Shown: piece after piece, positions 1 to 64,000 of the stretch | Layout: every line of letters starts with the position of its first letter | How positions within the stretch are numbered: position 1 is the first letter of the stretch | NCBI RefSeq assembly: GCF_058153355.1 | Contig: NZ_CM177019.1 | Reading direction: 5' to 3' (one strand) | Length of the DNA: 64,000 nucleotides | Made by a program: the position numbers and the translations under genes | The notes under the pieces: generated by a model | Databases searched by the model: none | What the model was told of the DNA's origin: nothing | What the model saw: the letters and a program-made list of their open reading frames with translations, nothing else

Positions 1-172
1 GTCGAACGTTTTTCTTGGCGACTGTAAGACCGATACGGGGATGCCCCAGCGAATTCAGGCGGCCGAGAATGGTAATTTGCGGCGTGCCAGCCCGTTGTGG
101 CTGCTGGAAGACGAATGTGAATTGACTGGGAGTTAACAAGCGTAACTCCCTGGGAAATGCGAGCTTAACCAC
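1..172 (-). CDS. rnpA: RNase P protein component, N-terminal part; gene runs off the window start
   Basis: Minus-strand frame from a GTG at 170-172 translates [57 protein letters not shown]; lies directly downstream of rpmH as in the conserved rpmH-rnpA operon. Confidence 0.85.
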
Positions 173-188
173 TCAGGGGTTAGCTTTA

Positions 189-935
<747 letters not shown>

Positions 936-2339
936 GTGTCACTTTCGCTTTGGCAGCAGTGTCTTGCCCGATTGCAGGATGAGTTACCAGCCACAGAATT
1001 CAGTATGTGGATACGCCCATTGCAGGCGGAACTGAGCGATAACACGCTGGCCCTGTACGCGCCAAACCGTTTTGTCCTCGATTGGGTACGGGACAAGTAC
1101 CTTAATAATATCAATGGACTGCTAACCAGTTTCTGCGGAGCGGATGCCCCACAGCTGCGTTTTGAAGTCGGCACCAAACCGGTGACACAAACGCCACAAG
1201 CGGCAGTGACGAGCAACGTCGCGGCCCCAGCACAGGTGGCGCATGCGCAGCCGCAACGTGTTGCGCCTTCTACGCGTTCCGGTTGGGATAACGTCCCGGC
1301 TCCGGCAGAACCGACCTATCGTTCTAACGTAAACGTCAAACACACGTTTGATAACTTCGTTGAAGGTAAATCTAACCAACTGGCGCGCGCGGCGGCTCGT
1401 CAGGTGGCTGATAACCCTGGCGGTGCCTATAACCCGTTGTTCCTTTATGGCGGCACGGGTCTGGGTAAAACTCACCTGCTGCATGCGGTGGGTAACGGCA
1501 TTATGGCGCGTAAGCCGAATGCCAAAGTGGTTTATATGCACTCCGAGCGCTTTGTTCAGGACATGGTTAAAGCCCTGCAAAACAACGCGATCGAAGAGTT
1601 TAAACGCTACTACCGTTCCGTAGATGCACTGCTGATCGACGATATTCAGTTTTTTGCTAATAAAGAACGATCTCAGGAAGAGTTTTTCCACACCTTCAAC
1701 GCCCTGCTGGAAGGTAACCAGCAGATCATTCTCACCTCGGATCGCTATCCGAAAGAGATCAACGGCGTTGAGGATCGTCTGAAATCCCGCTTCGGTTGGG
1801 GACTGACTGTGGCGATCGAACCGCCAGAGTTAGAAACCCGCGTGGCGATCCTGATGAAAAAGGCCGACGAAAACGACATTCGTTTGCCGGGCGAAGTGGC
1901 GTTCTTTATCGCCAAGCGTCTACGCTCTAACGTACGTGAGCTGGAAGGGGCGTTGAACCGCGTCATTGCTAACGCTAACTTTACCGGACGGGCGATCACC
2001 ATCGACTTCGTGCGTGAGGCGCTGCGCGACTTGCTGGCATTGCAGGAAAAACTGGTCACCATCGACAATATTCAGAAGACGGTGGCAGAGTACTACAAGA
2101 TCAAAGTTGCGGATCTCCTTTCCAAGCGTCGATCCCGCTCGGTGGCGCGTCCGCGCCAGATGGCGATGGCGCTGGCGAAAGAGTTGACTAACCACAGTCT
2201 GCCGGAGATTGGCGATGCGTTTGGTGGTCGTGACCACACAACGGTGCTTCATGCTTGCCGGAAGATCGAGCAGTTGCGTGAAGAGAGCCACGATATCAAA
2301 GAAGATTTTTCAAATTTAATCAGAACATTGTCATCGTAA
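936..2339 (+). CDS. dnaA: Chromosomal replication initiator DnaA (GTG start)
   Basis: 467-aa product starting [30 protein letters not shown]; AAA+ Walker [12 protein letters not shown]; the ORF-track start at 924 is an upstream in-frame GTG. Confidence 0.97.
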
Positions 2340-2343
2340 ACCT

Positions 2344-3443
2344 ATGAAATTTACCGTAGAACGTGAGCATTTATTAAAACCGCTACAACAGGTGAGCGGT
2401 CCGTTAGGTGGTCGTCCTACGCTACCGATTCTCGGTAATCTGCTGTTACAGGTTGCTGACGGTACGTTGTCGCTGACCGGTACCGATCTCGAGATGGAAA
2501 TGGTGGCACGTGTTGCGCTGGTTCAGCCGCACGAACCAGGGGCGACGACCGTTCCGGCGCGCAAATTCTTTGATATCTGCCGTGGTCTGCCTGAAGGCGC
2601 GGAAATTGCCGTGCAACTGGAAGGTGAGCGGATGCTGGTGCGTTCCGGGCGTAGCCGTTTTTCGCTTTCCACCCTGCCAGCAGCAGATTTCCCGAACCTC
2701 GATGACTGGCAGAGCGAAGTCGAATTTACCCTGCCGCAGGCGACGATGAAGCGTCTGATTGAAGCGACTCAGTTTTCGATGGCGCATCAGGATGTTCGCT
2801 ATTACTTAAACGGTATGCTGTTCGAAACCGAAGGTGAAGAACTGCGCACCGTGGCGACCGACGGTCACCGTCTGGCGGTCTGTTCCATGCCAATTGGTCA
2901 GTCTTTGCCAAGCCATTCGGTGATCGTGCCGCGTAAAGGTGTGATTGAACTGATGCGTATGCTCGACGGCGGCGACAATCCGCTGCGCGTGCAAATTGGC
3001 AGCAACAATATACGTGCCCACGTCGGCGACTTTATCTTCACCTCCAAACTGGTGGATGGTCGCTTCCCGGATTACCGCCGTGTTCTGCCGAAGAACCCGG
3101 ACAAACATCTGGAAGCAGGCTGCGATCTGCTCAAGCAGGCGTTTGCCCGTGCGGCGATCCTCTCCAACGAGAAATTCCGCGGCGTGCGTCTGTATGTCAG
3201 CGAAAATCAGCTGAAAATCACCGCCAATAACCCGGAACAGGAAGAAGCGGAAGAGATCCTCGACGTTACCTATAGCGGTGCGGAGATGGAAATTGGCTTC
3301 AACGTCAGCTATGTGCTGGATGTTCTGAACGCGCTGAAATGCGAAAACGTGCGCATGATGCTGACCGATTCGGTTTCCAGTGTGCAGATTGAAGATGCCG
3401 CATCACAGTCGGCTGCCTATGTTGTCATGCCAATGAGACTGTA

Positions 3444-3444
<1 letters not shown>
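2344..3444 (+). CDS. dnaN: DNA polymerase III beta sliding clamp
   Basis: 366-aa [40 protein letters not shown]; conserved position after dnaA. Confidence 0.97.
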
Positions 3445-6960
<3,516 letters not shown>

Positions 6961-6985
6961 TGGCGTTAACAATGCGAGCGTGCAT

Positions 6986-7080
6986 GATGCGCTACGCTTA
7001 TCAGGCCTACGAGACTCCTGCAATATTTTGAATTTGCATGATTTTGTAGGCCGGATCAGACGTTAACGCCGCATTCGGCA
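6986..7080. repeat. Pair of REP palindromes (BIME-like) downstream of gyrB
   Basis: gatgcgctacgcttatcaggcctac (6986-7010) and inverted copy gtaggccggatcagacgttaacgccgcattcggc (7047-7080). Confidence 0.7.
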
Positions 7081-7092
7081 AGAAGCTATAAG

Positions 7093-7126
7093 AAAAGGGC
7101 GGAGATCATCTCCGCCCTTTTTATTT
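7093..7126 (+). terminator. Intrinsic terminator candidate after gyrB
   Basis: GC stem gggcggag / ctccgccc followed by a T-run (ctttttatttc). Confidence 0.65.
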
Positions 7127-7199
7127 CTGCAATCCGCGATTATCATCCCGCAGATCTATACTTTTTGAGTCAACACGTAACGCTTTACAGGTGATTATC

Positions 7200-7598
7200 A
7201 TGGGGCTTTTTGATGAAGTTGTCGGCGCCTTTCTGAAAGGCGATGCGGGGAAATATCAGGCTATTTTGAGTTGGGTTGAGGAGCAGGGTGGCATTCAGGT
7301 GCTGTTGGAAAAACTGCAAAGTGGCGGCTTAGGTGCCATTCTCTCAACCTGGTTGAGTAATCAACAGGGCAATCAGCCGGTGAGCGGCGAGCAACTGGAG
7401 TCGGCGCTCGGCACAAATGCGGTGTCCGATCTCGGGCAAAAACTGGGTGTAGATGCCAGTACGGCTTCCAGCTTGCTGGCAGAGCAACTGCCAAAGATTA
7501 TTGATGCTCTCTCACCGCAGGGTGAAGTGTCTTCGCAAACCAATAACGATCTGCTTTCCGCAGGCATGGAACTGCTGAAAGGGAAACTCTTCCGCTAA
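7200..7598 (+). CDS. yidB: DUF937 family protein YidB
   Basis: 132-aa product from ATG at 7200 (MGLFDEVVGAFLKGDAGKYQ); the ORF-track start at 7191 is an upstream GTG. Confidence 0.85.
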   Translation: MGLFDEVVGAFLKGDAGKYQAILSWVEEQGGIQVLLEKLQSGGLGAILSTWLSNQQGNQPVSGEQLESALGTNAVSDLGQKLGVDASTASSLLAEQLPKIIDALSPQGEVSSQTNNDLLSAGMELLKGKLFR

Positions 7599-7600
7599 GC

Positions 7601-7640
7601 AAAAGGGGAGCATGCAACGCGCGTTGCATCCCCCTTTTCC
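7601..7640. other. Near-perfect 40-bp palindrome / hairpin between yidB and yidA
   Basis: aaaaggggagcatgcaacgc | gcgttgcatcccccttttcc, centred at 7620/7621. Confidence 0.5.
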
Positions 7641-7712
7641 CTCGGGTGTTGTACTGATTTTTGAGCGGAATCGCGTTAGCATGGGTCAGGAACCAATCTA
7701 CCTGGGGAACTC

Positions 7713-8525
7713 ATGGCTATCAAACTCATTGCTATCGATATGGATGGCACCCTTCTGCTGCCCGATCACACCATTTCACCCGCTGTTAAAAACGCGATTG
7801 CCGCAGCTCGCGCCCGTGGCGTGAATGTCGTGCTAACGACGGGTCGCCCTTATGCAGGTGTTCACAACTACCTGAAAGAGCTGCATATGGAACAGCCGGG
7901 CGACTACTGCATTACTTATAACGGCGCGCTGGTACAGAAGGCCGCCGATGGTAGCACCGTGGCGCAAACCGCTCTCAGCTATGACGACTACCGTTTCCTG
8001 GAAAAACTCTCTCGCGAAGTCGGTTCTCATTTCCACGCCCTGGACCGCACCACGCTGTACACCGCCAACCGGGATATCAGCCCTTACACCGTGCATGAGT
8101 CGTTTGTGGCGACGATCCCGCTGGTGTTCTGCGAAGCGGAGAAAATGGACCCCAATACCCAGTTCCTGAAAGTGATGATGATTGATGAACCCGCCATCCT
8201 CGACCAGGCTATCGCGCGTATTCCGCAGGAAGTGAAAGAGAAATATACCGTGCTGAAAAGTGCGCCGTACTTCCTCGAAATCCTCGATAAACGCGTTAAC
8301 AAAGGTACAGGTGTGAAATCACTGGCCGATGTGCTGGGCATTAAGCCGGAAGAAATCATGGCGATTGGCGATCAGGAAAACGACATCGCAATGATTGAAT
8401 ATGCAGGTGTTGGTGTGGCAATGGATAACGCTATTCCTTCGGTGAAAGAAGTGGCGAACTTTGTCACCAAATCCAACCTGGAAGATGGCGTGGCGTTTGC
8501 TATTGAGAAGTATGTGCTGAATTAA
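7713..8525 (+). CDS. yidA: HAD-family (Cof-type) sugar phosphatase YidA
   Basis: 270-aa ORF; HAD motif I in IAIDMDGTLL; C-terminal GDQENDIAM motif. Confidence 0.93.
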   Translation: MAIKLIAIDMDGTLLLPDHTISPAVKNAIAAARARGVNVVLTTGRPYAGVHNYLKELHMEQPGDYCITYNGALVQKAADGSTVAQTALSYDDYRFLEKLSREVGSHFHALDRTTLYTANRDISPYTVHESFVATIPLVFCEAEKMDPNTQFLKVMMIDEPAILDQAIARIPQEVKEKYTVLKSAPYFLEILDKRVNKGTGVKSLADVLGIKPEEIMAIGDQENDIAMIEYAGVGVAMDNAIPSVKEVANFVTKSNLEDGVAFAIEKYVLN

Positions 8526-8534
8526 TCAGTGGGA

Positions 8535-8561
8535 GGGCAAACTGCATAAATGCGTTTGCCC
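8535..8561. terminator. Hairpin between the convergent genes yidA and yidX; possible bidirectional terminator
   Basis: gggcaaac ... gtttgccc stem. Confidence 0.5.
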
Positions 8562-8568
8562 GCAGCGA

Positions 8569-9225
8569 TTAACAATTTCTGGTCGTGCATAAAATCAGGA
8601 ACTGGAGTGGTGACGTTACTATATCCAGCGTAAGAGTGACTGGTAGCAGTGCATTAGCGAGGCCGCGCGGAACGCCATCAGTTGCTTTGTACTTATAAAA
8701 TCCCACCGTAAAGGGTTGATGGAAAACCATCACGTTTGAGTAATCCGCTTTTTTATTTTTCTGGTGGATAGAGCCTTTCAGGCCGTCAAGTGCCCAGGTA
8801 CAACGCTGGGTATTACAAATAAAACCATATTGTGTCGCCAGTGCTTTATCTTCCTCATTATCCCAGTCGTAATAGAGCGTTATTGAACCAGAAAAATTAG
8901 TATCACTGCTGCTTAAAATAAATTTCGCGTTATCGGAAACGGTGATTCTTTCGCCATGAATTGCCGGATCGTTCAGCATTTTAACCACCTCGCCGCCGCC
9001 CGTGGTCAACAGATAGTCCAACGATTCACCAACAAAAACATAGCCTTTCGTACCGTTACTATCCTCTGCCAGCGATAACCCCTTAATCGAGTCTGACCGC
9101 CATTGCTCGGCATGTGGAGGACTTGCGGTATTGGAAACCAACCCCCAAGTGAGACAACCGGTCAACGCAAATGCCAAAGAACACAAACCGGCAGCCTTAA
9201 AAAATCCCTTAAAATTCAACTTTAT
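8569..9225 (-). CDS. yidX: Lipoprotein YidX (218 codons if started at the ATA codon 9223-9225)
   Basis: Signal peptide plus lipobox ([23 protein letters not shown]); AAAGGA Shine-Dalgarno 5 nt upstream; the codon at the expected start is ATA, not ATG; the ORF-track frame stays open up to 9342. Confidence 0.75.
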
Positions 9226-9359
9226 GACTAATCCTTTAAACGAGTAGCTAAGCCGTTGAAAGCATACTCTTCTTTCCCTCCTGTTTAGCGCCTGATATCC
9301 CTTTTCAGATTTCTGCCCGACGCATGTCATTTTTTTATGCATTGTTCTTTTTGTGATCT

Positions 9360-9440
9360 AAATTGTAGTACAACAATATAACTTTGTACTACATTACGCA
9401 TACAGCAAACGCGAACGTCATCACGCTGGTACTACAAAAT
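9360..9440 (+). promoter_or_regulatory. dgo promoter / DgoR operator region
   Basis: Three copies of TGTA(G/C)TACA (9364-9372, 9386-9394, 9429-9437) immediately upstream of dgoR; consistent with GntR/FadR-type operators. Confidence 0.55.
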
Positions 9441-9502
9441 TGCCGCGTTATGCATCGATCGGGGTAAAGTAGAGAAGTACATACAGAGCACAAGGACTCT
9501 CC

Positions 9503-10192
9503 ATGACTCTCAATAAAACCGATCGCATCGTCATTACGCTGGGCAAACAGATCGTTCACGGCAAATACGTGCCAGGCTCGCCGCTTCCGGCCGAGGCGGA
9601 ACTTTGTGAGGAGTTTGCAACCTCGCGCAACATCATCCGTGAGGTGTTTCGTTCGCTGATGGCGAAGCGGCTGATTGAAATGAAACGTTATCGCGGGGCG
9701 TTTGTGGCACCGCGTAATCAGTGGAATTACCTCGATACTGACGTGCTGCAATGGGTGCTGGAAAACGACTACGACCCACGGCTTATCAGTGCAATGAGCG
9801 AAGTGCGAAATCTGGTGGAACCGGCGATTGCCCGTTGGGCGGCAGAGCGCGCGACTTCCAGCGATCTGGCGCAGATTGAATCAGCGCTGAACGAGATGAT
9901 CGCCAACAATCAGGACCGCGAAGCGTTTAACGAAGCGGATATTCGCTATCACGAGGCGGTACTGCAATCAGTGCATAACCCGGTGTTACAGCAACTTAGC
10001 ATTGCGATTAGTTCATTACAGCGGGCGGTTTTTGAACGAACCTGGATGGGCGATGAGGCCAACATGCCGCAAACGCTCCAGGAACATAAGGCGCTGTTTG
10101 ATGCGATACGGCATCAGGACGGCGATGCGGCAGAGCAGGCGGCGCTTACCATGATCGCCAGCTCGACACGAAGGTTAAAGGAAATCACATGA
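9503..10192 (+). CDS. dgoR: GntR/FadR-family repressor of D-galactonate catabolism
   Basis: 229-aa ORF; first gene of the dgo cluster. Confidence 0.92.
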   Translation: MTLNKTDRIVITLGKQIVHGKYVPGSPLPAEAELCEEFATSRNIIREVFRSLMAKRLIEMKRYRGAFVAPRNQWNYLDTDVLQWVLENDYDPRLISAMSEVRNLVEPAIARWAAERATSSDLAQIESALNEMIANNQDREAFNEADIRYHEAVLQSVHNPVLQQLSIAISSLQRAVFERTWMGDEANMPQTLQEHKALFDAIRHQDGDAAEQAALTMIASSTRRLKEIT

Positions 10193-11067
10193 CAGCTCGC
10201 TACATCGCAATTGACTGGGGATCGACCAATCTGCGCGCCTGGCTTTATCAGGGCGACCACTGCCTGGACAGCAGGCAATCAGAAGCAGGCGTTACGCGTC
10301 TGAACGGAAAATCTCCGGCTGCGGTGTTAGCAGAAGTGACGACCGACTGGTGTGAAGAGAATACGCCAGTGGTGATGGCAGGAATGGTTGGCAGCAATGT
10401 CGGCTGGAAAGTTGCGCCGTATTTATCTGTTCCTGCCCGTTTTTCGTCTATTGGCGAACAATTAACGTCTGTTGGCGACAATATCTGGATTATTCCCGGA
10501 TTATGCGTTTCTCATGATGATAACCACAATGTGATGCGCGGCGAAGAAACACAATTGATCGGCGCGCGTGCTTTGGCTCCTTCCTCTCTTTATGTCATGC
10601 CCGGTACGCATTGCAAATGGGTGCAGGCCGATAGCCAGCAAATCAACGATTTTCGCACCGTGATGACCGGTGAATTACATCATTTACTGTTAAATCATTC
10701 ATTGATTGGCGCAGGTTTACCACCGCAGGAAAACTCTGCCGATGCCTTCGCGGCTGGCCTTGAGCGTGGTCTCAATGCGCCCGCCATATTGCCGCAGCTT
10801 TTTGAAGTTCGTGCCTCGCATGTGCTGGGAACACTTCCCCGTGAACAGGTCAGCGAATTTCTCTCTGGTTTGTTGATTGGCGCAGAGGTCGCCAGTATGC
10901 GCGACTACGTGGTCCATCAACACGCCATCACCCTTGTCGCCGGAACATCGCTGACTGCACGCTACCAGCAAGCCTTTCAGGCGATGGGTTGCGACGTGAC
11001 GGCGGTGGCGGGCGACACGGCATTTCAGGCTGGTATAAGGAGCATCGCTCATGCAGTGGCAAACTAA
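10189..11067 (+). CDS. dgoK: 2-dehydro-3-deoxygalactonokinase
   Basis: 292-aa ORF; start overlaps the dgoR stop. Confidence 0.92.
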   Translation: MTARYIAIDWGSTNLRAWLYQGDHCLDSRQSEAGVTRLNGKSPAAVLAEVTTDWCEENTPVVMAGMVGSNVGWKVAPYLSVPARFSSIGEQLTSVGDNIWIIPGLCVSHDDNHNVMRGEETQLIGARALAPSSLYVMPGTHCKWVQADSQQINDFRTVMTGELHHLLLNHSLIGAGLPPQENSADAFAAGLERGLNAPAILPQLFEVRASHVLGTLPREQVSEFLSGLLIGAEVASMRDYVVHQHAITLVAGTSLTARYQQAFQAMGCDVTAVAGDTAFQAGIRSIAHAVAN

Positions 11068-11668
11068 ACTCCCGCTGATCGCCATTTTGCGCGGTATTAC
11101 GCCCGACGAGGCGCTGGCGCATGTTGGCGCGGTGATTGACGCTGGGTTCGACGCGGTTGAAATCCCTCTGAATTCCCCACAATGGGAACAAAGCATTCCC
11201 GCCATCGTTGATGCGTATGGCGACAAGGCGTTGATTGGCGCAGGTACGGTACTGAAACCTGAACAGGTCGATGCGCTCGCCAGGATGGGCTGTCAGCTCA
11301 TCGTTACGCCCAATATCCATAGTGAAGTGATCCGCCGCGCGGTGGGCTATGGCATGACCGTTTGCCCCGGCTGCGCGACGGCGACAGAAGCCTTTACCGC
11401 GATCGACGCGGGCGCTCAGGCGCTGAAAATATTCCCGTCATCGGCTTTTGGGCCGCAATACATCAAAGCGTTAAAAGCGGTATTACCGCAGGACATCCCG
11501 GTCTTTGCCGTAGGCGGTGTGACGCCAGAAAACCTGGCGCAGTGGATAGACGCAGGTTGTGCAGGGGCGGGCTTAGGCAGCGATCTCTATCGCGCCGGGC
11601 AGTCCGTAGAACGCACCGCGCAGCAGGCAGCAGCATTTGTTAAGGCGTATCGAGAGGCAGTGCAATGA
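11051..11668 (+). CDS. dgoA: 2-dehydro-3-deoxy-6-phosphogalactonate aldolase
   Basis: 205-aa ORF in conserved dgo gene order. Confidence 0.92.
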
Positions 11669-12702
11669 AAATCACCAACATTACTACGTATCGTTTACCT
11701 CCCCGCTGGATGTTCCTGAAAATTGAAACTGATGAAGGCGTGGTCGGTTGGGGCGAGCCCGTGATCGAAGGCCGCGCTCGTACGGTGGAAGCGGCAGTTC
11801 ACGAGCTGAGTGACTATTTGATTGGTCAGGATCCATCGCGCATCAATGACTTATGGCAAGTGATGTATCGCGCCGGATTTTATCGTGGCGGTCCGATTCT
11901 GATGAGCGCCATCGCCGGGATCGACCAGGCGTTATGGGATATCAAAGGTAAAGTGCTGAATGCGCCGGTCTGGCAACTGATGGGCGGCCTGGTTCGCGAC
12001 AAAATTAAAGCCTACAGTTGGGTCGGCGGCGATCGTCCGGCGGATGTTATCGACGGCATTAAAACGCTACGCGAAATCGGCTTCGATACCTTCAAACTGA
12101 ACGGTTGTGAAGAACTGGGATTGATTGATAACTCCCGCGCGGTAGATGCGGCGGTCAACACCGTGGCACAAATTCGTGAAGCTTTTGGCAATCAGATTGA
12201 GTTTGGTCTTGATTTCCACGGTCGCGTCAGCGCGCCGATGGCGAAAGTGCTGATTAAAGAACTGGAACCGTATCGCCCTCTGTTTATTGAAGAGCCGGTG
12301 CTGGCGGAACAAGCCGAATACTACCCGAAACTGGCAGCACAAACTCACATCCCACTGGCGGCGGGTGAGCGCATGTTCTCACGTTTCGATTTTAAACGTG
12401 TGCTGGAAGCTGGCGGTATTTCGATTCTGCAACCCGATCTTTCTCACGCAGGTGGTATTACCGAATGCTACAAAATTGCCGGAATGGCGGAAGCCTATGA
12501 CGTGACCCTTGCGCCGCACTGTCCGCTCGGCCCGATTGCACTGGCGGCTTGCCTGCATATCGACTTTGTTTCCTATAACGCGGTACTTCAGGAACAAAGT
12601 ATGGGCATTCATTACAACAAAGGCGCGGAGTTACTCGACTTTGTGAAAAATAAAGAAGACTTCAGCATGGTCGGTAATGCCGATCAGTTAAGGATCAGTT
12701 GA
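11665..12702 (+). pseudogene. dgoD: D-galactonate dehydratase, truncated by IS4 after about codon 336; the last 8 codons and the stop are read from IS4 sequence
   Basis: Enolase-superfamily N-terminus ([32 protein letters not shown]); reading frame runs into the IS4 left inverted repeat at 12675 and ends NADQLRIS*; full-length DgoD is about 382 aa as I recall. Confidence 0.88.
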
Positions 12703-14100
12703 CCGATCCAGTGGCTGTGTAAGAATCCGGAAACGCTCACTTGTTTCCGGATTTTTTTATGCACATTGGACAGGCTCTTGATCTGGTATCCCGTTACGAT
12801 TCTCTGCGTAACCCACTGACTTCTCTGGGGGATTACCTCGACCCCGAACTCATCTCTCGTTGCCTTGCCGAATCAGGTACTGTAACGCTACGCAAGCGCC
12901 GTCTTCCCCTCGAAATGATGGTCTGGTGTATTGTTGGCATGGCGCTTGAGCGTAAAGAACCTCTTCACCAGATTGTGAATCGCCTGGACATCATGCTGCC
13001 GGGCAATCGCCCCTTCGTTGCCCCCAGTGCCGTTATTCAGGCCCGCCAGCGCCTGGGAAGTGAGGCTGTCCGCCGCGTGTTCACGAAAACAGCGCAGCTC
13101 TGGCATAACGCCACGCCGCATCCGCACTGGTGCGGCCTGACCCTGCTGGCCATCGATGGTGTGTTCTGGCGCACACCGGATACACCAGAGAACGATGCAG
13201 CCTTCCCCCGCCAGACACATGCCGGGAACCCGGCGCTCTACCCGCAGGTCAAAATGGTCTGCCAGATGGAACTGACCAGCCATCTGCTGACGGCTGCAGC
13301 CTTCGGCACGATGAAGAACAGCGAAAATGAGCTTGCTGAGCAACTTATAGAACAAACCGGCGATAACACTCTGACGTTAATGGATAAAGGTTATTACTCA
13401 CTGGGACTGTTAAATGCCTGGAGCCTGGCGGGAGAACACCGCCACTGGATGATACCTCTCAGAAAGGGAGCGCAATATGAAGAGATCAGAAAACTGGGTA
13501 AAGGCGATCATCTGGTGAAGCTGAAAACCAGCCCGCAGGCACGAAAAAAGTGGCCGGGACTGGGAAATGAAGTGACAGCCCGCCTGCTGACCGTGACGCG
13601 CAAAGGAAAAGTCTGCCATCTGCTGACGTCGATGACGGACGCCATGCGCTTCCCCGGAGGAGAAATGGCGGATCTGTACAGTCATCGCTGGGAAATCGAA
13701 CTGGGATACAGGGAGATAAAACAGACGATGCAACTGAGCAGGCTGACGCTGAGAAGTAAAAAGCCGGAGCTTGTGGAGCAAGAGCTGTGGGGTGTCTTAC
13801 TGGCTTATAATCTGGTGAGATATCAGATGATTAAAATGGCGGAACATCTGAAAGGTTACTGGCCGAATCAACTGAGTTTCTCAGAATCATGCGGAATGGT
13901 GATGAGAATGCTGATGACATTGCAGGGCGCTTCACCGGGACGTATACCGGAGCTGATGCGCGATCTTGCAAGTATGGGACAACTTGTGAAATTACCGACA
14001 AGAAGGGAAAGGGCCTTCCCGAGAGTGGTAAAGGAGAGGCCCTGGAAATACCCCACAGCCCCGAAAAAGAGCCAGTCAGTTGCTTAACTGACTGGCATTA
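12675..14100 (+). mobile_element. IS4, complete (1426 bp) with imperfect 18-bp terminal inverted repeats
   Basis: Left IR taatgccgatcagttaag (12675-12692); right IR cttaactgactggcatta (14083-14100); flanks tcagcatggtcgg and gaccgatttggcc do not form a direct repeat. Confidence 0.93.
12759..14087 (+). CDS. insG: IS4 transposase (DDE)
   Basis: 442-aa product from ATG at 12759 ([31 protein letters not shown]...); the ORF-track start at 12741 is an upstream TTG. Confidence 0.93.
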
Positions 14101-14134
14101 GACCGATTTGGCCCCGTTCTATTTTTTAGTGAAC

Positions 14135-16600
<2,466 letters not shown>

Positions 16601-18034
16601 CTATTTCAAGCGATAGTAAAGCTCACGGTACGACTTCGCCGCGACCTGCCAGCTAAAATCCATTGCCATAGCCTGACGTTGCACAAACCGCCACAGTGAA
16701 GGACGGGACCACAGTACAAAAGCACGTCGAATAGCCCGTAACAGCGACCAGGCATTACTATCTTCAAAGACAAACCCACTGGCGACGCCATCTGCAAGGT
16801 TCTCAAGAGAACAGTCAGAAACCGTATCAGCAAGCCCACCGGTGCGCCGCACTAACGGCAGCGTACCGTACTTCAATCCATAAAGTTGCGTTAAGCCGCA
16901 CGGTTCAAAACGGCTGGGCACCAGAATGACGTCCGCGCCGCCCATAATGCGATGCGAAAATGCTTCGTGATAGCCAATCTGAACGCCCACTTGTCCGGGA
17001 TATTCCGCGGCCGCGGCAAGGAAACCTTCCTGCAACACCGGATCACCCGCGCCGAGTAGCGCCAGCTGTCCGCCCTGCTCCAGAAGGCCTGGTAAGGCTT
17101 CCAGCACCAGGTCGAGACCTTTCTGGCTGGTCAGACGGCTCACCACTGCAAAAAGCGGCACTTTATCGTCAACCTTAAGCCCCATTGCGATTTGTAACTG
17201 GCGCTTATTCTCCGCTTTATCTTCCAATGTATCGCGGGTGTAACGCGAGGCCAACAGTAAGTCCGTCTCTGGACTCCAGATTTTTTCGTCCACGCCGTTT
17301 AGTACGCCGGAAAGACGCCCTTCACGGTGACGCTGCTGCAACAGACCTTCCATACCGTAGGCAAACTGCGGTTCGGTGATCTCGCGAGCGTAGGTCGGGC
17401 TGACCGCCGTAATATGATCGGCATAGTACAGACCAGCCTTCAGGAAAGAGATTTGTCCGTTGAATTCCAGCCCATGAATATTAAAGAATGACCATGGCAA
17501 TTGAATGTCATTCATGTGATGTGCATAAAACATGCCTTGATAGGCCAGGTTGTGCACAGTAAACACCGACTTCGCCGGACGCCCGCGCGCCGCCAGATAC
17601 GCAGGCGCAAGGCCCGCATGCCAGTCGTGCGCATGCACCACATCAGGGCGCCAGAATGGGTCAAGCCCGCTGGCCATTTCTGCCCCAACCCACCCAAGCA
17701 GCGCAAAACGCAATACGTTGTCAGTGTAGGCAAATAAGTTGGTATCGTGATACGGGCTTCCCGGACGATCATAGAGATGCGGCGCGTCAATCAGGTAAAT
17801 GCCAACCCCGTTGTAATGGCCGAACAACAGCGTGATATGCCCTGCGAAGGTATCACGGCGAGATACCACCTGCGCATCGGTTACGCCACGGCGAATATCG
17901 GGAAATGCAGGCAACAGTACGCGAGCGTCAACGCCGTCTGCGATTTGTGCTGCGGGTAATGCCCCAATAACATCAGCCAGACCGCCGGTTTTAAGCAGCG
18001 GGAACATCTCTGAACATACATGTAAAACCTGCAT
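16601..18034 (-). CDS. glgA: Glycogen synthase
   Basis: 477-aa [25 protein letters not shown]. Confidence 0.96.
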
Positions 18035-19329
18035 TATCGCTCCTGTTTATGCCCTAACTTCCGTAGCATTTCGCGCGTTACCAGCACGATGCCTTCTTCT
18101 GAACGATAGAAACGACGTGCATCTTCCTCTGCGTTTTCACCAATCACCATGCCTTCCGGAATAACACAAGCACGATCAATGACGCAGCGGCGCAGACGGC
18201 ACGAGCGACCTACCCATACTTCCGGTAACAATACGGCGGAATCAATGTTGCAGAATGAATTCACGCGAACGCGCGAGAACAGAACGGACTGCACCACCAC
18301 CGAACCGGAGATCACACAACCGCCGGAAACCAGTGAGTTAAGGGTCATCCCGTGGCTACCGGAGCGATCTTGCACGAATTTCGCTGGCGGTAATGATTCA
18401 TTGTAGGTGCGAATTGGCCAATTGCGATCGTACATATCCAGTTCCGGCACCACTGATGCCAGATCGAGGTTCGCTTTCCAGTAAGCTTCAAGCGTACCCA
18501 CATCGCGCCAGTACGGCTCGGCATCCGGGTCGGATTGTACGCAAGAGAGCGGGAACGGGTGCGCATAGGCCAGACCGGCTTCGGTGATTTTGGGAATCAA
18601 ATCTTTACCAAAGTCGTGGCTGGAGTTCTCATCGCGATCATCTTCTTCCAGCAGTTCATACAGATAGTCGGCGTCAAAGACGTAGATACCCATGCTCGCC
18701 AGAGATTTGCTCGGGTCGTTCGGCATTGACGGCGGGTTAGCGGGTTTTTCAACGAATTCGATAATTTTATCGTTCTCATCAACCGCCATAACGCCAAATG
18801 CGGAGGCTTCTTCAATCGGTACAGGCATACAAGCGACGGTGCAACGTGCGCCTTTTTCGACGTGGTCGATAAGCATACGCGAGTAGTCTTGCTTGTAGAT
18901 ATGGTCGCCCGCCAGGATCACCACATATTCCGCTTTGTAACGGCGAATAATGTCGAGGTTTTGCGTGACCGCATCTGCGGTGCCGCGATACCAGTTTTCC
19001 CCTTTCATTCTCTGCTGCGCTGGCAACAGATCGACAAACTCGTTCATTTCTTCATTGAAGAATGACCAGCCGCGCTGAATGTGCTGCACCAGAGTATGGG
19101 ACTGGTACTGGGTGATCACGCCCATACGACGGATCCCGGAGTTGATGCAGTTAGACAGTGCAAAGTCGATAATGCGGAACTTACCGCCGAAGTGTACGGC
19201 CGGTTTTGCTCGCTTATTGGTTAAATCCTTCAGGCGGGTACCACGTCCTCCCGCCAGTATCAGGGCAACAGATTTCAATGGCAGCTGGCGCGCCAACATT
19301 AAGTGATCGTTCTTCTCTAAACTAACCAT
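18034..19329 (-). CDS. glgC: Glucose-1-phosphate adenylyltransferase
   Basis: 431-aa product from the Met at [17 protein letters not shown]; the ORF-track frame extends 12 codons upstream. Confidence 0.95.
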
Positions 19330-19380
19330 GACTAACTCCTTTTTTATCATCTCTGGAACACACACAATCCGTGTGCAGGT
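19330..19380 (-). promoter_or_regulatory. glgC 5' leader with GGA motifs (CsrA-binding region by established knowledge)
   Basis: Minus-strand read cacacggattgtgtgtgttccagagatgataaaaaaggagttagtcATG; GGA in a hairpin and in the Shine-Dalgarno. Confidence 0.55.
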
Positions 19381-21320
19381 CCCTGCCAGACAGCCGTAAT
19401 CACTGGGTTATCCTCTCCAGCGAATGGGGGAATGGCGTGCCACTCCCCAGCAGGTAAAACAATCTCTGTTACCTCAAGCGTGGCGTTAATTGCGATCAAA
19501 AAGCGATCCGAGAGCAGAATTTGCAGCTGTTTCGGCCCGTTTTGCCACTCATCCGTGCTTAAAGGTTGAGCATATCGATTTAGCCAACGGACATTGCCGT
19601 CGCCTTCTTCCCACCAGCGATTCTCCACCAAAGCGGGAATGCGCTTGCGCAGATGGATTAACGCAGCGGTAAATGCGGTTAAACCACTGCTTGCCTGCGA
19701 CCAGTCCAACCAGGTTAATTGATTATCCTGACAGTAGGCATTGTTATTGCCATGCTGGCTATGACCATGTTCGTCACCGGCCAGTAACATCGGCGTACCC
19801 TGGGAGAGCAACAACGTTGTTAACAGGGCGTGAATGCTGTCGCGCCGCCGTTCAACCAGGTCAAGAGTACCGCCTAATCCTTCTTTACCATGATTGTTAC
19901 TGTAATTGTTGTTGGTCCCGTCGCGATTTTCTTCTCCGTTTGCTTCATTGTGTTTATGGTTGAAGCAAACGCAGTCGCGAAGCGTAAAACCGTCATGCGC
20001 GGTGACGAGATTAATCGCAGCACTCGGCAGACGACCATTACGTTTAAAAACATCGCTGGAGGCAGCAAAACGCCCGGCAAACGCCCCCAGAGGCAAATCA
20101 TAATGCAGCCAGAAACGACGGGCAGCATCACGGAAATGATCGTTCCACTCAGCAAACAGTGGCGGGAAATTTCCCACCTGATAACCACCAGGCGCAATAT
20201 CCCACGGTTCGGCAATTAACTTCACCTGCGAGAGCACCGGGCAGTTCTGAATTGCGGTAAACAACGGAGCATCCTGACGGAACTCAGGCGTACGGCCCAT
20301 GACTGCCGCCAGATCAAAACGGAAACCATCGACGTGGCAGGTTTCTACCCAATAACGCAGGCAGGCGCTGGCATAATCCACCACCGCCGGATGACTCAAA
20401 TTAAGCGTGTTGCCACAGCCTGTCCAATTGTGATAATCACCGTCTTCTCTTATCCAATAATAGCTACGGTTGTCGATCCCACGCAGAGAGAATAACGGAC
20501 CGTCGAGGTCCAGTTCCGCACTATGGTTAAGCACGATATCAAGAATGACTTCGATACCCGCTTTATGCAGTGCTTTGATTGCATCGCGAAACTCATTCAG
20601 CGCCGTTTCTGGCGAGCAGGCATACGCCGGATGCAGCGCAAACATCGCTACCGGGTTATAGCCCCAGTAGTTACTTAACCCCATACGTTGCAGGCGTGGT
20701 TCGCTGGCAAATTGTGCCACCGGCAGCAACTCCAGCGCAGTAATGCCCAACTGTTTCAAATAGTTGATCATCACCGGATGCCCCAGGGCTTTATAAGTGC
20801 CGCGGATATCGACCGGGATCTCCGGGTGCAGATACGTTAATCCTTTGACATGGGCTTCATAAATGATAGTGCTGCCCCACGGCGTGCGCGGCGGGGCATC
20901 ATCCTCCCAGTCATAGTGATCAACCACCACTACACATTTCGGCGCAATGGCGGCGTTGTCGCGATAGTCAGGTTCATTATGACCTGCGTGCAGCAGCGGG
21001 TTATCTTTAAACTCCCCGTCAATTTGCCGCGCGCAAGGATCAATCAACAACTTCGCCGGGTTAAAGCGATGTCCCTCGGCGGGTCGCCAGGGGCCATGAA
21101 CGCGATAACCATAACGCAAACCCGGACGCGCATCCGGCAGATAACCGTGCCAAATGTCGCCACTGTGCCCTGGCAAGTCATAGCGATGTTCCTGGCCATT
21201 GGCGTCAAAGATACACAGTTCTACCCGCTCGGCATGAGCGGAGAAAAGTGTGAAGTTGACGCCCTGACCGTCGTAATGCGCGCCGAGGGGTGCGGGTTTG
21301 CCAATGGCGAGTTGTGTCAT
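19347..21320 (-). CDS. glgX: Glycogen debranching enzyme
   Basis: 657-aa GH13 ORF. Confidence 0.95.
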
Positions 21321-23503
21321 TCTGCCTCCCGAACCAGCCAGATAGTGGCCAGCGGTGGTAGTGTCAGGCTTAGTGAATGCTGACGACCGTGGCTGGCAAT
21401 CTCATCGCTGTGTACCGTGCCGCCATTGCCTGCATTACTGCCGTGATAGTGCATGGAATCGGTATTGAGGATCTCACGCCATTTACCCGGCTGGTTAATG
21501 CCGAAGCGATAATCATGACGCGGCACCGGAGTAAAGTTACTGGCAACGATGATTTCGTTACCCTCTTTATCGCGACGCACAAAGATCAGCACCGAGCGTT
21601 CTTTGTCATCCACCACCAGCCATTCAAAACCGTACGGGTCAAAATCCAGTTCATGCATCGCTTTATGGTGGCGGTAGGTGAGGTTCAGATCGCGCACCAG
21701 ACGCTGGACACCGTGGTGCCAGTTATCGCCGCCTTCCAACAGATGCCAGTCGAGGCTGGCGTCATGGTTCCACTCGCGGCCCTGGGCAAATTCGTTCCCC
21801 ATGAACAGCAGTTTCTTGCCCGGGAATGCCCACATCCAGCCATAGTACGCGCGCAAGTTAGCGAATTTCTGCCATGCGTCGCCTGGCATCCTGTCGAGAA
21901 TCGATTTTTTACCGTGGACCACTTCATCATGCGACAACGGCAGGACGAAGTTTTCAGTGTAGTTGTAGAGCATCCCGAAGGTCAGTTTATCGTGATGATA
22001 CTGACGATAAACCGGGTCGAGCTTCATGTAGTCCAGGGTGTCATGCATCCAGCCTAGGTTCCACTTGTACCAGAAGCCCAGACCGCCCATGTCCTGCGGA
22101 CGAGAAACGCCAGGGAAATCGGTAGACTCCTCCGCCATTGTCACCGCACCGGAAACCTGCTCACCAAGAATACGGTTGGTATTACGCAAGAATTCAATCG
22201 CTTCAAGATTCTCGCGCCCGCCAAATTCGTTCGGGATCCACTCCCCCTCTTTACGGCTGTAGTCACGATAAATCATTGACGCCACCGCATCGACGCGCAG
22301 CGCATCAATACCAAAACGTTCGATCCAGTAAAGCGCGTTACCGACAAGGAAGTTACTGACTTCACGGCGACCATAGTTGTAGATCAGCGTATTCCAGTCC
22401 TGATGATAGCCTTCGCGCGGATCGCTGTGTTCATACAAGTTCGTGCCATCAAATTCGGCAAGCGCAAAGTCATCGGTCGGGAAGTGGCCTGGCACCCAGT
22501 CGAGAATCACGTTCAGACCAGCTGCGTGTGCGGCATCAATGAAATAACGGAAGTCGTCGCGGGTACCAAAACGGCGGGTCGGTGCATACAGGCCGGTTGG
22601 CTGATAACCCCAACTGCCATCGAACGGATGCTCGTTAATGGGCAGCAGTTCGAGGTGGGTAAAGCCCATCCATTTAGCATAAGGCACCAGTTGATCGGCC
22701 AGCTCGCGGTAGCTCAACCAGAAATTGTTGTCGGTGTGGCGACGCCAGGAGCCCAGGTGAACTTCATAAATAGAGATTGGCGCATCAAACTGATTCGCTT
22801 TTTTGCGCTCTTCAGTCTGCACAACCTTTTCCGGCAGCCCGCAAATAAGAGACGCGGTTTCCGGGCGCATTTGCGCTTCGAAGGCATAAGGGTCGGACTT
22901 CAGACGCAAGTTGCCATTGGCATCAATCATCTCGTATTTATAGAGCTGACCGTTATGCGCCCCAGGGATAAACAGTTCCCAGATGCCGCTCTCTTTACGC
23001 AGGCGCATCGGATGACGGCGACCGTCCCAGTAGTTGAATTGCCCAACCACCGAGACCCGACGGGCGTTTGGAGCCCAGACAGAAAAACGCGTACCTGTGA
23101 CGCCATCCATAGTATCTGCATGCGCGCCTAAGGTTTCATATGGGCGCAGATGCGTACCTTCAGATAATAGCCAGGCATCCATTTCCTGGATTAGCGGACC
23201 AAAACGGTAAGGATCATCTATCAGGTTTTGCTGACCATGCCAGACAACAGCCAACTGATAGCGGAAAAAATTCTTACGTCGCGGAATGACACCGCTAAAG
23301 AATCCACGTGAGTCGAGACACTCCAGTTTTGCGAGTTTACGCCCGGTTTTCGGTTCAATCACCCACACATCGGTAGCGTCGGGTAAAAGGGCACGGACTT
23401 CCAGTCCCGCGGTGGTTTTATGCATCCCCAGTACGGAAAAAGGATCCGCAAAATGGCCTGCAATTAGCGCGTTAATCACGTCTCTATCGATACGATCGGA
23501 CAT
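21317..23503 (-). CDS. glgB: 1,4-alpha-glucan branching enzyme
   Basis: 728-aa ORF; start overlaps glgX. Confidence 0.96.
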
Positions 23504-23775
23504 GCTTGTCTTCCTGTTTTATTGTGTCACCCCATCCAACTGAATTTTTGACTTCTGGTTGTGACATTTTTTTGACCTGAACGGCGCAGCACTCTGTGCA
23601 TCCTCTCTGCGTCGTCCTCACTTCAGGTAAGGCTGTGAATACTCATGTATTCAGCCACCCTTAAAGAATAGCCAATGCTCTATTTAACTCCCGGTAAATC
23701 ATGAAACATCTGCGCTTACTCCTGTATTACGCACTAACAGGGGCGGCAACGCGCCCCAGATTTAATGAATAAAGA

Positions 23776-24879
23776 TTACGCCAGTTGACGAAGCATCCGA
23801 CGCAGCGGCTCCGCGGCCCCCCACAGCAGCTGGTCGCCCACGGTAAAGGCTGACAGGAACTCCGGTCCCATATTCAGCTTACGCAAACGGCCTACCGGCG
23901 TGGTCAGCGTGCCGGTAACGGCAGCTGGGGTTAGCTCACGCATAGTGATTTCCCGATCGTTCGGAACGACTTTCGCCCACGGATTGTGCGCAGCCAGCAG
24001 TTCTTCCACGGTCGGAATAGACACATCTTTTTTCAATTTAATAGTGAATGCCTGGCTGTGGCAGCGCAATGCCCCGACACGCACACATAAACCATCTACC
24101 GGAATTACGGAAGATGTGTTGAGGATCTTGTTGGTTTCCGCCTGCCCTTTCCACTCTTCGCGGCTCTGACCGTTATCGAGCTGTTTGTCGATCCACGGAA
24201 TCAGGCTACCCGCCAGCGGCACGCCAAAGTTATCCACCGGCAGCTCACCGCTACGGGTTAAGGTTGTGACTTTGCGTTCGATATCGAGAATAGCAGAGGA
24301 CGGGGTCGCGAGTTCATCTGCCACATGGCCATACAGATGGCCCATCTGGGTTAATAACTCACGCATATGTCGCGCACCACCGCCGGAAGCGGCCTGGTAG
24401 GTTGCAACGGACACCCAATCAACAAGATCATTGGCGAATAAACCACCCAACGACATCAACATCAGGCTTACGGTACAGTTACCGCCAACAAAAGTCCTGA
24501 TGCCATTATTTAATCCGTCGGTAATGACGTCCTGATTGACGGGGTCAAGAATGATGATGGCGTCATCTTTCATGCGCAGAGATGATGCTGCGTCAATCCA
24601 GTAACCTTGCCATCCGCTTTCACGAAGCTTTGGATAGATTTCGTTGGTATAATCGCCGCCCTGACAGGTCACAATGATATCGAGGGCCTTTAGCGCCTCC
24701 AGATCAAAGGCATCCTGAAGTGTGTCAGTGGTTCCGCCAAAAGACGGCGCAGCCTGACCAAGCTGAGAAGTAGAAAAGAAGACAGGGCGAATGGCGTCGA
24801 AGTCGCGCTCTTCAACCATGCGTTGCATGAGAACGGAGCCGACCATACCGCGCCAGCCGATAAAACCAACATTTTTCAT
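23776..24879 (-). CDS. asd: Aspartate-semialdehyde dehydrogenase
   Basis: 367-aa product from [21 protein letters not shown]; the ORF-track frame extends 41 codons upstream. Confidence 0.95.
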
Positions 24880-25071
24880 AAGCGTTTTTTTCCTGCAAAG
24901 ATGTGTGCTGTATAAATGTGCCGGTCTCCTCGTGGCACATCTTTCACCATACAAAAAGCAGCCAAAGTCGCAAGTGAAATTAATCAATGATAGCGAAGCC
25001 ATCAGTAATGCGACTTATCCTGCTTTGTTAGCACGCAGAAAGTCCGCGGCAATTATCAGGGAATTTGAGTT

Positions 25072-25665
25072 ATGAATGAAATCATTTCTGCAGCAGTTTT
25101 ATTGATCCTGATTATGGATCCGCTCGGAAACCTACCTATTTTCATGTCCGTACTGAAACATACTGAACCGAAAAGACGGCGGGCAATCATGGTGCGAGAG
25201 TTGCTTATTGCTCTCCTGGTGATGCTGGTGTTCCTGTTTGCGGGTGAGAAAATTCTGGCATTTCTTAGCCTGCGGGCAGAAACCGTCTCCATTTCTGGCG
25301 GCATCATTCTGTTTCTGATCGCCATTAAGATGATTTTCCCCAGTGCTTCAGGAAATAGCAGCGGGCTTCCGGCAGGTGAAGAGCCGTTTATCGTGCCGTT
25401 GGCAATTCCGTTAGTCGCCGGGCCGACTATTCTCGCCACGCTGATGTTGTTGTCTCATCAGTACCCGAATCAGATGGGACATCTGGTAATTGCTCTGCTA
25501 CTGGCCTGGGGCGGCACCTTTGTTATCCTGCTACAGTCTTCGCTATTTTTACGTCTGCTGGGCGAGAAAGGGGTGAATGCACTTGAACGCCTGATGGGAT
25601 TGATTCTGGTGATGATGGCAACTCAGATGTTCCTCGACGGCATTCGAATGTGGATGAAGGGGTAA
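25072..25665 (+). CDS. yhgN: MarC-family inner membrane protein
   Basis: 197-aa hydrophobic ORF. Confidence 0.88.
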   Translation: MNEIISAAVLLILIMDPLGNLPIFMSVLKHTEPKRRRAIMVRELLIALLVMLVFLFAGEKILAFLSLRAETVSISGGIILFLIAIKMIFPSASGNSSGLPAGEEPFIVPLAIPLVAGPTILATLMLLSHQYPNQMGHLVIALLLAWGGTFVILLQSSLFLRLLGEKGVNALERLMGLILVMMATQMFLDGIRMWMKG

Positions 25666-25721
25666 CGAGGAGAGTTTTTCGAAAAGAGCCCGGTAGCGTC
25701 ACAACTACCGGGCGAACAAAC

Positions 25722-27062
25722 TTAACTCAACAGCTGGAACGCAATCATCCCGACGATGGCACCAACGGTGCCGAGGATGGTTTCCATCATGGTCCAGGTT
25801 TTCAGCGTTTCGGCTTCGGTCGCGCCGGTAAATTTACCGAACAACCAGAAACCGGCGTCGTTAACGTGGCTGACAACAATCGAACCACCGGCGATACAAA
25901 TCGACAGCGCCGCCATTTGCGCACCGGAGTAGTTCAGTTGTTCAATAACCGGCATCACCAGTCCCACCGCCGTTAAACAGGCAACGGTGGCAGAACCCTG
26001 AATGATACGCACCGCCGCAGCCAGCACAAAGCAGGTGATGGCAATCGGCAGGCCCATGCCGGTTAACGCTTCGCCCAGCGCCGGACCTACGCCAGAGTCA
26101 ACCAGCACCTGTTTGAACACGCCGCCTGCACCAATCACCAGCAGAATAATCCCCGCCGGTTGCAGCGCGTGACCGCAAATCTCCATCACTTTGTCTTTCG
26201 GCATACCCTGACGCATCGCCAGGCCGTAAATTGCTACCAGGCAAGCGACCAGAATTGCGGTAAACGGATGACCGATAAACTCGAACCATTCGTAAGCGGT
26301 AGAGCCTTCCGGCACAAAACGCGCGGCAATGGTTTTCAGCCCCACCAGCACCAGCGGCAGCAGGATCAGCGACAGGCTGAATCCGAAGGACGGCATTTTG
26401 CCTTCGCCGAGATGCGGTTCGCTGATATCGTCAGGAATATGCAGCTCCACGTAGCGGCTGATGAAATTACCCCACAGCGGCCCGGCAATAATCATTCCCG
26501 GGATTGCCGCACACAGGCCAATCAGGATCATCCAGCCAAAGTCAGCGTTCATCTGCGATGCCAATAGCATTGGCGCAGGCCCCGGCACCAGGAACGCCGC
26601 CGCTGCCGCCACGCCTGCGAATAATGGGATTACCAGTTTCACCAGGTTCGTACCGGTGTGGCGCGCCATTGAGAAAGCAACGCTAATCAACAGGACAATC
26701 GCCACTTCAAAGAACAGCGGTAGCGCACAGACCAGACCCGCAAGGCCAATGGCATAATGCGCACGACTGTGACCGAAGGATTTGAGCATTTTGACGGCAA
26801 TCTGATCGACTGCGCCGGTTTCATGTAAGATCTTGCCAAACATGGCTCCCAGGGCGACAACTACCGCCAGGAAGCCGAGGGTGCCTCCCATCCCTTTTTC
26901 CATCGTCGCTGCGATTTTATCGAGCGGCATGCCGGAAAAAAGGCCAGCCCCCATAGACACCACCATCAAAGCCAGGAAAGCGTGCATACGCGCCTTCATG
27001 ACTAAAAACAGCAGCAGTAAAACAGACCCTACTGCTGTTAAAACAAGCGTTAATGTAGTCAC
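25722..27062 (-). CDS. gntU: Low-affinity gluconate transporter (GntP family)
   Basis: 446-aa polytopic membrane ORF next to gntK. Confidence 0.93.
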   Translation of the reverse strand: MTTLTLVLTAVGSVLLLLFLVMKARMHAFLALMVVSMGAGLFSGMPLDKIAATMEKGMGGTLGFLAVVVALGAMFGKILHETGAVDQIAVKMLKSFGHSRAHYAIGLAGLVCALPLFFEVAIVLLISVAFSMARHTGTNLVKLVIPLFAGVAAAAAFLVPGPAPMLLASQMNADFGWMILIGLCAAIPGMIIAGPLWGNFISRYVELHIPDDISEPHLGEGKMPSFGFSLSLILLPLVLVGLKTIAARFVPEGSTAYEWFEFIGHPFTAILVACLVAIYGLAMRQGMPKDKVMEICGHALQPAGIILLVIGAGGVFKQVLVDSGVGPALGEALTGMGLPIAITCFVLAAAVRIIQGSATVACLTAVGLVMPVIEQLNYSGAQMAALSICIAGGSIVVSHVNDAGFWLFGKFTGATEAETLKTWTMMETILGTVGAIVGMIAFQLLS

Positions 27063-27065
27063 TAC

Positions 27066-27593
27066 TTATTTGCCTTTATTAATAACCTCAATGGTGCTTG
27101 CCACAACACCTTCCAGCGGTTGATCGATATCCACCACCAGTACATCGGTTTCGTCCGCACCCGGCTCCTGCAGCGTTTCAAACTGCGTCACCAGCATTTG
27201 GGTTTTAAAGAAATGGCCTTTGCGCGCTTTCAGACGGCTTTCAATTACATCAAAATCGCCTTTCAGGTAGATGAAAGAGAGATTCGGATTACCTTCACGC
27301 AGCAGGTCGCGATAGTGCTTTTTCAGTGCAGAACAGACGATCAGCGACACTTTATTGGTGCGCTGCATGGCAAACGCGGCGTCGTTAAGCGCCTGTAACC
27401 ACGGTTTGCGATCGTCGTCATTCAGCGGTTCGCCAGACGCCATTTTTTCGATATTGCAGCGCGGATGGAGGAAATCGCCATCAAGAAACGCGGCATGAAG
27501 TTGATGCGCCACTTCACTGGCGACTGCAGATTTGCCGCTGCCCGATACGCCCATCAAGACGTAAATGTGGTGATCATGGTTAGTCGTGCTCAA
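27066..27593 (-). CDS. gntK: Gluconokinase (probable TTG start)
   Basis: 175-aa product beginning (L/M)STTNHDHHIYVLMGVSGSGKSAV with Walker A; the ORF-track frame extends 7 codons upstream. Confidence 0.9.
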   Translation of the reverse strand: MSTTNHDHHIYVLMGVSGSGKSAVASEVAHQLHAAFLDGDFLHPRCNIEKMASGEPLNDDDRKPWLQALNDAAFAMQRTNKVSLIVCSALKKHYRDLLREGNPNLSFIYLKGDFDVIESRLKARKGHFFKTQMLVTQFETLQEPGADETDVLVVDIDQPLEGVVASTIEVINKGK

Positions 27594-27624
27594 AGTGGTG
27601 CCCCCACAATACAAGAATCAGAAA

Positions 27625-27653
27625 ATGTTACGGGTAACTGTTATCGGTAACAT
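27625..27653 (-). promoter_or_regulatory. GntR operator pair upstream of gntK
   Basis: atgttacgggtaactgttatcggtaacat, two ATGTTA-N4-TAACAT-like palindromes. Confidence 0.7.
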
Positions 27654-27732
27654 TGTCAAGCCGGACAAAAACAGAAGCAATATCCATCCGTGCCTTAAGT
27701 GTATAAGTGTGAGCTACTTCAAATTTGTGAGC

Positions 27733-28728
27733 TTAAATAGATCCGCCTGGTGACAAGGTGAAACCTAAATCTAACATTTTCGGTGTCACAGATTCGCCAC
27801 GAATACGCGCCAGCAGGCGCTCAGCGCCAATGCTGCCCATCCGCTCACGCGGCGTCAGCACGCTCGCCAGCCGTGGCTCCATCACCTGACCAATGTCATG
27901 ACCGTGGAAACCGGCAATCGCCATATCGTCAGGAACTTTCAGCCCCAGACGCTGACATTCAAACGCCGCGCCGACCGCCAGGTCATCATTAGTACAAAAT
28001 ACGCCATCCAACTGCGGATATTCCCGCCGCGCCTGGCGAATCAGTTCAATACCGGAAGAGTAAGAAGAAGATTGCTCGACCATCACGCTATACGGCACCA
28101 GGCCTGCATCCAGCATCGCCTGCTCATATCCCTTCTGTTTGATGATAGTACGTTCGTCGAGGCGTGCGCCGAGATAGGCAATGTGACGATGCCCGCGAGC
28201 AATAATGGCGGTGGTCATCTGGCGTGCCGCTTCAAAGTTATCAAAACCGACGGCGATATCGAGACACGGCGACTTACTGTCCATCAGCTCCACCACCGGA
28301 ATACCCGCTACTTCAATCATCTTTAAGGTGCGGGGCGTGTGGGTACGTTCGGTGAGAATAAGTCCGTCGATATTCCAGGAAAGCATTGATTCGAGGCGTT
28401 CTTGCTCCATTTCCGGTTTATAACCGTAGTGCGCCAGCATCGTCTGATAACCGTGTGCGTCGGTGACGCTTTCGATACCGCGTAATACTTCAGCGAAAAC
28501 CTGGTTGGTGAGTGAAGGTAACAGGACGCCAATCGCCCGGCTGGTGGCGTTAGAGAGGATATCGGGCGCGCGATTGGGAATATAACCCAGTTCATCAAGA
28601 GCGGCGGCAATCTTGCCACGTAGAGCGACGGAAACCTGCTCCGGGTTGCGTAAAAAACGGCTGACCGTCATTTTGGTCACGCCAACACGGTCAGCCACAT
28701 CCTGAAGTACGGGTCTTTTCTTTTTCAT
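27733..28728 (-). CDS. gntR: LacI-family gluconate repressor
   Basis: 331-aa ORF with N-terminal HTH (LQDVADRVGVTKMTVSRFL). Confidence 0.94.
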   Translation of the reverse strand: MKKKRPVLQDVADRVGVTKMTVSRFLRNPEQVSVALRGKIAAALDELGYIPNRAPDILSNATSRAIGVLLPSLTNQVFAEVLRGIESVTDAHGYQTMLAHYGYKPEMEQERLESMLSWNIDGLILTERTHTPRTLKMIEVAGIPVVELMDSKSPCLDIAVGFDNFEAARQMTTAIIARGHRHIAYLGARLDERTIIKQKGYEQAMLDAGLVPYSVMVEQSSSYSSGIELIRQARREYPQLDGVFCTNDDLAVGAAFECQRLGLKVPDDMAIAGFHGHDIGQVMEPRLASVLTPRERMGSIGAERLLARIRGESVTPKMLDLGFTLSPGGSI

Positions 28729-28951
28729 CGTCCTGAAGGTACAAAAGAGATAGATTCTCTTAGTTTAACACGGACGCATCAGAACCTTCCCGGAGAAAAC
28801 AGTGCTTGTTTACAATAATTAGATATACACTAAATCAATTGCATCGCATTGTGCTAAAGACGCGACAAAACCCCGGTCGCGTACATCAGCACGCGACCGG
28901 GGCGAGCGATGAAGCCCGCAAAAAGGCAGGCTTCAAAAATGCCGTTAAGTT

Positions 28952-29647
28952 TTAAACCGGCGGCAGATCGAACAGTAACACTTCGCTGTCGCTGTCAGCG
29001 TGGATGGAGATTGCCTGCTCATCCCAGATTGCCAGACCATCGCTGGTCGAGGCTTTCACGCCGTTAATGGTAACATTGCCTTTCACTACCTGAATCCAGA
29101 CGCGGCGTTCAGCGGCAATCTGATGAATCGACTGCTCATCTTTTACCAGCGCCCAGCGGTATAGCTCCATATCCTGATGCACTTTCAATGAACCATCTCG
29201 CGCATCCGGCGAGAGCACCAGCTGTTTACCCTGTACGGCATCAAAGCGACGCTGTTCATAACGCGGCGTAATACCGTTTTCTTCTGGCATGATCCAGATC
29301 TGATACAGGTGCAGACGCTCAGTGCTGCTTGGGTTGTACTCTGAGTGACGAATACCCGTACCCGCACTCATAATCTGGAACTCGCCCGCCGGAACCTGCT
29401 CTTTATTGCCCATGCTGTCCTGATGCTCAACAGTACCTTCCAGCACGTAGGTCAAAATTTCCATATCTTTATGCGGGTGAGTGCCGAAGCCCTGCCCTGC
29501 TTCAATCACGTCGTCGTTAATCACGCGCAGCGCGGAGAAGCCCATAAAGTTCGGGTCGTAATAGTTGGCAAAAGAGAAAGTATGCCAGGAGTCCAGCCAG
29601 CCATGATTTGCATGACCACGTTCATTTGCTTTGCGTAAGTAGATCAT
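28952..29647 (-). CDS. yhhW: Pirin-like quercetin 2,3-dioxygenase
   Basis: 231-aa cupin ORF. Confidence 0.9.
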   Translation of the reverse strand: MIYLRKANERGHANHGWLDSWHTFSFANYYDPNFMGFSALRVINDDVIEAGQGFGTHPHKDMEILTYVLEGTVEHQDSMGNKEQVPAGEFQIMSAGTGIRHSEYNPSSTERLHLYQIWIMPEENGITPRYEQRRFDAVQGKQLVLSPDARDGSLKVHQDMELYRWALVKDEQSIHQIAAERRVWIQVVKGNVTINGVKASTSDGLAIWDEQAISIHADSDSEVLLFDLPPV

Positions 29648-29770
29648 TTGTATTCGCCCCCTGAATGATTTCGATGGGCTTAGTGTGGACCCGATCCGCC
29701 TGGGATGATAGAGGGTGAAAATTGACCCCTCTGTTCAAAAAAATTGAACTATTCGAGAGGTCCATCAAAC

Positions 29771-30808
29771 TTACTTCGCAAGAGTCACTGTGGAGGGAGA
29801 GGCTTGCTCAAAACCGCGTTCAAGGATTTCCAGATTGGTAAGAACTTCAGATTCCTTGACGTAATTTGGTGCACCGTTGGTGATGGTTTGATACAACGCA
29901 TCATAAACGCGCCCATAATCGCCCATCTCTGGCTTCATCTCTTCTCTGACCGTAACGCCCTCGTCATTGACATACTCCAGCACACCGACCGAATCATCCG
30001 CTGCGAATCCCGGCTCGCCCGGCATAATATTAGCCTTCAGGCTGGTTTCCTGCTGGTCGATACCGTATTTAATAAACGAACCTTTCTTACCGTGAACGAT
30101 AAATTTCGGATAATCGATTTTCACCAGATGGCTGGTTTTGACGATGGCTTTTAGATCGCCATAAAACAGCTGCGCTTCGAAGGTGTCGTCAGGATTGGCT
30201 TTATTACGCAGGCTGCGGATGTCATAAGCGACGTGATCCGGGCGACCGAACAGCGAGATAATCTGGTCCATCGTATGCACACCAAGGCCATAGAACGCGC
30301 CATCCTGCGGCAGCCCGGGTTTGGTTTCTGCCACCGGGCGGTAATAGTCAAAATGGCTTTCCATTTCAACAATCTCTCCCAGCTTGCCGCTTTCAATCGC
30401 TTTTTTCGCCGTCAGAAAACAGGAATCAAAGCGACGATTCTGATACGGCGTGACGGTCAGCCCTTTACTTTTCGCCAGCGCAAAAAGTTCTTTCGCCTGC
30501 GCAAGCGTCGGAGTGAATGGTTTTTCGACCAGCACATTTTTCCCGGCTTCCAGCGCGCGTTTCGCGTACTCGAAGTGGCTGTCCGCATGAGTGCAGACGA
30601 CAATCAACTTAACGTCGGGATCGTTTAGCACTTCGTCGAGATCGCTGGTGAAATGAATATGGGAATAAATGGGAGCCTGTTCTTCCGGCTTCGCATGGCG
30701 GCGAAAAATATGCGCGACATGCCAGCTATCCTTGCGGTTAAGTACATACGGCAGATGGTAACGGGTGGTGCTTTTGCCGAAGCCAATAAAGGCGCAGTTG
30801 ATGACCAT
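29771..30808 (-). CDS. yhhX: Gfo/Idh/MocA-family oxidoreductase
   Basis: 345-aa ORF with N-terminal Rossmann fold. Confidence 0.9.
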   Translation of the reverse strand: MVINCAFIGFGKSTTRYHLPYVLNRKDSWHVAHIFRRHAKPEEQAPIYSHIHFTSDLDEVLNDPDVKLIVVCTHADSHFEYAKRALEAGKNVLVEKPFTPTLAQAKELFALAKSKGLTVTPYQNRRFDSCFLTAKKAIESGKLGEIVEMESHFDYYRPVAETKPGLPQDGAFYGLGVHTMDQIISLFGRPDHVAYDIRSLRNKANPDDTFEAQLFYGDLKAIVKTSHLVKIDYPKFIVHGKKGSFIKYGIDQQETSLKANIMPGEPGFAADDSVGVLEYVNDEGVTVREEMKPEMGDYGRVYDALYQTITNGAPNYVKESEVLTNLEILERGFEQASPSTVTLAK

Positions 30809-30930
30809 GATTTCGTCCTTTTTAAGGGGGTTATTTACACCTTAGCGCAAAGCGGACGCGGTTCCTACAGGAGTGCGCATAACAAACACAAGCACTTCCC
30901 GTGGATAAATTGAGAACGAAAGGTCAAAAA

Positions 30931-31020
30931 AAAAGCCAGCACCCGGCTGGCTAAGTAATACTGGAAGCAATGTGAGCAATGTCGTGCTTTCAGGTTCTCC
31001 GCGAGGGTCTTCCTGATCGC
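30931..31020 (-). ncRNA. ryhB: Small RNA RyhB (Fur-repressed; iron-sparing response)
   Basis: Minus-strand 90 nt GCGATCAGGAAGACCCTCGCGGAGAACCTGAAAGCACGACATTGCTCACATTGCTTCCAGTATTACTTAGCCAGCCGGGTGCTGGCTTTT with terminal hairpin and U-tail. Confidence 0.93.
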
Positions 31021-31047
31021 GAGACAATAATAATCATTCTCATTCGC
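31021..31047 (-). promoter_or_regulatory. Fur box overlapping the ryhB promoter
   Basis: Minus-strand read gaatgagaatgattattattgtc resembles the GATAATGATAATCATTATC consensus. Confidence 0.7.
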
Positions 31048-31141
31048 ACTTGTCCAACACTTTTTGCAAAAAAATGCATTTGACTCGCATTTGAAAGTCA
31101 ATGATGTTGAAAGGGACATTTACCCCAAAGAGGACAAAGGA

Positions 31142-31630
31142 ATGAGTGAGATAGTAATACGCCACGCAGAAACACGGGATTACGAGGCCATCAGGCAAAT
31201 TCACGCCCAACCGGAGGTGTATTACAACACGCTACAACTACCTCATCCTTCGGAAGGCTGGTGGCCAGAAAGATTGAAAGATCGCCAGGGATTTAAACAA
31301 CTGGTTGCCTGCATTGATAGTATCGTGGTGGGTCATCTTTTCGTGGAAGCTTATCAAGGCCCACGTCGCAGTCATGTTGCAACTTTTGGTATCTGTGTTG
31401 ACTCCCGCTGGCACAACCGTGGCATCGCCAGCGCCCTGATCCGCGAATTGATTGAAATGTGCGACAACTGGTTACGGATAGATCGTATTGAGTTGACGGT
31501 GTTTGCGGATAACGCCCCAGCAATCGCAGTCTATAAAAAATTCGGATTTCTCATAGAAGGTACCGGCAAAAATTACGCTTTTCGTAATGGCGAATATGTC
31601 GATGCGTATTATATGGCGCGGGTGAAATAG
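31142..31630 (+). CDS. yhhY: GNAT-family N-acetyltransferase
   Basis: 162-aa product from MSEIVIRHAETRDYEAIRQIH; the ORF-track frame starts 26 codons upstream. Confidence 0.88.
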   Translation: MSEIVIRHAETRDYEAIRQIHAQPEVYYNTLQLPHPSEGWWPERLKDRQGFKQLVACIDSIVVGHLFVEAYQGPRRSHVATFGICVDSRWHNRGIASALIRELIEMCDNWLRIDRIELTVFADNAPAIAVYKKFGFLIEGTGKNYAFRNGEYVDAYYMARVK

Positions 31631-31646
31631 AGAATTTGTAATCTAA

Positions 31647-31673
31647 AAGCCCTCACCTACCTGGAGAGGGCTT
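31647..31673. terminator. Hairpin between the convergent genes yhhY and ggt
   Basis: aagccctc ... gagggctt stem. Confidence 0.55.
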
Positions 31674-31679
31674 AAGATA

Positions 31680-33425
31680 TTAATACCCCGCCGTTAAATC
31701 ATCTACCGAACGTGGGTCGGATGCGCCGTATAACTCACCGTCCGGCCCAACCATAATACTTTGCGTACTGCCCATCGCCTCTTTTAGCGCCACTTTCTGA
31801 CCTTTTGCTTCCAGCAGCTTGAGCGTATCCGGGCTAAATCCTTTCTCGACACGCAGCTCGTCCGGCAGCCACTGATGGTGGAAACGCGGCGCATTGGTTG
31901 CTTCGGCGACATTCATGCCATAATCGATGCTGTTCACCACCATTTGCAGCACAGTGGTGATAATTCGGCTTCCGCCAGGGCTACCGGTCACCAGCCAGGT
32001 TTTACCGTCTTTCACCACAATGGTTGGTGACATCGATGACAGCGGACGTTTATTCGGCCCGACAGCGTTAGCATCACCACCCACCAGCCCGTAAACGTTC
32101 GGTACGCCCGGTTTGGCGGAGAAATCATCCATCTGGTTATTGAGCAAAATACCGCTCTCGCCCGCGACAATGCCCGTACCGAAGGTGGTGTTCAGCGTAT
32201 AGGTCACCGCCACGGCGTTACCGTCTTTATCCACCACTGAGTAATGGGTAGTTTGATTACTCTCATAAGGCGCAAGCTTGCCAGGACGAATTTCGCTGGA
32301 TGGCTTCGCTTTATTGATATCGATTTGATCGGCAATAGATTTGGCATAGGCTTTATTGGTCAGCGCCTGCCACGGTACTTTGACAAAATCCGGGTCGCCA
32401 AGATATTCCGAGCGATCGGCGTAGGCATGTTTCTCCGCTTCTGCCATGATTTGCATCGCGTCGGCGCTGCCAAAGCCGTATTTCTGCATATCGAAGTTTT
32501 CCAGAATATTGAGGATCTGCACGATATGAATCCCGCCGGAAGATGGCGGTGGCATGGAGTAAACCTGATACCCGCGATAATCGCCACTTATTGGTGTACG
32601 TTCGACCGCTTTATACGCCGCTAAATCTTCTTTAGTGATCAAGCCACCGTTTTTCTGCATCTCCTGGGCGATCTGTTCCGCTATCGTGCCTTTGTAGAAT
32701 TCATCCGGGCCGTTTTCGGCAATCATCTCCAGGCTCTTTGCCAGATTCGTCTGTACCAGCTTGTCGCCCTTTTTCAGCGGTTCGCCCTCTTTCCAGAAGA
32801 TAGCTTTGCTGTTTTCGTGATTTGGTAGCACTTCACTGCCGTAGGTTTTGAGATCGTCTGCCAGCGCATCGTTAACGATAAAACCATCGCGTGCCAGTTT
32901 AAACGCAGGCTGCACAACTTTGTTCAGCGGCATGGTGCCGTATTTCTCCAGCGCCAACGAGAAGCCCGCTACCGTACCGGGTGTGCCAGAAGCAAGATGC
33001 GAAGTGAGAGATTTTTTGCTGTCCGGGTTGCCCTGATCATCAAGGAACATATCGCGGGTCGCTTTGGCGGGTGCCATTTCGCGGAAATCGATAGCGGTGG
33101 TATTGCCATCTTTAGTGCGGATCAGCATAAAACCGCCGCCGCCCAGATTCCCTGCCTGCGGATGCGTTACCGCCAGCGCGTAGCCCACTGCCACGGCAGC
33201 ATCAACGGCATTCCCGCCCTGCTTAAGGATATCTACCCCCACCTGAGTGGCAGTGGCGTCCACAGATGCTACCATCCCCTGCTTCGCGCGTACCGGATGG
33301 AAGACATCCTCCTCCACGCCATACGAGACTGGCGGCGGCGCAGGTGGCGCGGCGACAGCACTAAAACAACTTCCTGTGAGCAGAGCAGCAATAGCCACCC
33401 GGCGTAAAAACGTCGGTTTTATCAT
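31680..33425 (-). CDS. ggt: Gamma-glutamyltranspeptidase
   Basis: About 581-aa product from MIKPTFLRRVAIAALL (signal peptide); the ORF-track frame extends 9 codons upstream. Confidence 0.94.
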   Translation of the reverse strand: MIKPTFLRRVAIAALLTGSCFSAVAAPPAPPPVSYGVEEDVFHPVRAKQGMVASVDATATQVGVDILKQGGNAVDAAVAVGYALAVTHPQAGNLGGGGFMLIRTKDGNTTAIDFREMAPAKATRDMFLDDQGNPDSKKSLTSHLASGTPGTVAGFSLALEKYGTMPLNKVVQPAFKLARDGFIVNDALADDLKTYGSEVLPNHENSKAIFWKEGEPLKKGDKLVQTNLAKSLEMIAENGPDEFYKGTIAEQIAQEMQKNGGLITKEDLAAYKAVERTPISGDYRGYQVYSMPPPSSGGIHIVQILNILENFDMQKYGFGSADAMQIMAEAEKHAYADRSEYLGDPDFVKVPWQALTNKAYAKSIADQIDINKAKPSSEIRPGKLAPYESNQTTHYSVVDKDGNAVAVTYTLNTTFGTGIVAGESGILLNNQMDDFSAKPGVPNVYGLVGGDANAVGPNKRPLSSMSPTIVVKDGKTWLVTGSPGGSRIITTVLQMVVNSIDYGMNVAEATNAPRFHHQWLPDELRVEKGFSPDTLKLLEAKGQKVALKEAMGSTQSIMVGPDGELYGASDPRSVDDLTAGY

Positions 33426-33544
33426 CGTTATACTCCAGAGATTAAGGGGCAACCCCAGCTAAGCCTGGTATATAACTCTGAATTAATCCTGATGATTGCA
33501 GGAAAGGAGTAAACTTAAAGAATATCTTCAGAGGAGGATACGCG

Positions 33545-33985
33545 ATGAAACGACTTCTGCTTTTGACGGCACTCCTGCCTTTTGTCGGCTTTGCACAGCC
33601 CATTAATACTCTGAACAACCCTAACCAGCCGGGGTATCAGATCCCCAGCCAGCAGCGAATGCAAACTCAAATGCAAACGCAGCAAATCCAGCAAAAAGGG
33701 ATGCTGAATCAGCAACTGAAAACTCAGACGCAATTACAACAGCAGCATTTAGAAAATCAGCTTAATAGCAACTCGCAGCGGGTATTGCAGTCACAGCCGG
33801 GGGAGCTAAATCCCGCCCGGCAGCAAATGCTGCCCAACACCAACGGCGGGATGTTAAACAGCAACCGTAATCCGGATAGTTCGTTGAATCAGCAGCATAT
33901 GTTGCCGGAGAGGAGAAACGGCGACATGCTGAATCAGCCCAGCACGCCGCAGCCTGATATTCCGTTGAAAACTATTGGGCCGTAA
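33545..33985 (+). CDS. yhhA: Gln-rich secreted protein (DUF2756)
   Basis: 146-aa ORF with signal peptide and low-complexity Q/N-rich body. Confidence 0.85.
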
Positions 33986-34715
33986 AGTTCGGGCCAATAA
34001 CATCAATCGCATCGGTACAGATGCAATCCACGCCCCAGCGCAGCAACTCTGCCGCGCGCTGGGGTTTGTTGACGGTATAAACCAGAATCCGTAATCCAGC
34101 GTCTTTCAACTGCATCACTCGCGCTTTATCGAGCAACTTATGATTGAGATGAATAGAGACGCAGCCCAGCCGCGTGGTCAGTTCGCGCCAGTCGTCGCGC
34201 CACTCATCCAGCAACAAACCGCGCGGCAGTTCCGGTGCAGCCTGGTGCGCGGCTTCTAAAGCATCAATCTCAAACGATGACAGCAGCGGCGGCGTCATAC
34301 CAGCCCACAGTTCGCTCGCCGCCAGCGATACCATTTTACCCGTTAATGGACCAGTGCCAGTGGTGGGTTTGATTTCAATATTTGCCATCATCCCATGTTC
34401 ACGGCAGCGTTCCGCCACCTGCGAAAGCAACGGCAGCGGCTCACCTTTAAACGCTTTGCTGTACCAACTGCCCGCATCCACGCGCAGTAAATCCTGCCAG
34501 TTCAGTTCGCCCGCGACGCCCCAGCCGTTGCTGGTGCGTTCGAGATTATCGTCATGCAGCAGGAAGATCTCACCATCTTTCGATAACTTCGCATCAAATT
34601 CGATCATCTTATGACCGTATTTTGCCCCAACGTCGATTGCCGCCAGGGTGTTTTCCGGGGCCAGCTTACCGCCGCCACGGTGGGCGACAATGCGGGGATA
34701 AGGCCAGTTACTCAT
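33972..34715 (-). CDS. ugpQ: Glycerophosphodiester phosphodiesterase
   Basis: 247-aa ORF; last gene of the ugp operon. Confidence 0.94.
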
Positions 34716-35782
34716 ACTCGTTGTCCTGTTTCACCATCAAAAAGATGCAGCTGATTTTCCGGCAGATGCAGCCACAGCGTGCTGCCTGTCGTCGGGCGCT
34801 CCTGATGCGCCAGTCGCACCACCAGCTTCTGTTCGCCCCAGCGTCCGTGCGCCAGGTTATCTGCGCCGAGGATCTCCAGCGTGTCCATCACCAGCGGTAT
34901 GCCGCCTTCTGCCTGCGAGCTTAACGCAATATGTTCCGGGCGAATGCCAAGAGTCATTTTACGCCCGGCATACTGACGGTAGCCACCGTTTAGCGGTAGC
35001 GCGATACCGCCATCCAGTTCGAAATGCGTGCCTTCGTTATTCACGCGGCCTGTCAGCAGGTTCATCGCCGGACTGCCGATAAAACTCGCCACAAACAGAG
35101 TGGCGGGCTTTTCGTAGACTTCAACTGGCGTGCCAATCTGTTCGGCAACGCCGCCGTTCATCACCATTACCCGCTGAGCGAGCGTCATCGCCTCAACCTG
35201 ATCGTGAGTAACGTAGAGTGAAGTCGTTTTCAGGCGACGGTGCAGTTGTTGCAGCTCAAGGCGCATCTGAACACGCAGCTTGGCATCGAGGTTAGAGAGC
35301 GGCTCATCAAACAGGAACACCGCCGGATCGCGCACAATCGCACGGCCCATCGCTACACGCTGACGCTGACCGCCAGAAAGCTCACGCGGACGACGCTTGA
35401 GCAGGCCATCCAGCTCCAGAATACGCGCCGCTTCTTTAACACGTTCGGCAATTTGTTGCTTGCCCATGCCGCGAATTTTCAGCCCCCACGCCATGTTTTC
35501 TTCGACACTCATATGCGGATAAAGAGCGTAGTTCTGGAACACCATCGCAATCCCGCGATCTTTCGGCTCCATTTCGGTCACGCGTTGGTCGTTAATCCAG
35601 ATATCGCCTTCGGTGACCCGCTCCAGCCCGGCAACCATGCGCAGCAGCGTGGATTTCCCGCAGCCAGACGGCCCGACCATCACGATAAATTCGCCATCCG
35701 CCACATCAAGGGTCAGCGGTTTAATGACCTGGGTTTTGCCATCCCAGCTTTTGGTTACTGCCTGTAATTTCAGTCCTGCCAT
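34712..35782 (-). CDS. ugpC: sn-glycerol-3-phosphate ABC transporter, ATP-binding subunit
   Basis: 356-aa product from [15 protein letters not shown]; Walker [10 protein letters not shown]; the ORF-track frame extends 13 codons upstream. Confidence 0.95.
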
Positions 35783-35783
35783 C

Positions 35784-36629
35784 TTATTTCTCACTATCGA
35801 CCAGGCCGCGCACGAAGGCACGCTGCATCACTAAAACAATCACCACCGGAGGGATAAGCGTTAACAACATCGCCGCCATCACCGAATTCCATTCCGTGGT
35901 GCCTTCGCCTGTAGCGATCATCCCTTTGATTCCTGCCACGGTGGTGCCGAGATCAACATCGGTAATAATCAACAACGGCCACAAATACTGGTTCCAGCCG
36001 TAAATAAAAGTGATCACAAACAGCGCCGCCAGATTAGTTTTCGACAGCGGAAAAACGATGTCGCAAAAGAAACGCATTGGTGACGCACCGTCGATCCGCG
36101 CCGCTTCCACCAGCTCATCCGGCAGCGTCATAAAGAACTGGCGGAACAAGAAAGTAGCGGTCGCAGAGGCCATCAGCGGCAGCGTTAAACCAGCGTAGCT
36201 GTCAAGCATTTTCAGGTTGGCGATGACTTCTACTGTCGGGAAGATACGCACTTCAACCGGCAGCATCAGGGTGATAAAAATCATCCAAAAGAAGAGGTTA
36301 CGCAGCGGAAAACGAAACCAGACAATGGCAAATGCCGAGAGCATCGAGACGGTAATTTTGCCGAGCGTAATGCTGAACGCCATCACGAAGCTGTTAAGCA
36401 ACATCCGCCAGAACGGCGCGCTATTTGTGCCTACCCCGTTCACCCAGATGTTGTGGATGTTTTCCAACAGATGCGTGCCGGGGATGAGCGTCATCGGCGC
36501 GGCGTAGACAGCCTGTTTATCCAGCGTCGCCGCGACAAACGCCACGTACAACGGGAAGAGGATCACCGCGATCCCGAGGATCAGCATGGTATGGCTGAAT
36601 ATTGTCAGCCACGGACGGTTCTCAATCAT
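35784..36629 (-). CDS. ugpE: sn-glycerol-3-phosphate ABC transporter permease
   Basis: 281-aa membrane ORF. Confidence 0.95.
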
Positions 36630-37513
36630 TGGTAACGCACCTTGCTTTCAACATAGCGGAACTGCACCACCGTCAGCACGATGACGAGGAACATCAACAC
36701 CACCGACTGCGCGGCAGACGAAGCCAAATCCAGCCCGGTAAAACCTTCGCGGTAGATCTTATAAATTAGCGTCGTGGTAGCCTGTACTGGTCCGCCGGAC
36801 GTGGCGGCGTCAATCACCGGGAAGGTATCGAAGAAGGCGTACACCAGGTTCACCACCAGCAGGAAGAAACTCACCGGCGCAATCAGCGGCAGCGCAATCT
36901 TAAAGAAGCGGCGAATCGGGCCAGCCCCATCAATGGCTGCGGCTTCAATCAACGAACGGGGAATGGATTGCAGCGCGGCATAGAAGAACAGAAAGTTGTA
37001 GCTGATTTGCTTCCATACTGAGGCAAACACCACCAGGAACATTGCCTGACCGCTGTTTTGCGCATGGTTCCAGTCGTAGCCGAACTCAGCGAGAAAATGA
37101 GTGATCAGCCCGCGACCAGGGTTAAACAGGAAGATCCACAATACGGCGGCAACGGCGGGAGCCACGGCATACGGCAGCAGCATTAAGGTTTGATAGAAAC
37201 GGCTGCCGCGCACGATGTACTCCACCAGCGCCGCGAAGAACAGCGACACCAGCAAACCGCTGACGGTGACAAAGGTGCTGAATTTTATCGTCGTCCAGAA
37301 GGAGTCGAGATAGTAGCTGTCATGAAACAGCGTGACGAAGTTATCCAGGCCGACAAACTGGCTGGAAAAGCCAAACGGATCGACGCTTTGTAGCGAGTAC
37401 CACAACGCTTCGCCCGCAGGCCAGATAAAAAAGATAACGGTGATGATAAGCTGCGGCGCGACCAGCAAATAAGGCAGCCAGCGCGAGCGGAACACCGGAC
37501 GGGATGATGACAT
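36626..37513 (-). CDS. ugpA: sn-glycerol-3-phosphate ABC transporter permease
   Basis: 295-aa membrane ORF. Confidence 0.95.
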
Positions 37514-37534
37514 TACGGTTAATTCCTGAACTGT

Positions 37535-37602
37535 GCCGGATGCGCTTCGCTTATCCGGCCTACACGCGATGCCAGGTCAGATAAGCGAAACGCATCCGAC
37601 AT
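37535..37602. repeat. REP palindromes in the ugpB-ugpA intergenic region
   Basis: gccggatgcgcttcgcttatccggcctac plus an inverted partner. Confidence 0.7.
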
Positions 37603-37610
37603 TTCACTGG

Positions 37611-38927
37611 TTAAGACTTCGTAGATTTCTCAAAGCGGCGCAGTAACTGGTTCCCACGCTCAACAGCGGTATCCAGCGCCTGCTGTGGCGTCTTCTTACC
37701 AGTCCACACGCTTTCCAGCTCTTCATCCACAATCACGCGGATCTGCGGCATATTGCCCAGACGCAGCCCTTTGGTGAACGGCAACGGCGGCTTGTTCAGC
37801 ATCTGACGCGTCGCGGTATCCGCCCCTGGGTTTTTCTCGTAAAAGCCCTGCTCACGGGTCAGGTTATACGCCGCTTTGGTGATTGGCAGATAACCGGTTT
37901 TCTGATGCCACTCGGCAGCATTTTCTGGCTTCGCGAGGAAGTCGAGGAACTTCGCCACGCCGGTGTAAGTTTCTTTATCTTTGCCCTGCATCACCCACAG
38001 GCTGGCCCCGCCGATAATGGCGTTTTGTGGCGCATCTTTCGCATCGGCGTCGTACGGCATCATGCCTACACCGTAGTTGAATTTGGCATACTCGCGAATG
38101 TTGGCAAGAGAACCGGAAGAAGCGGTCGTCATCGCGCAATCACCGTTATAGAACTTCTCGGTGGATTCATCCTTACGCCCGACGTAACTGAAATCGCCCT
38201 TCTTGTTCATCTCTTCGAGCATGGCGATGTGTTTCACCTGCTCCGGCTTGTTGAACTCAAGCACCGCGTCCGTGCCGTCAAAGCCGTTGTTTTTGCTGGC
38301 AAACGGCAGACCGTTCCAGGCGCTAAAGTTTTCCAGTTGGATCCAGCCCTGCCAGCCGCTGGCGTAGCCGCACTTCATACCAGAGGCTTTCAGTTTCGCG
38401 GAATAGTCCGCCAGATCCTGCCAGGTTTTCGGCGGCTGTTCCGGGTCTAACCCCGCTTTCTTGAAGGCGTCTTTGTTGTAATAGAGAACGGGAGTCGAGC
38501 TGTTGAACGGCTGGGAGAGTAAGTGGCCGGTTTTGCTGTCGGAGTAGTAACCTGAAACCGTCGGCACAAACTGCGACTCATCGAATTGAATCCCCGCCTC
38601 TTTAAACACGTCATATACCGGTTTAATGGCTTTCGACGCCATCATGGTGGCGGTGCCAACTTCATAAACCTGCAAAATAGCCGGAGCGTTGCCGGTACGA
38701 AATGCGGCAATCCCCGCGCTTAAATTCTGTTCGTAGTTGCCTTTATAGATCGGTACAATTTTGTAATCCGGGTTTTCGGCGTTAAAACGTTGAGCCAGAG
38801 AATCCACCTCTTTACCCAGTTCCCCTTCCATAGAATGCCAGAACGGAATGGTCGTCACTGCCTGTGCATTCCCCATTAACGCCAGTCCGAGCGCCAGTGC
38901 TGAAGCTGTATAATGTAACGGTTTCAT
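37611..38927 (-). CDS. ugpB: sn-glycerol-3-phosphate periplasmic binding protein
   Basis: 438-aa ORF with signal peptide. Confidence 0.95.
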
Positions 38928-38959
38928 CGTTTATCTCTCTTGTTGTACCGAATGCGCGA

Positions 38960-39030
38960 ATTCACGCGTTTTATGCTCGCGGGGTAACATGACATGCTCG
39001 AATTACAGAAAAATAACTTTTTTGTTACAT
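38960..39030 (-). promoter_or_regulatory. ugpB promoter region with pho-box-like repeats (PhoB)
   Basis: Minus-strand read ctgtaattcgagcatgtcatgttaccccgcgagcataaaac; assignment is from memory of the ugp promoter, not a motif scan. Confidence 0.45.
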
Positions 39031-39164
39031 TTTTAAGATAGTAAGGTGTCAGAAAGATGACAAGGCAGTGACGGCATGGGGGAGGGAAAATGGGAGATGG
39101 GGCACGGATAAGCGGGAAAAATAGAAGGTCTGAATCAAACTCTACAGATTGCTCATCGTTTCAT

Positions 39165-39264
<100 letters not shown>

Positions 39265-39324
39265 ATTTTACATTTGTAACCTGTCTCAAAGGAGTCTTTT
39301 GACTCCTTATCAATCAACGTGTTA

Positions 39325-40038
39325 TTACCCGCCTAAATACGCACTTCTCACCGCTTCATTCGCCAGTAGCGCGTCGCCGGTATCGGAAAGCACGACATGA
39401 CCGTTTTCCAGCACGTAGCCGCGATCAGCGAGCTTCAGCGCCTGGTTGGCGTTCTGCTCGACGAGGAAGATGGTCATCCCCTGCTCGCGCAGCTGCTCGA
39501 TGGTGTCGAAAATTTGCTGGATGATAATCGGCGCAAGACCGAGCGATGGCTCATCAAGCAACAATAAACGCGGGTTGCTCATCAGCGCGCGACCAATCGC
39601 CAGCATCTGCTGCTCACCGCCGGACATGGTGCCCGCCCGCTGAACACGGCGCTCATGCAGACGTGGAAACAGTTCATACACCCACTTTATGCGTTCCTGG
39701 AACTGGTCACGTTCAGCAAAAAAACCGCCCATCGCCAGGTTCTCTTCCACCGTCATCCGCGAGAAGACGCGGCGTCCTTCCGGGACAATCGCTACCGCTT
39801 CGCGCATGATTTTCGCCGTCTGCCAGTCGGTAATGTCTTTATCATCAAACACAATTCGCCCGCTGGTGGCGCGCGGGTCGCCACATAACGTGCCGAGCAA
39901 GGTCGTTTTACCCGCCCCGTTCGCGCCAATGAGGGTGACAATCTCGCCCTGATTGATATGCAGGCTCACCTCATGCAGCGCCTGGATTTTGCCGTAGTGG
40001 GCGCTGACTTTGTCAAAGGACAACATGACTTTTTCCAT
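39325..40038 (-). CDS. livF: Branched-chain amino acid ABC transporter, ATP-binding subunit
   Basis: 237-aa product from MEKVMLSFDKV; the ORF-track frame extends 4 codons upstream. Confidence 0.95.
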   Translation of the reverse strand: MEKVMLSFDKVSAHYGKIQALHEVSLHINQGEIVTLIGANGAGKTTLLGTLCGDPRATSGRIVFDDKDITDWQTAKIMREAVAIVPEGRRVFSRMTVEENLAMGGFFAERDQFQERIKWVYELFPRLHERRVQRAGTMSGGEQQMLAIGRALMSNPRLLLLDEPSLGLAPIIIQQIFDTIEQLREQGMTIFLVEQNANQALKLADRGYVLENGHVVLSDTGDALLANEAVRSAYLGG

Positions 40039-40039
40039 C

Positions 40040-40807
40040 TTATGCCTCACCTAAATAGGCACGGATCACGTCCGGGTTATTACGGATTTGCTCCGGCGTA
40101 CCGTTTGCCAGTGGCGTCCCCTGATTGACCACGTAAATTCTGTCTGAAATCCCCATCACCAGCTTCATATCGTGTTCAATCAACAAGATAGTGGTGTTGT
40201 GATGGTTACGCAGTTCGGCAATCAGCTCATCCAGCTCTTTGGTTTCTTTCGGGTTAAGACCTGCCGCTGGTTCGTCGAGCATTAAAATCTCCGGCTGCGT
40301 TACCATGCAGCGGGCGATCTCCAGACGGCGCTGGTCACCGTAGGCCAGGTTACTCGCCTGACGGTTAGCGTGTTCGAGCAAACCAATGCGCTCAAGCCAG
40401 GTTGCGGCACGGTCGAGCGCTTCACTTTGGGCGCGACGGAAGGATGGCGTTTTCAACAGGCCAGAGAACAGCCCGGTTTTCAGTTGCTGATGCTGCGCCA
40501 CCAGCAGGTTTTCAATCACCGTCATTTCACGGAACAGACGCACATGCTGGAAGGTGCGCACCACGCCCATGCGGGCGATTTGCTGCCCCGGTAAACCTTC
40601 CAGATGCTGATCGCGCAGTAAAATGGTGCCGCCGGTGGGTTTATAGAATCCGGTCAGGCAGTTAAAAACCGTGGTTTTTCCGGCACCGTTAGGGCCGATT
40701 AACGAGACGATCTCCTGCGGGTACAGTTCAAGATTGACGTTATTCACCGCCAGCAGGCCGCCGAAGCGCATCATCAGACCGTTAACAGATAATAATGGCT
40801 GACTCAT
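40040..40807 (-). CDS. livG: Branched-chain amino acid ABC transporter, ATP-binding subunit
   Basis: 255-aa ORF with Walker [10 protein letters not shown]. Confidence 0.95.
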
Positions 40808-42081
40808 GCCTGCTCTCCTTTCGCTGCGCCGTTTTTCAGCTTGAGTTGCGGGCGCGTCATGGGCAGCAAGCCCTGCGGACGCCAGATCATCATCAGCACC
40901 ATCAAACCACCGAGCATTAACATGCTGTATTCGTTGAAATCACGCATCAACTCGCGCGACACCACCAGCAAAATTGCCGCCAGAATCACCGCAAATTGCG
41001 AGCCCATACCACCGAGCACCACTATCGCCAGCACAAACGCCGATTCGGCAAAGGTGAAAGATTCCGGGCTGACAAAGCCCTGACGCGCAGCAAACAGCGT
41101 TCCGGCAAAACCCGCAAACGCGGCACTGATGGTAAAAGCGGTCAGCTTGATACGACGCGGACTTAAGCCCAGCGAACGACAGGCGATTTCATCTTCACGC
41201 AACGCTTCCCACGCGCGGCCCAGCGGCATTCGCAGTAAGCGGTTAATGACAAACAGGCTTAACACCACCAACAGTAACGCCACCAGGTAGAGGAAGATGA
41301 CGCGATCGGACGGGTCGTATTTCAGGCCAAAGAAATTGCTGAACGTATCCCAGCCGCCTTCGCGGGCGGTGCGACTGAACTCGAGTCCGAAGAGTGTCGG
41401 TTTCGGGATCTGACTGATTCCGTTCGGACCGCCGGTGATTTCCGTGTTATTGAGCAGCAATATGCGCACAATCTCGCCGAAACCGAGGGTAACGATCGCC
41501 AGATAGTCGCCACGTAAGCGCAACACCGGGAAGCCGAGCAGGAAGCCCGCCGCCGCCGCCATCAACCCGGCAATCGGCAAACAGGTCCAGAAGCCAAGAC
41601 CGTAATAGTGATTGAGCAAGGCAAAGGTGTAAGCGCCGATGGCGTAAAAACCACCGTAACCCAGTACCAGTAAGCCAGACAGCCCCACCACCACGTTCAG
41701 CCCGAGGCCGAGGATAATGTAGATCATGGTCAGGGTGGCGATATCCACCGTCCCGCGCGACACCATAAACGGCCACGCCACCGCAAGCACCAACAGTGCG
41801 ACGAGGAACAGCTTTTGCTTCACCGTGGAGCCATCAATCGCGGGCAGAATAAACTTCGGCCCGGAAACGCTTTTCAATCCTTTCTGAAATGCAGGTCGCA
41901 CAAGCTGGAAGAAAAAGACCACCGCAGTGCCAATAAACACCCACTGCCATCGGATGTCTGAAGCCGTATCGACCACCAGTTTGGTGCCGTCCAGCTCCAG
42001 TTGCACACCCATAAAGACGCCCGCGAGAACAAAGAACATGGCGGCAGAGAGCAGCGCCATTGCAATATGCATCGGTTTCAT
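40804..42081 (-). CDS. livM: Branched-chain amino acid ABC transporter permease
   Basis: 425-aa membrane ORF. Confidence 0.95.
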
Positions 42082-43004
42082 ACTTTCTCTACCTCCGGGC
42101 GACCCAGAATACCGGTCGGCATCACCAGCAGTACCAGAATCAGCAGGGCAAATGAAACCACATCCTTATATTCCGTACTCAGATAGGCAGAAGAGAGCGC
42201 TTCCGCAATCCCCAGGATCAGGCCACCAATCATTGCCCCCGGAATACTGCCAATCCCACCGAGCACCGCAGCGGTAAAGGCTTTCATCCCGGCCATAAAG
42301 CCGATGTAGGGGTTAATTACGCCATAGAACTGACCGAGCAGCACACCGGCCACCGCCGCCATCGCCGCGCCAATCACAAAGGTCAGCGCAATCACCCGGT
42401 CAGTGTTGATGCCAAGCAGGCTCGCCATTTTCAGATCTTCCGCGCAAGCACGACAGGCGCGCCCCATGCGGGAATAGCGGATGAAAATTGTCAGCGCCAA
42501 CATGGCGAGGAAGGTAACAATCCAGATCACCGCCTGCATGGTGGTAATAGAGGCAGAGAAGTTTTCACTATGGCCCACAACCCACTGACCGTTAAACAGG
42601 CTGGGTAGCGCCACGTCGCGCGAACCTTCGGTCAGGCTGACGTAGTTTTGCAGGAAGATGGACATGCCGATTGCCGAGATGAGCGCAATCAGGCGCTTAG
42701 AGTTACGCACCGGGCGGTAAGCCACACGTTCGATACTCCAGCCATAGGCGCTGGCAATGACGATTGCGCCGACGAATCCCGCCGCCACCAGCAGCCAGCC
42801 GGTATCAATGCCCAGCATCATCAGTGCGGCGATGATCATAAAAGAGACGTAGCTGCCGATCATATAAACCTCGCCGTGGGCGAAGTTGATCATGCCGATA
42901 ATGCCGTAAACCATGGTGTAGCCGATGGCTATCAGCGCGTAGGTACTGCCCAGCGTGACGCCGTTAAACATCTGCTGCAAGAAATACAAAAACTGCTCAG
43001 ACAT
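42078..43004 (-). CDS. livH: Branched-chain amino acid ABC transporter permease
   Basis: 308-aa membrane ORF. Confidence 0.95.
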
Positions 43005-43051
43005 AAGGTAACCTTTCTAAAACCGCCCGCATTTCACGGGCGGTGGGATGA

Positions 43052-44161
43052 TCACTTGGCTGCCGTCGATGAACCGTCGGCATGCCACTGGAAGACACCA
43101 AAATCAAATCCCTTAAGATCGCCTTTTTCATCCCAGTTCAGCGGCCCAATCACGGTGTTTGCACCGTTAGCTTTTAAATCTTTCACCAGCGCCAGCGGCT
43201 CATCGCTGCCGGTACGCTCAAGGGCAGTCGCCAGAGATTGCACCGCCGCGTAGGTGATCCAGACATATGGCCCGGACGGATCTTTCTTGTCTGCTTTCAG
43301 CGCATCAACGATGCCTTTGTTTGCCGGGTCCTGGTCATAGCGTTTTGGCATAGTGACCAACATACCTTCGGCGGCATCACCAGCAATGTTCGACAGCGAC
43401 GCATTACCCACCCCTTCCGGCCCCATAAACTGAGTTTTCAGGCCAACGGAACGGGCCTGGCGCAGCATCTGCCCCATTTCCGGGTAGTAACCGCCGTAGT
43501 AAACGAAGTCGATGTTTTCTTTTTTCAGGCGGGCGATCAGCGCGGAGAAATCTTTCTCACCAGCGGTAATGCCGTCGAAGAAGACGACGTTGGCATTGGC
43601 TGCTTTCAATCCGTCCTGCACCGAACGCGCCAGCCCTTCGCCATACTGTTGTTTGTCGTGAATGATGGCGATGCGCTGGGGCTTCACCGTCTCAAGAATG
43701 TATTTTGCCGCTGTTGGCCCCTGGGAAGAGTCCAGCCCGGCAGTACGCATGATGTGTTGATAACCGCGTTGAGTCAGCTCCGGGTTGGTCGCCCCCGGCG
43801 AGATCATCAAAATACCTTCATCTTCGTAGATATCTGATGCAGGTTGGGTAGAAGAAGAACACAGATGACCAATAACGTATTTAATGCCGTCGTTAACGAT
43901 TTTGTTGGCGACCGCAACGGCTTGTTTCGGGTCGCAGGCGTCGTCATATTCCACGCCCACCAGCTTATCGCCCTTAATTCCCCCCCTGGCATTAATGTCT
44001 TTAATCGCCTGACGCGCGCCGTTAAATTCCATATCGCCCCACTGGGCAATCGGACCGGACATCGCGCCGACAACGGCAACTTTAATATCGTCGGCCATAG
44101 CGGTGTGTGAAATTGTCAGTGCAATCATCCCTGCGATGATAGTTTTCGCATTCCGTTTCAT
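43052..44161 (-). CDS. livK: Leucine-specific periplasmic binding protein
   Basis: 369-aa product from [23 protein letters not shown] (signal peptide); the ORF-track frame extends 18 codons upstream. Confidence 0.94.
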
Positions 44162-44584
44162 AGTCAAAAATCCCCATTCGTGATGTTGTGTTGCTTTGTT
44201 TTTATGTGTTAACAAATCAGACTGTACTTTTTTTATACTGCACTGTTTTTGCCTGTCTGATTAAGGGTTTAGCGCAGTATTTTGTGATAATAGCGATTAA
44301 AATCCCTATTTTTCAGTCGATTAAGAACAGATAATATTCTGAATTTATTGATAGATAAACAGAAAAAAGCGCCGTTGTCAGCATAAAATAACGGTACAAA
44401 GGGCGGAATAATTCACTACCATTCAGGGGATTATGCTGGACATTTTTCATTCTCTAATGTTTTTAATTTGTAATTATTGCTGTTAAAAAATTAATCACCT
44501 GCCAAAAGAAATAAAAAAGAGAAAGCCTCCGATTAAATTATTTCGCTACACTGGTTCCACTTTTGTGATTTACACGGGTTCCCC

Positions 44585-44968
44585 ATGAAGCTGACCATCA
44601 TTCGATTAGAACACTTTAGCGACCAGGACCGGATTGATCTGCAAAAGATCTGGCCGGAGTACTCCCCTTCCTCTTTACAGGTTGACGATAACCACCGCAT
44701 CTACGCCGCGCGTTTTAACGAGCGCCTGCTCGCGGCCGTGCGGGTAACCTTAAACGGCACCGAGGGGGCACTGGATTCCCTGCGCGTGCGGGAAGTCACC
44801 CGCCGTCGCGGTGTGGGGCAATATCTGCTGGAAGAGGTTTTGCGTAACAATCCTGGCGTTTCAGGCTGGTGGATGGCAGATGCAGGCGTGGAAGATCGCG
44901 GCGTGATGACGGCGTTTATGCAGGCGCTGGGGTTTACGGCACAACAGGGCGGCTGGGAGAAGCGTTAA
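44585..44968 (+). CDS. panM: PanD maturation factor (GNAT-like)
   Basis: 127-aa ORF MKLTIIRLEHFSDQDRIDLQKIWPEY. Confidence 0.88.
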   Translation: MKLTIIRLEHFSDQDRIDLQKIWPEYSPSSLQVDDNHRIYAARFNERLLAAVRVTLNGTEGALDSLRVREVTRRRGVGQYLLEEVLRNNPGVSGWWMADAGVEDRGVMTAFMQALGFTAQQGGWEKR

Positions 44969-45009
44969 TCGTCAAGTTTGATTTCAAAAGTGATGACCAA
45001 CGAGAAATG

Positions 45010-45108
<99 letters not shown>

Positions 45109-45168
45109 ATGAAGCATGCGTACTCGATATTAGCAATTTGGCGGCAACCCAAAGTTGCCGATTAATGA

Positions 45169-46272
45169 TTACTTCGCATCGGTCGCCGTGCCGTTGGCGT
45201 GCCAGTCAAATACGCCGAACTCAAAGCCTTTCAGATCGCCTTTCTCATCCCAGGTCAGCGGCCCCATCACGGTATCCACGGAGTTCGCTTTCAGGTATTT
45301 GGCGATTTCAGCCGGATCGTCAGACTGATTCAGGCCCGCCTGCAAAGATTGCAGCGCGGCGTAGGTGGTCCAGACGAACGCGCCGCTTGGGTCCTGTTTT
45401 TTCGCTTTGATCGCGTCAACAATTGGTTTGTTCGCCGGAACCTGATCGTAGTTCTTCGGCTTGGTTACCAGCAACCCTTCAGCTGACTCGCCCGCAATGT
45501 TAGACAGCGAGACGTTAGCCACGCCTTCCGGCCCCATAAACTGGGTTTTCAACCCTGCCGCGCGTGCCTGACGCAGGATCTGCCCCATTTCCGGGTGGTA
45601 ACCGCCGTAGTAAACGAAGTCGATATTCTCTTTCTTCAAACGCGCCACCAGCGTTGAGAAATCTTTTTCCCCGGCGGTGATGCCATCAAAGAACACTACG
45701 TTAGCATTGCCTTTCTTCAGGCCGTCCTGCACCGCTCGCGCCAGGCCTTCGCCGTACTGCTGTTTGTCGTGAACGATAGCAATACGCTGCGGTTTCACTT
45801 TCTCAAGAATATATTTCGCCGCCGTCGGCCCCTGGTCGGAGTCCAGGCCGGTGGTGCGCAGGATCAGCTGATAGCCACGGGCGGTCAGCTCTGGCGCGGT
45901 TGCCGCTGGGGTGATCATTAAAATGCCTTCGTCTTCGTAGATGTCAGACGCTGGCTGCGTTGATGAAGAACAGAGGTGGCCAATGACATATTTAATGCCG
46001 TCATTAACGACTTTGTTCGCCACCGCAACCGCCTGTTTCGGGTCACAGGCATCGTCATATTTTACGATTTGCAGTTTGTTGCCTTTCACGCCGCCTTTAG
46101 CGTTAATATCCGCAACTGCCTGCTCTGCGCCAGTAAACTCCTGGTCGCCATACTGGGCCACCGGACCGGACATTGCGCCCACAACCGCGACTTTAATATC
46201 TTCTGCCAGAGCCATATTGCTGAATGCCAGCGCGATACATCCTGCCAGTAACGCTTTACCCTTTATATTCAT
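45169..46272 (-). CDS. livJ: Leu/Ile/Val periplasmic binding protein
   Basis: 367-aa product from [23 protein letters not shown]; paralogue of livK. Confidence 0.94.
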
Positions 46273-46543
46273 CCTGAGAATCCCCATTCATCTGGTTATT
46301 ACGTGTGTTGTGATGTTGTTGTTCAGCACTTTATTTCGTTTTATGCATGACTACCCGTGCTTTAGCAGCATACTCTGCTAAAACATACCCGATTTTTATG
46401 ATATTGGAATAGCTATTTTGACAGTTTATTAACAATCTGCGTGGGGATTGGCGTTTTGTCGGAGGGGGTAATTGATTATTGCAGAGGTCCAAAAAACAAA
46501 AACCCCGGACTCTCATCCAGGGTTCTCTGATTAATAGTGGAAA

Positions 46544-47398
46544 TTACGCTTCAATAGCAGCGCGAAGTTTTTTCATCGCGTTCTTTTCCAGCTGGCGCAC
46601 ACGCTCAGCGGAAACACCGTAACGGTCAGCCAGTTCCTGCAACGTGGACTTGTTGTCTTCGTCCAGCCAGCGCGCGCGGATGATATCCTGGCTACGCTCG
46701 TCCAGACCTTGCATCGCGTCGGTCAGACGGTTTGCCGCCTGTTCTTCCCAGTTATCATCTTCAATGCCGTCGGCAAAGTTGGACGATTTATCCTGCAGAT
46801 AAAGCACCGGAGCCATCGGCTGGCTGTCGGAATCGTCATCGGAAGACAGGTCAAAGGTCATGTCCTGTGCCGCCATACGCGATTCCATCTCACGTACGTC
46901 TTTGCTGGTTACGCCCAGTTCACGGGCCACCATTTCGACTTCATCCTGATTAAACCAGCCCAGACGCTGCTTGGTTTTACGCAGGTTGAAGAACAGTTTG
47001 CGCTGCGCTTTGGTGGTCGCAACTTTGACGATACGCCAGTTGCGCAGAACGTATTCGTGGATCTCTGCTTTGATCCAGTGAACGGCGAAGGAGACCAGGC
47101 GCACCCCCACTTCCGGGTTAAAACGGCGCACTGCTTTCATCAGGCCGATGTTACCTTCCTGAATCAAATCCGCCTGTGGCAGGCCATAGCCCGCATAATT
47201 ACGAGCAATATGAACAACAAACCGCAGGTGAGACAGGATCAGCGTTTTTGCTGCTTCCAGATCGCCATGGTAATGCAGCTTTTCAGCCAGCGCCCGCTCC
47301 TCGTCAGCCGACAACATCGGCCACGCGTTAGCTGCCCGGATGTAGGAATCCAGGTTGCCAACTGGGGCTAAAGCTAAACTTTGCATTTTGTCAGTCAT
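46544..47398 (-). CDS. rpoH: RNA polymerase sigma-32 (heat-shock sigma factor)
   Basis: 284-aa [49 protein letters not shown]. Confidence 0.97.
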
Positions 47399-47642
47399 TC
47401 AAATCCTCTCAATCGATATCTTCTGGCGCTTCAGTGGTAGCAACAACTGTGCCAGAGCTTAAGAGCAACGAGGTTATCATTCACTGTTTTATCAGACCGT
47501 GATTTTATCCACAAGTTCAATGCAACGCTGTGAATAAATTACGCACAAAATGTGACATAGAGATGAAATACCGGGAAGAGACAACGGGGTCTCTTTCCCT
47601 GCTACGGAACCCATTGCAGGGAAAGAGTATAACACGCTTTTA

Positions 47643-48701
47643 TTATTCAGGCGTAAAGTGGCGTAAATGTTGTACCGTGGCAAGCCAGGCTGCCACCCAG
47701 CCAATCATCGAACACACCAGCAGCAAAAGCAGACATTCATCGAAAGATAAGCCATTGATATCAAACCTCGTTCCGAAAACCTGTGCCACTTCCGCAACCG
47801 CCGAAGACAAACGCAGGACCAGAATTTCCGACAAAATTAATGACAGCAATGCGCCAGAAAATCCCAGCAATGCGCCACCGTACAGGAATGGGCGCAGGAT
47901 GAAACCATCTGTCGCACCAATCAGTTTCTGTACGTTAATGGAGTCACGGCGAGCAAAGATGCTCAGACGCACACTGTTACCGATGACGAGGAACACTGCC
48001 GCCACCATCAATACGCCGATCATTGCCGAAACGCGCCCGACCAGCCCGGTCAACGCCGCCAGACGGGCAAACCAGCTGTCATCCATTCGCACTTCGTCAA
48101 TGCCGTTGATCTGGGTGATACGATCGCGCAAGGTATTCAGTGACTCGGTCCCCTGAAAATCGAGTTTCGGGATTACCACCGCCACTGCCGGAAGCGGGTT
48201 TTCCTCCAGCATATCCAGCGCACCACCAAAACCAGACCAGTTACGGAACTCGCCCAGTGCGTCTTCACGAGAAAGATAGTTTACTTTCTCTACGCCTTGC
48301 TCGGCCTGCAACTGTGCCACCACACCCGCAGCGGCGTCATCATCCAGCGTTTTTTGCAGATAAACAGTGATTTGCGGTGACGGATAATACTGCGTCGCCG
48401 CCTGGTTAACGTTTTTGTACACCATATAACAGACGCTGGGCAGCGTCAGGGAGATGGCGATAACCATCACCGTTAAAAACGTGGCGAACGGTTTACTTTT
48501 CAGATCCTGCAATGCGCCGTGGAAGGCATAGCGCACCTGTTCGTTGAAAACGTTGGTTTTGCGATTTACCGGTTTTGGCGAGGATTTCGCCCGTTTTGGC
48601 GCGTTACGACCGCCGTCGCCAGAGCCGCCGACCGATTTACGGAAGCGATCCAGACGCCCGCCAAACTGCCGGATATGATTGATTGCATCGCGCTTATTCA
48701 T
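47643..48701 (-). CDS. ftsX: Cell division ABC transporter permease-like protein
   Basis: 352-aa product from [20 protein letters not shown]; the ORF-track frame extends 9 codons upstream. Confidence 0.95.
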
Positions 48702-49362
48702 GGCCCACGCCTCCATGCAAGTGACCATCGCTCAGGGTGAGCATGCGATAGGAACGCCGCGAAATCAGGTTGATGTCGTGCGTTGCCATCAATACGGTTA
48801 CCCCAACGCGGTTAAATTCTTCAAACAGACGTAGAATTCCTTCTGACAACGCGTCGTCAAGGTTACCGGTCGGTTCATCCGCCAGCAGTACCGCGGGTTT
48901 GTTCACCACCGCGCGGGCAATGCCAACACGCTGTTGTTCACCGCCGGAAAGCTGAATAGGGAAGTTCTTCGCTTTGTCCAGTAGCCCGACTTTATCCAGC
49001 GCCGCCGATACACGACGACGAATATCGTCACCGCTGGCACCGGCGATAATCAGCGGGATCGCGACGTTATCGTAGACAGTACGGTCCATCAGTAGATGGT
49101 GATCCTGGAAAATCATGCCAATCTGGCGGCGCAGAAACGGAACTTCACGGTTTTTCAGACGCGTGATGTCATGGCCGCTAAACCAGATTTTCCCGGCGCT
49201 GGGCCGCTCAATCCCACAGATCAGCTTCAGGAGGGTACTTTTCCCTGCGCCGGAATGACCGGTCAGAAACGCCATCTCACCCGGCTGCATATGGAACGTA
49301 ACGCCCTGCAGCGCCTGTCTCCCACCGAGATAAGCCTTGCTGACATGTTCAAAGCGAATCAT
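48694..49362 (-). CDS. ftsE: Cell division ATP-binding protein
   Basis: 222-aa ORF with Walker [10 protein letters not shown]. Confidence 0.96.
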
Positions 49363-49364
49363 TG

Positions 49365-50903
49365 TTAATCCTCTCGGGCAAAAAGTGCCTCTATAAAGTC
49401 GTCCGCTTTAAACGGACGCAAATCCTCAATACGTTCGCCGACACCAATGTAGCGGATAGGGATACCAAACTGGTCAGCCACCGAGAAAATTACCCCGCCT
49501 TTCGCCGTGCCGTCCAGTTTCGTTAGCGTGATGCCGGTTAAGCCAACGGCTTCGTGGAACAGTTTGGCCTGGCTTACTGCATTCTGCCCGGTACTGGCGT
49601 CGATAGTCAGCATAACTTCATGCGGAGCTTCAACGTCGAGTTTCTTCATCACGCGGACGATTTTCTTCAACTCTTCCATCAAGTGCGATTTGTTCTGCAG
49701 GCGTCCGGCGGTATCGGCAATCAGAACGTCGATGTTACGCGCTTTAGCGGCCTGAATGGCGTCGAAGATAACAGAAGCAGAATCCGCACCGGTATGCTGG
49801 GCAATCACCGGAATATTATTACGCTGCCCCCAGACCTGAAGCTGTTCAACCGCTGCTGCACGGAAAGTATCGCCCGCCGCCAGCATCACTGATTTACCCT
49901 GCTGCTCAAACTGACGCGCCAGCTTACCGATCGTCGTGGTTTTACCCACACCGTTGACGCCCACCATCAGGATCACGAACGGCGTTTTACCTTCAACGTT
50001 CAGCGGTTCATCGACTTTCGCCAGAATCTCACCCATCTCTTCTTTCAGTAGGCCATAGAGCGCCTCGGCATCACGAAGCTGCTTGCGGGTCGCACCTTCT
50101 GTCAGATTGGTGATAATTTTACGCGTGGTTTCCACGCCCACATCGGCGATGAGCAATTGCTCTTCCAATTCTTCAAACAGATCATCGTCGATTTTTTTAC
50201 CGCGGAACAGGCTGATAAATCCGGAACCGAGGTTTTCTTTGGTTTTTAACAGACTGCGTTTCAGGCGCGCGAAGAAACCTTCTTTGGTCGGTTTTTCCTG
50301 CTCCTGAGCGATTTCTTCCACCGGCTGCTCTTCTTCTGCCGGAGGAACCACCATCACCGCCTCTTCTGCCGCTTCGGCAGCCAGCGCCTGTGCTTCCAGC
50401 TCTTCGTCGGTGATTTCGTCTTTAGCCGCTTCTTCTTCCGCCGCTTCGACAATCTCTACGGTTTCCGCTTCGGCCTGCCACTCTTCTGGCGAAACCTCTT
50501 CGGCTTTGACGTCTTCCGGCAACGGCAGCTCTTCACGCTCGATAGCCACAGGCTCTGGCGTAACTTCAGGTTCAATGACTGACGCTGGCGTTTCTTCAAC
50601 TATCGTTTCCGGCTCAGTAATAACTTCCGGTTCAGCAACAGCTTCAGGCTGCGCTTTTTCACTTTCAGCAACCTGTTCAGTAACTTCCACAACGTCGGCA
50701 GCAAAAGTTTCCGCCTCGGCTTCAGTATGCGCCTGCGGCTGCTCTTCAACGGCTTGTTCAGAAGCCTTCGCAGGCTCTTGCGCCGGAACGATTTCTTCTA
50801 CAACCGGTTGTTCGTTCTGGACTTCTGTCTCTTTTTCCGGGGTCTGCTCTTTTTGACCAAAGCCCAGCCAGGAAAAAAAGCCACGTTTTTTTTCTTTCGC
50901 CAT
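49365..50903 (-). CDS. ftsY: Signal recognition particle receptor (512 aa here)
   Basis: Acidic Glu/Pro/Val-rich N-terminal domain plus C-terminal SRP GTPase (GVNGVGKTTTIGKLA). Confidence 0.95.
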   Translation of the reverse strand: MAKEKKRGFFSWLGFGQKEQTPEKETEVQNEQPVVEEIVPAQEPAKASEQAVEEQPQAHTEAEAETFAADVVEVTEQVAESEKAQPEAVAEPEVITEPETIVEETPASVIEPEVTPEPVAIEREELPLPEDVKAEEVSPEEWQAEAETVEIVEAAEEEAAKDEITDEELEAQALAAEAAEEAVMVVPPAEEEQPVEEIAQEQEKPTKEGFFARLKRSLLKTKENLGSGFISLFRGKKIDDDLFEELEEQLLIADVGVETTRKIITNLTEGATRKQLRDAEALYGLLKEEMGEILAKVDEPLNVEGKTPFVILMVGVNGVGKTTTIGKLARQFEQQGKSVMLAAGDTFRAAAVEQLQVWGQRNNIPVIAQHTGADSASVIFDAIQAAKARNIDVLIADTAGRLQNKSHLMEELKKIVRVMKKLDVEAPHEVMLTIDASTGQNAVSQAKLFHEAVGLTGITLTKLDGTAKGGVIFSVADQFGIPIRYIGVGERIEDLRPFKADDFIEALFARED

Positions 50904-51052
50904 TTGCGACTACACTCCTCGCTGTTGCTTCATGGCACAGCGTTAACGCTATGTACATAGCAGCTAAAAAAATGATGAAATAGTCTATCACTTAACTTAA
51001 TTCACATCACCGCCTGCAAGTATGTGTTATCTGGCGGATTGAGCAATTTATC

Positions 51053-51649
51053 ATGAAAAAACCGAATCATTCCGGCAGCGGCCAAATCCGCATTATTGGC
51101 GGGCAGTGGCGAGGCCGTAAACTCCCGGTTCCTGATAGCCCAGGCCTGCGCCCCACCACCGACCGCGTACGCGAAACGTTGTTTAACTGGCTGGCTCCGG
51201 TCATTGTTGATGCCCAATGTCTGGATTGCTTCGCCGGGAGCGGCGCGCTGGGGCTGGAAGCGTTATCGCGCTACGCTGCGGGGGCCACGTTGATTGAGAT
51301 GGATCGCGCGGTTTCTCAGCAGTTAATTAAGAATCTGGCGACACTAAAAGCAGGCAATGCACGCGTGGTGAACAGCAACGCGATGTCATTCCTGGCGCAA
51401 AAAGGCACACCGCATAATATCGTGTTTGTCGATCCACCGTTCCGCCGTGGCTTGTTAGAAGAGACGATAAATTTACTGGAAGATAACGGCTGGCTGGCTG
51501 ACGAAGCCCTGATTTATGTCGAAAGCGAAGTCGAAAACGGTCTGCCCACTGTTCCGGCGAACTGGTCATTACATCGGGAAAAAGTGGCGGGTCAGGTGGC
51601 TTACCGCCTGTATCAACGCGAAGCACAAGGAGAAAGTGATGTTGATTAA
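51053..51649 (+). CDS. rsmD: 16S rRNA (guanine966-N2)-methyltransferase
   Basis: 198-aa ORF with methyltransferase motif DCFAGSGALGLEALSR. Confidence 0.93.
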   Translation: MKKPNHSGSGQIRIIGGQWRGRKLPVPDSPGLRPTTDRVRETLFNWLAPVIVDAQCLDCFAGSGALGLEALSRYAAGATLIEMDRAVSQQLIKNLATLKAGNARVVNSNAMSFLAQKGTPHNIVFVDPPFRRGLLEETINLLEDNGWLADEALIYVESEVENGLPTVPANWSLHREKVAGQVAYRLYQREAQGESDVD

Positions 51650-51908
51650 TATTGGTCGTGTGTTAATGCTCTGCGTTTGGGGATTTTTAATCCTCAACCT
51701 GGTGCATCCCTTCCCGCGTCCGCTGAATATTTTCGTTAACGTGGCGCTGATTTTTACCGTGCTGATGCATGGTATGCAGCTGGCGCTATTGAAATCCACT
51801 TTGCCGAAAGATGGCCCGCAGATGACCACCGCCGAAAAGGTGCGGATTTTCCTTTTCGGCGTGTTTGAACTGCTGGTCTGGCAGAAGAAATTTAACGTTA
51901 AAAAATAA
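51639..51908 (+). CDS. yhhL: DUF1145 small membrane protein
   Basis: 89-aa product from MLINIGRVLMLCVWGFLILNL; overlaps the rsmD 3' end by 11 nt; the ORF-track start is 41 codons upstream. Confidence 0.8.
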   Translation: MLINIGRVLMLCVWGFLILNLVHPFPRPLNIFVNVALIFTVLMHGMQLALLKSTLPKDGPQMTTAEKVRIFLFGVFELLVWQKKFNVKK

Positions 51909-51910
51909 CC

Positions 51911-52270
51911 TTATTGTTTGCTGACAAAGCTGACAAAGCGCGTTCCTTTATAGCTCAGCGTACCTTTATCGCCCACTGTCAGGGCATGGTACTGCTGGGC
52001 GTCGAGGCGAAACGTCTGTTCCATTCCTCCGCTTTGCGGTTTGAAGCTCGCCTCATAGCGCATGCTGGTACCAGCCGGTGTCACTTCCTGCTGGCGCGAA
52101 CGGCGATCGTTAATCGGTTTTTCCCGCTTATTGCTCACCACCACCAACTTTTGCTGGAGTGGCGCTATATCATTATCAGCTTTTTCCCGTCGCTGTTGCA
52201 TAAAACGAAACGATGCGGCGACGATAATTAAGCCAATGATAACAATAAAGAAAAGAGGTGGTTTGCTCAT
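51911..52270 (-). CDS. yhhM: DUF2500 membrane-anchored protein
   Basis: 119-aa ORF with N-terminal TM segment. Confidence 0.85.
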   Translation of the reverse strand: MSKPPLFFIVIIGLIIVAASFRFMQQRREKADNDIAPLQQKLVVVSNKREKPINDRRSRQQEVTPAGTSMRYEASFKPQSGGMEQTFRLDAQQYHALTVGDKGTLSYKGTRFVSFVSKQ

Positions 52271-52410
52271 CTTTATCCCTCATCGGAAAATGCGGAAATA
52301 AGCATACCCTGCCAGTTATGGTGTTGTCATCCGTCCACCCTCGCCACTAAACTGGAAACAAGACCGTAGGCATTCCGCTTACGAAAAAATAACGAATTCA
52401 AGGAACTAAG

Positions 52411-53037
52411 ATGCTTTGGTCGTTTATCGCAGTCTGTCTTTCCGCATGGCTATCTGTGGATGCATCGTATCGTGGGCCAACCTGGCAACGCTGGGTGTTT
52501 AAACCGTTAACCCTTCTTCTCCTGCTGTTACTGGCATGGCAAGCGCCGATGTTCGACGCCATTAGTTATCTGGTGCTGGCAGGGCTGTGCGCTTCACTGC
52601 TGGGCGATGCGCTAACCCTGTTGCCACGTCAACGTCTGATGTACGCCATCGGCGCGTTTTTCCTCTCGCACCTGCTGTACACTATCTATTTCGCCAGTCA
52701 GATGACGCTCTCTTTCTTCTGGCCTCTGCCACTGGTGTTGCTGGTTCTGGGCGCGCTGTTACTGGCGATTATCTGGACGCGTCTGGAAGAGTATCGTTGG
52801 CCTATCTGCACGTTTATCGGCATGACGCTGGTGATGGTATGGCTGGCAGGTGAACTGTGGTTCTTCCGTCCGACCGCTCCGGCACTCTCTGCGTTTGTCG
52901 GCGCTTCGTTGCTGTTTATCAGTAACTTTGTCTGGCTGGGTAGTCACTATCGCCGACGCTTCCGTGCGGACAACGCGATTGCCGCCGCTTGTTATTTTGC
53001 CGGTCACTTCCTCATCGTCCGCTCGCTGTATCTCTGA
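52411..53037 (+). CDS. yhhN: YhhN-family inner membrane protein
   Basis: 208-aa polytopic ORF. Confidence 0.88.
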
Positions 53038-53043
53038 TAAAAC

Positions 53044-53075
53044 TTGACTCTGGAGTCGACTCCAGAGTGTATCCT
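53044..53075 (+). promoter_or_regulatory. zntA promoter with ZntR (MerR-type) operator
   Basis: -35 TTGACT (53044-53049); 22-bp palindrome actctggagtcgactccagagt in a long spacer; -10-like TATCCT (53070-53075). Confidence 0.8.
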
Positions 53076-53109
53076 TCGGTTAATGAGAAAAACTTAACCG
53101 GAGGATGCC

Positions 53110-55308
53110 ATGTCGACTCCTGACAATCACGGCAAGAAAGCCCCTCAATTTGCCGCGTTCAAACCGCTACCCACGGTTCAGAACGCCAACGACTGTTGCT
53201 GCGACGGCGCATGTTCCAGCACGCCAACGCTCTCTGAAAACGTCTCCGGCACCCGCTATAGCTGGAAAGTCAGCGGCATGGACTGCGCCGCCTGCGCGCG
53301 CAAGGTAGAAAATGCCGTGCGCCAGCTTGCAGGCGTGAATCAGGTGCAGGTGTTGTTCGCCACCGAAAAACTGGTGGTGGATGCCGACAATGACATCCGT
53401 GCCCAGGTTGAATCTGCGGTGCAAAAAGCGGGCTATTCCCTGCGCGATGAACAGTCCGCCGACGAACAACAAGAATCACGCCTGAAAGAGAATCTGCCGC
53501 TGATTACGCTAATCGTGTTGATGGCAATTAGCTGGGGGCTAGAGCAGTTTAATCATCCGTTCGGGCAACTGGCGTTTATCGCGACCACGCTGGTTGGGCT
53601 GTACCCGATTGCTCGTCAGGCATTACGGCTGATCAAATCCGGCAGCTACTTCGCTATTGAAACCTTAATGAGCGTAGCCGCTATTGGTGCGCTGTTTATT
53701 GGCGCAACGGCTGAAGCTGCGATGGTGTTGCTGCTGTTTTTGATTGGTGAACGACTGGAAGGCTGGGCCGCCAGCCGCGCGCGTCAAGGGGTCAGCGCGT
53801 TAATGGCGCTGAAACCGGAAACCGCCACGCGCCTGCGTAATGGCAAGCGTGAAGAGGTAGCAATTAACAGCCTGCGTCCGGGCGATGTTATCGAAGTTGC
53901 GGCAGGTGGGCGTTTACCTGCCGACGGTAAACTGCTCTCGCCCTTTGCCAGTTTTGATGAAAGCGCCCTGACCGGCGAATCCATTCCGGTGGAGCGCGCG
54001 ACGGGTGATAAAGTTCCTGCAGGCGCCACCAGCGTAGACCGTCTGGTAACGCTGGAAGTGCTGTCAGAACCGGGTGCCAGCGCCATTGACCGGATTCTGA
54101 AACTGATCGAAGAAGCCGAAGAGCGCCGCGCGCCCATTGAGCGGTTTATCGACCGTTTCAGCCGTATTTACACGCCAGCGATTATGGCCGTCGCCCTGCT
54201 GGTGACGCTGGTGCCACCGCTGCTGTTTGCCGCAAGCTGGCAGGAGTGGATTTATAAAGGGCTGACGCTGCTGCTGATTGGCTGCCCGTGTGCGCTGGTG
54301 ATCTCAACACCTGCGGCGATCACCTCCGGGCTGGCGGCAGCAGCGCGTCATGGGGCGTTGATTAAAGGCGGTGCGGCGCTGGAACAACTAGGTCGTGTTA
54401 CCCAGGTGGCGTTTGATAAAACCGGCACGCTGACCGTCGGTAAACCGCGCGTTACCGCGATTCATCCGGCAACGGGTATTAGTGAATCTGAACTGCTGAC
54501 ACTGGCAGCGGCGGTCGAGCAAGGCGCGACGCATCCACTGGCGCAAGCCATCGTACGCGAAGCACAGGTTGCTGAACTCGCCATTCCCGCCGCCGAATCA
54601 CAGCGGGCGCTGGTCGGGTCTGGTATTGAAGCACTGATTAACGGTGAGCGCGTGTTGATATGCGCTGCCGGAAAACATCCGGCTGTTGCATTTGCTGGTT
54701 TAATTAACGAACTGGAAAGCGCCGGGCAAACGGTAGTACTGGTGGTGCGTAACGATGAAGTGCTGGGTGTCATTGCATTGCAGGATACCCTGCGCGCCGA
54801 CGCCGCAACTGCCATCAGCGAACTGAGCGCCCTGGGTGTCAAAGGGGTGATCCTCACTGGCGATAATCCACGCGCCGCGGCGGCAATTGCCGGGGAGTTG
54901 GGGCTGGAATTTAAAGCGGGCCTATTACCAGAAGATAAAGTCAAAGCGGTGACCGAGCTGAATCAACATGCGCCTCTGGCGATGGTCGGTGACGGTATTA
55001 ACGACGCGCCAGCGATGAAAGCCGCCACCATTGGGATTGCAATGGGCAGTGGCACAGATGTGGCGCTGGAAACCGCCGATGCAGCATTAACCCATAACCA
55101 CCTGCGCGGCCTGGCGCAGATGATTGAACTGGCACGCGCCACTCACGCCAACATCCGCCAGAACATCACCATTGCGCTGGGGCTGAAAGGGATCTTCCTC
55201 GTCACAACGCTGTTAGGGATGACCGGACTATGGCTGGCGGTGCTGGCAGATACGGGTGCGACGGTGCTGGTGACGGCGAATGCGTTAAGATTGTTGCGCA
55301 GGAAGTAA
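53110..55308 (+). CDS. zntA: Zn/Cd/Pb-exporting P1B-type ATPase
   Basis: 732-aa ORF; N-terminal metal-binding GMDCAAC, CPC in LIGCPCALVIS, DKTGTLT phosphorylation motif. Confidence 0.97.
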   Translation: MSTPDNHGKKAPQFAAFKPLPTVQNANDCCCDGACSSTPTLSENVSGTRYSWKVSGMDCAACARKVENAVRQLAGVNQVQVLFATEKLVVDADNDIRAQVESAVQKAGYSLRDEQSADEQQESRLKENLPLITLIVLMAISWGLEQFNHPFGQLAFIATTLVGLYPIARQALRLIKSGSYFAIETLMSVAAIGALFIGATAEAAMVLLLFLIGERLEGWAASRARQGVSALMALKPETATRLRNGKREEVAINSLRPGDVIEVAAGGRLPADGKLLSPFASFDESALTGESIPVERATGDKVPAGATSVDRLVTLEVLSEPGASAIDRILKLIEEAEERRAPIERFIDRFSRIYTPAIMAVALLVTLVPPLLFAASWQEWIYKGLTLLLIGCPCALVISTPAAITSGLAAAARHGALIKGGAALEQLGRVTQVAFDKTGTLTVGKPRVTAIHPATGISESELLTLAAAVEQGATHPLAQAIVREAQVAELAIPAAESQRALVGSGIEALINGERVLICAAGKHPAVAFAGLINELESAGQTVVLVVRNDEVLGVIALQDTLRADAATAISELSALGVKGVILTGDNPRAAAAIAGELGLEFKAGLLPEDKVKAVTELNQHAPLAMVGDGINDAPAMKAATIGIAMGSGTDVALETADAALTHNHLRGLAQMIELARATHANIRQNITIALGLKGIFLVTTLLGMTGLWLAVLADTGATVLVTANALRLLRRK

Positions 55309-55315
55309 AAGTGTT

Positions 55316-55340
55316 GCCTGATAGCCTCTGGCTATCAGGC
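55316..55340. terminator. Hairpin between zntA and the convergent small ORF
   Basis: gcctgatagcc tct ggctatcaggc; U-rich tract only on the minus-strand side. Confidence 0.55.
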
Positions 55341-55649
55341 TTAGTGCTGGGCCGGGAACGGCGGCATAGTCAGGAAAGCATAATAAAGCGCTAACATCAG
55401 AATGACGGAGATAACACAGCATCCAGCAACCAGGCGGGATGCTATGGATGGCCTTTTGAACATCAACCACAGGGCATAAGCAAGCCCGACACCGTTAAGT
55501 AAAGGTAAAAAAATCATTAGCCAGAGCCAACCCCAGGCAAGTACCCCCAGCCATCCCCCCACGACGATAAAAACAGGGATCAGCCAATTGGGGGTGAAGA
55601 TCGCGAGCAATCCCAGCAATGCCAGACAAACTGGAATTAAATAATCCAT
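55341..55649 (-). CDS. Hypothetical small inner membrane protein (102 aa)
   Basis: ORF MDYLIPVCLALLGLLAIFTPNWLIPVFIVVGGWLGVLAWGWLWLMIFLPLLNGVGLAYALWLMFKRPSIASRLVAGCCVISVILMLALYYAFLTMPPFPAQH; three hydrophobic segments; not a gene I can name. Confidence 0.4.
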   Translation of the reverse strand: MDYLIPVCLALLGLLAIFTPNWLIPVFIVVGGWLGVLAWGWLWLMIFLPLLNGVGLAYALWLMFKRPSIASRLVAGCCVISVILMLALYYAFLTMPPFPAQH

Positions 55650-55673
55650 TTGTGCATTCCATTACGTTTGCGT

Positions 55674-56926
<1,253 letters not shown>

Positions 56927-56956
56927 CATGCCTGCAATCTGGGAAACCGGGGTAGA

Positions 56957-56988
<32 letters not shown>

Positions 56989-57002
56989 AGGGCATTGAAC
57001 TC

Positions 57003-57087
57003 GTAGGCATGATAAGACGCGACAGCGTCGCATCAGGCATTGCGCACCGTATCGCCAGATGCAGCTTGAACGTTTTATCCGTCCTAC
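57003..57087. repeat. REP palindromes right of IS621 (rest of the BIME)
   Basis: gtaggcatgataagacgcgacagcgtcgcatcaggc and gccagatgcagcttgaacgttttatccgtcctac. Confidence 0.65.
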
Positions 57088-57142
57088 AAACCGGTTGCAA
57101 GCCGCAAAATTGAGCGCGATCGGTCCGCTAGCCTGATTCACC

Positions 57143-57388
57143 TTACCCCGATTTGCGAATCAAATAACGATAAGGCAGTCCATCGGTCTCTTTCGCAACC
57201 AGTTCGTGTTCCATAAAGGTACAAAACCCAGGAATATCGCGTGTCGTCGCCGGATCGTCAGCAATAATCAGCAACGTTTCACCTGGCTGCATATTGCGCA
57301 CAGTTTTGCGCACCATCATTACTGGTTCCGGGCAGCGCAGGCCAAGTGCGTCGAGTGTGTGGTCAGGGCTGGAAAAGAGATCGGTCAT
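57143..57388 (-). CDS. tusA: Sulfur carrier protein TusA
   Basis: 81-aa [31 protein letters not shown] with CPxP motif. Confidence 0.95.
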
Positions 57389-57608
57389 TTTCTTCTCATC
57401 ACATAAAAAAACGGCGCTAGTTTACGCCCTGTGAGTCCGTAAGCAAACCAGGTTAACGATTGCGTGAAAATTAACCATTGCATTGTCAACGTAAAGCAGT
57501 ATCATGCGGCGGCTCGAAAAAAGGGTCAGCACGTTATTATGTTAAGGTAACAGACGTGTCGTACGTATTGGGTTCCCTCACCCCAATGGTTAATCAAAAA
57601 GGTACAAT

Positions 57609-58274
57609 ATGAACGTTTTCTCGCAAACTCAACGCTATAAGGCGTTGTTCTGGTTATCGTTATTTCATCTGTTGGTGATCACCTCCAGTAACTATCTGGT
57701 TCAGCTTCCCGTATCCATTTTTGGTTTCCATACCACCTGGGGCGCGTTTAGCTTTCCGTTTATTTTCCTTGCTACCGACCTGACTGTGCGTATTTTTGGC
57801 GCACCGCTGGCCCGTCGTATCATCTTTGCGGTGATGATCCCGGCGTTACTGATCTCCTACGTCATCTCGTCGCTGTTCTATATGGGTTCCTGGCAGGGAT
57901 TCGGCGCGCTCGCCCACTTCAATCTGTTTGTCGCCCGTATCGCCACCGCCAGTTTCATGGCCTACGCGCTGGGGCAAATCCTCGACGTGCACGTTTTTAA
58001 CCGCCTGCGTCAGAGTCGTCGCTGGTGGCTGGCACCGACGGCTTCCACCCTGTTTGGTAACGTCAGCGACACGCTGGCCTTCTTCTTCATTGCCTTCTGG
58101 CGCAGCCCAGATGCCTTTATGGCTGAACACTGGATGGAAATCGCGCTGGTCGATTACTGTTTCAAAGTGTTAATCAGTATCGTTTTCTTCCTGCCAATGT
58201 ATGGCGTATTACTCAATATGCTGTTGAAAAGACTGGCAGATAAATCCGAAATCAACGCTTTGCAGGCGAGTTAA
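57609..58274 (+). CDS. yhhQ: Queuosine precursor transporter
   Basis: 221-aa polytopic membrane ORF. Confidence 0.9.
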   Translation: MNVFSQTQRYKALFWLSLFHLLVITSSNYLVQLPVSIFGFHTTWGAFSFPFIFLATDLTVRIFGAPLARRIIFAVMIPALLISYVISSLFYMGSWQGFGALAHFNLFVARIATASFMAYALGQILDVHVFNRLRQSRRWWLAPTASTLFGNVSDTLAFFFIAFWRSPDAFMAEHWMEIALVDYCFKVLISIVFFLPMYGVLLNMLLKRLADKSEINALQAS

Positions 58275-58346
58275 AGGTTCGTTATCAGAGTTGTGATAAG
58301 ATGGATGAATGAGCCGTTATGGCCGTTTATCGAAAGGAAGAAGTCA

Positions 58347-58904
58347 ATGCGCAATCTGGTTAAATATGTCGGAATTGGCCTGCTGGTTATGGGGCTTGCG
58401 GCCTGTGATGATAAAGACACTAACGCTACGGCGCAGGGTTCGGTCGCGGAAAGTAACGCTACCGGGAATCCCGTCAACCTGCTTGATGGCAAGTTAAGTT
58501 TCTCGCTGCCAGCGGATATGACCGACCAGAGCGGTAAGCTGGGAACGCAGGCTAATAACATGCATGTCTGGTCCGACGCCACCGGGCAAAAAGCAGTCAT
58601 CGTCATCATGGGCGATGATCCGAAAGAAGATCTGGCGGTGCTGGCGAAGCGCCTGGAAGATCAGCAACGTAGCCGCGATCCGCAGCTGCAAGTGGTAACC
58701 AATAAAGCCATTGAGCTGAAAGGTCACAAAATGCAGCAGTTAGACAGCATTATCTCCGCGAAAGGCCAGACGGCGTACTCTTCCGTTATTCTGGGTAACG
58801 TGGGTAATCAACTGCTGACCATGCAAATTACGCTGCCAGCTGACGATCAGCAAAAAGCACAGACCACCGCAGAAAACATCATTAATACGCTGGTTATTCA
58901 GTAA
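58347..58904 (+). CDS. dcrB: Periplasmic lipoprotein DcrB
   Basis: 185-aa product from [20 protein letters not shown] (lipobox); the ORF-track frame starts 18 codons upstream. Confidence 0.9.
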
Positions 58905-58907
58905 GTT

Positions 58908-60125
58908 TTAAGATGATGAGATGGCCTCAGGTACTTCCACCGGAGGCCGTTTTTTTAATCGCCACGTCAGTAATAACGCGATTGCGACCAGTCCCGCCGC
59001 CGCCAGATAAATCACCGGGACGCCCGCCCAACTCATCACCAGCCCAGCCAGTGGTCCGGTCACGCCAAGCGATAAATCCATAAATACGGTGTAAGTTGCC
59101 AGCGCCGCCCCCTGATTCTGCTGCGGCACTGCTTTTACCGCCACTACGCCCAATGCCGGGAACACCAGCGAAAACCCCGCCCCCGCGAGTAAGACGCCAA
59201 TTTTCGCCATCCACGGCATAGTCGCCACGCCAACCAGTAGCAGGCCGATTATCTCAACGCTAAAGCAGAGCATCGCCACATTTAAGCCGCCGATACGGTT
59301 AATGCCGTTAGGAAATAACAAACGCGTACCGACAAACGCACAGCTAAACAGCGTCAACGCGAAAGCCGCACCGTCCCAACCTTTAGCGTCATAAAACAGC
59401 GTGATAAAAGTGGCGATAACGCCAAATCCGGCGGAAGCCAGTGCCAGCGCCATGCCGTACAGCCAGACGCGCCCAAGCACCGCGCGAAACGGCAGCGGTT
59501 TGCCTTTACTGGCTTTTACCGTCGGACGCGGGATCGCCAACAAAATGGCCACCAGCGCCACGCCCATAATGATTAACGCTAACGCCTGCAAGCCGCCCCA
59601 GTGATAAAACACGACACCTAACGGCGCACCCATCGCCATCGCCCCGTAAGTGACAATGCCGTTCCACGAAATCACCCGCCCGATATGCAGCGAACCCACC
59701 ACGCCAACGCCCCATAGGGTCGATCCCGTTCCGGCAAAACTTTGCCCAATCCCAAGGATCACGCGCCCCAGGCACAGTAATAACAGGCTGATGACGGGCA
59801 GACTGGCGGTTAATCCTGCCGTCAGATACCCCAAACCGCTCAAAAAGCAGCCGCATAAACCGAAGACGACAATCTTTTTAGGTCCCAGCAAATCGGCGTA
59901 ACGTCCGGCATGAGGGCGGCTCAGCAAGGTGGCGAAATATTGCAGGCTGATAACCAATCCTGCCCAGAAAGCGCTAAAGCCCATCACATCATGGACATAG
60001 CCCGGTAATACAGCGAGCGGCAACCCGATGGTGAGGTAGCTGGCGAAGTTAAACATGACAATGGAGACAATGCGCAAATTCAGGCGCAATCCGTTTAGCG
60101 CGGGTTCGGCTACGGGTTCGGGCAT
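58908..60125 (-). CDS. yhhS: MFS transporter
   Basis: 405-aa product from MPEPVAEPALNGLRLNLRIV; 12-TM pattern; the ORF-track frame extends 14 codons upstream. Confidence 0.9.
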   Translation of the reverse strand: MPEPVAEPALNGLRLNLRIVSIVMFNFASYLTIGLPLAVLPGYVHDVMGFSAFWAGLVISLQYFATLLSRPHAGRYADLLGPKKIVVFGLCGCFLSGLGYLTAGLTASLPVISLLLLCLGRVILGIGQSFAGTGSTLWGVGVVGSLHIGRVISWNGIVTYGAMAMGAPLGVVFYHWGGLQALALIIMGVALVAILLAIPRPTVKASKGKPLPFRAVLGRVWLYGMALALASAGFGVIATFITLFYDAKGWDGAAFALTLFSCAFVGTRLLFPNGINRIGGLNVAMLCFSVEIIGLLLVGVATMPWMAKIGVLLAGAGFSLVFPALGVVAVKAVPQQNQGAALATYTVFMDLSLGVTGPLAGLVMSWAGVPVIYLAAAGLVAIALLLTWRLKKRPPVEVPEAISSS

Positions 60126-60256
60126 GAGGATCACCACATTTTTACAACAGTGTTTCATTTTTACCACGTGCTGACGTGAAAATCAGCAGTAAGAATCAGA
60201 ATATTGCTGGCGTGACTCCCGCTACACTTAATACAAAAAGTCACAAGGAAGCCCCA

Positions 60257-61306
60257 ATGGAAACCCCTCAACCCGATAAAACGGGCATGCACATTCTGCT
60301 TAAACTGGCCTCGCTGGTAGTAATCCTCGCGGGCATTCACGCAGCGGCAGATATCATTGTGCAACTGTTACTGGCGCTGTTTTTTGCCATCGTCCTCAAC
60401 CCGCTCGTCACCTGGTTTATTCGTCGCGGAGTACAACGCCCCGTTGCAATTACGATTGTGGTGGTGGTGATGCTGATCGCACTTACCGCACTGGTCGGTG
60501 TACTGGCAGCTTCGTTTAACGAATTTATCTCTATGCTGCCGAAGTTTAATAAGGAGCTGACGCGCAAACTTTTTAAATTGCAGGAGATGTTGCCTTTTCT
60601 TAATTTGCATATGTCACCGGAGCGAATGCTGCAGCGGATGGACTCGGAAAAAGTGGTTACCTTCACCACGGCGCTAATGACCGGGCTTTCCGGGGCAATG
60701 GCGAGCGTGCTTTTGCTGGTGATGACCGTAGTTTTCATGCTGTTTGAAGTGCGCCACGTCCCTTACAAAATGCGTTTTGCGTTGAATAATCCACAGATTC
60801 ACATCGCCGGACTACACCGCGCCTTAAAAGGTGTTTCGCACTATCTTGCATTGAAGACACTGCTAAGTTTATGGACAGGCATTATCGTCTGGCTGGGGCT
60901 GGAACTTATGGGCGTACAGTTTGCGCTGATGTGGGCAGTACTGGCGTTTTTGCTCAACTACGTGCCCAATATCGGCGCGGTAATTTCCGCCGTACCGCCA
61001 ATGATTCAGGTGCTACTGTTTAATGGCGTTTACGAATGTATTCTGGTCGGCGCATTGTTTTTAGTGGTCCATATGGTCATCGGCAATATTTTAGAACCGC
61101 GGATGATGGGCCATCGCCTGGGGATGTCCACCATGGTGGTATTTCTTTCATTATTGATTTGGGGATGGCTGCTCGGCCCGGTAGGTATGTTGCTTTCGGT
61201 ACCATTAACTAGCGTGTGTAAAATCTGGATGGAAACCACCAAAGGCGGCAGCAAACTGGCGATCTTACTGGGGCCGGGCAGACCGAAAAGTCGGTTACCG
61301 GGATGA
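60257..61306 (+). CDS. yhhT: AI-2E family transporter
   Basis: 349-aa product from METPQPDKTGMHILLKLASL; the ORF-track frame starts 27 codons upstream. Confidence 0.88.
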   Translation: METPQPDKTGMHILLKLASLVVILAGIHAAADIIVQLLLALFFAIVLNPLVTWFIRRGVQRPVAITIVVVVMLIALTALVGVLAASFNEFISMLPKFNKELTRKLFKLQEMLPFLNLHMSPERMLQRMDSEKVVTFTTALMTGLSGAMASVLLLVMTVVFMLFEVRHVPYKMRFALNNPQIHIAGLHRALKGVSHYLALKTLLSLWTGIIVWLGLELMGVQFALMWAVLAFLLNYVPNIGAVISAVPPMIQVLLFNGVYECILVGALFLVVHMVIGNILEPRMMGHRLGMSTMVVFLSLLIWGWLLGPVGMLLSVPLTSVCKIWMETTKGGSKLAILLGPGRPKSRLPG

Positions 61307-61360
61307 GGCGACAAGTGATACGATACGCACTTTCATTTTCCATTAAACGTTGGCCCTGAT

Positions 61361-61948
61361 ATGTATCGGATAGTTCTGGGGAAAGTTTCGACCTTAAGCG
61401 CAGCTCCACTGCCACCGGCTTTGCGCGAGCAAGCACCGCAAGGCCCACGGCGCGAACGCTGGCTGGCGGGGCGTGCATTGCTTTCACACACGCTTTCCCC
61501 GCTACCGGAGATCATCTATGGCGAACAAGGCAAACCCGCATTCGCATCGGAAACGCCGCTATGGTTCAACTTAAGCCATAGCGGTGACGATATTGCCCTA
61601 CTGTTGAGCGATGAAGGCGAAGTCGGCTGCGATATCGAAGTGATTCGCCCGCGTGCCAACTGGCGCTGGCTGGCGAACGCGGTGTTCAGCCTCGGAGAAC
61701 ATGCCGAGATGGACGCCGTGCATCCAGATCAGCAACTGGAAATGTTCTGGCGCATCTGGACACGCAAAGAAGCCATCGTTAAACAACGTGGCGGCAGCGC
61801 CTGGCAAATCGTCAGCGTAGACAGCACCTATCAGTCCTCGCTGTCAGTCAGCCATTGTCAGCTTGAAAATTTAAGTCTGGCGATCTGCACCCCTACTCCC
61901 TTTACGCTCACCGCCGACAGTGTGCAATGGATCGATTCAGTTAACTGA
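61361..61948 (+). CDS. acpT: 4'-phosphopantetheinyl transferase
   Basis: 195-aa ORF in conserved position before nikA. Confidence 0.88.
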   Translation: MYRIVLGKVSTLSAAPLPPALREQAPQGPRRERWLAGRALLSHTLSPLPEIIYGEQGKPAFASETPLWFNLSHSGDDIALLLSDEGEVGCDIEVIRPRANWRWLANAVFSLGEHAEMDAVHPDQQLEMFWRIWTRKEAIVKQRGGSAWQIVSVDSTYQSSLSVSHCQLENLSLAICTPTPFTLTADSVQWIDSVN

Positions 61949-61993
61949 TCGGCCCATCCGACTGCCCATCTATTGATCCAGAACAGGTTATCA

Positions 61994-62021
61994 GTATGAC
62001 GAATACTTAAAATCGTCATAC
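61994..62021 (+). promoter_or_regulatory. NikR operator in the nikA promoter
   Basis: GTATGA-N16-TCATAC dyad (gtatgacgaatacttaaaatcgtcatac). Confidence 0.8.
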
Positions 62022-62058
62022 TTATTTCCGCCATCTATTTTAATCCATTGGGGTTACC

Positions 62059-63633
62059 ATGCTCTCCACACTCCGCCGCACTCTATTTGCGCTGCTGGCT
62101 TGTGCGTCTTTTATCGTCCATGCCGCTGCACCAGATGAAATCACCACCGCCTGGCCGGTGAATGTCGGGCCACTAAACCCGCACCTTTACACACCCAACC
62201 AGATGTTCGCCCAGAGCATGGTTTATGAACCACTGGTGAAATATCAGGCAGACGGTTCGGTGATCCCGTGGCTGGCAAAAAGCTGGACCCATTCAGAAGA
62301 TGGCAAAACCTGGACCTTCACCCTGCGTGATGATGTGAAATTCTCTAACGGTGAACCATTTGATGCAGAGGCCGCGGCAGAAAACTTCCGCGCTGTGCTC
62401 GACAACCGTCAACGTCACGCCTGGCTGGAGCTGGCAAACCAGATTGTTGATGTCAAAGCTCTCAGTAAAACCGAGCTGCAAATCACCCTGAAAAGCGCCT
62501 ACTACCCTTTCCTGCAAGAACTGGCCCTGCCCCGTCCTTTCCGCTTTATCGCCCCCTCGCAGTTTAAAAATAATGAAACCATGAACGGGATTAAAGCGCC
62601 GATTGGTACCGGGCCGTGGGTTTTGCAGGAATCGAAACTGAATCAATACGATGTCTTCGTCCGTAACGAAAACTACTGGGGCGAAAAGCCGGCGATTAAG
62701 AAGATCACTTTTAACGTCATCCCAGACCCGACTACCCGCGCAGTAGCGTTTGAAACTGGCGATATCGATCTGCTATACGGTAATGAAGGGCTATTACCGC
62801 TCGATACCTTCGCCCGCTTTAGCCAGAACCCGGCCTACCACACCCAACTGTCACAGCCGATCGAAACCGTGATGCTGGCGCTTAATACCGCCAAAGCCCC
62901 CACCAACGAACTGGCCGTACGTGAAGCGCTCAATTACGCGGTAAACAAAAAATCGCTGATCGATAACGCGTTGTATGGCACCCAGCAGGTCGCCGACACC
63001 CTGTTTGCCCCTTCCGTGCCCTATGCCAATCTCGGCCTGAAACCGCGCCAGTACGATCCGCAGAAAGCGAAAGCGTTGCTGGAACAAGCAGGCTGGACGC
63101 TGCCCGCAGGCAAAGACATCCGCGAGAAAAATGGTCAGCCGCTGCGCATTGAACTGTCGTTCATCGGCACCGATGCGTTAAGCAAATCAATGGCCGAAAT
63201 CATTCAGGCTGATATGCGCCAGATTGGCGCGGATGTCACGCTGATCGGCGAAGAAGAGAGCAGTATCTATGCTCGTCAGCGCGACGGTCGTTTTGGCATG
63301 ATTTTCCACCGTACCTGGGGCGCGCCATACGATCCACACGCCTTCCTGAGTTCAATGCGCGTACCGTCGCACGCTGACTTCCAGGCACAGCAAGGTTTAG
63401 CCGACAAGCCACTGATTGATAAAGAGATTGGCGAAGTGCTGGCGACACACGACGAAACACAACGTCAGGCACTGTATCGCGACATTCTGACCCGTCTGCA
63501 TGACGAGGCGGTTTATCTGCCCATCAGCTATATCTCAATGATGGTGGTTTCAAAACCGGAACTAGGTAACATCCCCTACGCGCCGATCGCCACCGAAATC
63601 CCGTTCGAACAGATTAAACCGGTGAAACCTTAA
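62059..63633 (+). CDS. nikA: Nickel ABC transporter periplasmic binding protein
   Basis: 524-aa ORF with signal peptide. Confidence 0.95.
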
Positions 63634-64000
63634 TGTTGCGTTATGTATTACGCCGCTTTCTGCTGCTGATCCCGATGGTGCTCGCCGCCTCGGTGATCAT
63701 TTTTCTGATGCTGCGCCTCGGCACCGGCGACCCGGCGCTCGATTATCTGCGTCTGTCTAACCTACCGCCGACGCCGGAAATGCTGGCTTCTACCCGCACC
63801 ATGCTGGGGCTGGATCAGCCGTTGTACGTGCAGTACGGAACCTGGTTGTGGAAAGCGCTGCATCTTGACTTTGGTATCTCATTCGCCAGCCAACGCCCGG
63901 TGCTGGACGATATGCTGACCTTCCTGCCCGCCACGCTGGAACTGGCGGGCGCGGCGCTAGTGTTAATTCTGCTCACTTCCGTGCCGCTCGGCATCTGGGC
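63633..64000 (+). CDS. nikB: Nickel ABC transporter permease, N-terminal part; runs off the window end
   Basis: ATG overlapping the nikA stop (taATG); translates [41 protein letters not shown]... Confidence 0.9.

Follow-up and report, generated by a model that had tools for sequence, protein, structure and literature searches.

A conserved hairpin-forming inverted repeat between yidB and yidA borders the control region of yidA on its upstream side

Results

The window analysed here is a stretch of 64,000 nucleotides (contig NZ_CM177019.1 of RefSeq assembly GCF_058153355.1). The genes gyrB, yidB and yidA follow one another on its plus strand (Table 1), and positions 7400–7800 are 100% identical to E. 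coli 2013C-4282. The spacer between yidB and yidA contains an inverted repeat of 38 bp (7601–7638), which starts 2 nt past the yidB stop codon and is without annotation in the records examined. The left arm has the layout AAAAGGGG-AGC-ATGCAACGC, and the right arm, which joins it without a central spacer, reads GCGTTGCAT-C-CCCCTTTT. The two arms form 18 Watson–Crick pairs and a 3x1 internal loop (3 vs 1 nt). The right arm ends in a run of four T residues (7635–7638), and the GC-rich base of the stem has A4 on one flank and T4 on the other. A repeat search returned the structure in two pieces, 7607–7620/7621–7634 (14 nt, 86%) and 7601–7608/7631–7638 (8 nt, perfect), with the 8-nt pair 2 nt out of register with the 14-nt pair. 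A preliminary description of the sequence had placed a near-perfect palindrome of 40 bp here, with arms that differ at a single position. The palindrome is real, but its extent was overstated, as 7639–7640 (CC) lie outside the repeat. The single difference also does not hold: without gaps, 7601–7620 matches the reverse complement of 7621–7640 at 14 of 20 positions.

Table 1. Positions of the genes and sequence features around the yidB–yidA spacer
Feature	Position	Strand	Remarks
gyrB	end at 6960	+	upstream of yidB
yidB (DUF937/YidB family; RefSeq 'YidB family protein')	7200–7598	+	Pfam PF20159; stop TAA at 7596–7598 abuts the hairpin
Left arm: box L (AAAAGGGGAGC, 7601–7611) and inner arm (ATGCAACGC)	7601–7620	+	sequence, repeat search, folding
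Inner hairpin GC(A)-CGC / GCG-(U)UGC	7611–7629	+	variable 5-nt loop (7622–7626, consensus register); RNAalifold, 12 sequences
Right arm: inner arm GCGTTGCAT (7621–7629) and box R (ATCCCCCTTTT, 7628–7638)	7621–7638	+	sequence, repeat search, folding
Rest of the yidB–yidA spacer	7639–7712	+	linker of variable sequence and fixed length (26 nt, first T of box R to TTGAGC), then conserved block
Conserved block TTTTTGAGCGGAATCGCGTTAGCATG	7657–7683	+	kept across at least 12 enterobacterial genera, independently retrieved
Cra-like box	7665–7680	+	in block 7657–7683
Candidate −10, TAGCAT	7677–7682	+	in block 7657–7683; predicted promoter position
yidA Shine–Dalgarno GGGGAA	7704–7709	+	after the 5' leader
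yidA (Cof-type HAD sugar phosphatase; RefSeq 'sugar-phosphatase')	7713–8525	+	downstream of the element

We scored Watson–Crick palindromes (+1/−2/−2, loops of 0–6) over the 64-kb window and over 30 dinucleotide shuffles. The site scores 14, a value that was reached in none of the 30 shuffles. Scores of at least 12 were obtained at two sites in the window, the element and a hairpin at 7092–7125, compared with a mean of 0.13 in the shuffles. The palindrome is thus far beyond chance. Only the strict Watson–Crick score singles out the site. Folding energy does not (35 windows at −20 kcal/mol or lower vs 16–27 in the shuffles), and neither does a pair-count scan of the window. As a 42-nt RNA, the element is predicted to fold with −20.6 kcal/mol on the plus strand (z = −4.5) and −21.9 kcal/mol on the minus strand (z = −4.1).

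The element is unique in the window and occurs at one place per genome in the 1,940 genomes with a match. It is single-copy, lacks similarity to the REP consensus and has no REP-derived Rfam match at the site, and the earlier remark that it is not REP-like was borne out. A search of the window against Rfam with E-values up to 10 gave no match overlapping the palindrome; the nearest is a chance-level twister-P3 match ending at 7582. The search of 20 related loci (E-values up to 0.05) gave no match at the element. The spacer between gyrB and yidB, by comparison, carries REP-type elements at 7003–7045 (minus strand) and 7049–7123 (plus strand), with a match to Rfam ES036 (CssrF) of 52.5 bits (gathering score 37.6) and a naRNA4 (CssrE)-like match below threshold. 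Downstream of gyrB, 7092–7125 is a textbook symmetric hairpin followed by T5 (AAAAGGGCGGAGATCATCTCCGCCCTTTTT), which is probably the gyrB terminator.

The near-perfect palindrome is a minority allele, and K-12 and most strains carry additional changes in the left arm. Of 5,426 complete E. coli genomes, 180 have the 50-nt allele without any difference. K-12 differs from the window at 7605 (G to A) and 7613 (T to C), and other strains and species differ at 7604, 7616, 7618 and 7619. All Escherichia polymorphisms of the element therefore fall in the left arm, at six of its 20 positions (7604, 7605, 7613, 7616, 7618 and 7619). The right arm has no substitutions among the Escherichia sequences compared, and one strain has a C-run that is 1 nt shorter. 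The invariant right arm continues into the sequence downstream. The 92 nt from 7621 to 7712 show no mismatch to K-12, while gyrB, yidB and yidA differ by 3.8%, 6.8% and 4.1%, respectively. The same stretch has one mismatch to E. whittamii, with flanks that are 7–20% different. It is better conserved than the surrounding coding DNA, and the centre of the palindrome marks the edge of an unusually conserved block that reaches to the yidA start codon. Open reading frames of 70 aa (plus strand) and 43 aa (minus strand) were rejected as candidates; their start ATG is made by the window allele (ACG in K-12), and the frames are not conserved. Between 6801 and 8400, the window strain is 3.8–6.8% diverged from K-12 over gyrB, yidB and yidA, and identity of at least 99% over 7400–7800 is found in 16 of 5,423 genomes. 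Judged by these comparisons, the window strain represents a divergent lineage or a recombinant segment here.

The fold was compared in genera that have yidB beside the element. Loci of Pseudocitrobacter, Kluyvera and a further relative were fetched by exact-protein look-up. A contig search with YidB peptides gave, among the matches listed, four Escherichia loci and two distant betaproteobacterial loci. The loci from Pseudocitrobacter, Kluyvera and the further relative share the arrangement AAAAGGGGAGC-N-CGC, a 5-nt loop and then GCGTTGCATCCCC(G)TTTT. RNAalifold was run on 12 sequences, which comprised Escherichia (five species-level lineages), Kluyvera, Pseudocitrobacter and three further contigs. 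In the consensus, the stems GGGGA/UCCCC, GCA/UGC and CGC/GCG enclose a variable 5-nt loop, and the 3' side has two bulges of one base each. This is not the register implied by the preliminary description. The consensus register is paired in 96.1% of cells (A–U extension included), compared with 83.8% for the palindromic one, and the inner ATGCAAC/GTTGCAT pairing is possible in the window allele only. Between 11 and 15 pairs are kept in the clade with yidB, and the stems are nearly invariant. The loop is the most variable part, with eight different sequences. None of the 11–15 pairs has changed on both sides in this clade, and there is no covariation. Four of the seven one-sided changes lead to G–U pairs on the plus strand, and three break pairs. 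In the more distant genera Pluralibacter, Entomohabitans, Franconibacter and Mixta, unrelated hairpins stand directly 3' of the yidB stop codon, and the one in Entomohabitans is a canonical terminator with UUUUCUAUUCU.

Metagenome contigs were scanned with the conserved block upstream of yidA (TTTTTTGAGCNNAATCGCGTTAGCATG), which left out E. coli with its one T fewer. The scan gave 66 loci, 61 of them distinct. An exact look-up of YidA assigned loci to Klebsiella pneumoniae, Citrobacter freundii, C. amalonaticus, Raoultella, Leclercia, Scandinavium, Kosakonia and Cedecea. Most of the scanned loci have no yidB, and gyrB followed by REP-like elements or by its own terminator lies directly upstream. 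Escherichia, Kluyvera, Pseudocitrobacter, Pluralibacter and Cedecea have the gene, and K. pneumoniae, C. freundii, Raoultella, Kosakonia and others do not have it between gyrB and yidA. In the loci without yidB, both ends of the palindrome persist, as box L (AAAAGRGGAAT) and box R (ATCCCCCTTTT). Both boxes are retained in at least 12 enterobacterial genera, with or without yidB. Box L is found in most of 57 distinct enterobacterial sequences, and box R is kept in 57. One metagenome locus (L085) has box R and lacks box L. The A-run and the T-run are among the most conserved positions, and the A-run of box L, which is the U-tract of the minus strand, is better conserved than the T-run of box R. 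The check for conservation across the Enterobacteriaceae that had been proposed at the outset thus gave a positive result for the boxes in at least 12 genera and for the fold in Escherichia, Kluyvera and Pseudocitrobacter. In another metagenome contig (L039), the boxes are Klebsiella-like, the yidA leader resembles that of E. coli and AAG stands in place of the yidA ATG; this contig is probably an assembly chimera.

The distances around the boxes are nearly constant. The inner segment between box L and box R measures 16 nt (±1), with sequences that are unrelated between lineages. From the first T of box R to TTGAGC, the distance is 26 nt in 37 sequences and 16 nt in 18, with variable sequence in between. 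The two spacing classes differ by exactly 10 nt, or one helical turn. The whole spacer of 115 nt, leader included, is also of near-constant length. The gyrB terminators of the scanned loci are entirely unlike one another. They turn over and the boxes do not, and this provides an internal control showing that the boxes do not behave like ordinary terminators. In Cedecea, a canonical yidB terminator precedes the boxes.

Locally complementary segments follow box L in most lineages, and their design varies: GGGGAATC/GATTCCCC in C. freundii, GGAATCCGC/GCGGTTCC in K. pneumoniae, GAGGAATTCCTC in Raoultella and GGGGGAT/ATCCCCC in Kosakonia. Some lineages show complementarity past the boxes with differing sequences (CTAC/GTAG and CCAG/CTGG). 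One paired change, GGGG/CCCCC to GAGG/CCTCC, separates two of the metagenome loci (L033 and L040). The sole variable pair across genera, position 6 of box L with box R, is weakly associated (GC 37, AC 12, AT 5, GT 2). Shuffling the inner segment had a marginal effect on the folding energy, with a mean z of −0.68 (plus strand) and −0.60 (minus strand) and p of about 0.05 over 16 lineages. In 58 of 67 sequences, the fold of the minus strand is the more stable one, with a mean difference of 3.9 kcal/mol; in K-12, the values are −27.3 (minus) vs −15.6 kcal/mol (plus).

The U-rich tract of an intrinsic terminator is typically 6–8 nt long, consists mostly of U and directly follows the stem. The element has a stable, GC-rich RNA hairpin 2 nt past the yidB stop codon, and its fold is conserved in three genera, as expected for the hairpin part. 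The tract is UUUUCCCU on the plus strand and UUUUGCUU on the minus strand (UUUUUGCUU on the minus strand of K-12). On the plus strand it is short, with UUUU followed by CCCUC. Tail scores are 3.25 (plus) and 3.5 (minus), compared with 4.5 for the gyrB hairpin. We combined hairpin and tail in the classical discriminant, which reportedly goes back to d'Aubenton Carafa et al. 1990; the formula was used with modern energies, and the scores are approximate. The gyrB hairpin scores +41.6 on the plus and +32.1 on the minus strand. The window allele gives −7.4 and −4.4, and K-12 gives −49.9 and +2.5, respectively. The K. pneumoniae and C. freundii versions are negative on both strands. A simple terminator scan did not call the element. 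It is a weak terminator at best. The preliminary description had seen no clear U-tail, and this is roughly right, with four U residues before CCCUC and scores near or below zero on both strands against about +42 for the gyrB hairpin. In the curated Term-seq list of Adams 2021, the interval from 3,868,543 to 3,881,679 is empty and the gyrB terminator is missing as well, so that the list is uninformative here. The TERMITe supplementary files do not mention yidA and yidB.

The sequence between the element and yidA contains further candidate control sites (Table 1). No usable −35 was found ahead of the candidate −10. The Cra-like box matches the published Cra consensus at 9 of 12 positions, which is not above chance on its own. 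We also considered box R as an anti-Shine–Dalgarno sequence for yidA and rejected it, as it does not co-vary with Shine–Dalgarno variants on inspection. The gene yidA (hadM) is reported to be repressed by Cra (PMC8085971). It is also reported as a target of the small RNAs OmrA and OmrB near the ribosome-binding site (bioRxiv 10.64898/2026.06.26.734639). By inspection, the yidA leader AATCTACCTGGGGAA (7695–7709) is complementary to the 5' end of OmrA/OmrB, which fits the reported repression. These reports account for part of the conservation of 7641–7712 and not for the boxes.

Discussion

The element is real and conserved, an inverted repeat that can form a hairpin and that borders the control region of yidA on its upstream side. 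Tentatively, we take it to be a weak symmetric intrinsic terminator or insulator hairpin that ends yidB transcripts, with a right arm that is at the same time part of the region upstream of yidA. RNA polymerase leaving yidB would produce an RNA that folds into a GC-rich, bulged stem. This stem would be GGGG.G.AUGCAAC/GUUGCAUCCCCC in the window allele and GGGGA-GCA-CGC/GCG-UGC-UCCCC in most relatives. The short U-run UUUU (7635–7638) would follow, and part of the transcripts would end at about 7636–7642. Termination at this position would shield the separately regulated yidA promoter from yidB transcription and from gyrB read-through. Since the stem has A4 and T4 flanks, the minus strand also has a hairpin followed by UUUUGCUU, which could stop antisense transcription out of the yidA promoter region. 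The right arm (box R, ATCCCCCTTTT, and GCGTTGCAT) probably also serves yidA expression as DNA, because it is part of the ultra-conserved block upstream of yidA. Part of the element thus probably belongs to the yidA control region too. A pure RNA stem should constrain both arms, and the restriction of the Escherichia variation to the left arm would count against it.

The same observations can be read at the level of DNA alone. Here, boxes L and R, together with an extra inner copy of box R in many genera, would be sites for a putative yidA regulator or contacts of RNA polymerase, and the hairpin potential would be a by-product of their inverted arrangement. We regard this as possible, if on the unlikely side. 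The sequence of the boxes is kept irrespective of yidB, in genera that have their own gyrB terminator and in which these terminators turn over completely. This is not predicted by a simple terminator. Box R persists where box L is missing, and the right arm lies in the 92-nt stretch without changes to K-12 amid coding DNA that is 4–7% different. The distance between the boxes is nearly constant despite unrelated inner sequences, and the distance from box R to the core block takes two values that are one helical turn apart. A candidate −10 without an acceptable −35 is expected of an activator-dependent promoter, and yidA is known to be regulated, by Cra and by OmrA/OmrB. However, the boxes matched no known factor motif, and no footprint or ChIP evidence of protein binding at the site was found in the literature searched. 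The motifs that we take to be those of CsgD, RcsB, NarL, sigma-54, sigma-E, a MerR-type spacer and CytR do not fit or fit the window allele only. Half-site centres about 25–27 bp apart would be awkward for a single dimer. The step of 10 bp may go back to one ancient event, and the fixed spacing is not specific to the boxes, as the whole spacer is near-constant in length. Moreover, the inner arms of the clade with yidB are conserved and complementary around a hypervariable loop, which a protein site does not need. The readings as a terminator and as a DNA site are not mutually exclusive. In one combination, the two ends of the palindrome would be a deeply conserved cis-regulatory module of the yidA promoter, bound by a putative regulator, and would have become the yidB terminator hairpin secondarily in Escherichia. 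In such a module, AAAGGGGNAT would occur in inverted and direct copies, spaced in helical phase with the Cra-controlled core. We consider this combined version unlikely. The preliminary description had proposed a protein-binding dyad or an RNA stem rather than a simple terminator; the retention of the boxes without yidB is compatible with that, but the role as terminator or insulator stays our first choice for E. coli.

Two further explanations appear improbable to us, and about equally so. The minus strand could be the functional one, with the hairpin and UUUUG as the terminator of a short divergent or antisense RNA that runs from about 7688 towards yidB. At about 90 nt, such a transcript could act as a small regulatory RNA in its own right. 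The more stable fold of the minus strand in 58 of 67 sequences and the better conservation of the box L A-run are consistent with this, as is UUUUUGCUU in K-12, which yields the only positive terminator score of the element (+2.5). A promoter-like TTGATA-17-TAGATT at 7723–7695 on the minus strand overlaps the yidA start and is directed at the palindrome. Only Escherichia and Klebsiella-like sequences have it in recognisable form, however, and its −35 falls on an Ile codon that varies freely (ATC/ATT/ATA); the small RNA was rejected as a candidate on the grounds that its promoter is not conserved. The strand bias could also come from G-to-A changes that build up in the left arm, which is less constrained. 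Neither strand gave a match to an Rfam family, and the literature searched does not mention such an RNA. The list of Adams 2021, insensitive at this locus, has no 3' end for it. Alternatively, the element may have no function of its own. It would then be a fortuitous palindrome or the decaying remnant of an old terminator carried along beside a conserved promoter region, or else its inner part, ATGCAAC-GCGC-GTTGCAT (7611–7630), would be a CytR-type operator. The rarity of the near-perfect form (180 of 5,426 genomes), the six polymorphic positions of the left arm within the genus and the absence of covariation in the clade with yidB would be explained in this way. On the other hand, a palindrome score never attained in shuffles, two boxes kept in at least 12 genera and stems conserved around a varying loop in Escherichia, Kluyvera and Pseudocitrobacter all argue for a function. 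The inner repeat resembles inverted copies of what we take to be the CytR octamer, GTTGCATT. The CytR-like left half is absent in K-12 and most strains (T7613C), and no flanking CRP sites were seen.

If the element is a terminator or insulator, as we tentatively prefer, it would be the boundary between the gyrB–yidB transcripts and the separately regulated yidA (Cra, OmrA/OmrB). A boundary of this type is useful for operon annotation but is ordinary. What is unusual is that the conservation of the box sequences does not depend on the gene in front of them. Klebsiella, Citrobacter, Raoultella, Kosakonia, Leclercia and others retain the boxes upstream of yidA at a near-fixed distance, which points to an uncharacterised input into the control of a conserved sugar-phosphate phosphatase. 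A single stretch of DNA can close one unit and at the same time form the upstream region of another.

The element can be compared with three known systems. It resembles the upstream operator and activator sites of enterobacterial sugar-metabolism promoters, such as those of the Cra/FruR regulon, to which yidA has been assigned, in that a conserved promoter-proximal block follows the boxes at a distance that is nearly constant apart from the 10-bp step. As in such sites, the sequence and not the pairing alone is conserved, and the motif occurs in inverted and direct copies. Unlike them, the boxes do not fit the Cra consensus and lie 30 bp upstream of the Cra-like box (7665–7680), and a half-site spacing of about 25–27 bp is atypical of operators. 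With REP/BIME elements, it shares the form of an imperfect palindrome in an intergenic spacer near gyrB, and real REP-type elements are present 500 bp upstream, but it is single-copy and without similarity to the REP consensus. The long, bulged stem (about 30 nt, with a 3x1 loop or two bulges) sets it apart from intrinsic terminators, as do the four U residues followed by C, the classical score around or below zero and box sequences that are kept across genera even without an upstream gene to terminate. With intrinsic bidirectional terminators, in turn, it has in common the position right after a stop codon, the GC-rich stem base with A4 and T4 and a stable hairpin on both strands. The gyrB hairpin (7092–7125, AAAAGGGCGGAG...CTCCGCCCTTTTT) has the same outline as the element.

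Follow-up and report, generated by a model that had tools for sequence, protein, structure and literature searches.

The window that we analyzed, a stretch of 64,000 nucleotides, is a segment of the Escherichia coli chromosome near oriC and carries dnaA, dnaN, recF, gyrB, yidB, yidA, yidX and the dgoRKAD genes. In the list of open reading frames, yidA spans positions 7713–8525 on the plus strand, and dgoR, with which dgoRKAD begins at 9503, spans 9503–10192 on the same strand. Between them, divergent from dgoR, yidX lies on the minus strand at 8569–9225 with 218 codons followed by TAA, which is the gene order expected for the YidX family and the order found in all annotated references. The gene belongs to a non-K-12 allele class and, codon 1 aside, is intact. 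Positions 1–12674 of the window are 99.0–99.3% identical to the closest complete genomes, so the exact strain is absent from the reference set.

The dgo genes end in a complete IS4 element at 12675–14100 (1,426 bp; 18-nt terminal inverted repeats at 12675–12692 and 14083–14100), whose transposase reading frame occupies 12741–14087 (NF033592, E=9e-91). IS4 interrupts dgoD at about codon 337, and galactonate catabolism should thus be lost in the strain. Past the element (junction 12674/14101), neither the rest of dgoD nor dgoT is present; instead, glgP-glgA-glgC-glgX-glgB-asd and further genes follow at 14135–23503 on the opposite strand. Other strains, WP3-S18-ESBL-09 among them, natively have an IS4 beside glgP. 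The most probable explanation is thus an inversion bounded by IS4, by which the truncated dgoD came to adjoin the glgP region; on the K-12 map these two loci are about 300 kb apart. Further along, a 326-aa reading frame at 55898–56878 (plus strand) matches the model of IS110-family RNA-guided transposases (NF033542, E=3e-75), which points to an IS110-family (IS621-like) insertion in the window. When the closest genomes were compared with positions 37000–61900 (95% coverage, in two pieces), about 1.25 kb was absent from them, and this absent stretch may be the IS110-family element.

The predicted YidX protein of the window is 216/218 identical to WP_000772930.1 over its full length, and annotated 'YidX family protein' entries are 99% identical to it. 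Although the window protein itself matched no model in our copies of Pfam-A and NCBIfam, near-identical proteins carry a precomputed match to PF27265 (YidX_N). The earlier note had recognized a lipoprotein signal peptide after the start position, and translation confirms it: residues 1–23 (9157..9225, minus strand) comprise lysines in the n-region and a hydrophobic core, and the lipobox L-T-G-C, judged by eye against [LVI][ASTVI][GAS]C, lies at 9165..9154 and ends at residue 24, the putative lipidated Cys24 (9156..9154). As for function, no sequence match was found in PADLOC or the PDB, and the literature yielded papers that mention yidX without functional data.

The window gene shares with E. 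coli K-12 yidX (b3696; PF27265 YidX_N) its position between yidA and dgoR, its length of 218 aa and a conserved N-terminus, but it represents a second, deeply divergent and sharply bounded allele class (60–78% DNA identity to K-12 yidX) and has no ATG start codon. Against K-12/B-type sequences, positions 8510–9190 of the window, that is yidX from about codon 13 to its 3' end plus the yidA spacer, show 59–78% DNA identity, whereas the flanks are 94–100% identical; at the protein level the two types share 59% identity (E=1e-97). Two such classes with sharp boundaries are found in E. coli as a whole, with about 3,520 complete genomes carrying the K-12-type yidX and about 1,900 the window type. 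This pattern suggests that a probable envelope lipoprotein has long been under balancing or diversifying selection, or that one of its alleles was replaced long ago.

The minus strand around the start of yidX reads ...TTTAAAGGATTAGTC ATA AAG TTG AAT TTT AAG..., where ATA corresponds to positions 9225..9223. The observation that prompted this analysis, namely ATA at the expected yidX start codon and 218 codons counted from it, holds on both points: the frame from ATA runs through 218 codons to TAA at 8571..8569, and in the alignment ATA falls in the column that holds ATG in the references. The comparison with reference alleles that the earlier note had recommended gave a clear answer, since the PGAP coding sequences of strains 2013C-4282, Z226-7, UTI89 and a B-type strain, which cover both allele types, all encode 218 aa and start with ATG at exactly this column. 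An identical start arrangement, also with ATG, is seen in Escherichia whittamii and in Escherichia sp. E1V33. The alignments thus show that 9225..9223 is the true homologous start position of yidX. The derived base is a T for C at position 9223 of the plus strand, a G-to-A transition on the coding strand that changes ATG (M) to ATA (I).

We then asked how widespread this codon is. None of 5,426 complete E. coli genomes contained an exact copy of a 61-mer centered on ATA; 4,150 of them matched it with one or two mismatches. Nor was a UTI89-type 65-mer carrying ATA matched exactly in a further 389 genomes. The testable complete genomes thus total 4,539, about 890 others having flanks too divergent to be scored by k-mer. 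An exact 35-mer with ATA was likewise found neither in 100,044 GTDB species-representative genomes nor in JGI metagenome contigs. As a control, the 35-mer pattern with NNN in place of the start codon retrieved 22 metagenome contigs, 21 with ATG and one with ATT; altogether, ATG was present in 23 of 24 yidX contigs retrieved and in all references. The single ATT contig (L038, OCAQ01003244.1, from a gut metagenome) carries a UTI89-type yidX, and its start is either an independent third-position change or a low-coverage error. The yidX protein of the window with Met1 restored is on record in at least 185 contigs, and all four that were fetched have ATG.

In 12.6 kb compared with the four closest genomes, 34 substitutions are private to the window, and the C-to-T change at 9223 is the only one of them within yidX or its flanking spacers. 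ATA is thus, among the sequences compared, private to the window sequence. Reference alleles with ATA, which according to the earlier note would speak against a start-codon mutation, were looked for and not found, and of the explanations offered there this mutation is the one that gains support, given ATG in all compared alleles and ATA in the window alone. We conclude from the alleles compared that ATA is the derived state, produced by a G-to-A transition in an allele that is common and intact in all other respects, and that the change is recent, because no secondary decay has followed. For screening of assemblies, the string that carries the ATA allele is TTTAAAGGATTARTCATAAAGTTGAAT.

An allele seen in one sequence only could also reflect a sequencing or assembly error, with G (ATG) as the true base and ATA as a consensus miscall, and no artefact could be smaller than one substituted base. 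We nevertheless regard such an error as unlikely. Compared with its closest relatives, the window shows no indel over 12.6 kb, and its 32 private substitutions in coding sequence include 29 synonymous ones. This is the picture expected of evolved variation filtered by selection, in an accurate assembly, and not of random base-call errors. The three private non-synonymous changes are yidX M1I, dgoK R55C and dgoD G49S, and the latter two, at positions 10351 and 11809, are the only ones besides M1I in the first 12.6 kb. Both fall in the dgo operon broken by IS4, where they are consistent with relaxed selection, which they suit better than random error. In addition, the C-to-T change belongs to the G:C to A:T transitions, the commonest class of spontaneous mutation in E. 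coli. Deamination at a Dcm hotspot (CCWGG) was considered as the cause of this change and rejected, as inspection by eye of the plus-strand context CTTCATGAC revealed no Dcm site.

The reading frame upstream of ATA is open for 44 codons, back to TAG at 9360..9358, and contains two in-frame ATGs (9342..9340 and 9330..9328, minus strand). It is open to 9342 as the earlier note had reported, and translation from the ATG at 9342 or 9330 would lengthen the protein ahead of its signal peptide, to 257 or 253 aa respectively. Several lines of evidence make such an upstream start highly improbable. Neither ATG is preceded by a Shine–Dalgarno sequence, the best anti-Shine–Dalgarno duplex reaching -0.9 kcal/mol versus -5.4 kcal/mol for AAAGGA. 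Moreover, the frame is closed after 20 codons, with no ATG, in UTI89-type alleles and after nine codons in Escherichia sp. E1V33, which argues that the extension is not coding sequence. In the extended protein, moreover, a highly charged leader of about 39 residues would precede the signal peptide and bury it. A scan of positions 8450–9560 returned neither promoter-like sites nor terminators, and Rfam gave no relevant match. The rejection of these ATGs as starts is thus upheld by the missing Shine–Dalgarno sequence and by a frame that is not conserved.

The Shine–Dalgarno-like AAAGGA upstream of ATA is present as described previously, at 9237..9232 on the minus strand, but its spacer is 6 nt (TTAGTC) and not 5 nt, a trivial difference. 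What the earlier note had missed is that codon 3 (9219..9217), which encodes Leu3 of the normal protein and lies 12 nt from AAAGGA, is an in-frame TTG. As a candidate rescue start, it would yield a protein beginning MNFKGFFK.... One and the same AAAGGA site (duplex with the 16S 3' end, -5.4 kcal/mol) would serve both ATA and TTG. Local folding is predicted to be the same whether the codon is ATA or ATG, and a hairpin that might sequester the Shine–Dalgarno sequence (probability of being unpaired, 0.04) was dismissed, being no stabler than shuffled sequences (z = -0.72) and the same for both codons.

In E. coli reporters, initiation at AUA, AUC, AUU and CUG reached 1–2% of AUG with sfGFP and 0.02–3% with NanoLuc, and GUG and UUG fell in the 10–100% class (Hecht et al., bioRxiv 10.1101/063800). 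The optimum aligned spacing, expressed as DtoStart, is 13–14 (PMC9841429), and the corresponding values here are 12 for ATA and 18 for TTG, so that rescue by UUG may be weak. We therefore consider the codon-3 TTG a plausible but suboptimal start that could rescue the same mature lipoprotein. The predicted UUG-start product keeps two lysines, the hydrophobic core and the lipobox. An N-terminus equivalent to it occurs in nature: in the yidX allele of contig ABSLRQ010000020.1 (GCA_039856675.1; L019, 1501–2151), codons 2 and 3 (AAGTTG) are deleted, and ATG-AAT... specifies a 216-aa protein, MNFKRFFK..., whose source records name both E. coli and Shigella flexneri. This 216-aa 'MNFKRFF' protein (P0009) was considered as a possible annotation of the TTG start and discarded, since it really derives from a 6-nt in-frame deletion that keeps ATG.

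These observations can be combined into the following scheme. The comparisons show that a recent, strain-private point mutation turned the conserved ATG of yidX into ATA and left the promoter region, the Shine–Dalgarno sequence, the signal peptide, the lipobox and the other 217 codons unchanged. As a probable consequence, efficient initiation at the normal site would be lost. Residual translation could start from the near-cognate AUA, at perhaps about 1–2% of AUG as in E. coli reporters, or from the UUG that follows in frame six bases further on and would use the same Shine–Dalgarno sequence, although the 12-nt spacer is long. Cleavage by signal peptidase II would take place at Cys24, so the AUA and UUG products should mature to the same lipoprotein, in much smaller amounts. 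ATA should thus sharply cut or abolish YidX production, but with an in-frame TTG that could rescue synthesis yidX is not necessarily dead, and the most fitting description of the allele is that of a strong hypomorph or incipient pseudogene, not of a certain null.

A different view is that ATA is a selected, functional non-canonical start, which would keep YidX expression low and sensitive to IF3 in the manner of the infC AUU. Near-cognate AUA does support measurable initiation in E. coli, and the Shine–Dalgarno sequence and whole reading frame are intact; a maintained start should however be conserved, whereas every other allele has ATG except for the one ATT contig, and ATA is private. We consequently give this reading hardly any credence, and the suggestion in the earlier note of a rare non-canonical start gains little support, no other ATA having turned up in the sequences searched. 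The AUU start codons of infC (IF3) and pcnB, which serve autoregulation or low expression, are conserved across strains and species. AUU is, like the yidX ATA, an AUN-type codon subject to IF3 discrimination, but the infC and pcnB starts are conserved and the yidX ATA is confined to one sequence; the conservation of a non-AUG codon among orthologues and strains that marks the infC type is not seen at yidX. The reporter constructs of Hecht et al. (bioRxiv 10.1101/063800) are closer in arrangement, having AUA at a proper Shine–Dalgarno distance, with an expected output of about 1–2% of AUG, but those codons were engineered, whereas a spontaneous mutation of a gene on the chromosome gave rise to the yidX ATA.

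A further likeness is to start-codon-loss alleles and incipient pseudogenes of dispensable genes in E. coli and Shigella. In these, as in yidX, the canonical start of a non-essential gene has been replaced, here from ATG to a codon outside ATG/GTG/TTG, and the genome of the window shows the loss of another gene nearby (dgoD, through IS4). yidX differs from them in two respects. It has a candidate alternative start, the TTG at codon 3 that shares the Shine–Dalgarno sequence and could keep the product, and it shows no secondary decay: its 218 codons are intact and match a widespread allele in all but codon 1. Collectively, the comparisons make it quite probable that a private ATG-to-ATA mutation has produced a hypomorph or incipient pseudogene of a dispensable gene and not a regulated non-canonical start.

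The non-K-12 yidX has been recurrently inactivated in other strains (L005–L014, L020–L025). The independent lesions include a stop at W27, in several backgrounds, and one-base frameshifts, some of them in the T-run of codons 8–9; in CP049609.1, an IS with a DDE transposase has inserted into the gene. Eight gene-caller products of the locus were looked up by exact sequence, and only the Met1 version and a 136-aa version starting at an internal ATG were on record; the product of the TTG start (216 aa), those of the upstream ATGs (257 and 253 aa) and those of three downstream TTG starts had no exact record. The 136-aa product was tried as a route to other carriers of ATA without success, as none of the ten contigs fetched has ATA. 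Of these ten, five retain ATG but are damaged elsewhere by the W27 stop or a frameshift, and in two more the frame shifts soon after the start; a further two are N-filled at the start and one carries an IS (DDE transposase) insertion. A 205-aa product (P0005) is explained by a one-base loss in the T-run or by N-filled scaffolds. Taken together, the lesions indicate that yidX is dispensable and is broken in other ways in other strains.

One could go further and see in ATA not neutral decay but a lesion favored by selection, as one of many that have independently knocked yidX down or out, with AUA and UUG giving a low, IF3-sensitive trickle of protein. We consider this very doubtful. If it were true, it would point to antagonistic selection on YidX, a probably envelope-exposed lipoprotein with two ancient allele classes; phages, colicin-like toxins and recognition by the host are examples of what might exert it. 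We favor the simpler account, that the yidX ATA is an ordinary strain-specific mutation that involves no new biological mechanism and by itself raises no new question.

The mutation has practical consequences for annotation. Gene callers will misplace the start at the upstream ATG (257 aa), truncate yidX or drop it, and the correct label would be 'yidX, start codon mutated ATG>ATA, possible re-initiation at TTG codon 3'. For the biology of E. coli, the yidX ATA is a further example of a dispensable gene at the onset of loss, and it offers a natural test case for the chromosomal output of a near-cognate AUA together with a nearby UUG.

Follow-up and report, generated by a model that had tools for sequence, protein, structure and literature searches.

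Large inversions between inverted IS copies are known in Shigella, in Yersinia pestis and in the E. coli long-term evolution experiment, and natural inversions are usually symmetric about the origin-terminus axis. Elements of the IS4 subgroup generate direct repeats of 10-13 bp upon insertion (PMC2266710). In E. coli, the dgo genes form one operon with dgoR first, and the sole promoter, which is under the control of DgoR, sits upstream of dgoR together with the inverted repeats that DgoR binds (PMC11705089, PMC12288454). D-galactonate has been described as limiting in the gut, and mutations that derepress dgo have been repeatedly selected during colonisation of mice (PMC12288454). The enolase superfamily has a two-domain architecture (PMC9795676), and the solved structure closest to DgoD is PDB 3rr1/3rra, a putative D-galactonate dehydratase of this superfamily from Ralstonia.

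Our analysis concerns a stretch of 64,000 nucleotides from contig NZ_CM177019.1 (the window), in which the co-directional five-gene layout dgoRKADT is broken: the promoter region is followed by dgoR, dgoK, dgoA and an interrupted dgoD, and dgoT is found nowhere in the 64 kb. The window likely crosses one junction of a large IS4-mediated inversion in a rare E. coli lineage, an event that would have truncated dgoD and split dgoRKADT. In the history that we propose, two IS4 copies would once have lain in opposite orientation, one in dgoD at codon 337 and one in the glgP terminator, and homologous recombination between them would have inverted the intervening ~340-420 kb, all in one replichore. 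The outcome would be a hybrid IS4 between the 5′ 1010 nt of dgoD and glgP, while the 3′ end of dgoD and dgoT would have moved to the other end of the inversion, away from the only dgo promoter. Transcription that starts at this promoter would probably end at a hairpin just inside IS4. We infer this two-step history together with the structure of the reciprocal junction given below.

The truncated dgoD frame and the IS4 element

The left side of the window carries dnaA, dnaN, recF, gyrB, yidB, yidA, yidX, dgoR, dgoK and dgoA, followed by the dgoD ORF. Our comparison reference for this region was E. coli N96, in which an intact dgoD of 382 aa is followed by dgoT, cbrA and yidR. The features on both sides of the junction are the following.

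9343..9502, plus strand: dgo promoter/operator region, upstream of dgoR; its aligned part is identical to N96 but for one base
9503..10192, plus strand: dgoR, intact, 229 aa; protein identical to N96 DgoR, with Pfam GntR and FCD domains
10189..11067, plus strand: dgoK, full length, 292 aa; covers Pfam DGOK model positions 1-281 of 281
11051..11668, plus strand: dgoA, full length, 205 aa; Pfam KDPG/KHG aldolase, with one substitution relative to N96
11665..12702, plus strand: truncated dgoD ORF, 345 aa; the native DgoD part is 11665..12674
12663..12674: CAGCATGGTCGG, to the left of IS4; comparison with six simple IS4 insertions suggests that this is the dgoD copy of a target duplication of 12 bp
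12675..14100, plus strand: complete IS4, 1426 bp, with IRL at 12675-12692 and IRR at 14083-14100
12721..12763, plus strand: hairpin followed by U7 inside IS4, just before the transposase ATG, from an inverted repeat and an RNA fold
14101..14112: GACCGATTTGGC, to the right of IS4; the sites in EC42405 and S21 mark it as the glgP-terminator copy of the second target duplication
14135..16582, minus strand: glgP, first gene of the presumed inverted segment, which matches the opposite strand of reference E. coli colinearly

The dgoD gene matches its intact N96 counterpart without gaps up to gene nt 1010, and no match is found beyond this point. The native portion comprises 336 whole codons and the GG of codon 337, which the first T of IS4 completes to GGT, so that the glycine is preserved. 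The truncated product consists of DgoD residues 1-337 of 382 followed by NADQLRIS and a stop, both read from the left end of IS4. The preliminary description had the frame native through about codon 336 and reading eight IS4 codons before a stop, and our alignment bears out both statements. Within residues 1-337 the sole substitution relative to N96 is G49S, and a serine at this position is also present in the Ralstonia homologue 3rr1. The last 45 aa (residues 338-382) are missing, with the PGLG and DG..W motifs gone and NADQLRIS in their place. In Pfam searches with the truncated protein, MR_MLE_N is complete (E = 4.6e-31) and MR_MLE_C is strongly matched (E = 5.3e-55), although the latter match ends at model position 191 of 219 as compared to position 218 in intact DgoD. 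Judged from the sequence, the dgoD-IS4 join is a deterministic meeting of two long, near-identical matches and no chance pattern.

The IS4 element has imperfect terminal inverted repeats of 18 bp that are 89% complementary, and both of its ends match E. coli copies annotated as IS4 at ~99%. The transposase ORF runs uninterrupted from the ATG at 12760 to 14087, is read as 442 aa and contains the Pfam domains Nterm_IS4 and DDE_Tnp_1. Compared with the IS4 of E. coli strain S21, which lies after glgP, the window copy differs at 9 of 1426 positions. When these differences were examined for a mosaic, eight of the nine lay within the left-hand 897 bp and the ninth within the right-hand 529 bp, a suggestive split based on too few sites to carry meaning. 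Two IS elements, IS4 and IS621, are the only ones in the 64 kb.

Predicted effects on DgoD and on D-galactonate use

An AlphaFold2 model of intact DgoD, built from 48 diverse sequences (mean pLDDT 94.9), places the barrel strands at about residues 114-120, 142-146, 179-183, 207-208, 231-233, 254-255, 281-282 and 308-310. The C-terminal part of the barrel had earlier been thought to be missing, but in the model all eight strands lie before residue 311, and it is the post-barrel segment that is lost instead. In addition, D183, H185, E209, E235, D258, H285 and E310, which we take to be the metal-ligand and acid-base residues and whose roles were reportedly described by Wieczorek et al. in 1999, are all present in the truncated ORF. 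In the alignment of 48 sequences, conservation reaches 90% or more at four of these positions (E209, E235, D258 and E310). Because these catalytic and metal residues and all eight barrel strands are kept, residual DgoD activity is possible.

The lost segment 338-382 folds in the model into short strands, a PGLG turn, a helix at 354-361 and a terminal hairpin. Its conservation was assessed with 47 homologues of 32-57% identity and about 365-400 aa, all of which align through residues 338-382. Across this set the commonest residue has a mean frequency of 0.498 in 338-382 versus 0.501 in 1-337. G347 of the PGLG turn is invariant, W382 is near-invariant, and G338, P346, L348, G349, D376 and G377 are at least 90% conserved; the segment is also conserved in 3rr1. 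Post-barrel residues in this superfamily reportedly pack against the N-terminal capping domain, an observation attributed to Gerlt, Babbitt and Rayment in 2005. Since the 45 missing residues are as conserved as the rest of DgoD, the truncated protein likely loses folding or activity.

The hairpin inside IS4 folds at -23.5 kcal/mol, with z = -5.7 relative to shuffled sequences, and it probably stops transcripts arriving from the dgo operon. This hairpin was not listed by a simple consensus terminator scan and was revealed by direct folding. Furthermore, BLASTN and TBLASTN returned no match to the 3′ end of dgoD, dgoT, cbrA or yidR anywhere in the 64-kb window, in agreement with the earlier observation that dgoT is absent from this side of the junction; dgoT is missing from the 50 kb downstream of the junction. 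Taken together, the missing conserved 45 residues, the separation of dgoT from the dgo promoter, its absence from those 50 kb and the hairpin in IS4 make loss of D-galactonate use the best prediction for this locus, and one that we consider very likely to be correct.

An alternative is that the truncated DgoD is active enough, and dgoT is expressed through IS4 read-through or from another promoter, for catabolism to persist. The seven catalytic and metal residues and the eight barrel strands retained in the ORF agree with this possibility, as does the lack of nonsense or frameshift changes in dgoR, dgoK and dgoA. At the other end of the putative inversion, moreover, dgoT would be oriented like the IS4 transposase gene and might be weakly expressed through read-through. 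However, the 45 lost residues are conserved like the rest of the protein and include the invariant G347 and the near-invariant G338, D376-G377 and W382, and 47 of 47 chosen homologues align through the lost segment. We therefore regard persistence of the pathway as improbable and retain its loss as the prediction. A second copy of dgoD may exist elsewhere in the genome, and in some E. coli genomes matches to the dgo region occur at up to 5 places.

The remaining dgo genes are full length with complete Pfam domains, as the preliminary description had it in calling dgoR, dgoK and dgoA intact. A search for signs of decay in these three genes found no nonsense or frameshift changes and yielded two private substitutions in DgoK only. 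DgoK carries five substitutions relative to N96, and R55C and A242V are the private ones, unlike every comparison genome that aligned without gaps. The exact DgoK protein is present in NCBI under an E. coli label. A Shigella origin, which the IS-mediated rearrangement had brought to mind, was rejected on the strength of this label and of the presence of just two IS elements in the 64 kb. The intact state of the flanking dgo genes may reflect a recent event.

The putative inversion and competing readings

The IS4 in the window has no target-site duplication, with CAGCATGGTCGG on its left and GACCGATTTGGC on its right, and the partner copy of CAGCATGGTCGG was not found in the window. For comparison, six simple IS4 insertions were extracted from complete E. 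coli genomes. All six are 1426 bp long with perfect duplications of 11-13 bp (GACCCTTTGGC; CGGCAGGTAGG; CAGCGCCGTAGG; CAGCCAGGTCTG; CGGCACATTGTCG; CAGCAATGGCAG), which begin with CAGC, CGGC or GACC. The dgoD target, AAAGAAGACTT / CAGCATGGTCGG / CGGCTTCTTTAAA, likewise has an A-rich left arm, a duplication starting from CAGC and a T-rich right arm. This resemblance to other IS4 targets indicates that IS4 very probably first transposed into dgoD in the normal manner. An IS4 target consensus of the form AAA-N20-TTT did not fit the sites examined and was replaced by the observed pattern.

The right flank points to a second insertion. In E. coli EC42405, which has no IS4 at this location, the uninterrupted glgP-terminator site is AAAAAAAACGGGACCGATTTGGCCCCGTTCTATTTTTT; it consists of the parts AAAAAAAACGG-GACCGATTTGGC-CCCGTTCTATTTTTT and forms the hairpin just downstream of glgP. 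In E. coli S21, IS4 occupies the identical glgP site in the same orientation with a perfect 11-bp duplication. The unlike flanks and the lack of a duplication suggest that the IS4 in the window is a recombinant of two separate insertions. A missing duplication is expected of such a recombinant and is therefore no argument against the identity of the element as IS4.

The sequence on the right side of the junction is consistent with an inversion between these insertions. Positions 14101-64000 are colinear with reference E. coli on the strand opposite to the dgo region of the same records, and after glgP the segment carries glgA, glgC, glgX and glgB and continues to liv, rpoH, ftsYEX, zntA and nikA. 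In NZ_CP169399.1, the dgo part maps to 9743-13017 (+), window positions 14101-39000 map to 330904-355796 (-), and positions 39001-64000 map to 307183-330903 (-). This puts the breakpoints at 13,017 (+) and 355,796 (-), and the same pattern is seen in other references. In reference genomes numbered from dnaA, from which the distances were taken, the interval from dgoD to glgP is ~343 kb in NZ_CP169399.1 and ~421 kb in EC42405. Followed from dnaA, the window thus leads outward as far as dgoD, resumes at the distal end of a ~343 kb segment and returns through it, a path that argues for inversion between inverted IS4 copies. In addition, GC skew changes from +0.040 (1-12674) to -0.043 (14101-64000), with the switch at 12-16 kb, and is negative in 19 of the 24 2-kb windows to the right of the junction. 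Nearly all long ORFs from glgP to ~51 kb are on the minus strand and, if the inversion is real, these genes would face the replication fork.

The two halves of the junction were sought in other data sets. Among 5426 complete E. coli genomes, the dgoD-IS4 junction occurs in none, whereas 18 carry the IS4-glgP junction at the same position and in the same orientation. The absence of the dgoD-IS4 junction from these genomes suggests that the lineage is rare. The exact 345-aa protein was found in the Logan assemblies of SRR31441161 and SRR28786219, which are independent SRA data. Over 11.0 and 5.1 kb, respectively, the contigs share 100% and 99.98% identity with the window, and they extend 28 nt into IS4, so that linkage across IS4 to glgP lies beyond these short-read contigs. 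Two E. coli drafts in NCBI, GCA_015332025.1 and GCA_043012465.1, share their DgoK with the window and have contigs that break off at dgoD nt 1007, where a repeat would be expected to interrupt the assembly. A single faulty assembly does not account for the dgoD-IS4 junction.

The other end of the inversion would have a defined structure. From the glpD/PstS side, the predicted reciprocal junction reads GGCGAAAAAAAACGG GACCGATTTGGC, IS4 from its left to its right end, then CAGCATGGTCGG CGGCTTCTTTAAACCG, the 3′ end of dgoD and dgoT. Exact look-ups of the predicted 48-aa C-terminal ORF at this junction, in M344 and T344 variants, returned other dgoD lesions only, namely an IS1 insertion and +/-1 changes in an A5 run. 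Among GTDB species representatives, the pattern of the IS4 right end, 0-20 nt and CGGCTTCTTTAA gave one chance match, in a Melioribacteraceae MAG. A look-up of GlgP for the reciprocal junction found the protein in >80,000 blocks, which makes it too common as a handle. One Logan contig of 1001 bp (L009) begins at CATGGTCGGCGGC, three bases inside the predicted duplication, and contains no IS4 sequence. With the reciprocal junction not found, the inversion rests on the contiguity of this one assembly.

A stronger reading holds that the inversion is real and fixed in a natural lineage, represented by at least 4 independent data sets, that it is asymmetric, spanning ~340 kb from 13 kb off dnaA, and that the loss of dgoD is possibly one of several convergent, selected losses. 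We consider this full reading speculative and rather unlikely. If true, glg, liv, rpoH, ftsYEX and presumably many more genes would be head-on to replication with their GC skew reversed. The dgoD loss would then join an IS1 allele and the ~7% of complete E. coli genomes (404 of 5426) in which megablast found no match to dgoRKAD.

A rival explanation is a chimeric assembly, in which a simple IS4 insertion in dgoD was misjoined to the glgP copy, and the 3′ end of dgoD and dgoT directly follow IS4 in the actual genome. The dgoD-IS4 and IS4-glgP junctions do occur separately and are linked in this assembly only, the short-read contigs end at IS4, and the reciprocal junction was not recovered by exact look-ups or by the pattern scan. 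A misjoin would also give the same flip in GC skew and the same mapping to the opposite strand. On the other hand, the window is part of a single contig that passes for 64 kb through a 1.4-kb repeat, a length that long reads would normally span, and a misjoin across inverted repeat copies requires a matching misjoin at the other copy. We accordingly assign this explanation a small probability and favor recombination between two IS4 copies. The truncation of dgoD is identical under the misjoin reading.

Deletion of the dgoD-glgP interval including dgoT, in place of inversion, would account for the absence of dgoT, cbrA and yidR from the window but is virtually excluded by the strand and direction of the right-hand match, as it predicts dgoD joined on the same strand to the glpD/PstS side of the glgP IS4, whereas what follows in the window, from glgP and glgA onward to nikA, lies on the opposite strand and belongs to the very interval that would be gone after a deletion; this interval also holds many essential E. 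coli genes.

Comparison with known systems

The predicted phenotype for the lineage is a lack of growth on D-galactonate. As this compound is described as limiting in the gut, a lineage without the pathway may differ in niche or in competitive ability. The junction also offers a precise lineage marker, absent from the 5426 complete E. coli genomes, that flags a putative large rearrangement.

Intact E. coli DgoD shares with the protein in the window the MR_MLE_N and MR_MLE_C domains, the metal and catalytic residues and the gene order dgoR-dgoK-dgoA-dgoD, but the window protein is without residues 338-382, carries 8 foreign residues and is not followed by dgoT. Loss of dgo is not in itself rare in E. 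coli, and other natural lesions are found there, none with the junction described here. For example, IS1 interrupts dgoD of the NCTC strain GCA_900448625.1 at nt 958-966, flanked by a 9-bp duplication; element, position and lineage all differ from those in the window.

The simple IS4 insertions of E. coli, such as those in yicI, in a DUF554 gene, between aroA and ycaL, and after glgP in S21, have the same 1426-bp element with the ends TAATG...CATTA and targets similar to the dgoD site. In these insertions both halves of the target are adjacent, whereas the flanks in the window come from loci ~340 kb apart on opposite strands. In this respect the window resembles the known IS-flanked inversions, with which it shares an IS at the breakpoint without a duplication, distant inverted flanks and a break in GC skew. 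It differs from the usual natural inversions in that the putative inversion would begin ~13 kb from dnaA and stay inside a single replichore. The allele and the pair of breakpoints are new to the collections searched, while insertion of an IS into a catabolic gene and inversion between IS copies are both well known. The locus is otherwise a routine case of IS-driven gene decay and genome rearrangement, and its only mildly unusual aspect is that the putative inversion is near the origin and confined to a single replichore.

Lesions in dgoD and variability of the dgo genes

A second, independent knockout of dgoD is found in another E. coli assembly, GCA_900448625.1, in which the gene carries an IS1 (positions 5187-5954 of the comparison locus L010). 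This element interrupts dgoD at nt 958-966, where it is flanked by a 9-bp target duplication, and it lies approximately 45 nt closer to the start of the gene than the IS4 insertion in the window. The gene also contains a short homopolymer:

window 12642-12646, dgoD nt 978-982: A5 run GTGAAAAATAAAG

The A5 run is altered by +1 or -1 in several public assemblies (loci L008, L011, L012, L015, L016, L018 and L019), which splits dgoD and leaves a 48-aa C-terminal ORF that is called separately and is listed by 331 index blocks. These length changes may be homopolymer sequencing errors or genuine slippage frameshifts. Across 5426 complete E. coli genomes, a megablast match to dgoRKAD (window 9400-12674) is wholly absent in 404, indicating that D-galactonate catabolism is a variable trait within the species.

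The glgP side of the junction

At the other side of the junction, IS4 lies within the hairpin directly downstream of glgP and splits its stem arms apart (window 14101-14134; E. coli glgP loci L003 and L020 for comparison), and glgP transcripts should therefore run into IS4. IS4 occupies the identical glgP site, in the identical orientation, in 18 complete E. coli genomes, whose flank haplotype differs slightly from that of the window (GACCCTTTGGC versus GACCGATTTGGC). This recurrence points either to an insertion that is old and shared or to a hot spot. Separately, the interval between glgP and glpD holds a small island in some E. coli strains (L020 2746-5874; L003 1-2772), encoding two PstS-family (PBP_like_2) proteins and one hypothetical protein, while in other strains glpD directly follows glgP.

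Beyond the hairpin, nearly all long ORFs lie on one strand:

window 14135-51000, minus strand: glgPACXB, asd, liv genes, rpoH and ftsXEY

Because the replication fork from dnaA moves in the direction in which the window plus strand continues, the genes listed here would face it head-on, provided that the inversion is genuine. Further along is an insertion element of a different family, IS621, which is known for its bridge-RNA-guided recombinase:

window 55706-56982: IS621 (IS110 family), 1279-bp, between zntA and tusA
window 55898..56878: DEDD transposase of IS621, 326-aa

The closest reference is without IS621 at this site, and the element has matches elsewhere in 2244 of the 5426 E. coli genomes.

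Target-site pattern of IS4

Seven IS4 target sites were compared, namely those of L003 and L034-L038 together with window 12645-12690. In all seven, the duplication has an A-rich stretch 3-8 nt to its left and, on the right at a distance of 2-5 nt, a T-rich one; the duplication itself often starts with CAGC or CGGC. This pattern agrees with the target-arm specificity reported for the IS4 subgroup, described as 'spectacular insertion specificity in target arms' (PMC2266710).

Follow-up and report, generated by a model that had tools for sequence, protein, structure and literature searches.

The window analysed here, a stretch of 64,000 nucleotides from contig NZ_CM177019.1 (GCF_058153355.1), contains a single copy of IS4 that joins two chromosomal regions which are not adjacent in K-12. 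The locus raises the question of how these two regions came to meet at one insertion sequence. The first-pass annotation had suggested an inversion between two IS4 copies, with an assembly chimera as the other possibility. The features on which the argument depends are the following.

1-12674, plus strand: left block, dnaA-dnaN-recF-gyrB-yidB-yidA-dgoRKA-dgoD', covered by one 99.26% alignment to 2020CK-00188
11665-12674, plus strand: dgoD lacking its 3' end, the first 336 of 382 codons and 2 nt more (translation and match to annotated dgoD)
12662-12674, plus strand: presumed target duplication of the IS4 insertion in dgoD, present here in one copy, with a length within 11-14 bp
12675-14100, plus strand: complete IS4, left end to right end
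12675-12692, plus strand: left terminal inverted repeat, TAATGCCGATCAGTTAAG, an arm of 18 nt
12759-14087, plus strand: IS4 transposase gene (insG-type), intact, 442 aa (ORF list)
14083-14100, plus strand: right terminal inverted repeat, CTTAACTGACTGGCATTA, an arm of 18 nt
14101-14112, plus strand: single copy of the glgP-terminator target duplication, gaccgatttggc, defined from the empty site in 2020CK-00188
14101-14134, minus strand: distal half of the glgP intrinsic terminator, split by IS4 (fold of the intact site)
14135-16582, minus strand: glgP, intact, 815 aa (ORF list)
14101-64000, plus strand: right block, glgP-glgACXB-asd-gnt-ugp-liv-rpoH-ftsYEX-zntA-nikA, 98-99% and colinear with 2020CK-00188

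In the closest complete genome, that of E. coli 2020CK-00188, the two break points are separated by 357 kb, each block aligning to the window on a different strand. In MG1655, both glgP (3564134-3566581) and dgoD (3871850-3872998) are minus-strand genes, with about 308 kb between the break points; in the window, dgoD is on the plus strand and glgP on the minus strand. The first-pass annotation had given a K-12 separation of roughly 0.3 Mb and blocks meeting in opposite map orientation; the MG1655 coordinates bear out the distance, and non-adjacency and opposite orientation can both be read directly from the comparison. The left block is oriented away from oriC, which lies beyond the left end of the window. 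A deletion between direct IS4 copies was also considered and was rejected because the blocks are in opposite orientation.

The polarity of the DNA changes at the same point. GC skew is about +0.04 in the left block and about -0.05 in the right block, with the switch of sign at IS4, and the gene-strand bias goes from 10 plus-strand genes out of 11 on the left to 31 minus-strand genes among the 44 annotated on the right. Since both skew and strand bias flip, the right block resembles, in composition and gene orientation, DNA whose replication ran in the opposite direction during its evolution. A recent inversion should produce such a flip, and so should a chimeric assembly, to the same degree.

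The element at the junction is a complete IS4 of 1426 bp, 99.4-99.9% identical over its full length to IS4 copies of other genomes and annotated in relatives as "IS4-like element IS4 family transposase". The span 12662-14113 given earlier does hold this element, although it adds 13 bp on each side. The IS4 subgroup comprises elements of 1400-1650 bp, IS4 itself being 1426 bp long (PMC2266710 Table 1), a range into which the window copy fits. Its terminal inverted repeats have arms of 18 nt that match at 16 of 18 positions (89% complementary), and its ends, TAATGCC... and ...GGCATTA, fit the -AATR end consensus of the subgroup. As is characteristic of the subgroup, a single ORF codes for the DDE transposase; the protein carries the Pfam domains Nterm_IS4 and DDE_Tnp_1 and is on record, in exactly this form of 442 aa, in 6926 blocks. 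The element differs from the IS4 type of strains S21 and XH988 at 8-9 sites spread across its length, and from another common IS4 type at 1-4 sites. A left/right mosaic, sought within the element as a trace of recombination, gave no informative pattern. The rest of the 64-kb window, which also contains one IS621-like element, is colinear with relatives. With respect to typing, the GlgP allele of the window (exact protein in 81612 blocks) and its IS4 transposase allele are far too common to be used as lineage markers.

What sets this IS4 apart is its flanks. The 13-mers next to its two ends, tcagcatggtcgg and gaccgatttggcc, match at only 2 of 13 positions, and the sequences cagcatggtcgg and gaccgatttggc that flank it are not a target duplication. 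No direct repeat bracketing the window IS4 was found, neither of the 10-13 bp proper to the IS4 subgroup nor of any other length, as had been noticed earlier. Members of this subgroup produce repeats of 10-13 bp and show a strong specificity in the arms of their targets (PMC2266710). As a control, 12 simple IS4 insertions of other genomes were examined (ten in GCA_900448835.1, one in GCA_900448625.1, and one in strain S21), and all 12 are bracketed by perfect duplications of 11-14 bp, typically within sites composed of an A-run, a hairpin, and a T-run. Because the control insertions are duplicated without exception and the subgroup generates 10-13 bp repeats, the missing duplication is a real anomaly of the window copy. 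This absence would be explained by an exchange of flanks between two copies and is no argument against the identity of the element as IS4.

The right flank has a clear origin. The right end of IS4 is located 34 bp beyond the stop codon of glgP and within the hairpin of its terminator. Thus, the earlier assignment of this flank to the 3' region of glgP holds for the side of the gene, but not for its coding region, which is intact. When the intact site is folded, this terminator forms a stem of 11 bp that closes a loop of 5 nt and precedes a U8 tract (-17.6 kcal/mol, z = -4.2); a search of positions 12000-15000 for Rfam families gave no match. The empty site in 2020CK-00188 reads aaaaaaaacgg-gaccgatttggc-cccgttctatttttt, so that the window retains, next to glgP, the same half-site that simple IS4 insertions duplicate at this position in other genomes.

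Among 5426 complete E. coli genomes, the junction between the right end of IS4 and glgP is present in 18. The matching left junction, whose neighbour is a PstS-family gene or yzgL, is found in the same 18 genomes, and in 17 of them both junctions are adjacent, that is, the insertions are simple. These simple insertions (for instance, those of S21 and 401651) share with the window the insertion point and the orientation with respect to glgP. However, their left neighbour is still the natural one (the PstS-family gene or yzgL), a duplication of 11-12 bp brackets them, their IS4 shows 8-9 differences from that of the window, and their flank is of the gaccctttggc type instead of gaccgatttggc. The duplication is of 11 bp (gaccctttggc) in S21 and of 12 bp (gaccctttggcc) in XH988. 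Since duplications, flank types, and IS4 sequences differ among S21, XH988, and the window, the glgP terminator has been hit independently several times and is a recurrent hot spot for IS4. To judge from these sequence differences, the insertion of the window probably arose independently of those of the S21 and XH988 type.

The left end of IS4 interrupts dgoD at codon 337, in agreement with the earlier placement of this flank in the interior of the gene. The reading frame of dgoD enters IS4 for 28 nt and ends at the stop codon 12700-12702, giving an ORF (11665-12702) for a fusion of 345 aa. In its native form the site reads aaagaagact[tcagcatggtcgg]cggcttcttt, with A-run and T-run arms like those around simple IS4 insertions; the partner copy of the flank is predicted at the reciprocal junction.

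This left junction is absent from all 5426 complete RefSeq E. coli genomes, and a scan of JGI metagenomes for it gave no match. A degenerate pattern for the window left junction and for the left junction predicted on the reciprocal side found only two chance matches among species-representative genomes, in Kosakonia and Pectobacterium. The exact 345-aa fusion ORF is nevertheless present in three short-read contigs of public runs. For instance, a contig of SRR31441161 matches 11038 bp of the window at 100% identity, and one of SRR28786219 has a single mismatch in 5091 bp, both including the dgoD::IS4 left junction. These contigs end 28 nt into IS4, so that they confirm the insertion and do not display its far flank. 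Because the left junction occurs in independent short-read assemblies, the IS4 in dgoD, although rare, is real in the clone.

A precedent for the whole arrangement is provided by strain XH988 (NZ_CP019355.1). Its first junction, at 221.6 kb on the plus strand, reads ...ctcctcctgaag/IS4/gaccctttggcc-glgP, and the second, at 324.5 kb on the other strand, reads PstS-gaccctttggcc/IS4/ctcctcctgaag-treF. Two 12-bp duplications are thus swapped between the IS4 copies, a classic mark of homologous recombination between inverted IS copies, which here inverted 103 kb. Strain 401651, whose identity to the junction queries equals that of XH988, has a simple insertion. XH988 resembles the window in the element itself, in the IS4 copy at the glgP-proximal hot spot with its right end toward glgP, in the lack of a duplication at the glgP junction, and in the opposite orientation of the flanks; the window junction has the anatomy of the first junction of XH988. 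The two cases differ in the partner, which in XH988 is located in the yhjB-treF intergenic region, downstream of yhjB, and not in dgoD, and in the inverted length, about 103 kb in XH988 versus the 310-360 kb or so proposed for the window. In addition, both junctions with their swapped 12-bp duplications are seen in XH988, whereas one junction is seen in the window.

Inversions and deletions mediated by insertion sequences are general in E. coli and Shigella (PMC5009759; PMC8072062). In K-12 mutation-accumulation lines, IS1 and IS5 accounted for every detected recombination event except two, and IS4, present in a single copy, for none (PMC5009759); here, in contrast, the element is IS4 and the host is a natural isolate.

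Taken together, these results make it likely that the window carries one of the two new junctions of a large inversion produced by homologous recombination between two inverted IS4 copies, as first proposed: the flank loci, the missing duplication, the half-site of a hot spot, the switch in skew, and the precedent of XH988 all support it. One IS4 would have entered the hairpin of the glgP terminator with its right end facing glgP, and another would have entered dgoD at codon 337 with its left end facing the 5' part of the gene. The latter insertion would inactivate D-galactonate dehydratase and separate dgoT from its operon. The two inverted copies, about 0.31-0.36 Mb apart on the left replichore, would then have recombined by a RecA-type mechanism, flipping the DNA between them, and dgoD5'-IS4-glgP would be the product seen here. 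From this one junction we infer that there is a second IS4 copy and a reciprocal junction, in what order the events took place, and by which mechanism the copies recombined. Every testable prediction of an inversion between inverted IS4 copies agrees with the data, and the inversion is in this sense supported.

The reciprocal junction can be predicted in some detail. It should read (PstS-family gene / glpD side)-gaccgatttggc-IS4-(t)cagcatggtcgg-cggcttcttt...dgoD3'-dgoT, with the ends ...AAAAAAAACGGGACCGATTTGG(C)(C)/TAATGCCGATCAG... and ...CTGACTGGCATTA/(T)(C)AGCATGGTCGGCGGCTTCTTTAAACC. The predicted junction between the right end of IS4 and dgoD3' had no match in the scan of JGI metagenomes. 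The 48-aa tail of DgoD, a product expected on the reciprocal side, is on record in 331 blocks, and the contigs displayed among them have either a frameshifted dgoD (noisy assemblies) or an IS1 insertion, with no IS4 junction. Products of 59 and 58 aa, expected if the duplication is of 12 bp, are not on record, and neither is the PstS-family protein of the closest relative.

The main competitor of the inversion is an assembly mis-join, in which the genome would have simple IS4 insertions in both dgoD and the glgP terminator, and the 1.4-kb repeat, collapsed during assembly, would have been linked to the wrong exits. An inversion between inverted IS copies creates no new half-junctions: both orientations hold the same four, so that they are indistinguishable by short paired reads (PMC5009759). 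The polarity flip, as said above, fits a chimera just as well, the short-read contigs of the clone break 28 nt inside IS4, and no other genome or assembly with the arrangement of the window junction was found among complete E. coli genomes, short-read contigs, species representatives, or metagenomes. On the other hand, the full IS4 lies inside the contig between 12.7 kb and 50 kb of unique sequence, which suggests a long-read or hybrid assembly, and a repeat of 1.4 kb is easily spanned in assemblies of these kinds. Moreover, a reference-guided assembly would have given the non-inverted order, and the finished genome of XH988 has a genuine junction of the kind seen in the window, with both reciprocal junctions present. 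On balance, a mis-join is unlikely, while keeping more than a token chance. Another consideration concerns fitness, since an inversion within one replichore that turns genes head-on to replication is expected to carry some cost. Because rpoH, ftsYEX, and about 70% of the right-block genes would be head-on, some cost is expected here as well, and this was counted against the inversion.

Two further histories start from real IS4 activity. The recombination between IS4 copies could have taken place within nested or overlapping rearrangements or a translocation, with another reciprocal junction and no simple 0.3-Mb inversion. Some genomes are rich in IS4, with as many as 25 matching places in a single genome, and the view to the right of the junction covers only 50 kb; however, a 64-kb window with one IS4, one IS621-like element, and otherwise colinear sequence does not suggest heavy rearrangement, and such a complex history appears improbable. 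Much less credit still is given to a one-step intramolecular replicative transposition, in which the IS4 of the glgP terminator would have attacked dgoD, producing the second copy and the inversion at once without a simple dgoD::IS4 intermediate. Its end product would be identical, with inverted IS copies at both ends and each duplication split between the junctions, but it is not the expected chemistry: IS4-family transposases are described as conservative, cut-and-paste enzymes, and the 12 other IS4 copies examined are all simple insertions with duplications. The distinction between conservative and replicative transposition has been outlined (PMC2266710).

If the inversion by recombination between the two IS4 copies is real, a stretch of about 0.3 Mb adjoining the origin region would have its replication run against the polarity under which it evolved, and most transcription in the segment that holds rpoH, ftsYEX, and the operons liv, ugp, and glg would meet replication head-on. 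DgoD would lack its last 45 residues and dgoT would be away from its operon, so that D-galactonate catabolism, and growth on this compound, should be lost. The glgP terminator would be halved. Inversions mediated by insertion sequences are a well-known class and no new mechanism is involved here; the specific event is new relative to the 5426 complete genomes.

The glgP terminator appears in these data both as a repeated target of IS4 and as an anchor of rearrangements. A more tentative and rather doubtful idea is that its hairpin acts as a landing pad that repeatedly seeds large, origin-proximal inversions within one replichore (103 kb in XH988 and about 310-360 kb here), and that the clone carries and transmits a head-on segment of 0.3 Mb that includes rpoH and ftsYEX. 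If so, it would be a case from nature in which the fitness cost of replichore-internal inversions could be tested. In practical terms, the junction can serve as a flag for assembly validation and strain typing. As a separate observation, the dgoD::IS4 allele is common to at least two sequencing runs.

The intrinsic terminator hairpin of glgP is a recurrent site of IS4 insertion, with IS4 found in it in 18 of the 5426 complete E. coli genomes. Its occurrences considered here are:

Window 14101-14134: glgP intrinsic terminator hairpin, an IS4 site
L001 (stored locus) 1764-3211: the same site
L002, E. coli XH988, NZ_CP019355.1 218610-225208: the same site, one of the two loci of the IS4 x IS4 inversion
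L042, E. coli XH988, NZ_CP019355.1 321984-327584: the other inversion locus, where the PstS-side half of the site now lies next to treF

The target duplications at this terminator are either 11 or 12 bp long and the left neighbour varies, being a PstS-family gene or yzgL. Since both duplication length and left neighbour differ, IS4 has hit the terminator independently. In XH988, recombination between two IS4 copies has inverted 103 kb, from the glgP terminator to the yhjB-treF spacer, and the 12-bp target duplications are swapped between the junctions. Strain 401651 carries a simple IS4 insertion and lacks this inversion.

The Logan contigs from two short-read runs that share the dgoD::IS4 left junction (L003, SRR31441161; L004, SRR28786219) both stop 28 nt inside IS4. 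Their assembler presumably used k = 31, for which a stop 30 nt into the element would be expected. If k was indeed 31, the 28-nt stop is a weak hint that the genome holds a further left junction of IS4 whose flank ends in gg; this might be, for example, the flank ...gaccgatttgg of the 11-bp duplication at the glgP site.

The exact 24-nt left end of IS4 also occurs in Kosakonia oryziphila (NZ_FMBC01000003.1) and Pectobacterium carotovorum (NZ_FQWI01000006.1). In Kosakonia, 92 nt are 97.8% identical to IS4, as far as the stored locus extends. Either contamination or a genuine horizontal transfer of IS4 could account for these left ends.

In the public collection, 331 blocks list the final 48 codons of dgoD as a gene of their own. 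Among the contigs that could be displayed, such calls result from frameshifts in error-prone long-read assemblies, and several of these frameshifts fall at the A-run gtgaaaaa(c/t)aaag, which lies just before the 48 codons; in GCA_900448625.1 the separate call is due to an IS1 insertion.

A further element lies in the zntA-tusA spacer, which is rich in REP:

55700-56982: IS621-like insertion; the window has 1283 bp between the two genes, against 105 bp in 2020CK-00188, the closest complete genome
55898-56878, + strand: its transposase ORF, 326 aa

The region 55700-56982 matched no Rfam family, and the element is 96-97% identical to sequences annotated in many E. coli genomes as "IS110-like element IS621 family transposase".

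Between ugpB and livF, 2020CK-00188 has about 0.9 kb (L015 31011-31923) with a gene for a tetratricopeptide-repeat protein, which is missing from the window; in its place stand about 213 bases without a match (39112-39324).

Follow-up and report, generated by a model that had tools for sequence, protein, structure and literature searches.

A gene-free gap of 333 bp (30809..31141) lies between yhhX and yhhY in the 64-kb stretch of DNA analysed here (hereafter the window), and the minus strand of this gap carries the gene of the small regulatory RNA RyhB together with its promoter, an overlapping cluster of Fur boxes and a terminator (Table 1). Reading the minus strand from 31020 to 30931 gives GCGATCAGGAAGACCCTCGCGGAGAACCTGAAAGCACGACATTGCTCACATTGCTTCCAGTATTACTTAGCCAGCCGGGTGCTGGCTTTT, the 90-nt RyhB, and the same strand can be followed from 31020 as GCGATCAGGAAGACCCTCGCGGAGAACCTGAAAGCACGACATTGCTCACATTGCTTCCAGTATTACTTAGCCAGCCGGGTGCTGGC and then nine T. 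The initial annotation of this DNA had described a 90-nt RyhB with its terminator hairpin on the minus strand of the yhhX-yhhY region, preceded by a Fur-box-like AT-rich sequence. Both descriptions were borne out, the former by the sequence itself, the RF00057 match, the identity with K-12 and the terminator scan, and the latter by the best Fur-consensus match of the window. The interval then assigned to the element, 30931..31047, had the place and the strand right but left out the -35 hexamer at one end and, at the other, the five final U residues (30930..30926). The gap, which had been called an empty one of 330 bp, is indeed free of genes, but it is three base pairs longer and is overlapped by two minus-strand frames of 61 and 84 codons, which are not conserved.

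Table 1. Features of the ryhB locus, its flanking genes and the IS4 element in the window.
Feature	Position	Strand	Evidence or detail
ryhB, RyhB small regulatory RNA	30926..31020	-	K-12 b4451 annotation via alignment; RF00057 match
Conserved single-stranded core GCACGACATTGCTCACATTGCTTCCAG	30961..30987	-	exact 27-nt match in other genomes
Rho-independent terminator and Hfq-binding 3' module	30926..30952	-	terminator scan; covariation
Predicted 5' stem-loop, nt 5-9 UCAGG with nt 27-31 CCUGA	30990..31016	-	RNAalifold consensus, 21 enteric sequences
Sigma-70 promoter of ryhB	31027..31056	-	consensus promoter scan
Fur-box cluster	31023..31047	both strands scored	Fur-consensus scan; overlaps -10
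yhhX, oxidoreductase, downstream neighbour on the strand of ryhB	29771..30808	-	NCBIfam PRK10206, 777 bits, full length
yhhY, GNAT N-acetyltransferase, divergent upstream neighbour	31142..31630	+	NCBIfam PRK10140, 320 bits, full length
IS4 element, complete, 1426 bp, 18-nt terminal inverted repeats	12675..14100		flanks 11665..12702 and 14135..16582
IS4-family transposase ORF	12741..14087		

The order yhhX/ryhB/yhhY is common to the window, K-12 and strain 2020CK-00188, and the full-length NCBIfam equivalog matches of both flanking genes confirm that ryhB stands at its canonical enterobacterial position. An identification of YhhY with HqbA, an Hfq-regulating acetyltransferase, was considered and rejected, as the published HqbA is YhbS and yhhY is absent from that paper; had it held, ryhB would have had a functional tie to the adjacent gene.

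The identity of the RNA was established by covariance-model search, the check proposed at the outset. When all 64 kb were scanned against Rfam, the RyhB family (RF00057) matched at 30991..30927 of the minus strand with 83.1 bits against a gathering score of 55, over the full length of the model (positions 1-67 of 67) and with E = 3.6e-14 for the whole window. This was the one RyhB copy in the 64 kb, and a permissive scan of the intergenic region returned RyhB as the sole family above threshold. By all features examined, the ryhB found here is a member of RF00057.

In a three-way alignment, the window and E. coli K-12 MG1655 are identical at 218/218 bases from the start codon of yhhY to the end of the RyhB U-tail, so that no difference was found in the stretch holding ryhB, its promoter and the upstream region of yhhY. 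The differences in the intergenic region, amounting to 5 substitutions, of which one is private to the window, and a 1-base indel, all fall within the 117-bp spacer 30809..30925 that runs from the RyhB terminator to the start of yhhX. In MG1655 an ncRNA, ryhB (b4451), is annotated between yhhX and yhhY as in the window; that record is 95 nt long and corresponds to 31020..30926 with the whole 9-U tail included, while the classical 90-nt form ends at 30931. Judged by its sequence, the ryhB of the window is the same allele as that of K-12, and the earlier remark that the gene is well described holds for an RNA identical to b4451. The locus is indeed already known, and RyhB is among the best-characterised bacterial small RNAs.

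Within the species, the yhhX-ryhB-yhhY intergenic region was matched in 5424/5426 complete E. coli genomes. Of the 5424 genomes that have the 131-base segment of promoter plus gene, 5413 carry it at an identity of 99% or more. The segment was chromosomal in every complete E. coli genome holding it. Matches in PLSDB were considered as candidates for a mobile ryhB and rejected, the hits being multi-megabase records, several of them of 4.8-5.4 Mb, and thus chromosomes filed as plasmids. Among the matches listed for RefSeq E. coli other than K-12 in the complete-genome search, no annotated feature lay under the segment; standard RefSeq annotation thus leaves ryhB unmarked, in agreement with the earlier description of the gene as invisible to ORF calling. 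Taken together, the element is almost certainly the chromosomal ryhB of Escherichia coli with its Fur-controlled promoter.

The consensus scan of 30700..31250 found a single promoter, in which the -35 hexamer TGGACA (31056..31051) and the -10 hexamer TATTAT (31032..31027) are separated by an 18-nt spacer and match the consensus at 10 of 12 positions. The -10 hexamer ends 7 bases before the annotated start of ryhB, and the +1 of RyhB, transferred from the K-12 annotation through the alignment, is the G at 31020. For the Fur sites, all positions of the window were scored on both strands against the 19-bp Fur consensus GATAATGATAATCATTATC. The main box, which reads GAGAATGATTATTATTGTC on the minus strand (31041..31023), is AT-rich, lies directly upstream of +1 and overlaps the -10 hexamer; its scores are 16/19 (plus strand) and 15/19 (minus strand). 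A second site (31029..31047; 14/19) overlaps it at an offset of 6 bp. The Fur-box scan suggested beforehand as a check thus placed the top match of all 64 kb exactly in front of ryhB. In 40 first-order Markov simulations of the window, sites of at least 15/19 were expected at a mean of 0.15 per 64 kb, and one simulated window in the 40 reached a score of at least 16. Chen et al. 2007 described a 25.2-bit Fur site overlapping two weaker ones directly before ryhB and centred at about -15, with binding of Fur to the site cluster in front of K-12 ryhB demonstrated by gel shift (PMC2189734), and the layout of the Fur sites in the window agrees with that arrangement.

Comparative analysis was built on exact matches to the 27-nt core, with one genome taken per species. 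The core was found in at least 120 stretches of Enterobacterales, Vibrionaceae and Aeromonadaceae, often twice per genome, and 116 RyhB copies were analysed (115 from other genomes and the window's own). As the loci were picked by the core, its conservation in this set is given by construction; the Fur box and the terminator, which flank it, count as independent observations. In 85% of the 116 copies the 130 nt upstream contain a Fur match of 15/19 or better, as compared with 0.2% of random 130-nt segments from the same loci and 0.1% of shuffled upstream segments, and the Fur box accompanies the RyhB copies in three bacterial orders.

Several side observations were made on copies in pairs. Two exact 27-nt cores are present in many genomes, among them those of Yersinia, Photorhabdus, Serratia, Pantoea, Pectobacterium, Hafnia and Salinivibrio; the two copies of Salinivibrio form a tandem with a distance of about 300 bp. 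One set of paralogues has a U-run directly after the core (TGTTTTTT), in place of the usual spacer and hairpin.

The core of the window's RNA is the region that would pair with target mRNAs. Downstream of it, the terminator scan found a 7-bp stem AGCCAGC/GCUGGCU at 30952..30934 with a 5-nt loop and a 9-U tail, the run 30934..30926 being nine T with the stem-closing T counted. A 9-U tail, a hairpin of -10.7 kcal/mol and dependence on Hfq have been described for RyhB (PMC4509938). When 56 distinct 3' modules were aligned, the terminator stem was paired in 97.7% of cells, and the compensatory changes ran from A-U to G-C or C-G and from C-G to U-A. Cells changed on both sides numbered 21 against 2.8 in shuffles, a count that is not to be read as a probability because the sequences are related by descent; the slide control is more telling, in that shifting the 3' partners by 1-3 columns abolishes the signal of covariation.

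The 5' part of the RNA is predicted to form a stem-loop whose pairs are invariant across the 21 enteric sequences. None of the 19 predicted pairs showed compensatory changes among these 21 full-length sequences of close enterics, which are too conserved for covariation to show; it was the broader alignment of 3' modules that proved informative. The folding energy of the 90-nt RNA, computed from the single sequence, was not distinguishable from that of shuffles (z = -0.67). Small RNAs whose seed is long and unstructured commonly give such a result.

The mechanism of RyhB is reportedly established by Masse and Gottesman 2002 and later work. For the window's gene, Fur binding, regulation by iron, Hfq binding and pairing with targets are transferred from experiments done with K-12, and they can be strongly presumed because the sequence is identical to that of the gene studied there. 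With ample iron, dimers of Fe2+-Fur on the overlapping Fur boxes would mask the -10 hexamer and thereby block RNA polymerase; under iron shortage, Fur would be released and the RNA of 90-95 nt would be made. Its terminator hairpin and long 3' U-tail would bind Hfq, and its single-stranded core would pair with mRNAs encoding non-essential proteins that use iron (sodB, sdhCDAB, acnB, ftnA, bfr and others). Such pairing would lead to a block of translation and decay by RNase E, by which iron would be spared. RyhB also activates shiA.

Other readings of the region were weighed against this assignment. The overlapping minus-strand frames could be taken to mean that the region codes for a small protein: the mechanical list of ORFs holds one of 84 codons beginning with ATG (30865..31119) and one of 61 codons beginning with TTG (30842..31027), and in the window no stop codon interrupts sense frame 0 through the core for 84 codons. 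The 84-codon frame, however, starts upstream of the -35 hexamer and ends beyond the terminator and so does not fit the transcript, and the RyhB RNA has no AUG. Across the 116 RyhB copies all six frames through the core shrink to a minimum of 4-14 codons, and one-base differences in length between core and terminator (TATTACTTAGCC versus TATTACTTTAGCC) shift the frame. A coding function is on these grounds extremely improbable, and both ORFs were rejected as protein-coding, their frames not being conserved. The gene-free gap is explained by ryhB, which also warns against calling the 61- and 84-codon frames as genes. The probability is likewise negligible that the copy is decayed or silent, or a second paralogue of the kind of Salmonella RyhB-2/IsrE, in place of a functional ryhB. 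Many species (Yersinia, Photorhabdus, Serratia, Pantoea and Pectobacterium) do carry two core copies in different places, yet the window has a single copy, which occupies the canonical yhhX-yhhY position and matches the K-12 gene used in the experiments base for base, promoter, Fur boxes and terminator included.

A reading that deserves more weight, though it is itself rather doubtful, is that the Fur box serves the neighbouring genes instead of or besides ryhB, either yhhX through readthrough of the terminator or yhhY through a divergent promoter. Vassinova and Kozyrev are said to have first assigned the Fur site to yhhX, which lies on the strand of ryhB, 117 bp downstream of the RyhB U-tail, and the only other terminator-like hairpin between the two genes (30903..30887) is weak. 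The Fur cluster, on the other hand, overlaps the -10 hexamer of ryhB, with its centre at about -15 relative to the start of that gene, and ryhB is therefore its primary target. In plasmid constructs about 20% of polymerases pass the ryhB terminator (PMC4509938), but termination at ryhB is enhanced under iron depletion (PMC4509938), which would limit readthrough at the very time when the promoter is on. The source of these findings, Morita et al. 2015, reports better termination at ryhB under stress, and that readthrough-extended RyhB products lose Hfq binding (PMC4509938); co-transcription of ryhB and yhhX is regarded in the literature as suspected or likely, and as unproven (PMC4509938). That the ryhB promoter may also drive yhhX by partial readthrough of the RyhB terminator is put forward as a tentative and somewhat unlikely possibility. 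If true, yhhX would be controlled by Fur and iron, and ryhB-yhhX would form a conditional operon like sgrS-setA. Regulation of the neighbours by the Fur box would add to the explanation of the locus as a Fur-controlled ryhB and would not replace it.

Two further Rfam matches were observed elsewhere in the window. AsdA (RF02674), the Salmonella antisense RNA of dnaA, matched over its full length with 100.9 bits at 1446..1526 of the minus strand, antisense within the dnaA ORF (924..2339). The match covers the Walker-A region of dnaA, as read from the sequence by eye, and may reflect conservation of the protein-coding sequence rather than an antisense RNA expressed in this strain. A match to ES036/CssrF (RF02751; 52.5 bits against a gathering score of 37.6) lies at 7003..7045 of the minus strand, just downstream of the gyrB ORF (4543..6960) and on the opposite strand.

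The window and K-12 are not collinear. In the window, dnaA, dnaN, recF, gyrB and the dgo genes occupy positions 1..12674, and dnaA stands 29 kb from ryhB, a distance that is 300-340 kb in K-12 and in the closest complete genome. On the left side of the complete IS4 element dgoD is truncated, with its 3' end cut off (profile positions 1-336 of 382), and on the right side the 3' end of glgP is followed by glg, asd and gnt genes, yhhW, yhhX and ryhB. The ORF within the element was considered as dgoT and rejected, being the IS4 transposase. Of the 5426 complete E. coli genomes, none contained the dgoD-IS4 junction and 18 contained the IS4-glgP junction; no target-site duplication was seen flanking IS4 at 12675..14100. 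The simplest and likely readings of this arrangement are that two IS4 copies in inverted orientation recombined, inverting about 300 kb, or that the assembly is chimeric across the repeat.

Among known systems, K-12 ryhB differs from that of the window in nothing within the gene itself, and the promoter, the cluster of Fur boxes, the RNA, the terminator and the orientation of the neighbours are alike; the chromosomal setting differs owing to the IS4 junction 17 kb away. The RyhB relatives, namely RyhB-1/RfrA and RyhB-2/IsrE/RfrB of Salmonella, RyhB1/2 of Yersinia and the RyhB of Klebsiella, Vibrio and Aeromonas, have the 27-nt core and an upstream Fur box in common with the window, and most gammaproteobacterial RyhB copies end, as here, in a GC-rich terminator with a long U-tail. 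They differ in their 5' parts, which outside close enterics are unrelated in sequence to that of the window, in their terminator stems, which depart from the window's by compensatory changes, and, in some genomes, in the presence of two copies at other locations. Pseudomonas PrrF1/PrrF2 (RF00444) have no detectable homology with the RyhB of the window, the PrrF model reaching 21.3 bits in the intergenic region in the permissive Rfam scan against a gathering score of 90, with E = 0.29, which is at the level of chance. They are nonetheless functional analogues of RyhB, that is, Fur-repressed small RNAs that repress the mRNAs of iron-containing proteins.

Follow-up and report, generated by a model that had tools for sequence, protein, structure and literature searches.

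The 64,000-nucleotide stretch of DNA analysed here (contig NZ_CM177019.1 of the RefSeq assembly GCF_058153355.1, referred to as the window) carries an intact ftsY gene that encodes an SRP receptor of 512 amino acids. The gene is very probably a natural long allele in which the window lineage has kept the ancestral length of the protein, the FtsY of K-12 and of most other E. coli having been shortened by deletions in the A domain.

The ftsY gene and its product

The ORF list placed ftsY on the minus strand at window positions 49365-50903, with MAKEKKRGFFSWLGFG as the N-terminus of the 512-residue product. The homologous stretch was annotated as ftsY in all of the matching complete E. coli genomes in RefSeq (5,425/5,425). 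Comparison of the window ORFs with the K-12 annotation gave the same gene order in both, ftsY-ftsE-ftsX with rpoH downstream and rsmD divergent. The Pfam scan showed an SRP54-type N helical bundle (PF02881, SRP54_N), scoring 56 bits against a cut-off of 22.4, followed by the SRP54 GTPase domain (PF00448, SRP54), scoring 268 bits against a cut-off of 22.7. The gene of the window is FtsY, the SRP receptor, and it is intact. Its parts and its nearest neighbour are as follows.

49365..50903, minus strand: ftsY coding sequence, SRP receptor FtsY, 512 codons and a stop codon (ORF list; RefSeq annotation)
48694..49362, minus strand: ftsE, the next gene of the ftsYEX operon, given for context only (ORF list; same gene order in K-12)
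49380..50231, minus strand: NG domain, with SRP54_N at residues 225-290 and the SRP54 GTPase at residues 308-508 (Pfam scan; 99.3% identity to K-12)
50238..50273, minus strand: stretch identical to K-12 (alignment), with the role described in PMC2928010
50280..50903, minus strand: A domain, residues 1-208, ending at the conserved GFFxRL motif; acidic and of low complexity (composition; enterobacterial length comparison)
50856..50903, minus strand: basic stretch MAKEKKRGFFSWLGFG at the N terminus, lipid-binding and unchanged from K-12 (alignment; role as described in PMC5094494)

The A part of 208 residues consisted of 28% Glu, 15% Ala, 11% Val and 9% Pro, and its net charge was -50. Both lipid-binding elements of the protein, whose roles are described in PMC5094494 and PMC2928010, aligned with the K-12 sequence without any change. 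Given the 99.3% identity between its NG part and that of K-12, the window FtsY is predicted from its sequence to form the GTP-dependent complex with Ffh/4.5S RNA and to bind the membrane and SecYEG.

An ORF of 148 residues, rich in Ser, Thr and Ala, was found antisense to the A-domain coding region (window 50410-50856, plus strand); the GAA/GCN-rich composition of the sense strand most likely accounts for this ORF, which is then no gene. The Rfam scan of window positions 49000-57500 yielded zero families at the gathering threshold.

Three in-frame indels in the A domain

The gene of K-12 MG1655 (b3464, NC_000913.3 3602750-3604243) measures 1494 nt and encodes 497 residues (NP_417921.1), which confirmed the length of about 497 residues that an earlier note on this DNA had set against the 512 residues of the window ORF. 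K-12 FtsY shares with the window protein the ftsYEX-rpoH neighbourhood, the N-terminal anchor and the A-N junction helix, and its NG part is 99.3% identical, but it is 15 residues shorter. Alignment of the proteins and of the DNA resolved this difference into three indels that preserve the frame, with 4, 10 and 1 codons, which appear in K-12 as three gaps in the central A domain. The earlier note had thus located the difference correctly in the A domain.

50630..50641, minus strand: 12-nt (4-codon) segment, present here and missing in K-12 and most E. coli (DNA alignment)
50562..50591, minus strand: 30-nt (10-codon, TPASVIEPEV) segment, present here and missing in K-12 and most E. coli (DNA alignment)
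50389..50391, minus strand: 3-nt (1-codon) difference, EAQA here and ET-A in K-12 (protein and DNA alignment)

The 12-nt and the 30-nt indels lay within positions 50400-50860, to which the earlier note had assigned the difference, and the 3-nt indel lay 9 nt beyond them. The codon at 50389-50391 is retained in the 498-residue allele of the E. coli majority. The 14 residues of the two larger segments contribute three extra Glu. Apart from the indels, 11 substitutions distinguished the two A domains (94.3% identity over the aligned positions). From GFFxRL to the C terminus, two substitutions and no gaps separated the window protein from that of K-12, and both SRP54_N and SRP54 scored far above threshold, in agreement with the earlier description of the GTPase domain as standard.

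Lineage of the window

The earlier note had taken the length of FtsY as a sign that the strain was not a plain K-12 reference, which is true but understated, as the whole window was ~95-97% identical to K-12, with ~94-98% per kilobase where aligned. The nearest relatives were the same ~18 RefSeq genomes named "E. coli" over 14-38 kb and over 39-55 kb of the window, with identities of 98.2-99.2%. Over 40 kb, EC42405 was the closest genome (98.7-99.2%), other clade I strains reached 98.2-98.9%, and genomes outside the nearest group showed at most ~96.5% identity to the window. EC42405 and 2013C-4282 are complete-genome strains of cryptic clade I, a group whose members share ANI above 98.3% with one another and above 95.9% with E. 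coli sensu stricto (PMC10100065). Because the nearest genomes include these clade I strains, the window, judged from its nearest neighbours over 64 kb, most likely belongs to the E. coli sensu lato lineage known as cryptic clade I, and the source strain is most likely not itself among the finished genomes. Other differences between the window and K-12 are to be read in light of this divergent, probably clade I, lineage.

In EC42405, FtsY (WP_001040621.1) also had 512 residues, and its A-domain sequence was the same as that of the window. The ftsY DNA of this strain was 99.6% identical to the window, with a few silent or near-silent differences, within 16 kb around ftsY that were 98.7% identical.

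Allele distribution and the probable ancestral length of FtsY

Within E. coli, the long segment was detected in 49 of the 5,426 complete genomes, using a 141-nt probe that covers both of the larger segments and accepting matches over at least 80% of the probe length. The count is exact for this long class alone, and the remaining length classes were estimated from 60 records spaced evenly along the ranked list of matching complete E. coli genomes. In this sample, ftsY measured 1497 nt in 38 records and 1494 nt (the K-12 type) in 19, with one record each of 1488, 1377 and 1539 nt. The survey of A-domain length across E. coli genomes thus returned alleles of 458, 495, 497, 498 and 512 residues. 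The FtsY of CH10508 (495 residues) and that of PSJ-07 (458 residues, lacking 40 residues of the central A domain) were both annotated as intact.

Outside E. coli, a 512-residue FtsY with both larger segments was found in E. marmotae, E. ruysiae, E. whittamii, Escherichia sp. E10V10 and the species representative SCPM-O-B-8794. Escherichia sp. E1V33 had both segments together with a separate 3-residue gap, and E. albertii kept the 4-codon segment and had a different 8-codon gap. The A domains of these non-coli proteins were only 84-93% identical to that of the window, with 86-93% for those of 512 residues, and owing to this low identity the carriers represent independent lineages rather than recent copies. 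Because the 512-residue form, the usual length in the genus, is common to Escherichia species with divergent sequences, it is K-12 that appears to have the shortened form. The long state is probably ancestral in the genus Escherichia and the shorter protein found in E. coli sensu stricto derived by deletion, a polarity that is based on parsimony over ~10 sequences from a region that recombines between lineages, which can mislead parsimony. The earlier framing of the window protein as longer than that of K-12 therefore probably reversed the polarity, the 512-residue form being present in several divergent Escherichia species. Between the two gaps, the K-12 sequence (EVVAQPEPVVEE) resembled the corresponding stretch of the long E. 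whittamii and E10V10 alleles (EVSAQPEPVVEE) more than it resembled the window sequence (EVITEPETIVEE), which agrees with descent of K-12 from an ancestor with the long form. E. fergusonii was considered as a further independent witness of the ancestral state and was rejected, its ftsY region apparently being an import from a clade-I-like donor (see below).

On this polarity, E. coli sensu stricto, including K-12, would have lost 4 codons in one in-frame deletion and 10 in another, with one additional codon lost in the K-12 type. K-12 would then not be an ancestral reference for the length of FtsY, and the numbering of A-domain residues shifts by up to 15 among Escherichia lineages.

Tolerance of the A domain to changes in length

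FtsY was compared among 78 Enterobacterales species representatives, K-12 and the window. When only the A domain served as the query of a protein search, mostly truncated fragments were obtained, and the lengths were taken from a scan of the species-representative genomes. The other Enterobacterales proteins followed the same plan, in which the N terminus is basic, the centre acidic and disordered, and the junction helix conserved, together with the NG part. The part from GFFxRL to the end had 304 residues in every member of the set, and all of the length variation resided in the A part, which ranged from 152 residues in Kosakonia to 272 in Kluyvera, with a median of 203. Identity to the window was 97-100% in NG and 61-98% in the A part, the A parts of Klebsiella, Salmonella and Citrobacter being 61-73% identical.

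NMR of K-12 FtsY has shown that residues 38-140 are highly dynamic and make no contact with lipid, and that the central acidic A domain binds SecYEG through non-specific electrostatic interactions and serves as a flexible tether (PMC5094494). Depletion of FtsY is complemented by the variant FtsY-NG+1, in which Phe196 is all that is left of the A domain and whose targeting of a model substrate in vitro was reduced by 26% only (PMC2928010). The two larger indels mapped into the 38-140 region of K-12, and the single-codon difference lay at K-12 position 157, within the transiently helical stretch 152-161. As this literature describes the central A domain as disordered, as a tether acting through charge and as largely dispensable, no functional change is expected, and the window FtsY is predicted to work like K-12 FtsY without qualitative difference. 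[quoted passage not shown]

A functional meaning of the length difference, in which a longer and more acidic tether alters the engagement of SecYEG or the membrane and selection has brought the short allele close to fixation in E. coli sensu stricto, is very unlikely. The contribution of charge in the central A domain to SecYEG binding (PMC5094494), together with the three Glu added by the 14 extra residues, would agree with such a role, and the short allele is indeed nearly fixed in E. coli sensu stricto; shared ancestry, however, predicts near fixation equally. Moreover, the variation of the A part between 152 and 272 residues among related species is patternless, natural E. coli alleles exist without 40 residues of the A domain, and depletion of FtsY is complemented by NG+1 (PMC2928010). 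It is very unlikely, too, that the A-domain dimorphism is tuned to function, so that co-translational targeting would depend on the length and charge of the tether, and that the ftsY neighbourhood is at the same time a hotspot of exchange between lineages.

PSJ-07 (locus L089) is a human commensal E. coli, with ftsY at 1001-2377 of that locus, and its 40-residue loss takes out the stretch that matches the transient helix 152-161 of K-12. This allele provides a natural test of the dispensability of the A domain. Taken with the A parts of 152-272 residues in the family, the E. coli alleles of 458-512 residues make up a free "mutagenesis series", and this natural length series agrees with what has been published, namely that composition and not sequence underlies the working of the central A domain.

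Probable recombination around ftsY

E. fergusonii was 97-99.8% identical to the window (mean 97.5-98.3%) over at least 23.6 kb (31.7-55.3 kb), a tract length that is a lower bound, as the left boundary lies beyond window 31.7 kb. Across this tract E. fergusonii was closer to the window than K-12 was, and beyond 57 kb its identity to the window dropped to 75-91%. Four E. fergusonii sequences, from the type strain and other assemblies (L004, L005, L092 and L093), agreed on the tract, which holds ggt, ugp, liv, rpoH, ftsXEY, rsmD, yhhLMN and zntA. The FtsY of E. fergusonii ATCC 35469 (CAQ90914.1) had 512 residues and was 99% identical to the window FtsY (98.1% in the A part and 100% in NG), with a variable segment identical to that of the window.

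These likenesses, namely the identity of 97-99.8% to ATCC 35469 across 31.7-55.3 kb and the shared variable segment in the A domain, are what would be seen if E. fergusonii had donated the long ftsY to the window lineage by recombination. This direction of transfer is nevertheless very improbable. In the neighbour-joining trees of both flanks of ftsY, E. fergusonii fell inside E. coli sensu lato as the sister of clade I, whereas in the segment past the tract it was the outgroup to all other Escherichia, with 11-12% divergence. In addition, the window and K-12 diverged by ~4-5.6% in the tract, near the level found elsewhere in the window. The trees and the divergence levels therefore point to transfer into E. 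fergusonii and not out of it. On the simplest reading of the sequences, E. fergusonii received by import a clade-I-like block that includes the essential genes rpoH and ftsYEX, and the likeness of its FtsY to that of the window would be due to this import.

Besides SMS-3-5, ~30 complete E. coli genomes outside the clade I group carried the long segment. SMS-3-5 is a phylogroup F reference (PMC10100065). The first ~450 nt of its ftsY were 98.7% identical to the window and 94.2% to K-12 or UPEC 536, and the remainder was 99.7% identical to UPEC 536. Its variable peptide was the clade I version. This pattern suggests that SMS-3-5 is a mosaic with a clade-I-type recombination patch in ftsY rather than the carrier of a retained old E. 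coli allele, although the clade-I-type 5' end may instead reflect a shared ancestral polymorphism. In the SMS-3-5 locus (L086), positions ~6000-6450 and the tusA-yhhQ end were within ~1% of the window and of clade I type. Clade I and E. coli sensu stricto may thus have exchanged DNA in the ftsY region.

Short direct repeats at the indel junctions

Two sequence features of the A-domain coding region bear on how the length differences arose.

50555..50561, minus strand: ACGCCAG, a 7-nt direct repeat, in its second copy (motif positions, gene nt 313 and 343)
50607..50650, minus strand: weak 18-nt (6-residue, xEPExx) periodicity, 2.4 copies with 76% match (Tandem Repeats Finder; hexapeptide layout)

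The first copy of ACGCCAG (window 50585-50591) forms the start of the 30-nt segment and the second copy follows directly after the segment; the copies are exactly 30 nt apart, and the 7-nt repeat spans the deletion junction. Two other natural alleles showed similar boundaries, the 120-nt deletion of PSJ-07 being bounded by the 8-nt direct repeat CAGAAGAG and the 9-nt deletion of CH10508 by the 4-nt repeat GAAG. At the 12-nt segment, CTGAA occurred at gene nt 257 and 269, 12 nt apart, with one extra substitution needed, and the exact homology at the junction was 1 nt in the window allele and 5 nt in the E. whittamii allele. A junction repeat was sought at the 3-nt change and none was found. The loss of the 30 nt appears to bear the signature of a deletion between short direct repeats, for which replication slippage or illegitimate recombination between such repeats in GAA/CCG-rich DNA would be the mechanism.

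The 30-nt segment matched either neighbouring 30 nt at 13 of 30 positions, and the 12-nt segment matched adjacent sequence at no more than 6 of 12. A change in tandem-repeat copy number was rejected on these grounds, one weak 18-nt array having been detected and the segments being unlike their neighbours. The earlier description of the A domain as repetitive and prone to in-frame repeat indels was right in that in-frame indels accumulate there, but the repetitiveness is weak and the changes are not gains or losses of repeat units.

The earlier note had implied that the long A domain was a lineage-specific expansion, by insertion or gain of repeat units, in this strain or its close relatives. 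The rarity of the long form in E. coli (49/5,426 complete genomes) and the overlap of the weak 18-nt periodicity with the region would fit this idea, which is highly unlikely all the same: both segments occur, in diverged sequence, in at least five other species-level lineages of Escherichia, neither is a copy of the sequence next to it, and the flanking direct repeats are as expected of the substrate of a deletion.

The long allele in public records

The exact 512-residue protein of the window was found on 381 public contigs in a large protein collection, and ftsY genes of 1539 nt are annotated as intact in RefSeq, for example those of WP_001040621.1 and WP_001040624.1. With these records, an N terminus that is the same as in K-12 and a reading frame that is open throughout, the chance that the extra length is an artefact of sequencing or assembly error or of a wrong start codon is practically negligible. 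The 512-residue allele is uncommon in finished E. coli genomes, yet it is an ordinary one, already known, catalogued and correctly annotated.

Mobile elements elsewhere in the window

IS621 is a bridge-RNA recombinase element of the IS110 family. An ORF of 326 residues (window 55898-56878, plus strand) matched the PDB entry 8wt6, "IS621 transposase", from end to end with an E value of 4.5e-218. This IS621 copy lies between zntA and tusA, at a site that is empty in K-12 and in E. fergusonii, and within a stretch of the window (~55300-57000) that remained unaligned.

At the other end, window positions 1-14135 carry dnaA-dnaN-recF-gyrB-yidA...dgoR-dgoK-dgoD (Pfam), then an IS4-family transposase at 12741-14087, with glgP directly after it. 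In K-12, the dgoD and glgP blocks are ~307 kb apart and in opposite relative orientation. The dgoD-IS4-glgP arrangement looks like either an inversion-type junction at the IS4 element or an assembly join. The junction in one piece was found in 0 of the 5,426 complete E. coli genomes, and an IS4 element adjoining glgP was common among complete E. coli genomes.

Follow-up and report, generated by a model that had tools for sequence, protein, structure and literature searches.

The window, the whole stretch of 64,000 nucleotides that was analysed, contains a minus-strand open reading frame of 102 codons, here termed X, which is surrounded by core housekeeping genes. X is convergent with zntA, and tusA lies upstream of it on the same strand (Table 1). 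Reading upstream from the X start codon, a TGGAATG motif is followed by a REP sequence, which begins 25 nt from the start codon (position 55674), and by an IS621 copy that is inserted in the REP (from 55706). The protein encoded by X (MDYLIPVCLALLGLLAIFTPNWLIPVFIVVGGWLGVLAWGWLWLMIFLPLLNGVGLAYALWLMFKRPSIASRLVAGCCVISVILMLALYYAFLTMPPFPAQH) contains 22 Leu and 6 Trp (5.9%) among its 102 residues and has a GRAVY score of 1.46; its only charged residues are D2, K65, R66 and R72. The preliminary description of this interval as a hydrophobic, Trp-rich ORF, with the left end of a REP/IS621 region as its upstream sequence, was thereby confirmed.

Table 1. Positions of ORF X and the surrounding features in the window.
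Feature	Position	Strand	Remarks
zntA	53110–55308	+	convergent with ORF X
Hairpin, perfect, 11-bp stem and 3-nt loop	55316–55340		between the convergent zntA and X stop codons
ORF X, 102 aa, ATG start	55341–55649	-	ORF listing; RefSeq 'hypothetical protein'
SD-like motif TGGAATG	55655–55661	-	5 nt upstream of the X ATG; GGA core 8 nt upstream
REP, left part, IS621 target	55674–55705		aligned to the empty site in SMS-3-5 (L001 2925–2960); continues at 56985
IS621, 1279 bp, CT on both flanks	55706–56984	+	boundaries relative to the empty site in SMS-3-5
IS621 transposase, 326 aa	55898–56878	+	matches PDB 8wt6 'IS621 transposase', E=4.5e-218
Terminator-like hairpin and T-run in the IS621 right end	56901–56920	-	ACAGCGCCGTCAGGCGCTGT then TTTTTCATCC; 8 pairs, 6 GC
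Rest of the REP/BIME spacer, tusA to X	56985–57142		alignment with other Escherichia loci
tusA	57143–57388	-	upstream of X, same strand; conserved neighbour of every family member

X is already known to RefSeq and UniProt as an uncharacterised 'hypothetical protein' without family assignment. The exact sequence of the window has been deposited (EGO8353314.1), as have other alleles (A0A1M2T030 and A0A066QZ38), and all matches listed carry the annotation 'hypothetical protein'. Literature searches returned no paper on IS621 with tusA and none on three WP accessions of X proteins; a search on tusA together with a small membrane protein retrieved a match on cable bacteria only. The length of X alone is no argument for a gene, because chance ORFs of up to 160 aa occur antisense to zntA in the same ORF listing.

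The hairpin between X and zntA begins 7 nt past the zntA stop codon, finishes at the X stop codon and has a calculated dG of -20.6 kcal/mol. It is followed by AACACTTTTACTT on the minus strand and by TTAGTGCTGG on the plus strand. Each tail contains 4 T; the hairpin was thus unreported by the terminator scan, which requires a GC-rich stem and then a T-run of at least 5 T in 8 nt, despite its strong stem. The hairpin had been described as shared with zntA and U-rich on the side facing the minus strand; the structure itself is real, and the asymmetry holds only weakly since neither tail has the T-run that the scan requires. The hairpin is kept wherever X abuts zntA, with its loop inverted in E. 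whittamii, and it is possibly a weak bidirectional terminator that is canonical on neither strand.

At the other end of X, the Shine-Dalgarno sequence is weak, as the preliminary description had pointed out. By sequence comparison, the GGAATG element is nevertheless conserved across the family: it is invariant ahead of the X ATG in eight Escherichia lineages (ATGGAATG), and shorter homologues of X, described below, have AAGGAATG or AAGGAAGG 6–8 nt ahead of their ATG. Because a GGAATG-type start context is conserved at the same distance, the first ATG of the 102-aa ORF is taken to be the start codon of the family.

In nine diverged Escherichia lineages, E. albertii and E. whittamii among them, the 102-aa X frame is intact and the gene order tusA–ORF–zntA is kept. 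Recorded variants have 99, 102 or 105 aa, and the differences between them are in-frame GLL units. The 72 variable sites among nine sequences are distributed over the three codon positions as 21/15/36 (chi-square p=0.008). Pooled pN/pS is 0.41 for the X frame and 0.74–1.99 for four other frames; an antisense frame with a pN/pS equal to that of X has five stops. Over four phylogenetically independent pairs, omega (dN/dS) of X is 0.31 (binomial p=2.3e-6), and within E. coli the comparison of the window and SMS-3-5 with STN0717 gives 0.11–0.24. The X region is not drifting neutrally, because its dN of 0.06–0.09 falls well short of the dS of 0.2–0.5 that tusA, yhhQ and zntA show between the same genomes. 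The omega of X is 5–10 times that of these three genes (0.00–0.08). As predicted from this genome comparison, ORF X is very probably a real protein-coding gene.

At synonymous sites, X has diverged only about half as much as tusA, yhhQ and zntA when the same genome pairs are compared. [quoted passage not shown] A 55-aa ORF in an alternative frame (MECTNGLFNSS..., 55495–55662, minus strand) overlaps X and is open in several Escherichia species, and gene callers take it as the start of frameshifted X alleles. It was rejected as a real gene on its pN/pS of 1.46.

More distant relatives of X were found beside tusA in other genera. A profile search (hmmsearch) of 1.84 billion representative proteins produced nine matches, two of which are distant: P0039, an 83-aa protein from a metagenome (E=1.1e-5), and P0042, an 84-aa protein of Huaxiibacter chinensis (E=9.7e-4). 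A third distant relative, P0043, was also recovered. The three proteins are 83–86 aa long, share 33–40% identity with X and are encoded in Huaxiibacter and on enterobacterial contigs. Alignment of the X profile to these short forms by hhalign gave a probability of 98.3% and E=1.8e-14 over residues 44–102 only. The E-values of P0039 and P0042 are marginal for hydrophobic proteins, and genomic context was taken as deciding; homology of all three was accepted because each is encoded directly 3' of tusA. They lie on the same strand as tusA, 35–49 nt from its stop codon and within a yhhQ-tusA neighbourhood (loci L011, L012–L015 and L016). In Huaxiibacter, dctPQM lies between the X homologue and zntA, and the X homologue still adjoins tusA. 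On this comparison of loci, the conserved partner of X is tusA and not zntA.

Six residues (N52, G55, R72, S81, M85 and L88) are invariant across the family. None of the invariant positions is a cysteine; at position 78, some alleles have Cys and others Ser. P0039 ends in FPAQH, like Escherichia X, and is likely an orthologue of X because its locus, L011, shares an orphan gene of 162/165 aa with E. albertii. This orphan ORF of 162–165 aa separates X from zntA and has the same orientation as zntA (L004 3869–4366 in E. albertii; L006; L011 688–1176), and its copies in E. albertii and in the metagenomic L011 are 64% identical. It is absent from the window and has no match in Pfam, NCBIfam or PADLOC.

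These homologues also bear on whether X is a gene at all. X could be a chance ORF in a conserved non-coding spacer, such as a zntA 3' region or an antisense RNA; its weak Shine-Dalgarno sequence, the lack of any promoter found or of a terminator called by the scans, and a dS below that of its neighbours would all fit. Hydrophobic ORFs arise easily, moreover, and the overlapping 55-aa frame is open too. However, the excess of third-position changes and the omega of 0.31 are specific to the X frame, the overlapping alternative frame shows no such constraint by pN/pS, Rfam gave no match, and the proteins encoded 3' of tusA in other genera retain 33–40% identity where the DNA can no longer be aligned. 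We regard a non-coding origin as very improbable. The doubt in the preliminary description, that X may not be a real gene, is countered by the frame kept intact in nine Escherichia lineages, its omega and the tusA-adjoining homologues, and the search for homologues with a conserved reading frame recovered those nine lineages together with the three distant proteins.

X has a patchy distribution. Its DNA was found, each time as one copy on the chromosome, in 317 of 5426 complete E. coli genomes, and the alleles fall into identity bands of about 99%, 97.7%, 92% and 90%. In a survey of one genome per GTDB species, X was found in five further Escherichia species only, E. albertii and E. whittamii among them, each time as an intact 102-aa frame between tusA and zntA. 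Some alleles of E. marmotae, E. albertii and E. coli carry a frameshift or a truncation. X is missing at the locus in Klebsiella, Pluralibacter, Pseudocitrobacter and a further enterobacterial contig. Searches for remnants by tblastn gave noise-level matches only in K-12, GPEC1258, Klebsiella, Pluralibacter, Pseudocitrobacter and a JGI contig. As judged from these genomes, the X family is small and patchily distributed.

In K-12, the zntA-tusA spacer is 101 bp long and lies entirely without X, in line with the earlier remark that no named K-12 gene lies there; a G-rich repeat is found in its place, and this repeat is listed as an 'HPGQ' of the zntA-tusA interval in PMC5100583. Across E. coli, the K-12-type junction occurs in 4568 of the 5426 complete genomes, and X is deleted in at least that many. 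Strain GPEC1258 has an intermediate state in which X is deleted and the BIME is kept. Since this state differs from the K-12 type, at least two different deletions of X have occurred. Deletion from at least 4568 of the 5426 E. coli genomes, together with the lack of X in Klebsiella, Pluralibacter, Pseudocitrobacter and the further enterobacterial contig, means that any function of X would be dispensable.

Two further features of these loci were recorded. The deletion alleles of K-12 (L002 2651–2751) and GPEC1258 (L017 1322–1589) carry the G-rich boxC/'HPGQ' repeat by tusA, which is missing from X-bearing alleles, and GPEC1258 keeps the BIME and a fragment of the hairpin arm (GGCTATCAG). Escherichia strain SCPM-O-B-8794 (L005) has two family members in tandem: a 102-aa ORF at 3501–3809 and, directly 3' of tusA, a short-form copy at 3054–3328 (MKYAMPVFLALVSWL...) with a frameshift at a T-run near 3190. 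The TusA C-terminus of this strain differs (…VRKMH), which suggests a recombined segment.

The AlphaFold2 model of X, built from a 13-sequence alignment, is all-helical with a pLDDT of 76.7. Its helices span residues 4–18, 24–65 and 69–94. The preliminary description had proposed three hydrophobic helices, and three helices are indeed modelled; the middle one, however, comprises 42 residues, enough for about two spans, and in the model the hydrophobic stretch is better accommodated by four membrane spans than by three. Escherichia X would probably adopt an N-out/C-out topology with four spans, placing the basic cluster of K65, R66 and R72 in the cytoplasm.

The short forms, whose first residues are MK or MR, contain three hydrophobic segments; Escherichia X begins with MD and is about 20 residues longer. 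Residues 2–17 of X (DYLIPVCLALLGLLAI) resemble residues 21–36 (NWLIPVFIVVGGWLGV), with a BLOSUM62 score of 30 compared with 17.5±3.5 for shuffled sequences (12 of 2000 shuffles reach 30), and the two segments match the short-form N-terminus about equally well. The sequences thus lend moderate support to an internal duplication of the first span as the source of the extra ~20 residues. The ancestral form of X would be a protein of 83–86 aa with three spans.

The constraint on X is unevenly distributed, which raises the question of where the protein starts. Codons 45–102 have an omega of 0.25 (p=1.5e-6); codons 1–44 have an omega of 0.51 (p=0.15), so that constraint on this part is not significant alone. 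The product could in principle be limited to residues 45–102, a two-span core translated from Met45 and preceded by a variable leader of 44 codons. A 58-aa form annotated in E. albertii (P0031) starts at exactly this methionine, frameshifted alleles regain the frame before residue 45 and so keep the core, and the hhalign match to the short forms is confined to residues 44–102. By contrast, intact alleles vary hardly at all in the N-terminal sequence MDYLIPVCLxLLG, which is similar to the short-form N-termini (BLOSUM scores of 46–48), indels in the first span are in frame, and the conserved initiation element is the first ATG in its GGAATG context. A product restricted to the core is hence judged improbable, and the full-length 102-aa protein is the form considered below.

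X matches no described family in the resources searched. Pfam has no family for X at E<=1, PHROGs and PADLOC returned no match, and neither did a sequence-profile search of the PDB. A Foldseek comparison of the AlphaFold2 model with the PDB gave generic helical hairpins with a best E of 1.2. Rfam had no match in positions 55200–57500, and NCBIfam had none for the short-form homologues. For X itself, the sole NCBIfam match is NF009243 (MnhF/PhaF), which covers 47 residues at 16.4 bits and E=0.011, where the cut-off is 95 bits. MnhF/PhaF of the Na+/H+ antiporters are small hydrophobic proteins of about 90 aa with three transmembrane spans and are similar in kind to X. The assignment as an antiporter subunit was rejected on the score below the cut-off and on the lack of an mnh operon context, and the match looks like a compositional likeness of hydrophobic helices.

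Three other classes of small membrane protein were considered and rejected. A type I toxin would be shorter than X and have fewer spans. A holin was dismissed because X lacks a charged C-terminal tail, is not set in a prophage and has no match in PHROGs, and an anti-phage defence component because there is no PADLOC match and the context is one of housekeeping genes.

X was also compared with two known arrangements. TusA-like proteins are paired with membrane proteins in YeeD/YeeE (TsuB/TsuA, thiosulfate uptake) and in YedF/YedE; YeeE and YedE are about 330–400 aa long and belong to a defined Pfam family. The X locus is similar in that a TusA-family gene adjoins a same-strand gene for a polytopic membrane protein. 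Unlike YeeE and YedE, X and its relatives have 83–102 aa, no Pfam match and no invariant cysteine. X was accordingly rejected as a YeeE/YedE-type transporter partner of TusA, there being no Pfam match at E<=1 and a length of 102 aa as opposed to >300 aa. The second comparison is with KdpF, MgtS, AcrZ and CydX, the small accessory inner-membrane proteins of KdpABC, MgtA, AcrB and CydAB in E. coli. These are single-span proteins of fewer than 50 aa that are often missed or left unnamed in annotation. X resembles them in being small, very hydrophobic, dispensable and encoded next to, or in an operon with, a larger or unrelated partner, but it differs in having three to four spans and 83–102 aa and in lacking sequence or fold similarity to them. 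The neighbour of X, moreover, is the soluble sulfur carrier TusA and not the P-type ATPase ZntA, in contrast to these systems. Judged by sequence, X is a predicted small, unnamed inner-membrane protein of an undescribed, narrowly distributed family.

The element upstream of X was identified as IS621 of the IS110 family by its transposase, its length of 1279 bp, its REP target and the CT core on both flanks. Its junction in the window occurs in 0 of 5426 complete E. coli genomes, so that the insertion at this REP appears to be private to the strain or rare. At the gathering threshold, Rfam 15 had no match in 55200–57500, including positions 55706–55897 upstream of the transposase. The tusA-X spacer measures 136–450 bp and holds REP/BIME copies in every Escherichia lineage. 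REP/BIME elements in operons and the insertion of IS621 into REPs are known systems that match the context of X, and not X itself.

This arrangement bears on how X would be expressed. In every locus covered by the promoter scan, the interval from tusA to X yielded no promoter-like site. Because of this, and because an ancestral spacer of 35–49 nt is too short for a promoter, X would be translated from a tusA-X transcript. In the proposed sequence of events, X was presumably the second, distal cistron of such a transcript, and REP/BIME elements would later have inserted between the two genes in Escherichia. BIMEs within operons typically lower the expression of the distal gene. In the window, the spacer is longer by the 1279 bp of IS621, which also brings in a terminator-like hairpin facing tusA that would stop read-through; X is for this reason probably poorly expressed or silent in the window strain. 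The earlier suggestion that the insertion may have changed X expression is thus plausible, given that the spacer offers no promoter-like site and that the terminator-like hairpin lies on the minus strand. Overall, we consider it fairly probable that X is a genuine gene for a small, extremely hydrophobic inner-membrane protein, that it was once the distal cistron of tusA-X, and that it is now probably under-expressed or silent in the window strain.

Part of the same evidence would fit a decaying remnant, in which a gene that formerly adjoined tusA is now an unexpressed relic in E. coli, notably in the window strain, and is heading for deletion. About 94% of complete E. coli genomes lack X, at least two different deletions having removed it, damaged alleles with frameshifts and truncations are found, and the constraint on X is relaxed in comparison with the neighbouring genes. 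REP/BIME elements and IS621 with its terminator-like hairpin also stand between X and its presumed promoter. A neutral sequence, however, would have gained stops or frameshifts over a dS of 0.2–0.5, and the X frame has stayed intact from E. albertii to E. coli with an omega of 0.31 (p=2.3e-6), and of 0.11–0.24 within E. coli. A relic is considered unlikely, although the window's own copy, which only a private IS621 insertion would silence, may be one.

As to its role, X may be a non-essential accessory small membrane protein that acts on or with a larger partner, although this is a guess. The association with TusA is the sole recurring clue. A link of X with ZntA is less likely than one with TusA, because in Huaxiibacter dctPQM parts X from zntA and X stays by tusA. 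A functional link between X and TusA is itself doubtful. It is also improbable, on present comparisons, that X and its 83–86-aa relatives constitute a new polytopic family working with TusA, either by recruiting it to the membrane or by moving a sulfur or selenium compound or a metal. Were this the case, a membrane branch of the TusA sulfur relay would have disappeared from most E. coli, K-12 included.

What is new here is the evidence of purifying selection on X and of a small family whose members, X included, sit 3' of tusA. Since K-12 has no X, the gene has been missed by every small-protein, Ribo-seq or knockout survey based on that strain. X is a concrete candidate accessory membrane protein that can be put to the test. 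It also illustrates the loss of a genus-level gene in the model strain, and the IS621 insertion in the window provides a natural 'uncoupled' allele that can be compared with intact strains. The payoff is likely to be modest, given that X is dispensable and sporadic and offers no functional handle.

The region is mosaic relative to SMS-3-5. The 3' 903 bp of zntA (53110–55308) have a dS of 0.19, while ORF X, tusA and yhhQ (55341–58274) have a dS of 0.013–0.036. This contrast points to recombination, with a breakpoint close to the hairpin that separates zntA from X.
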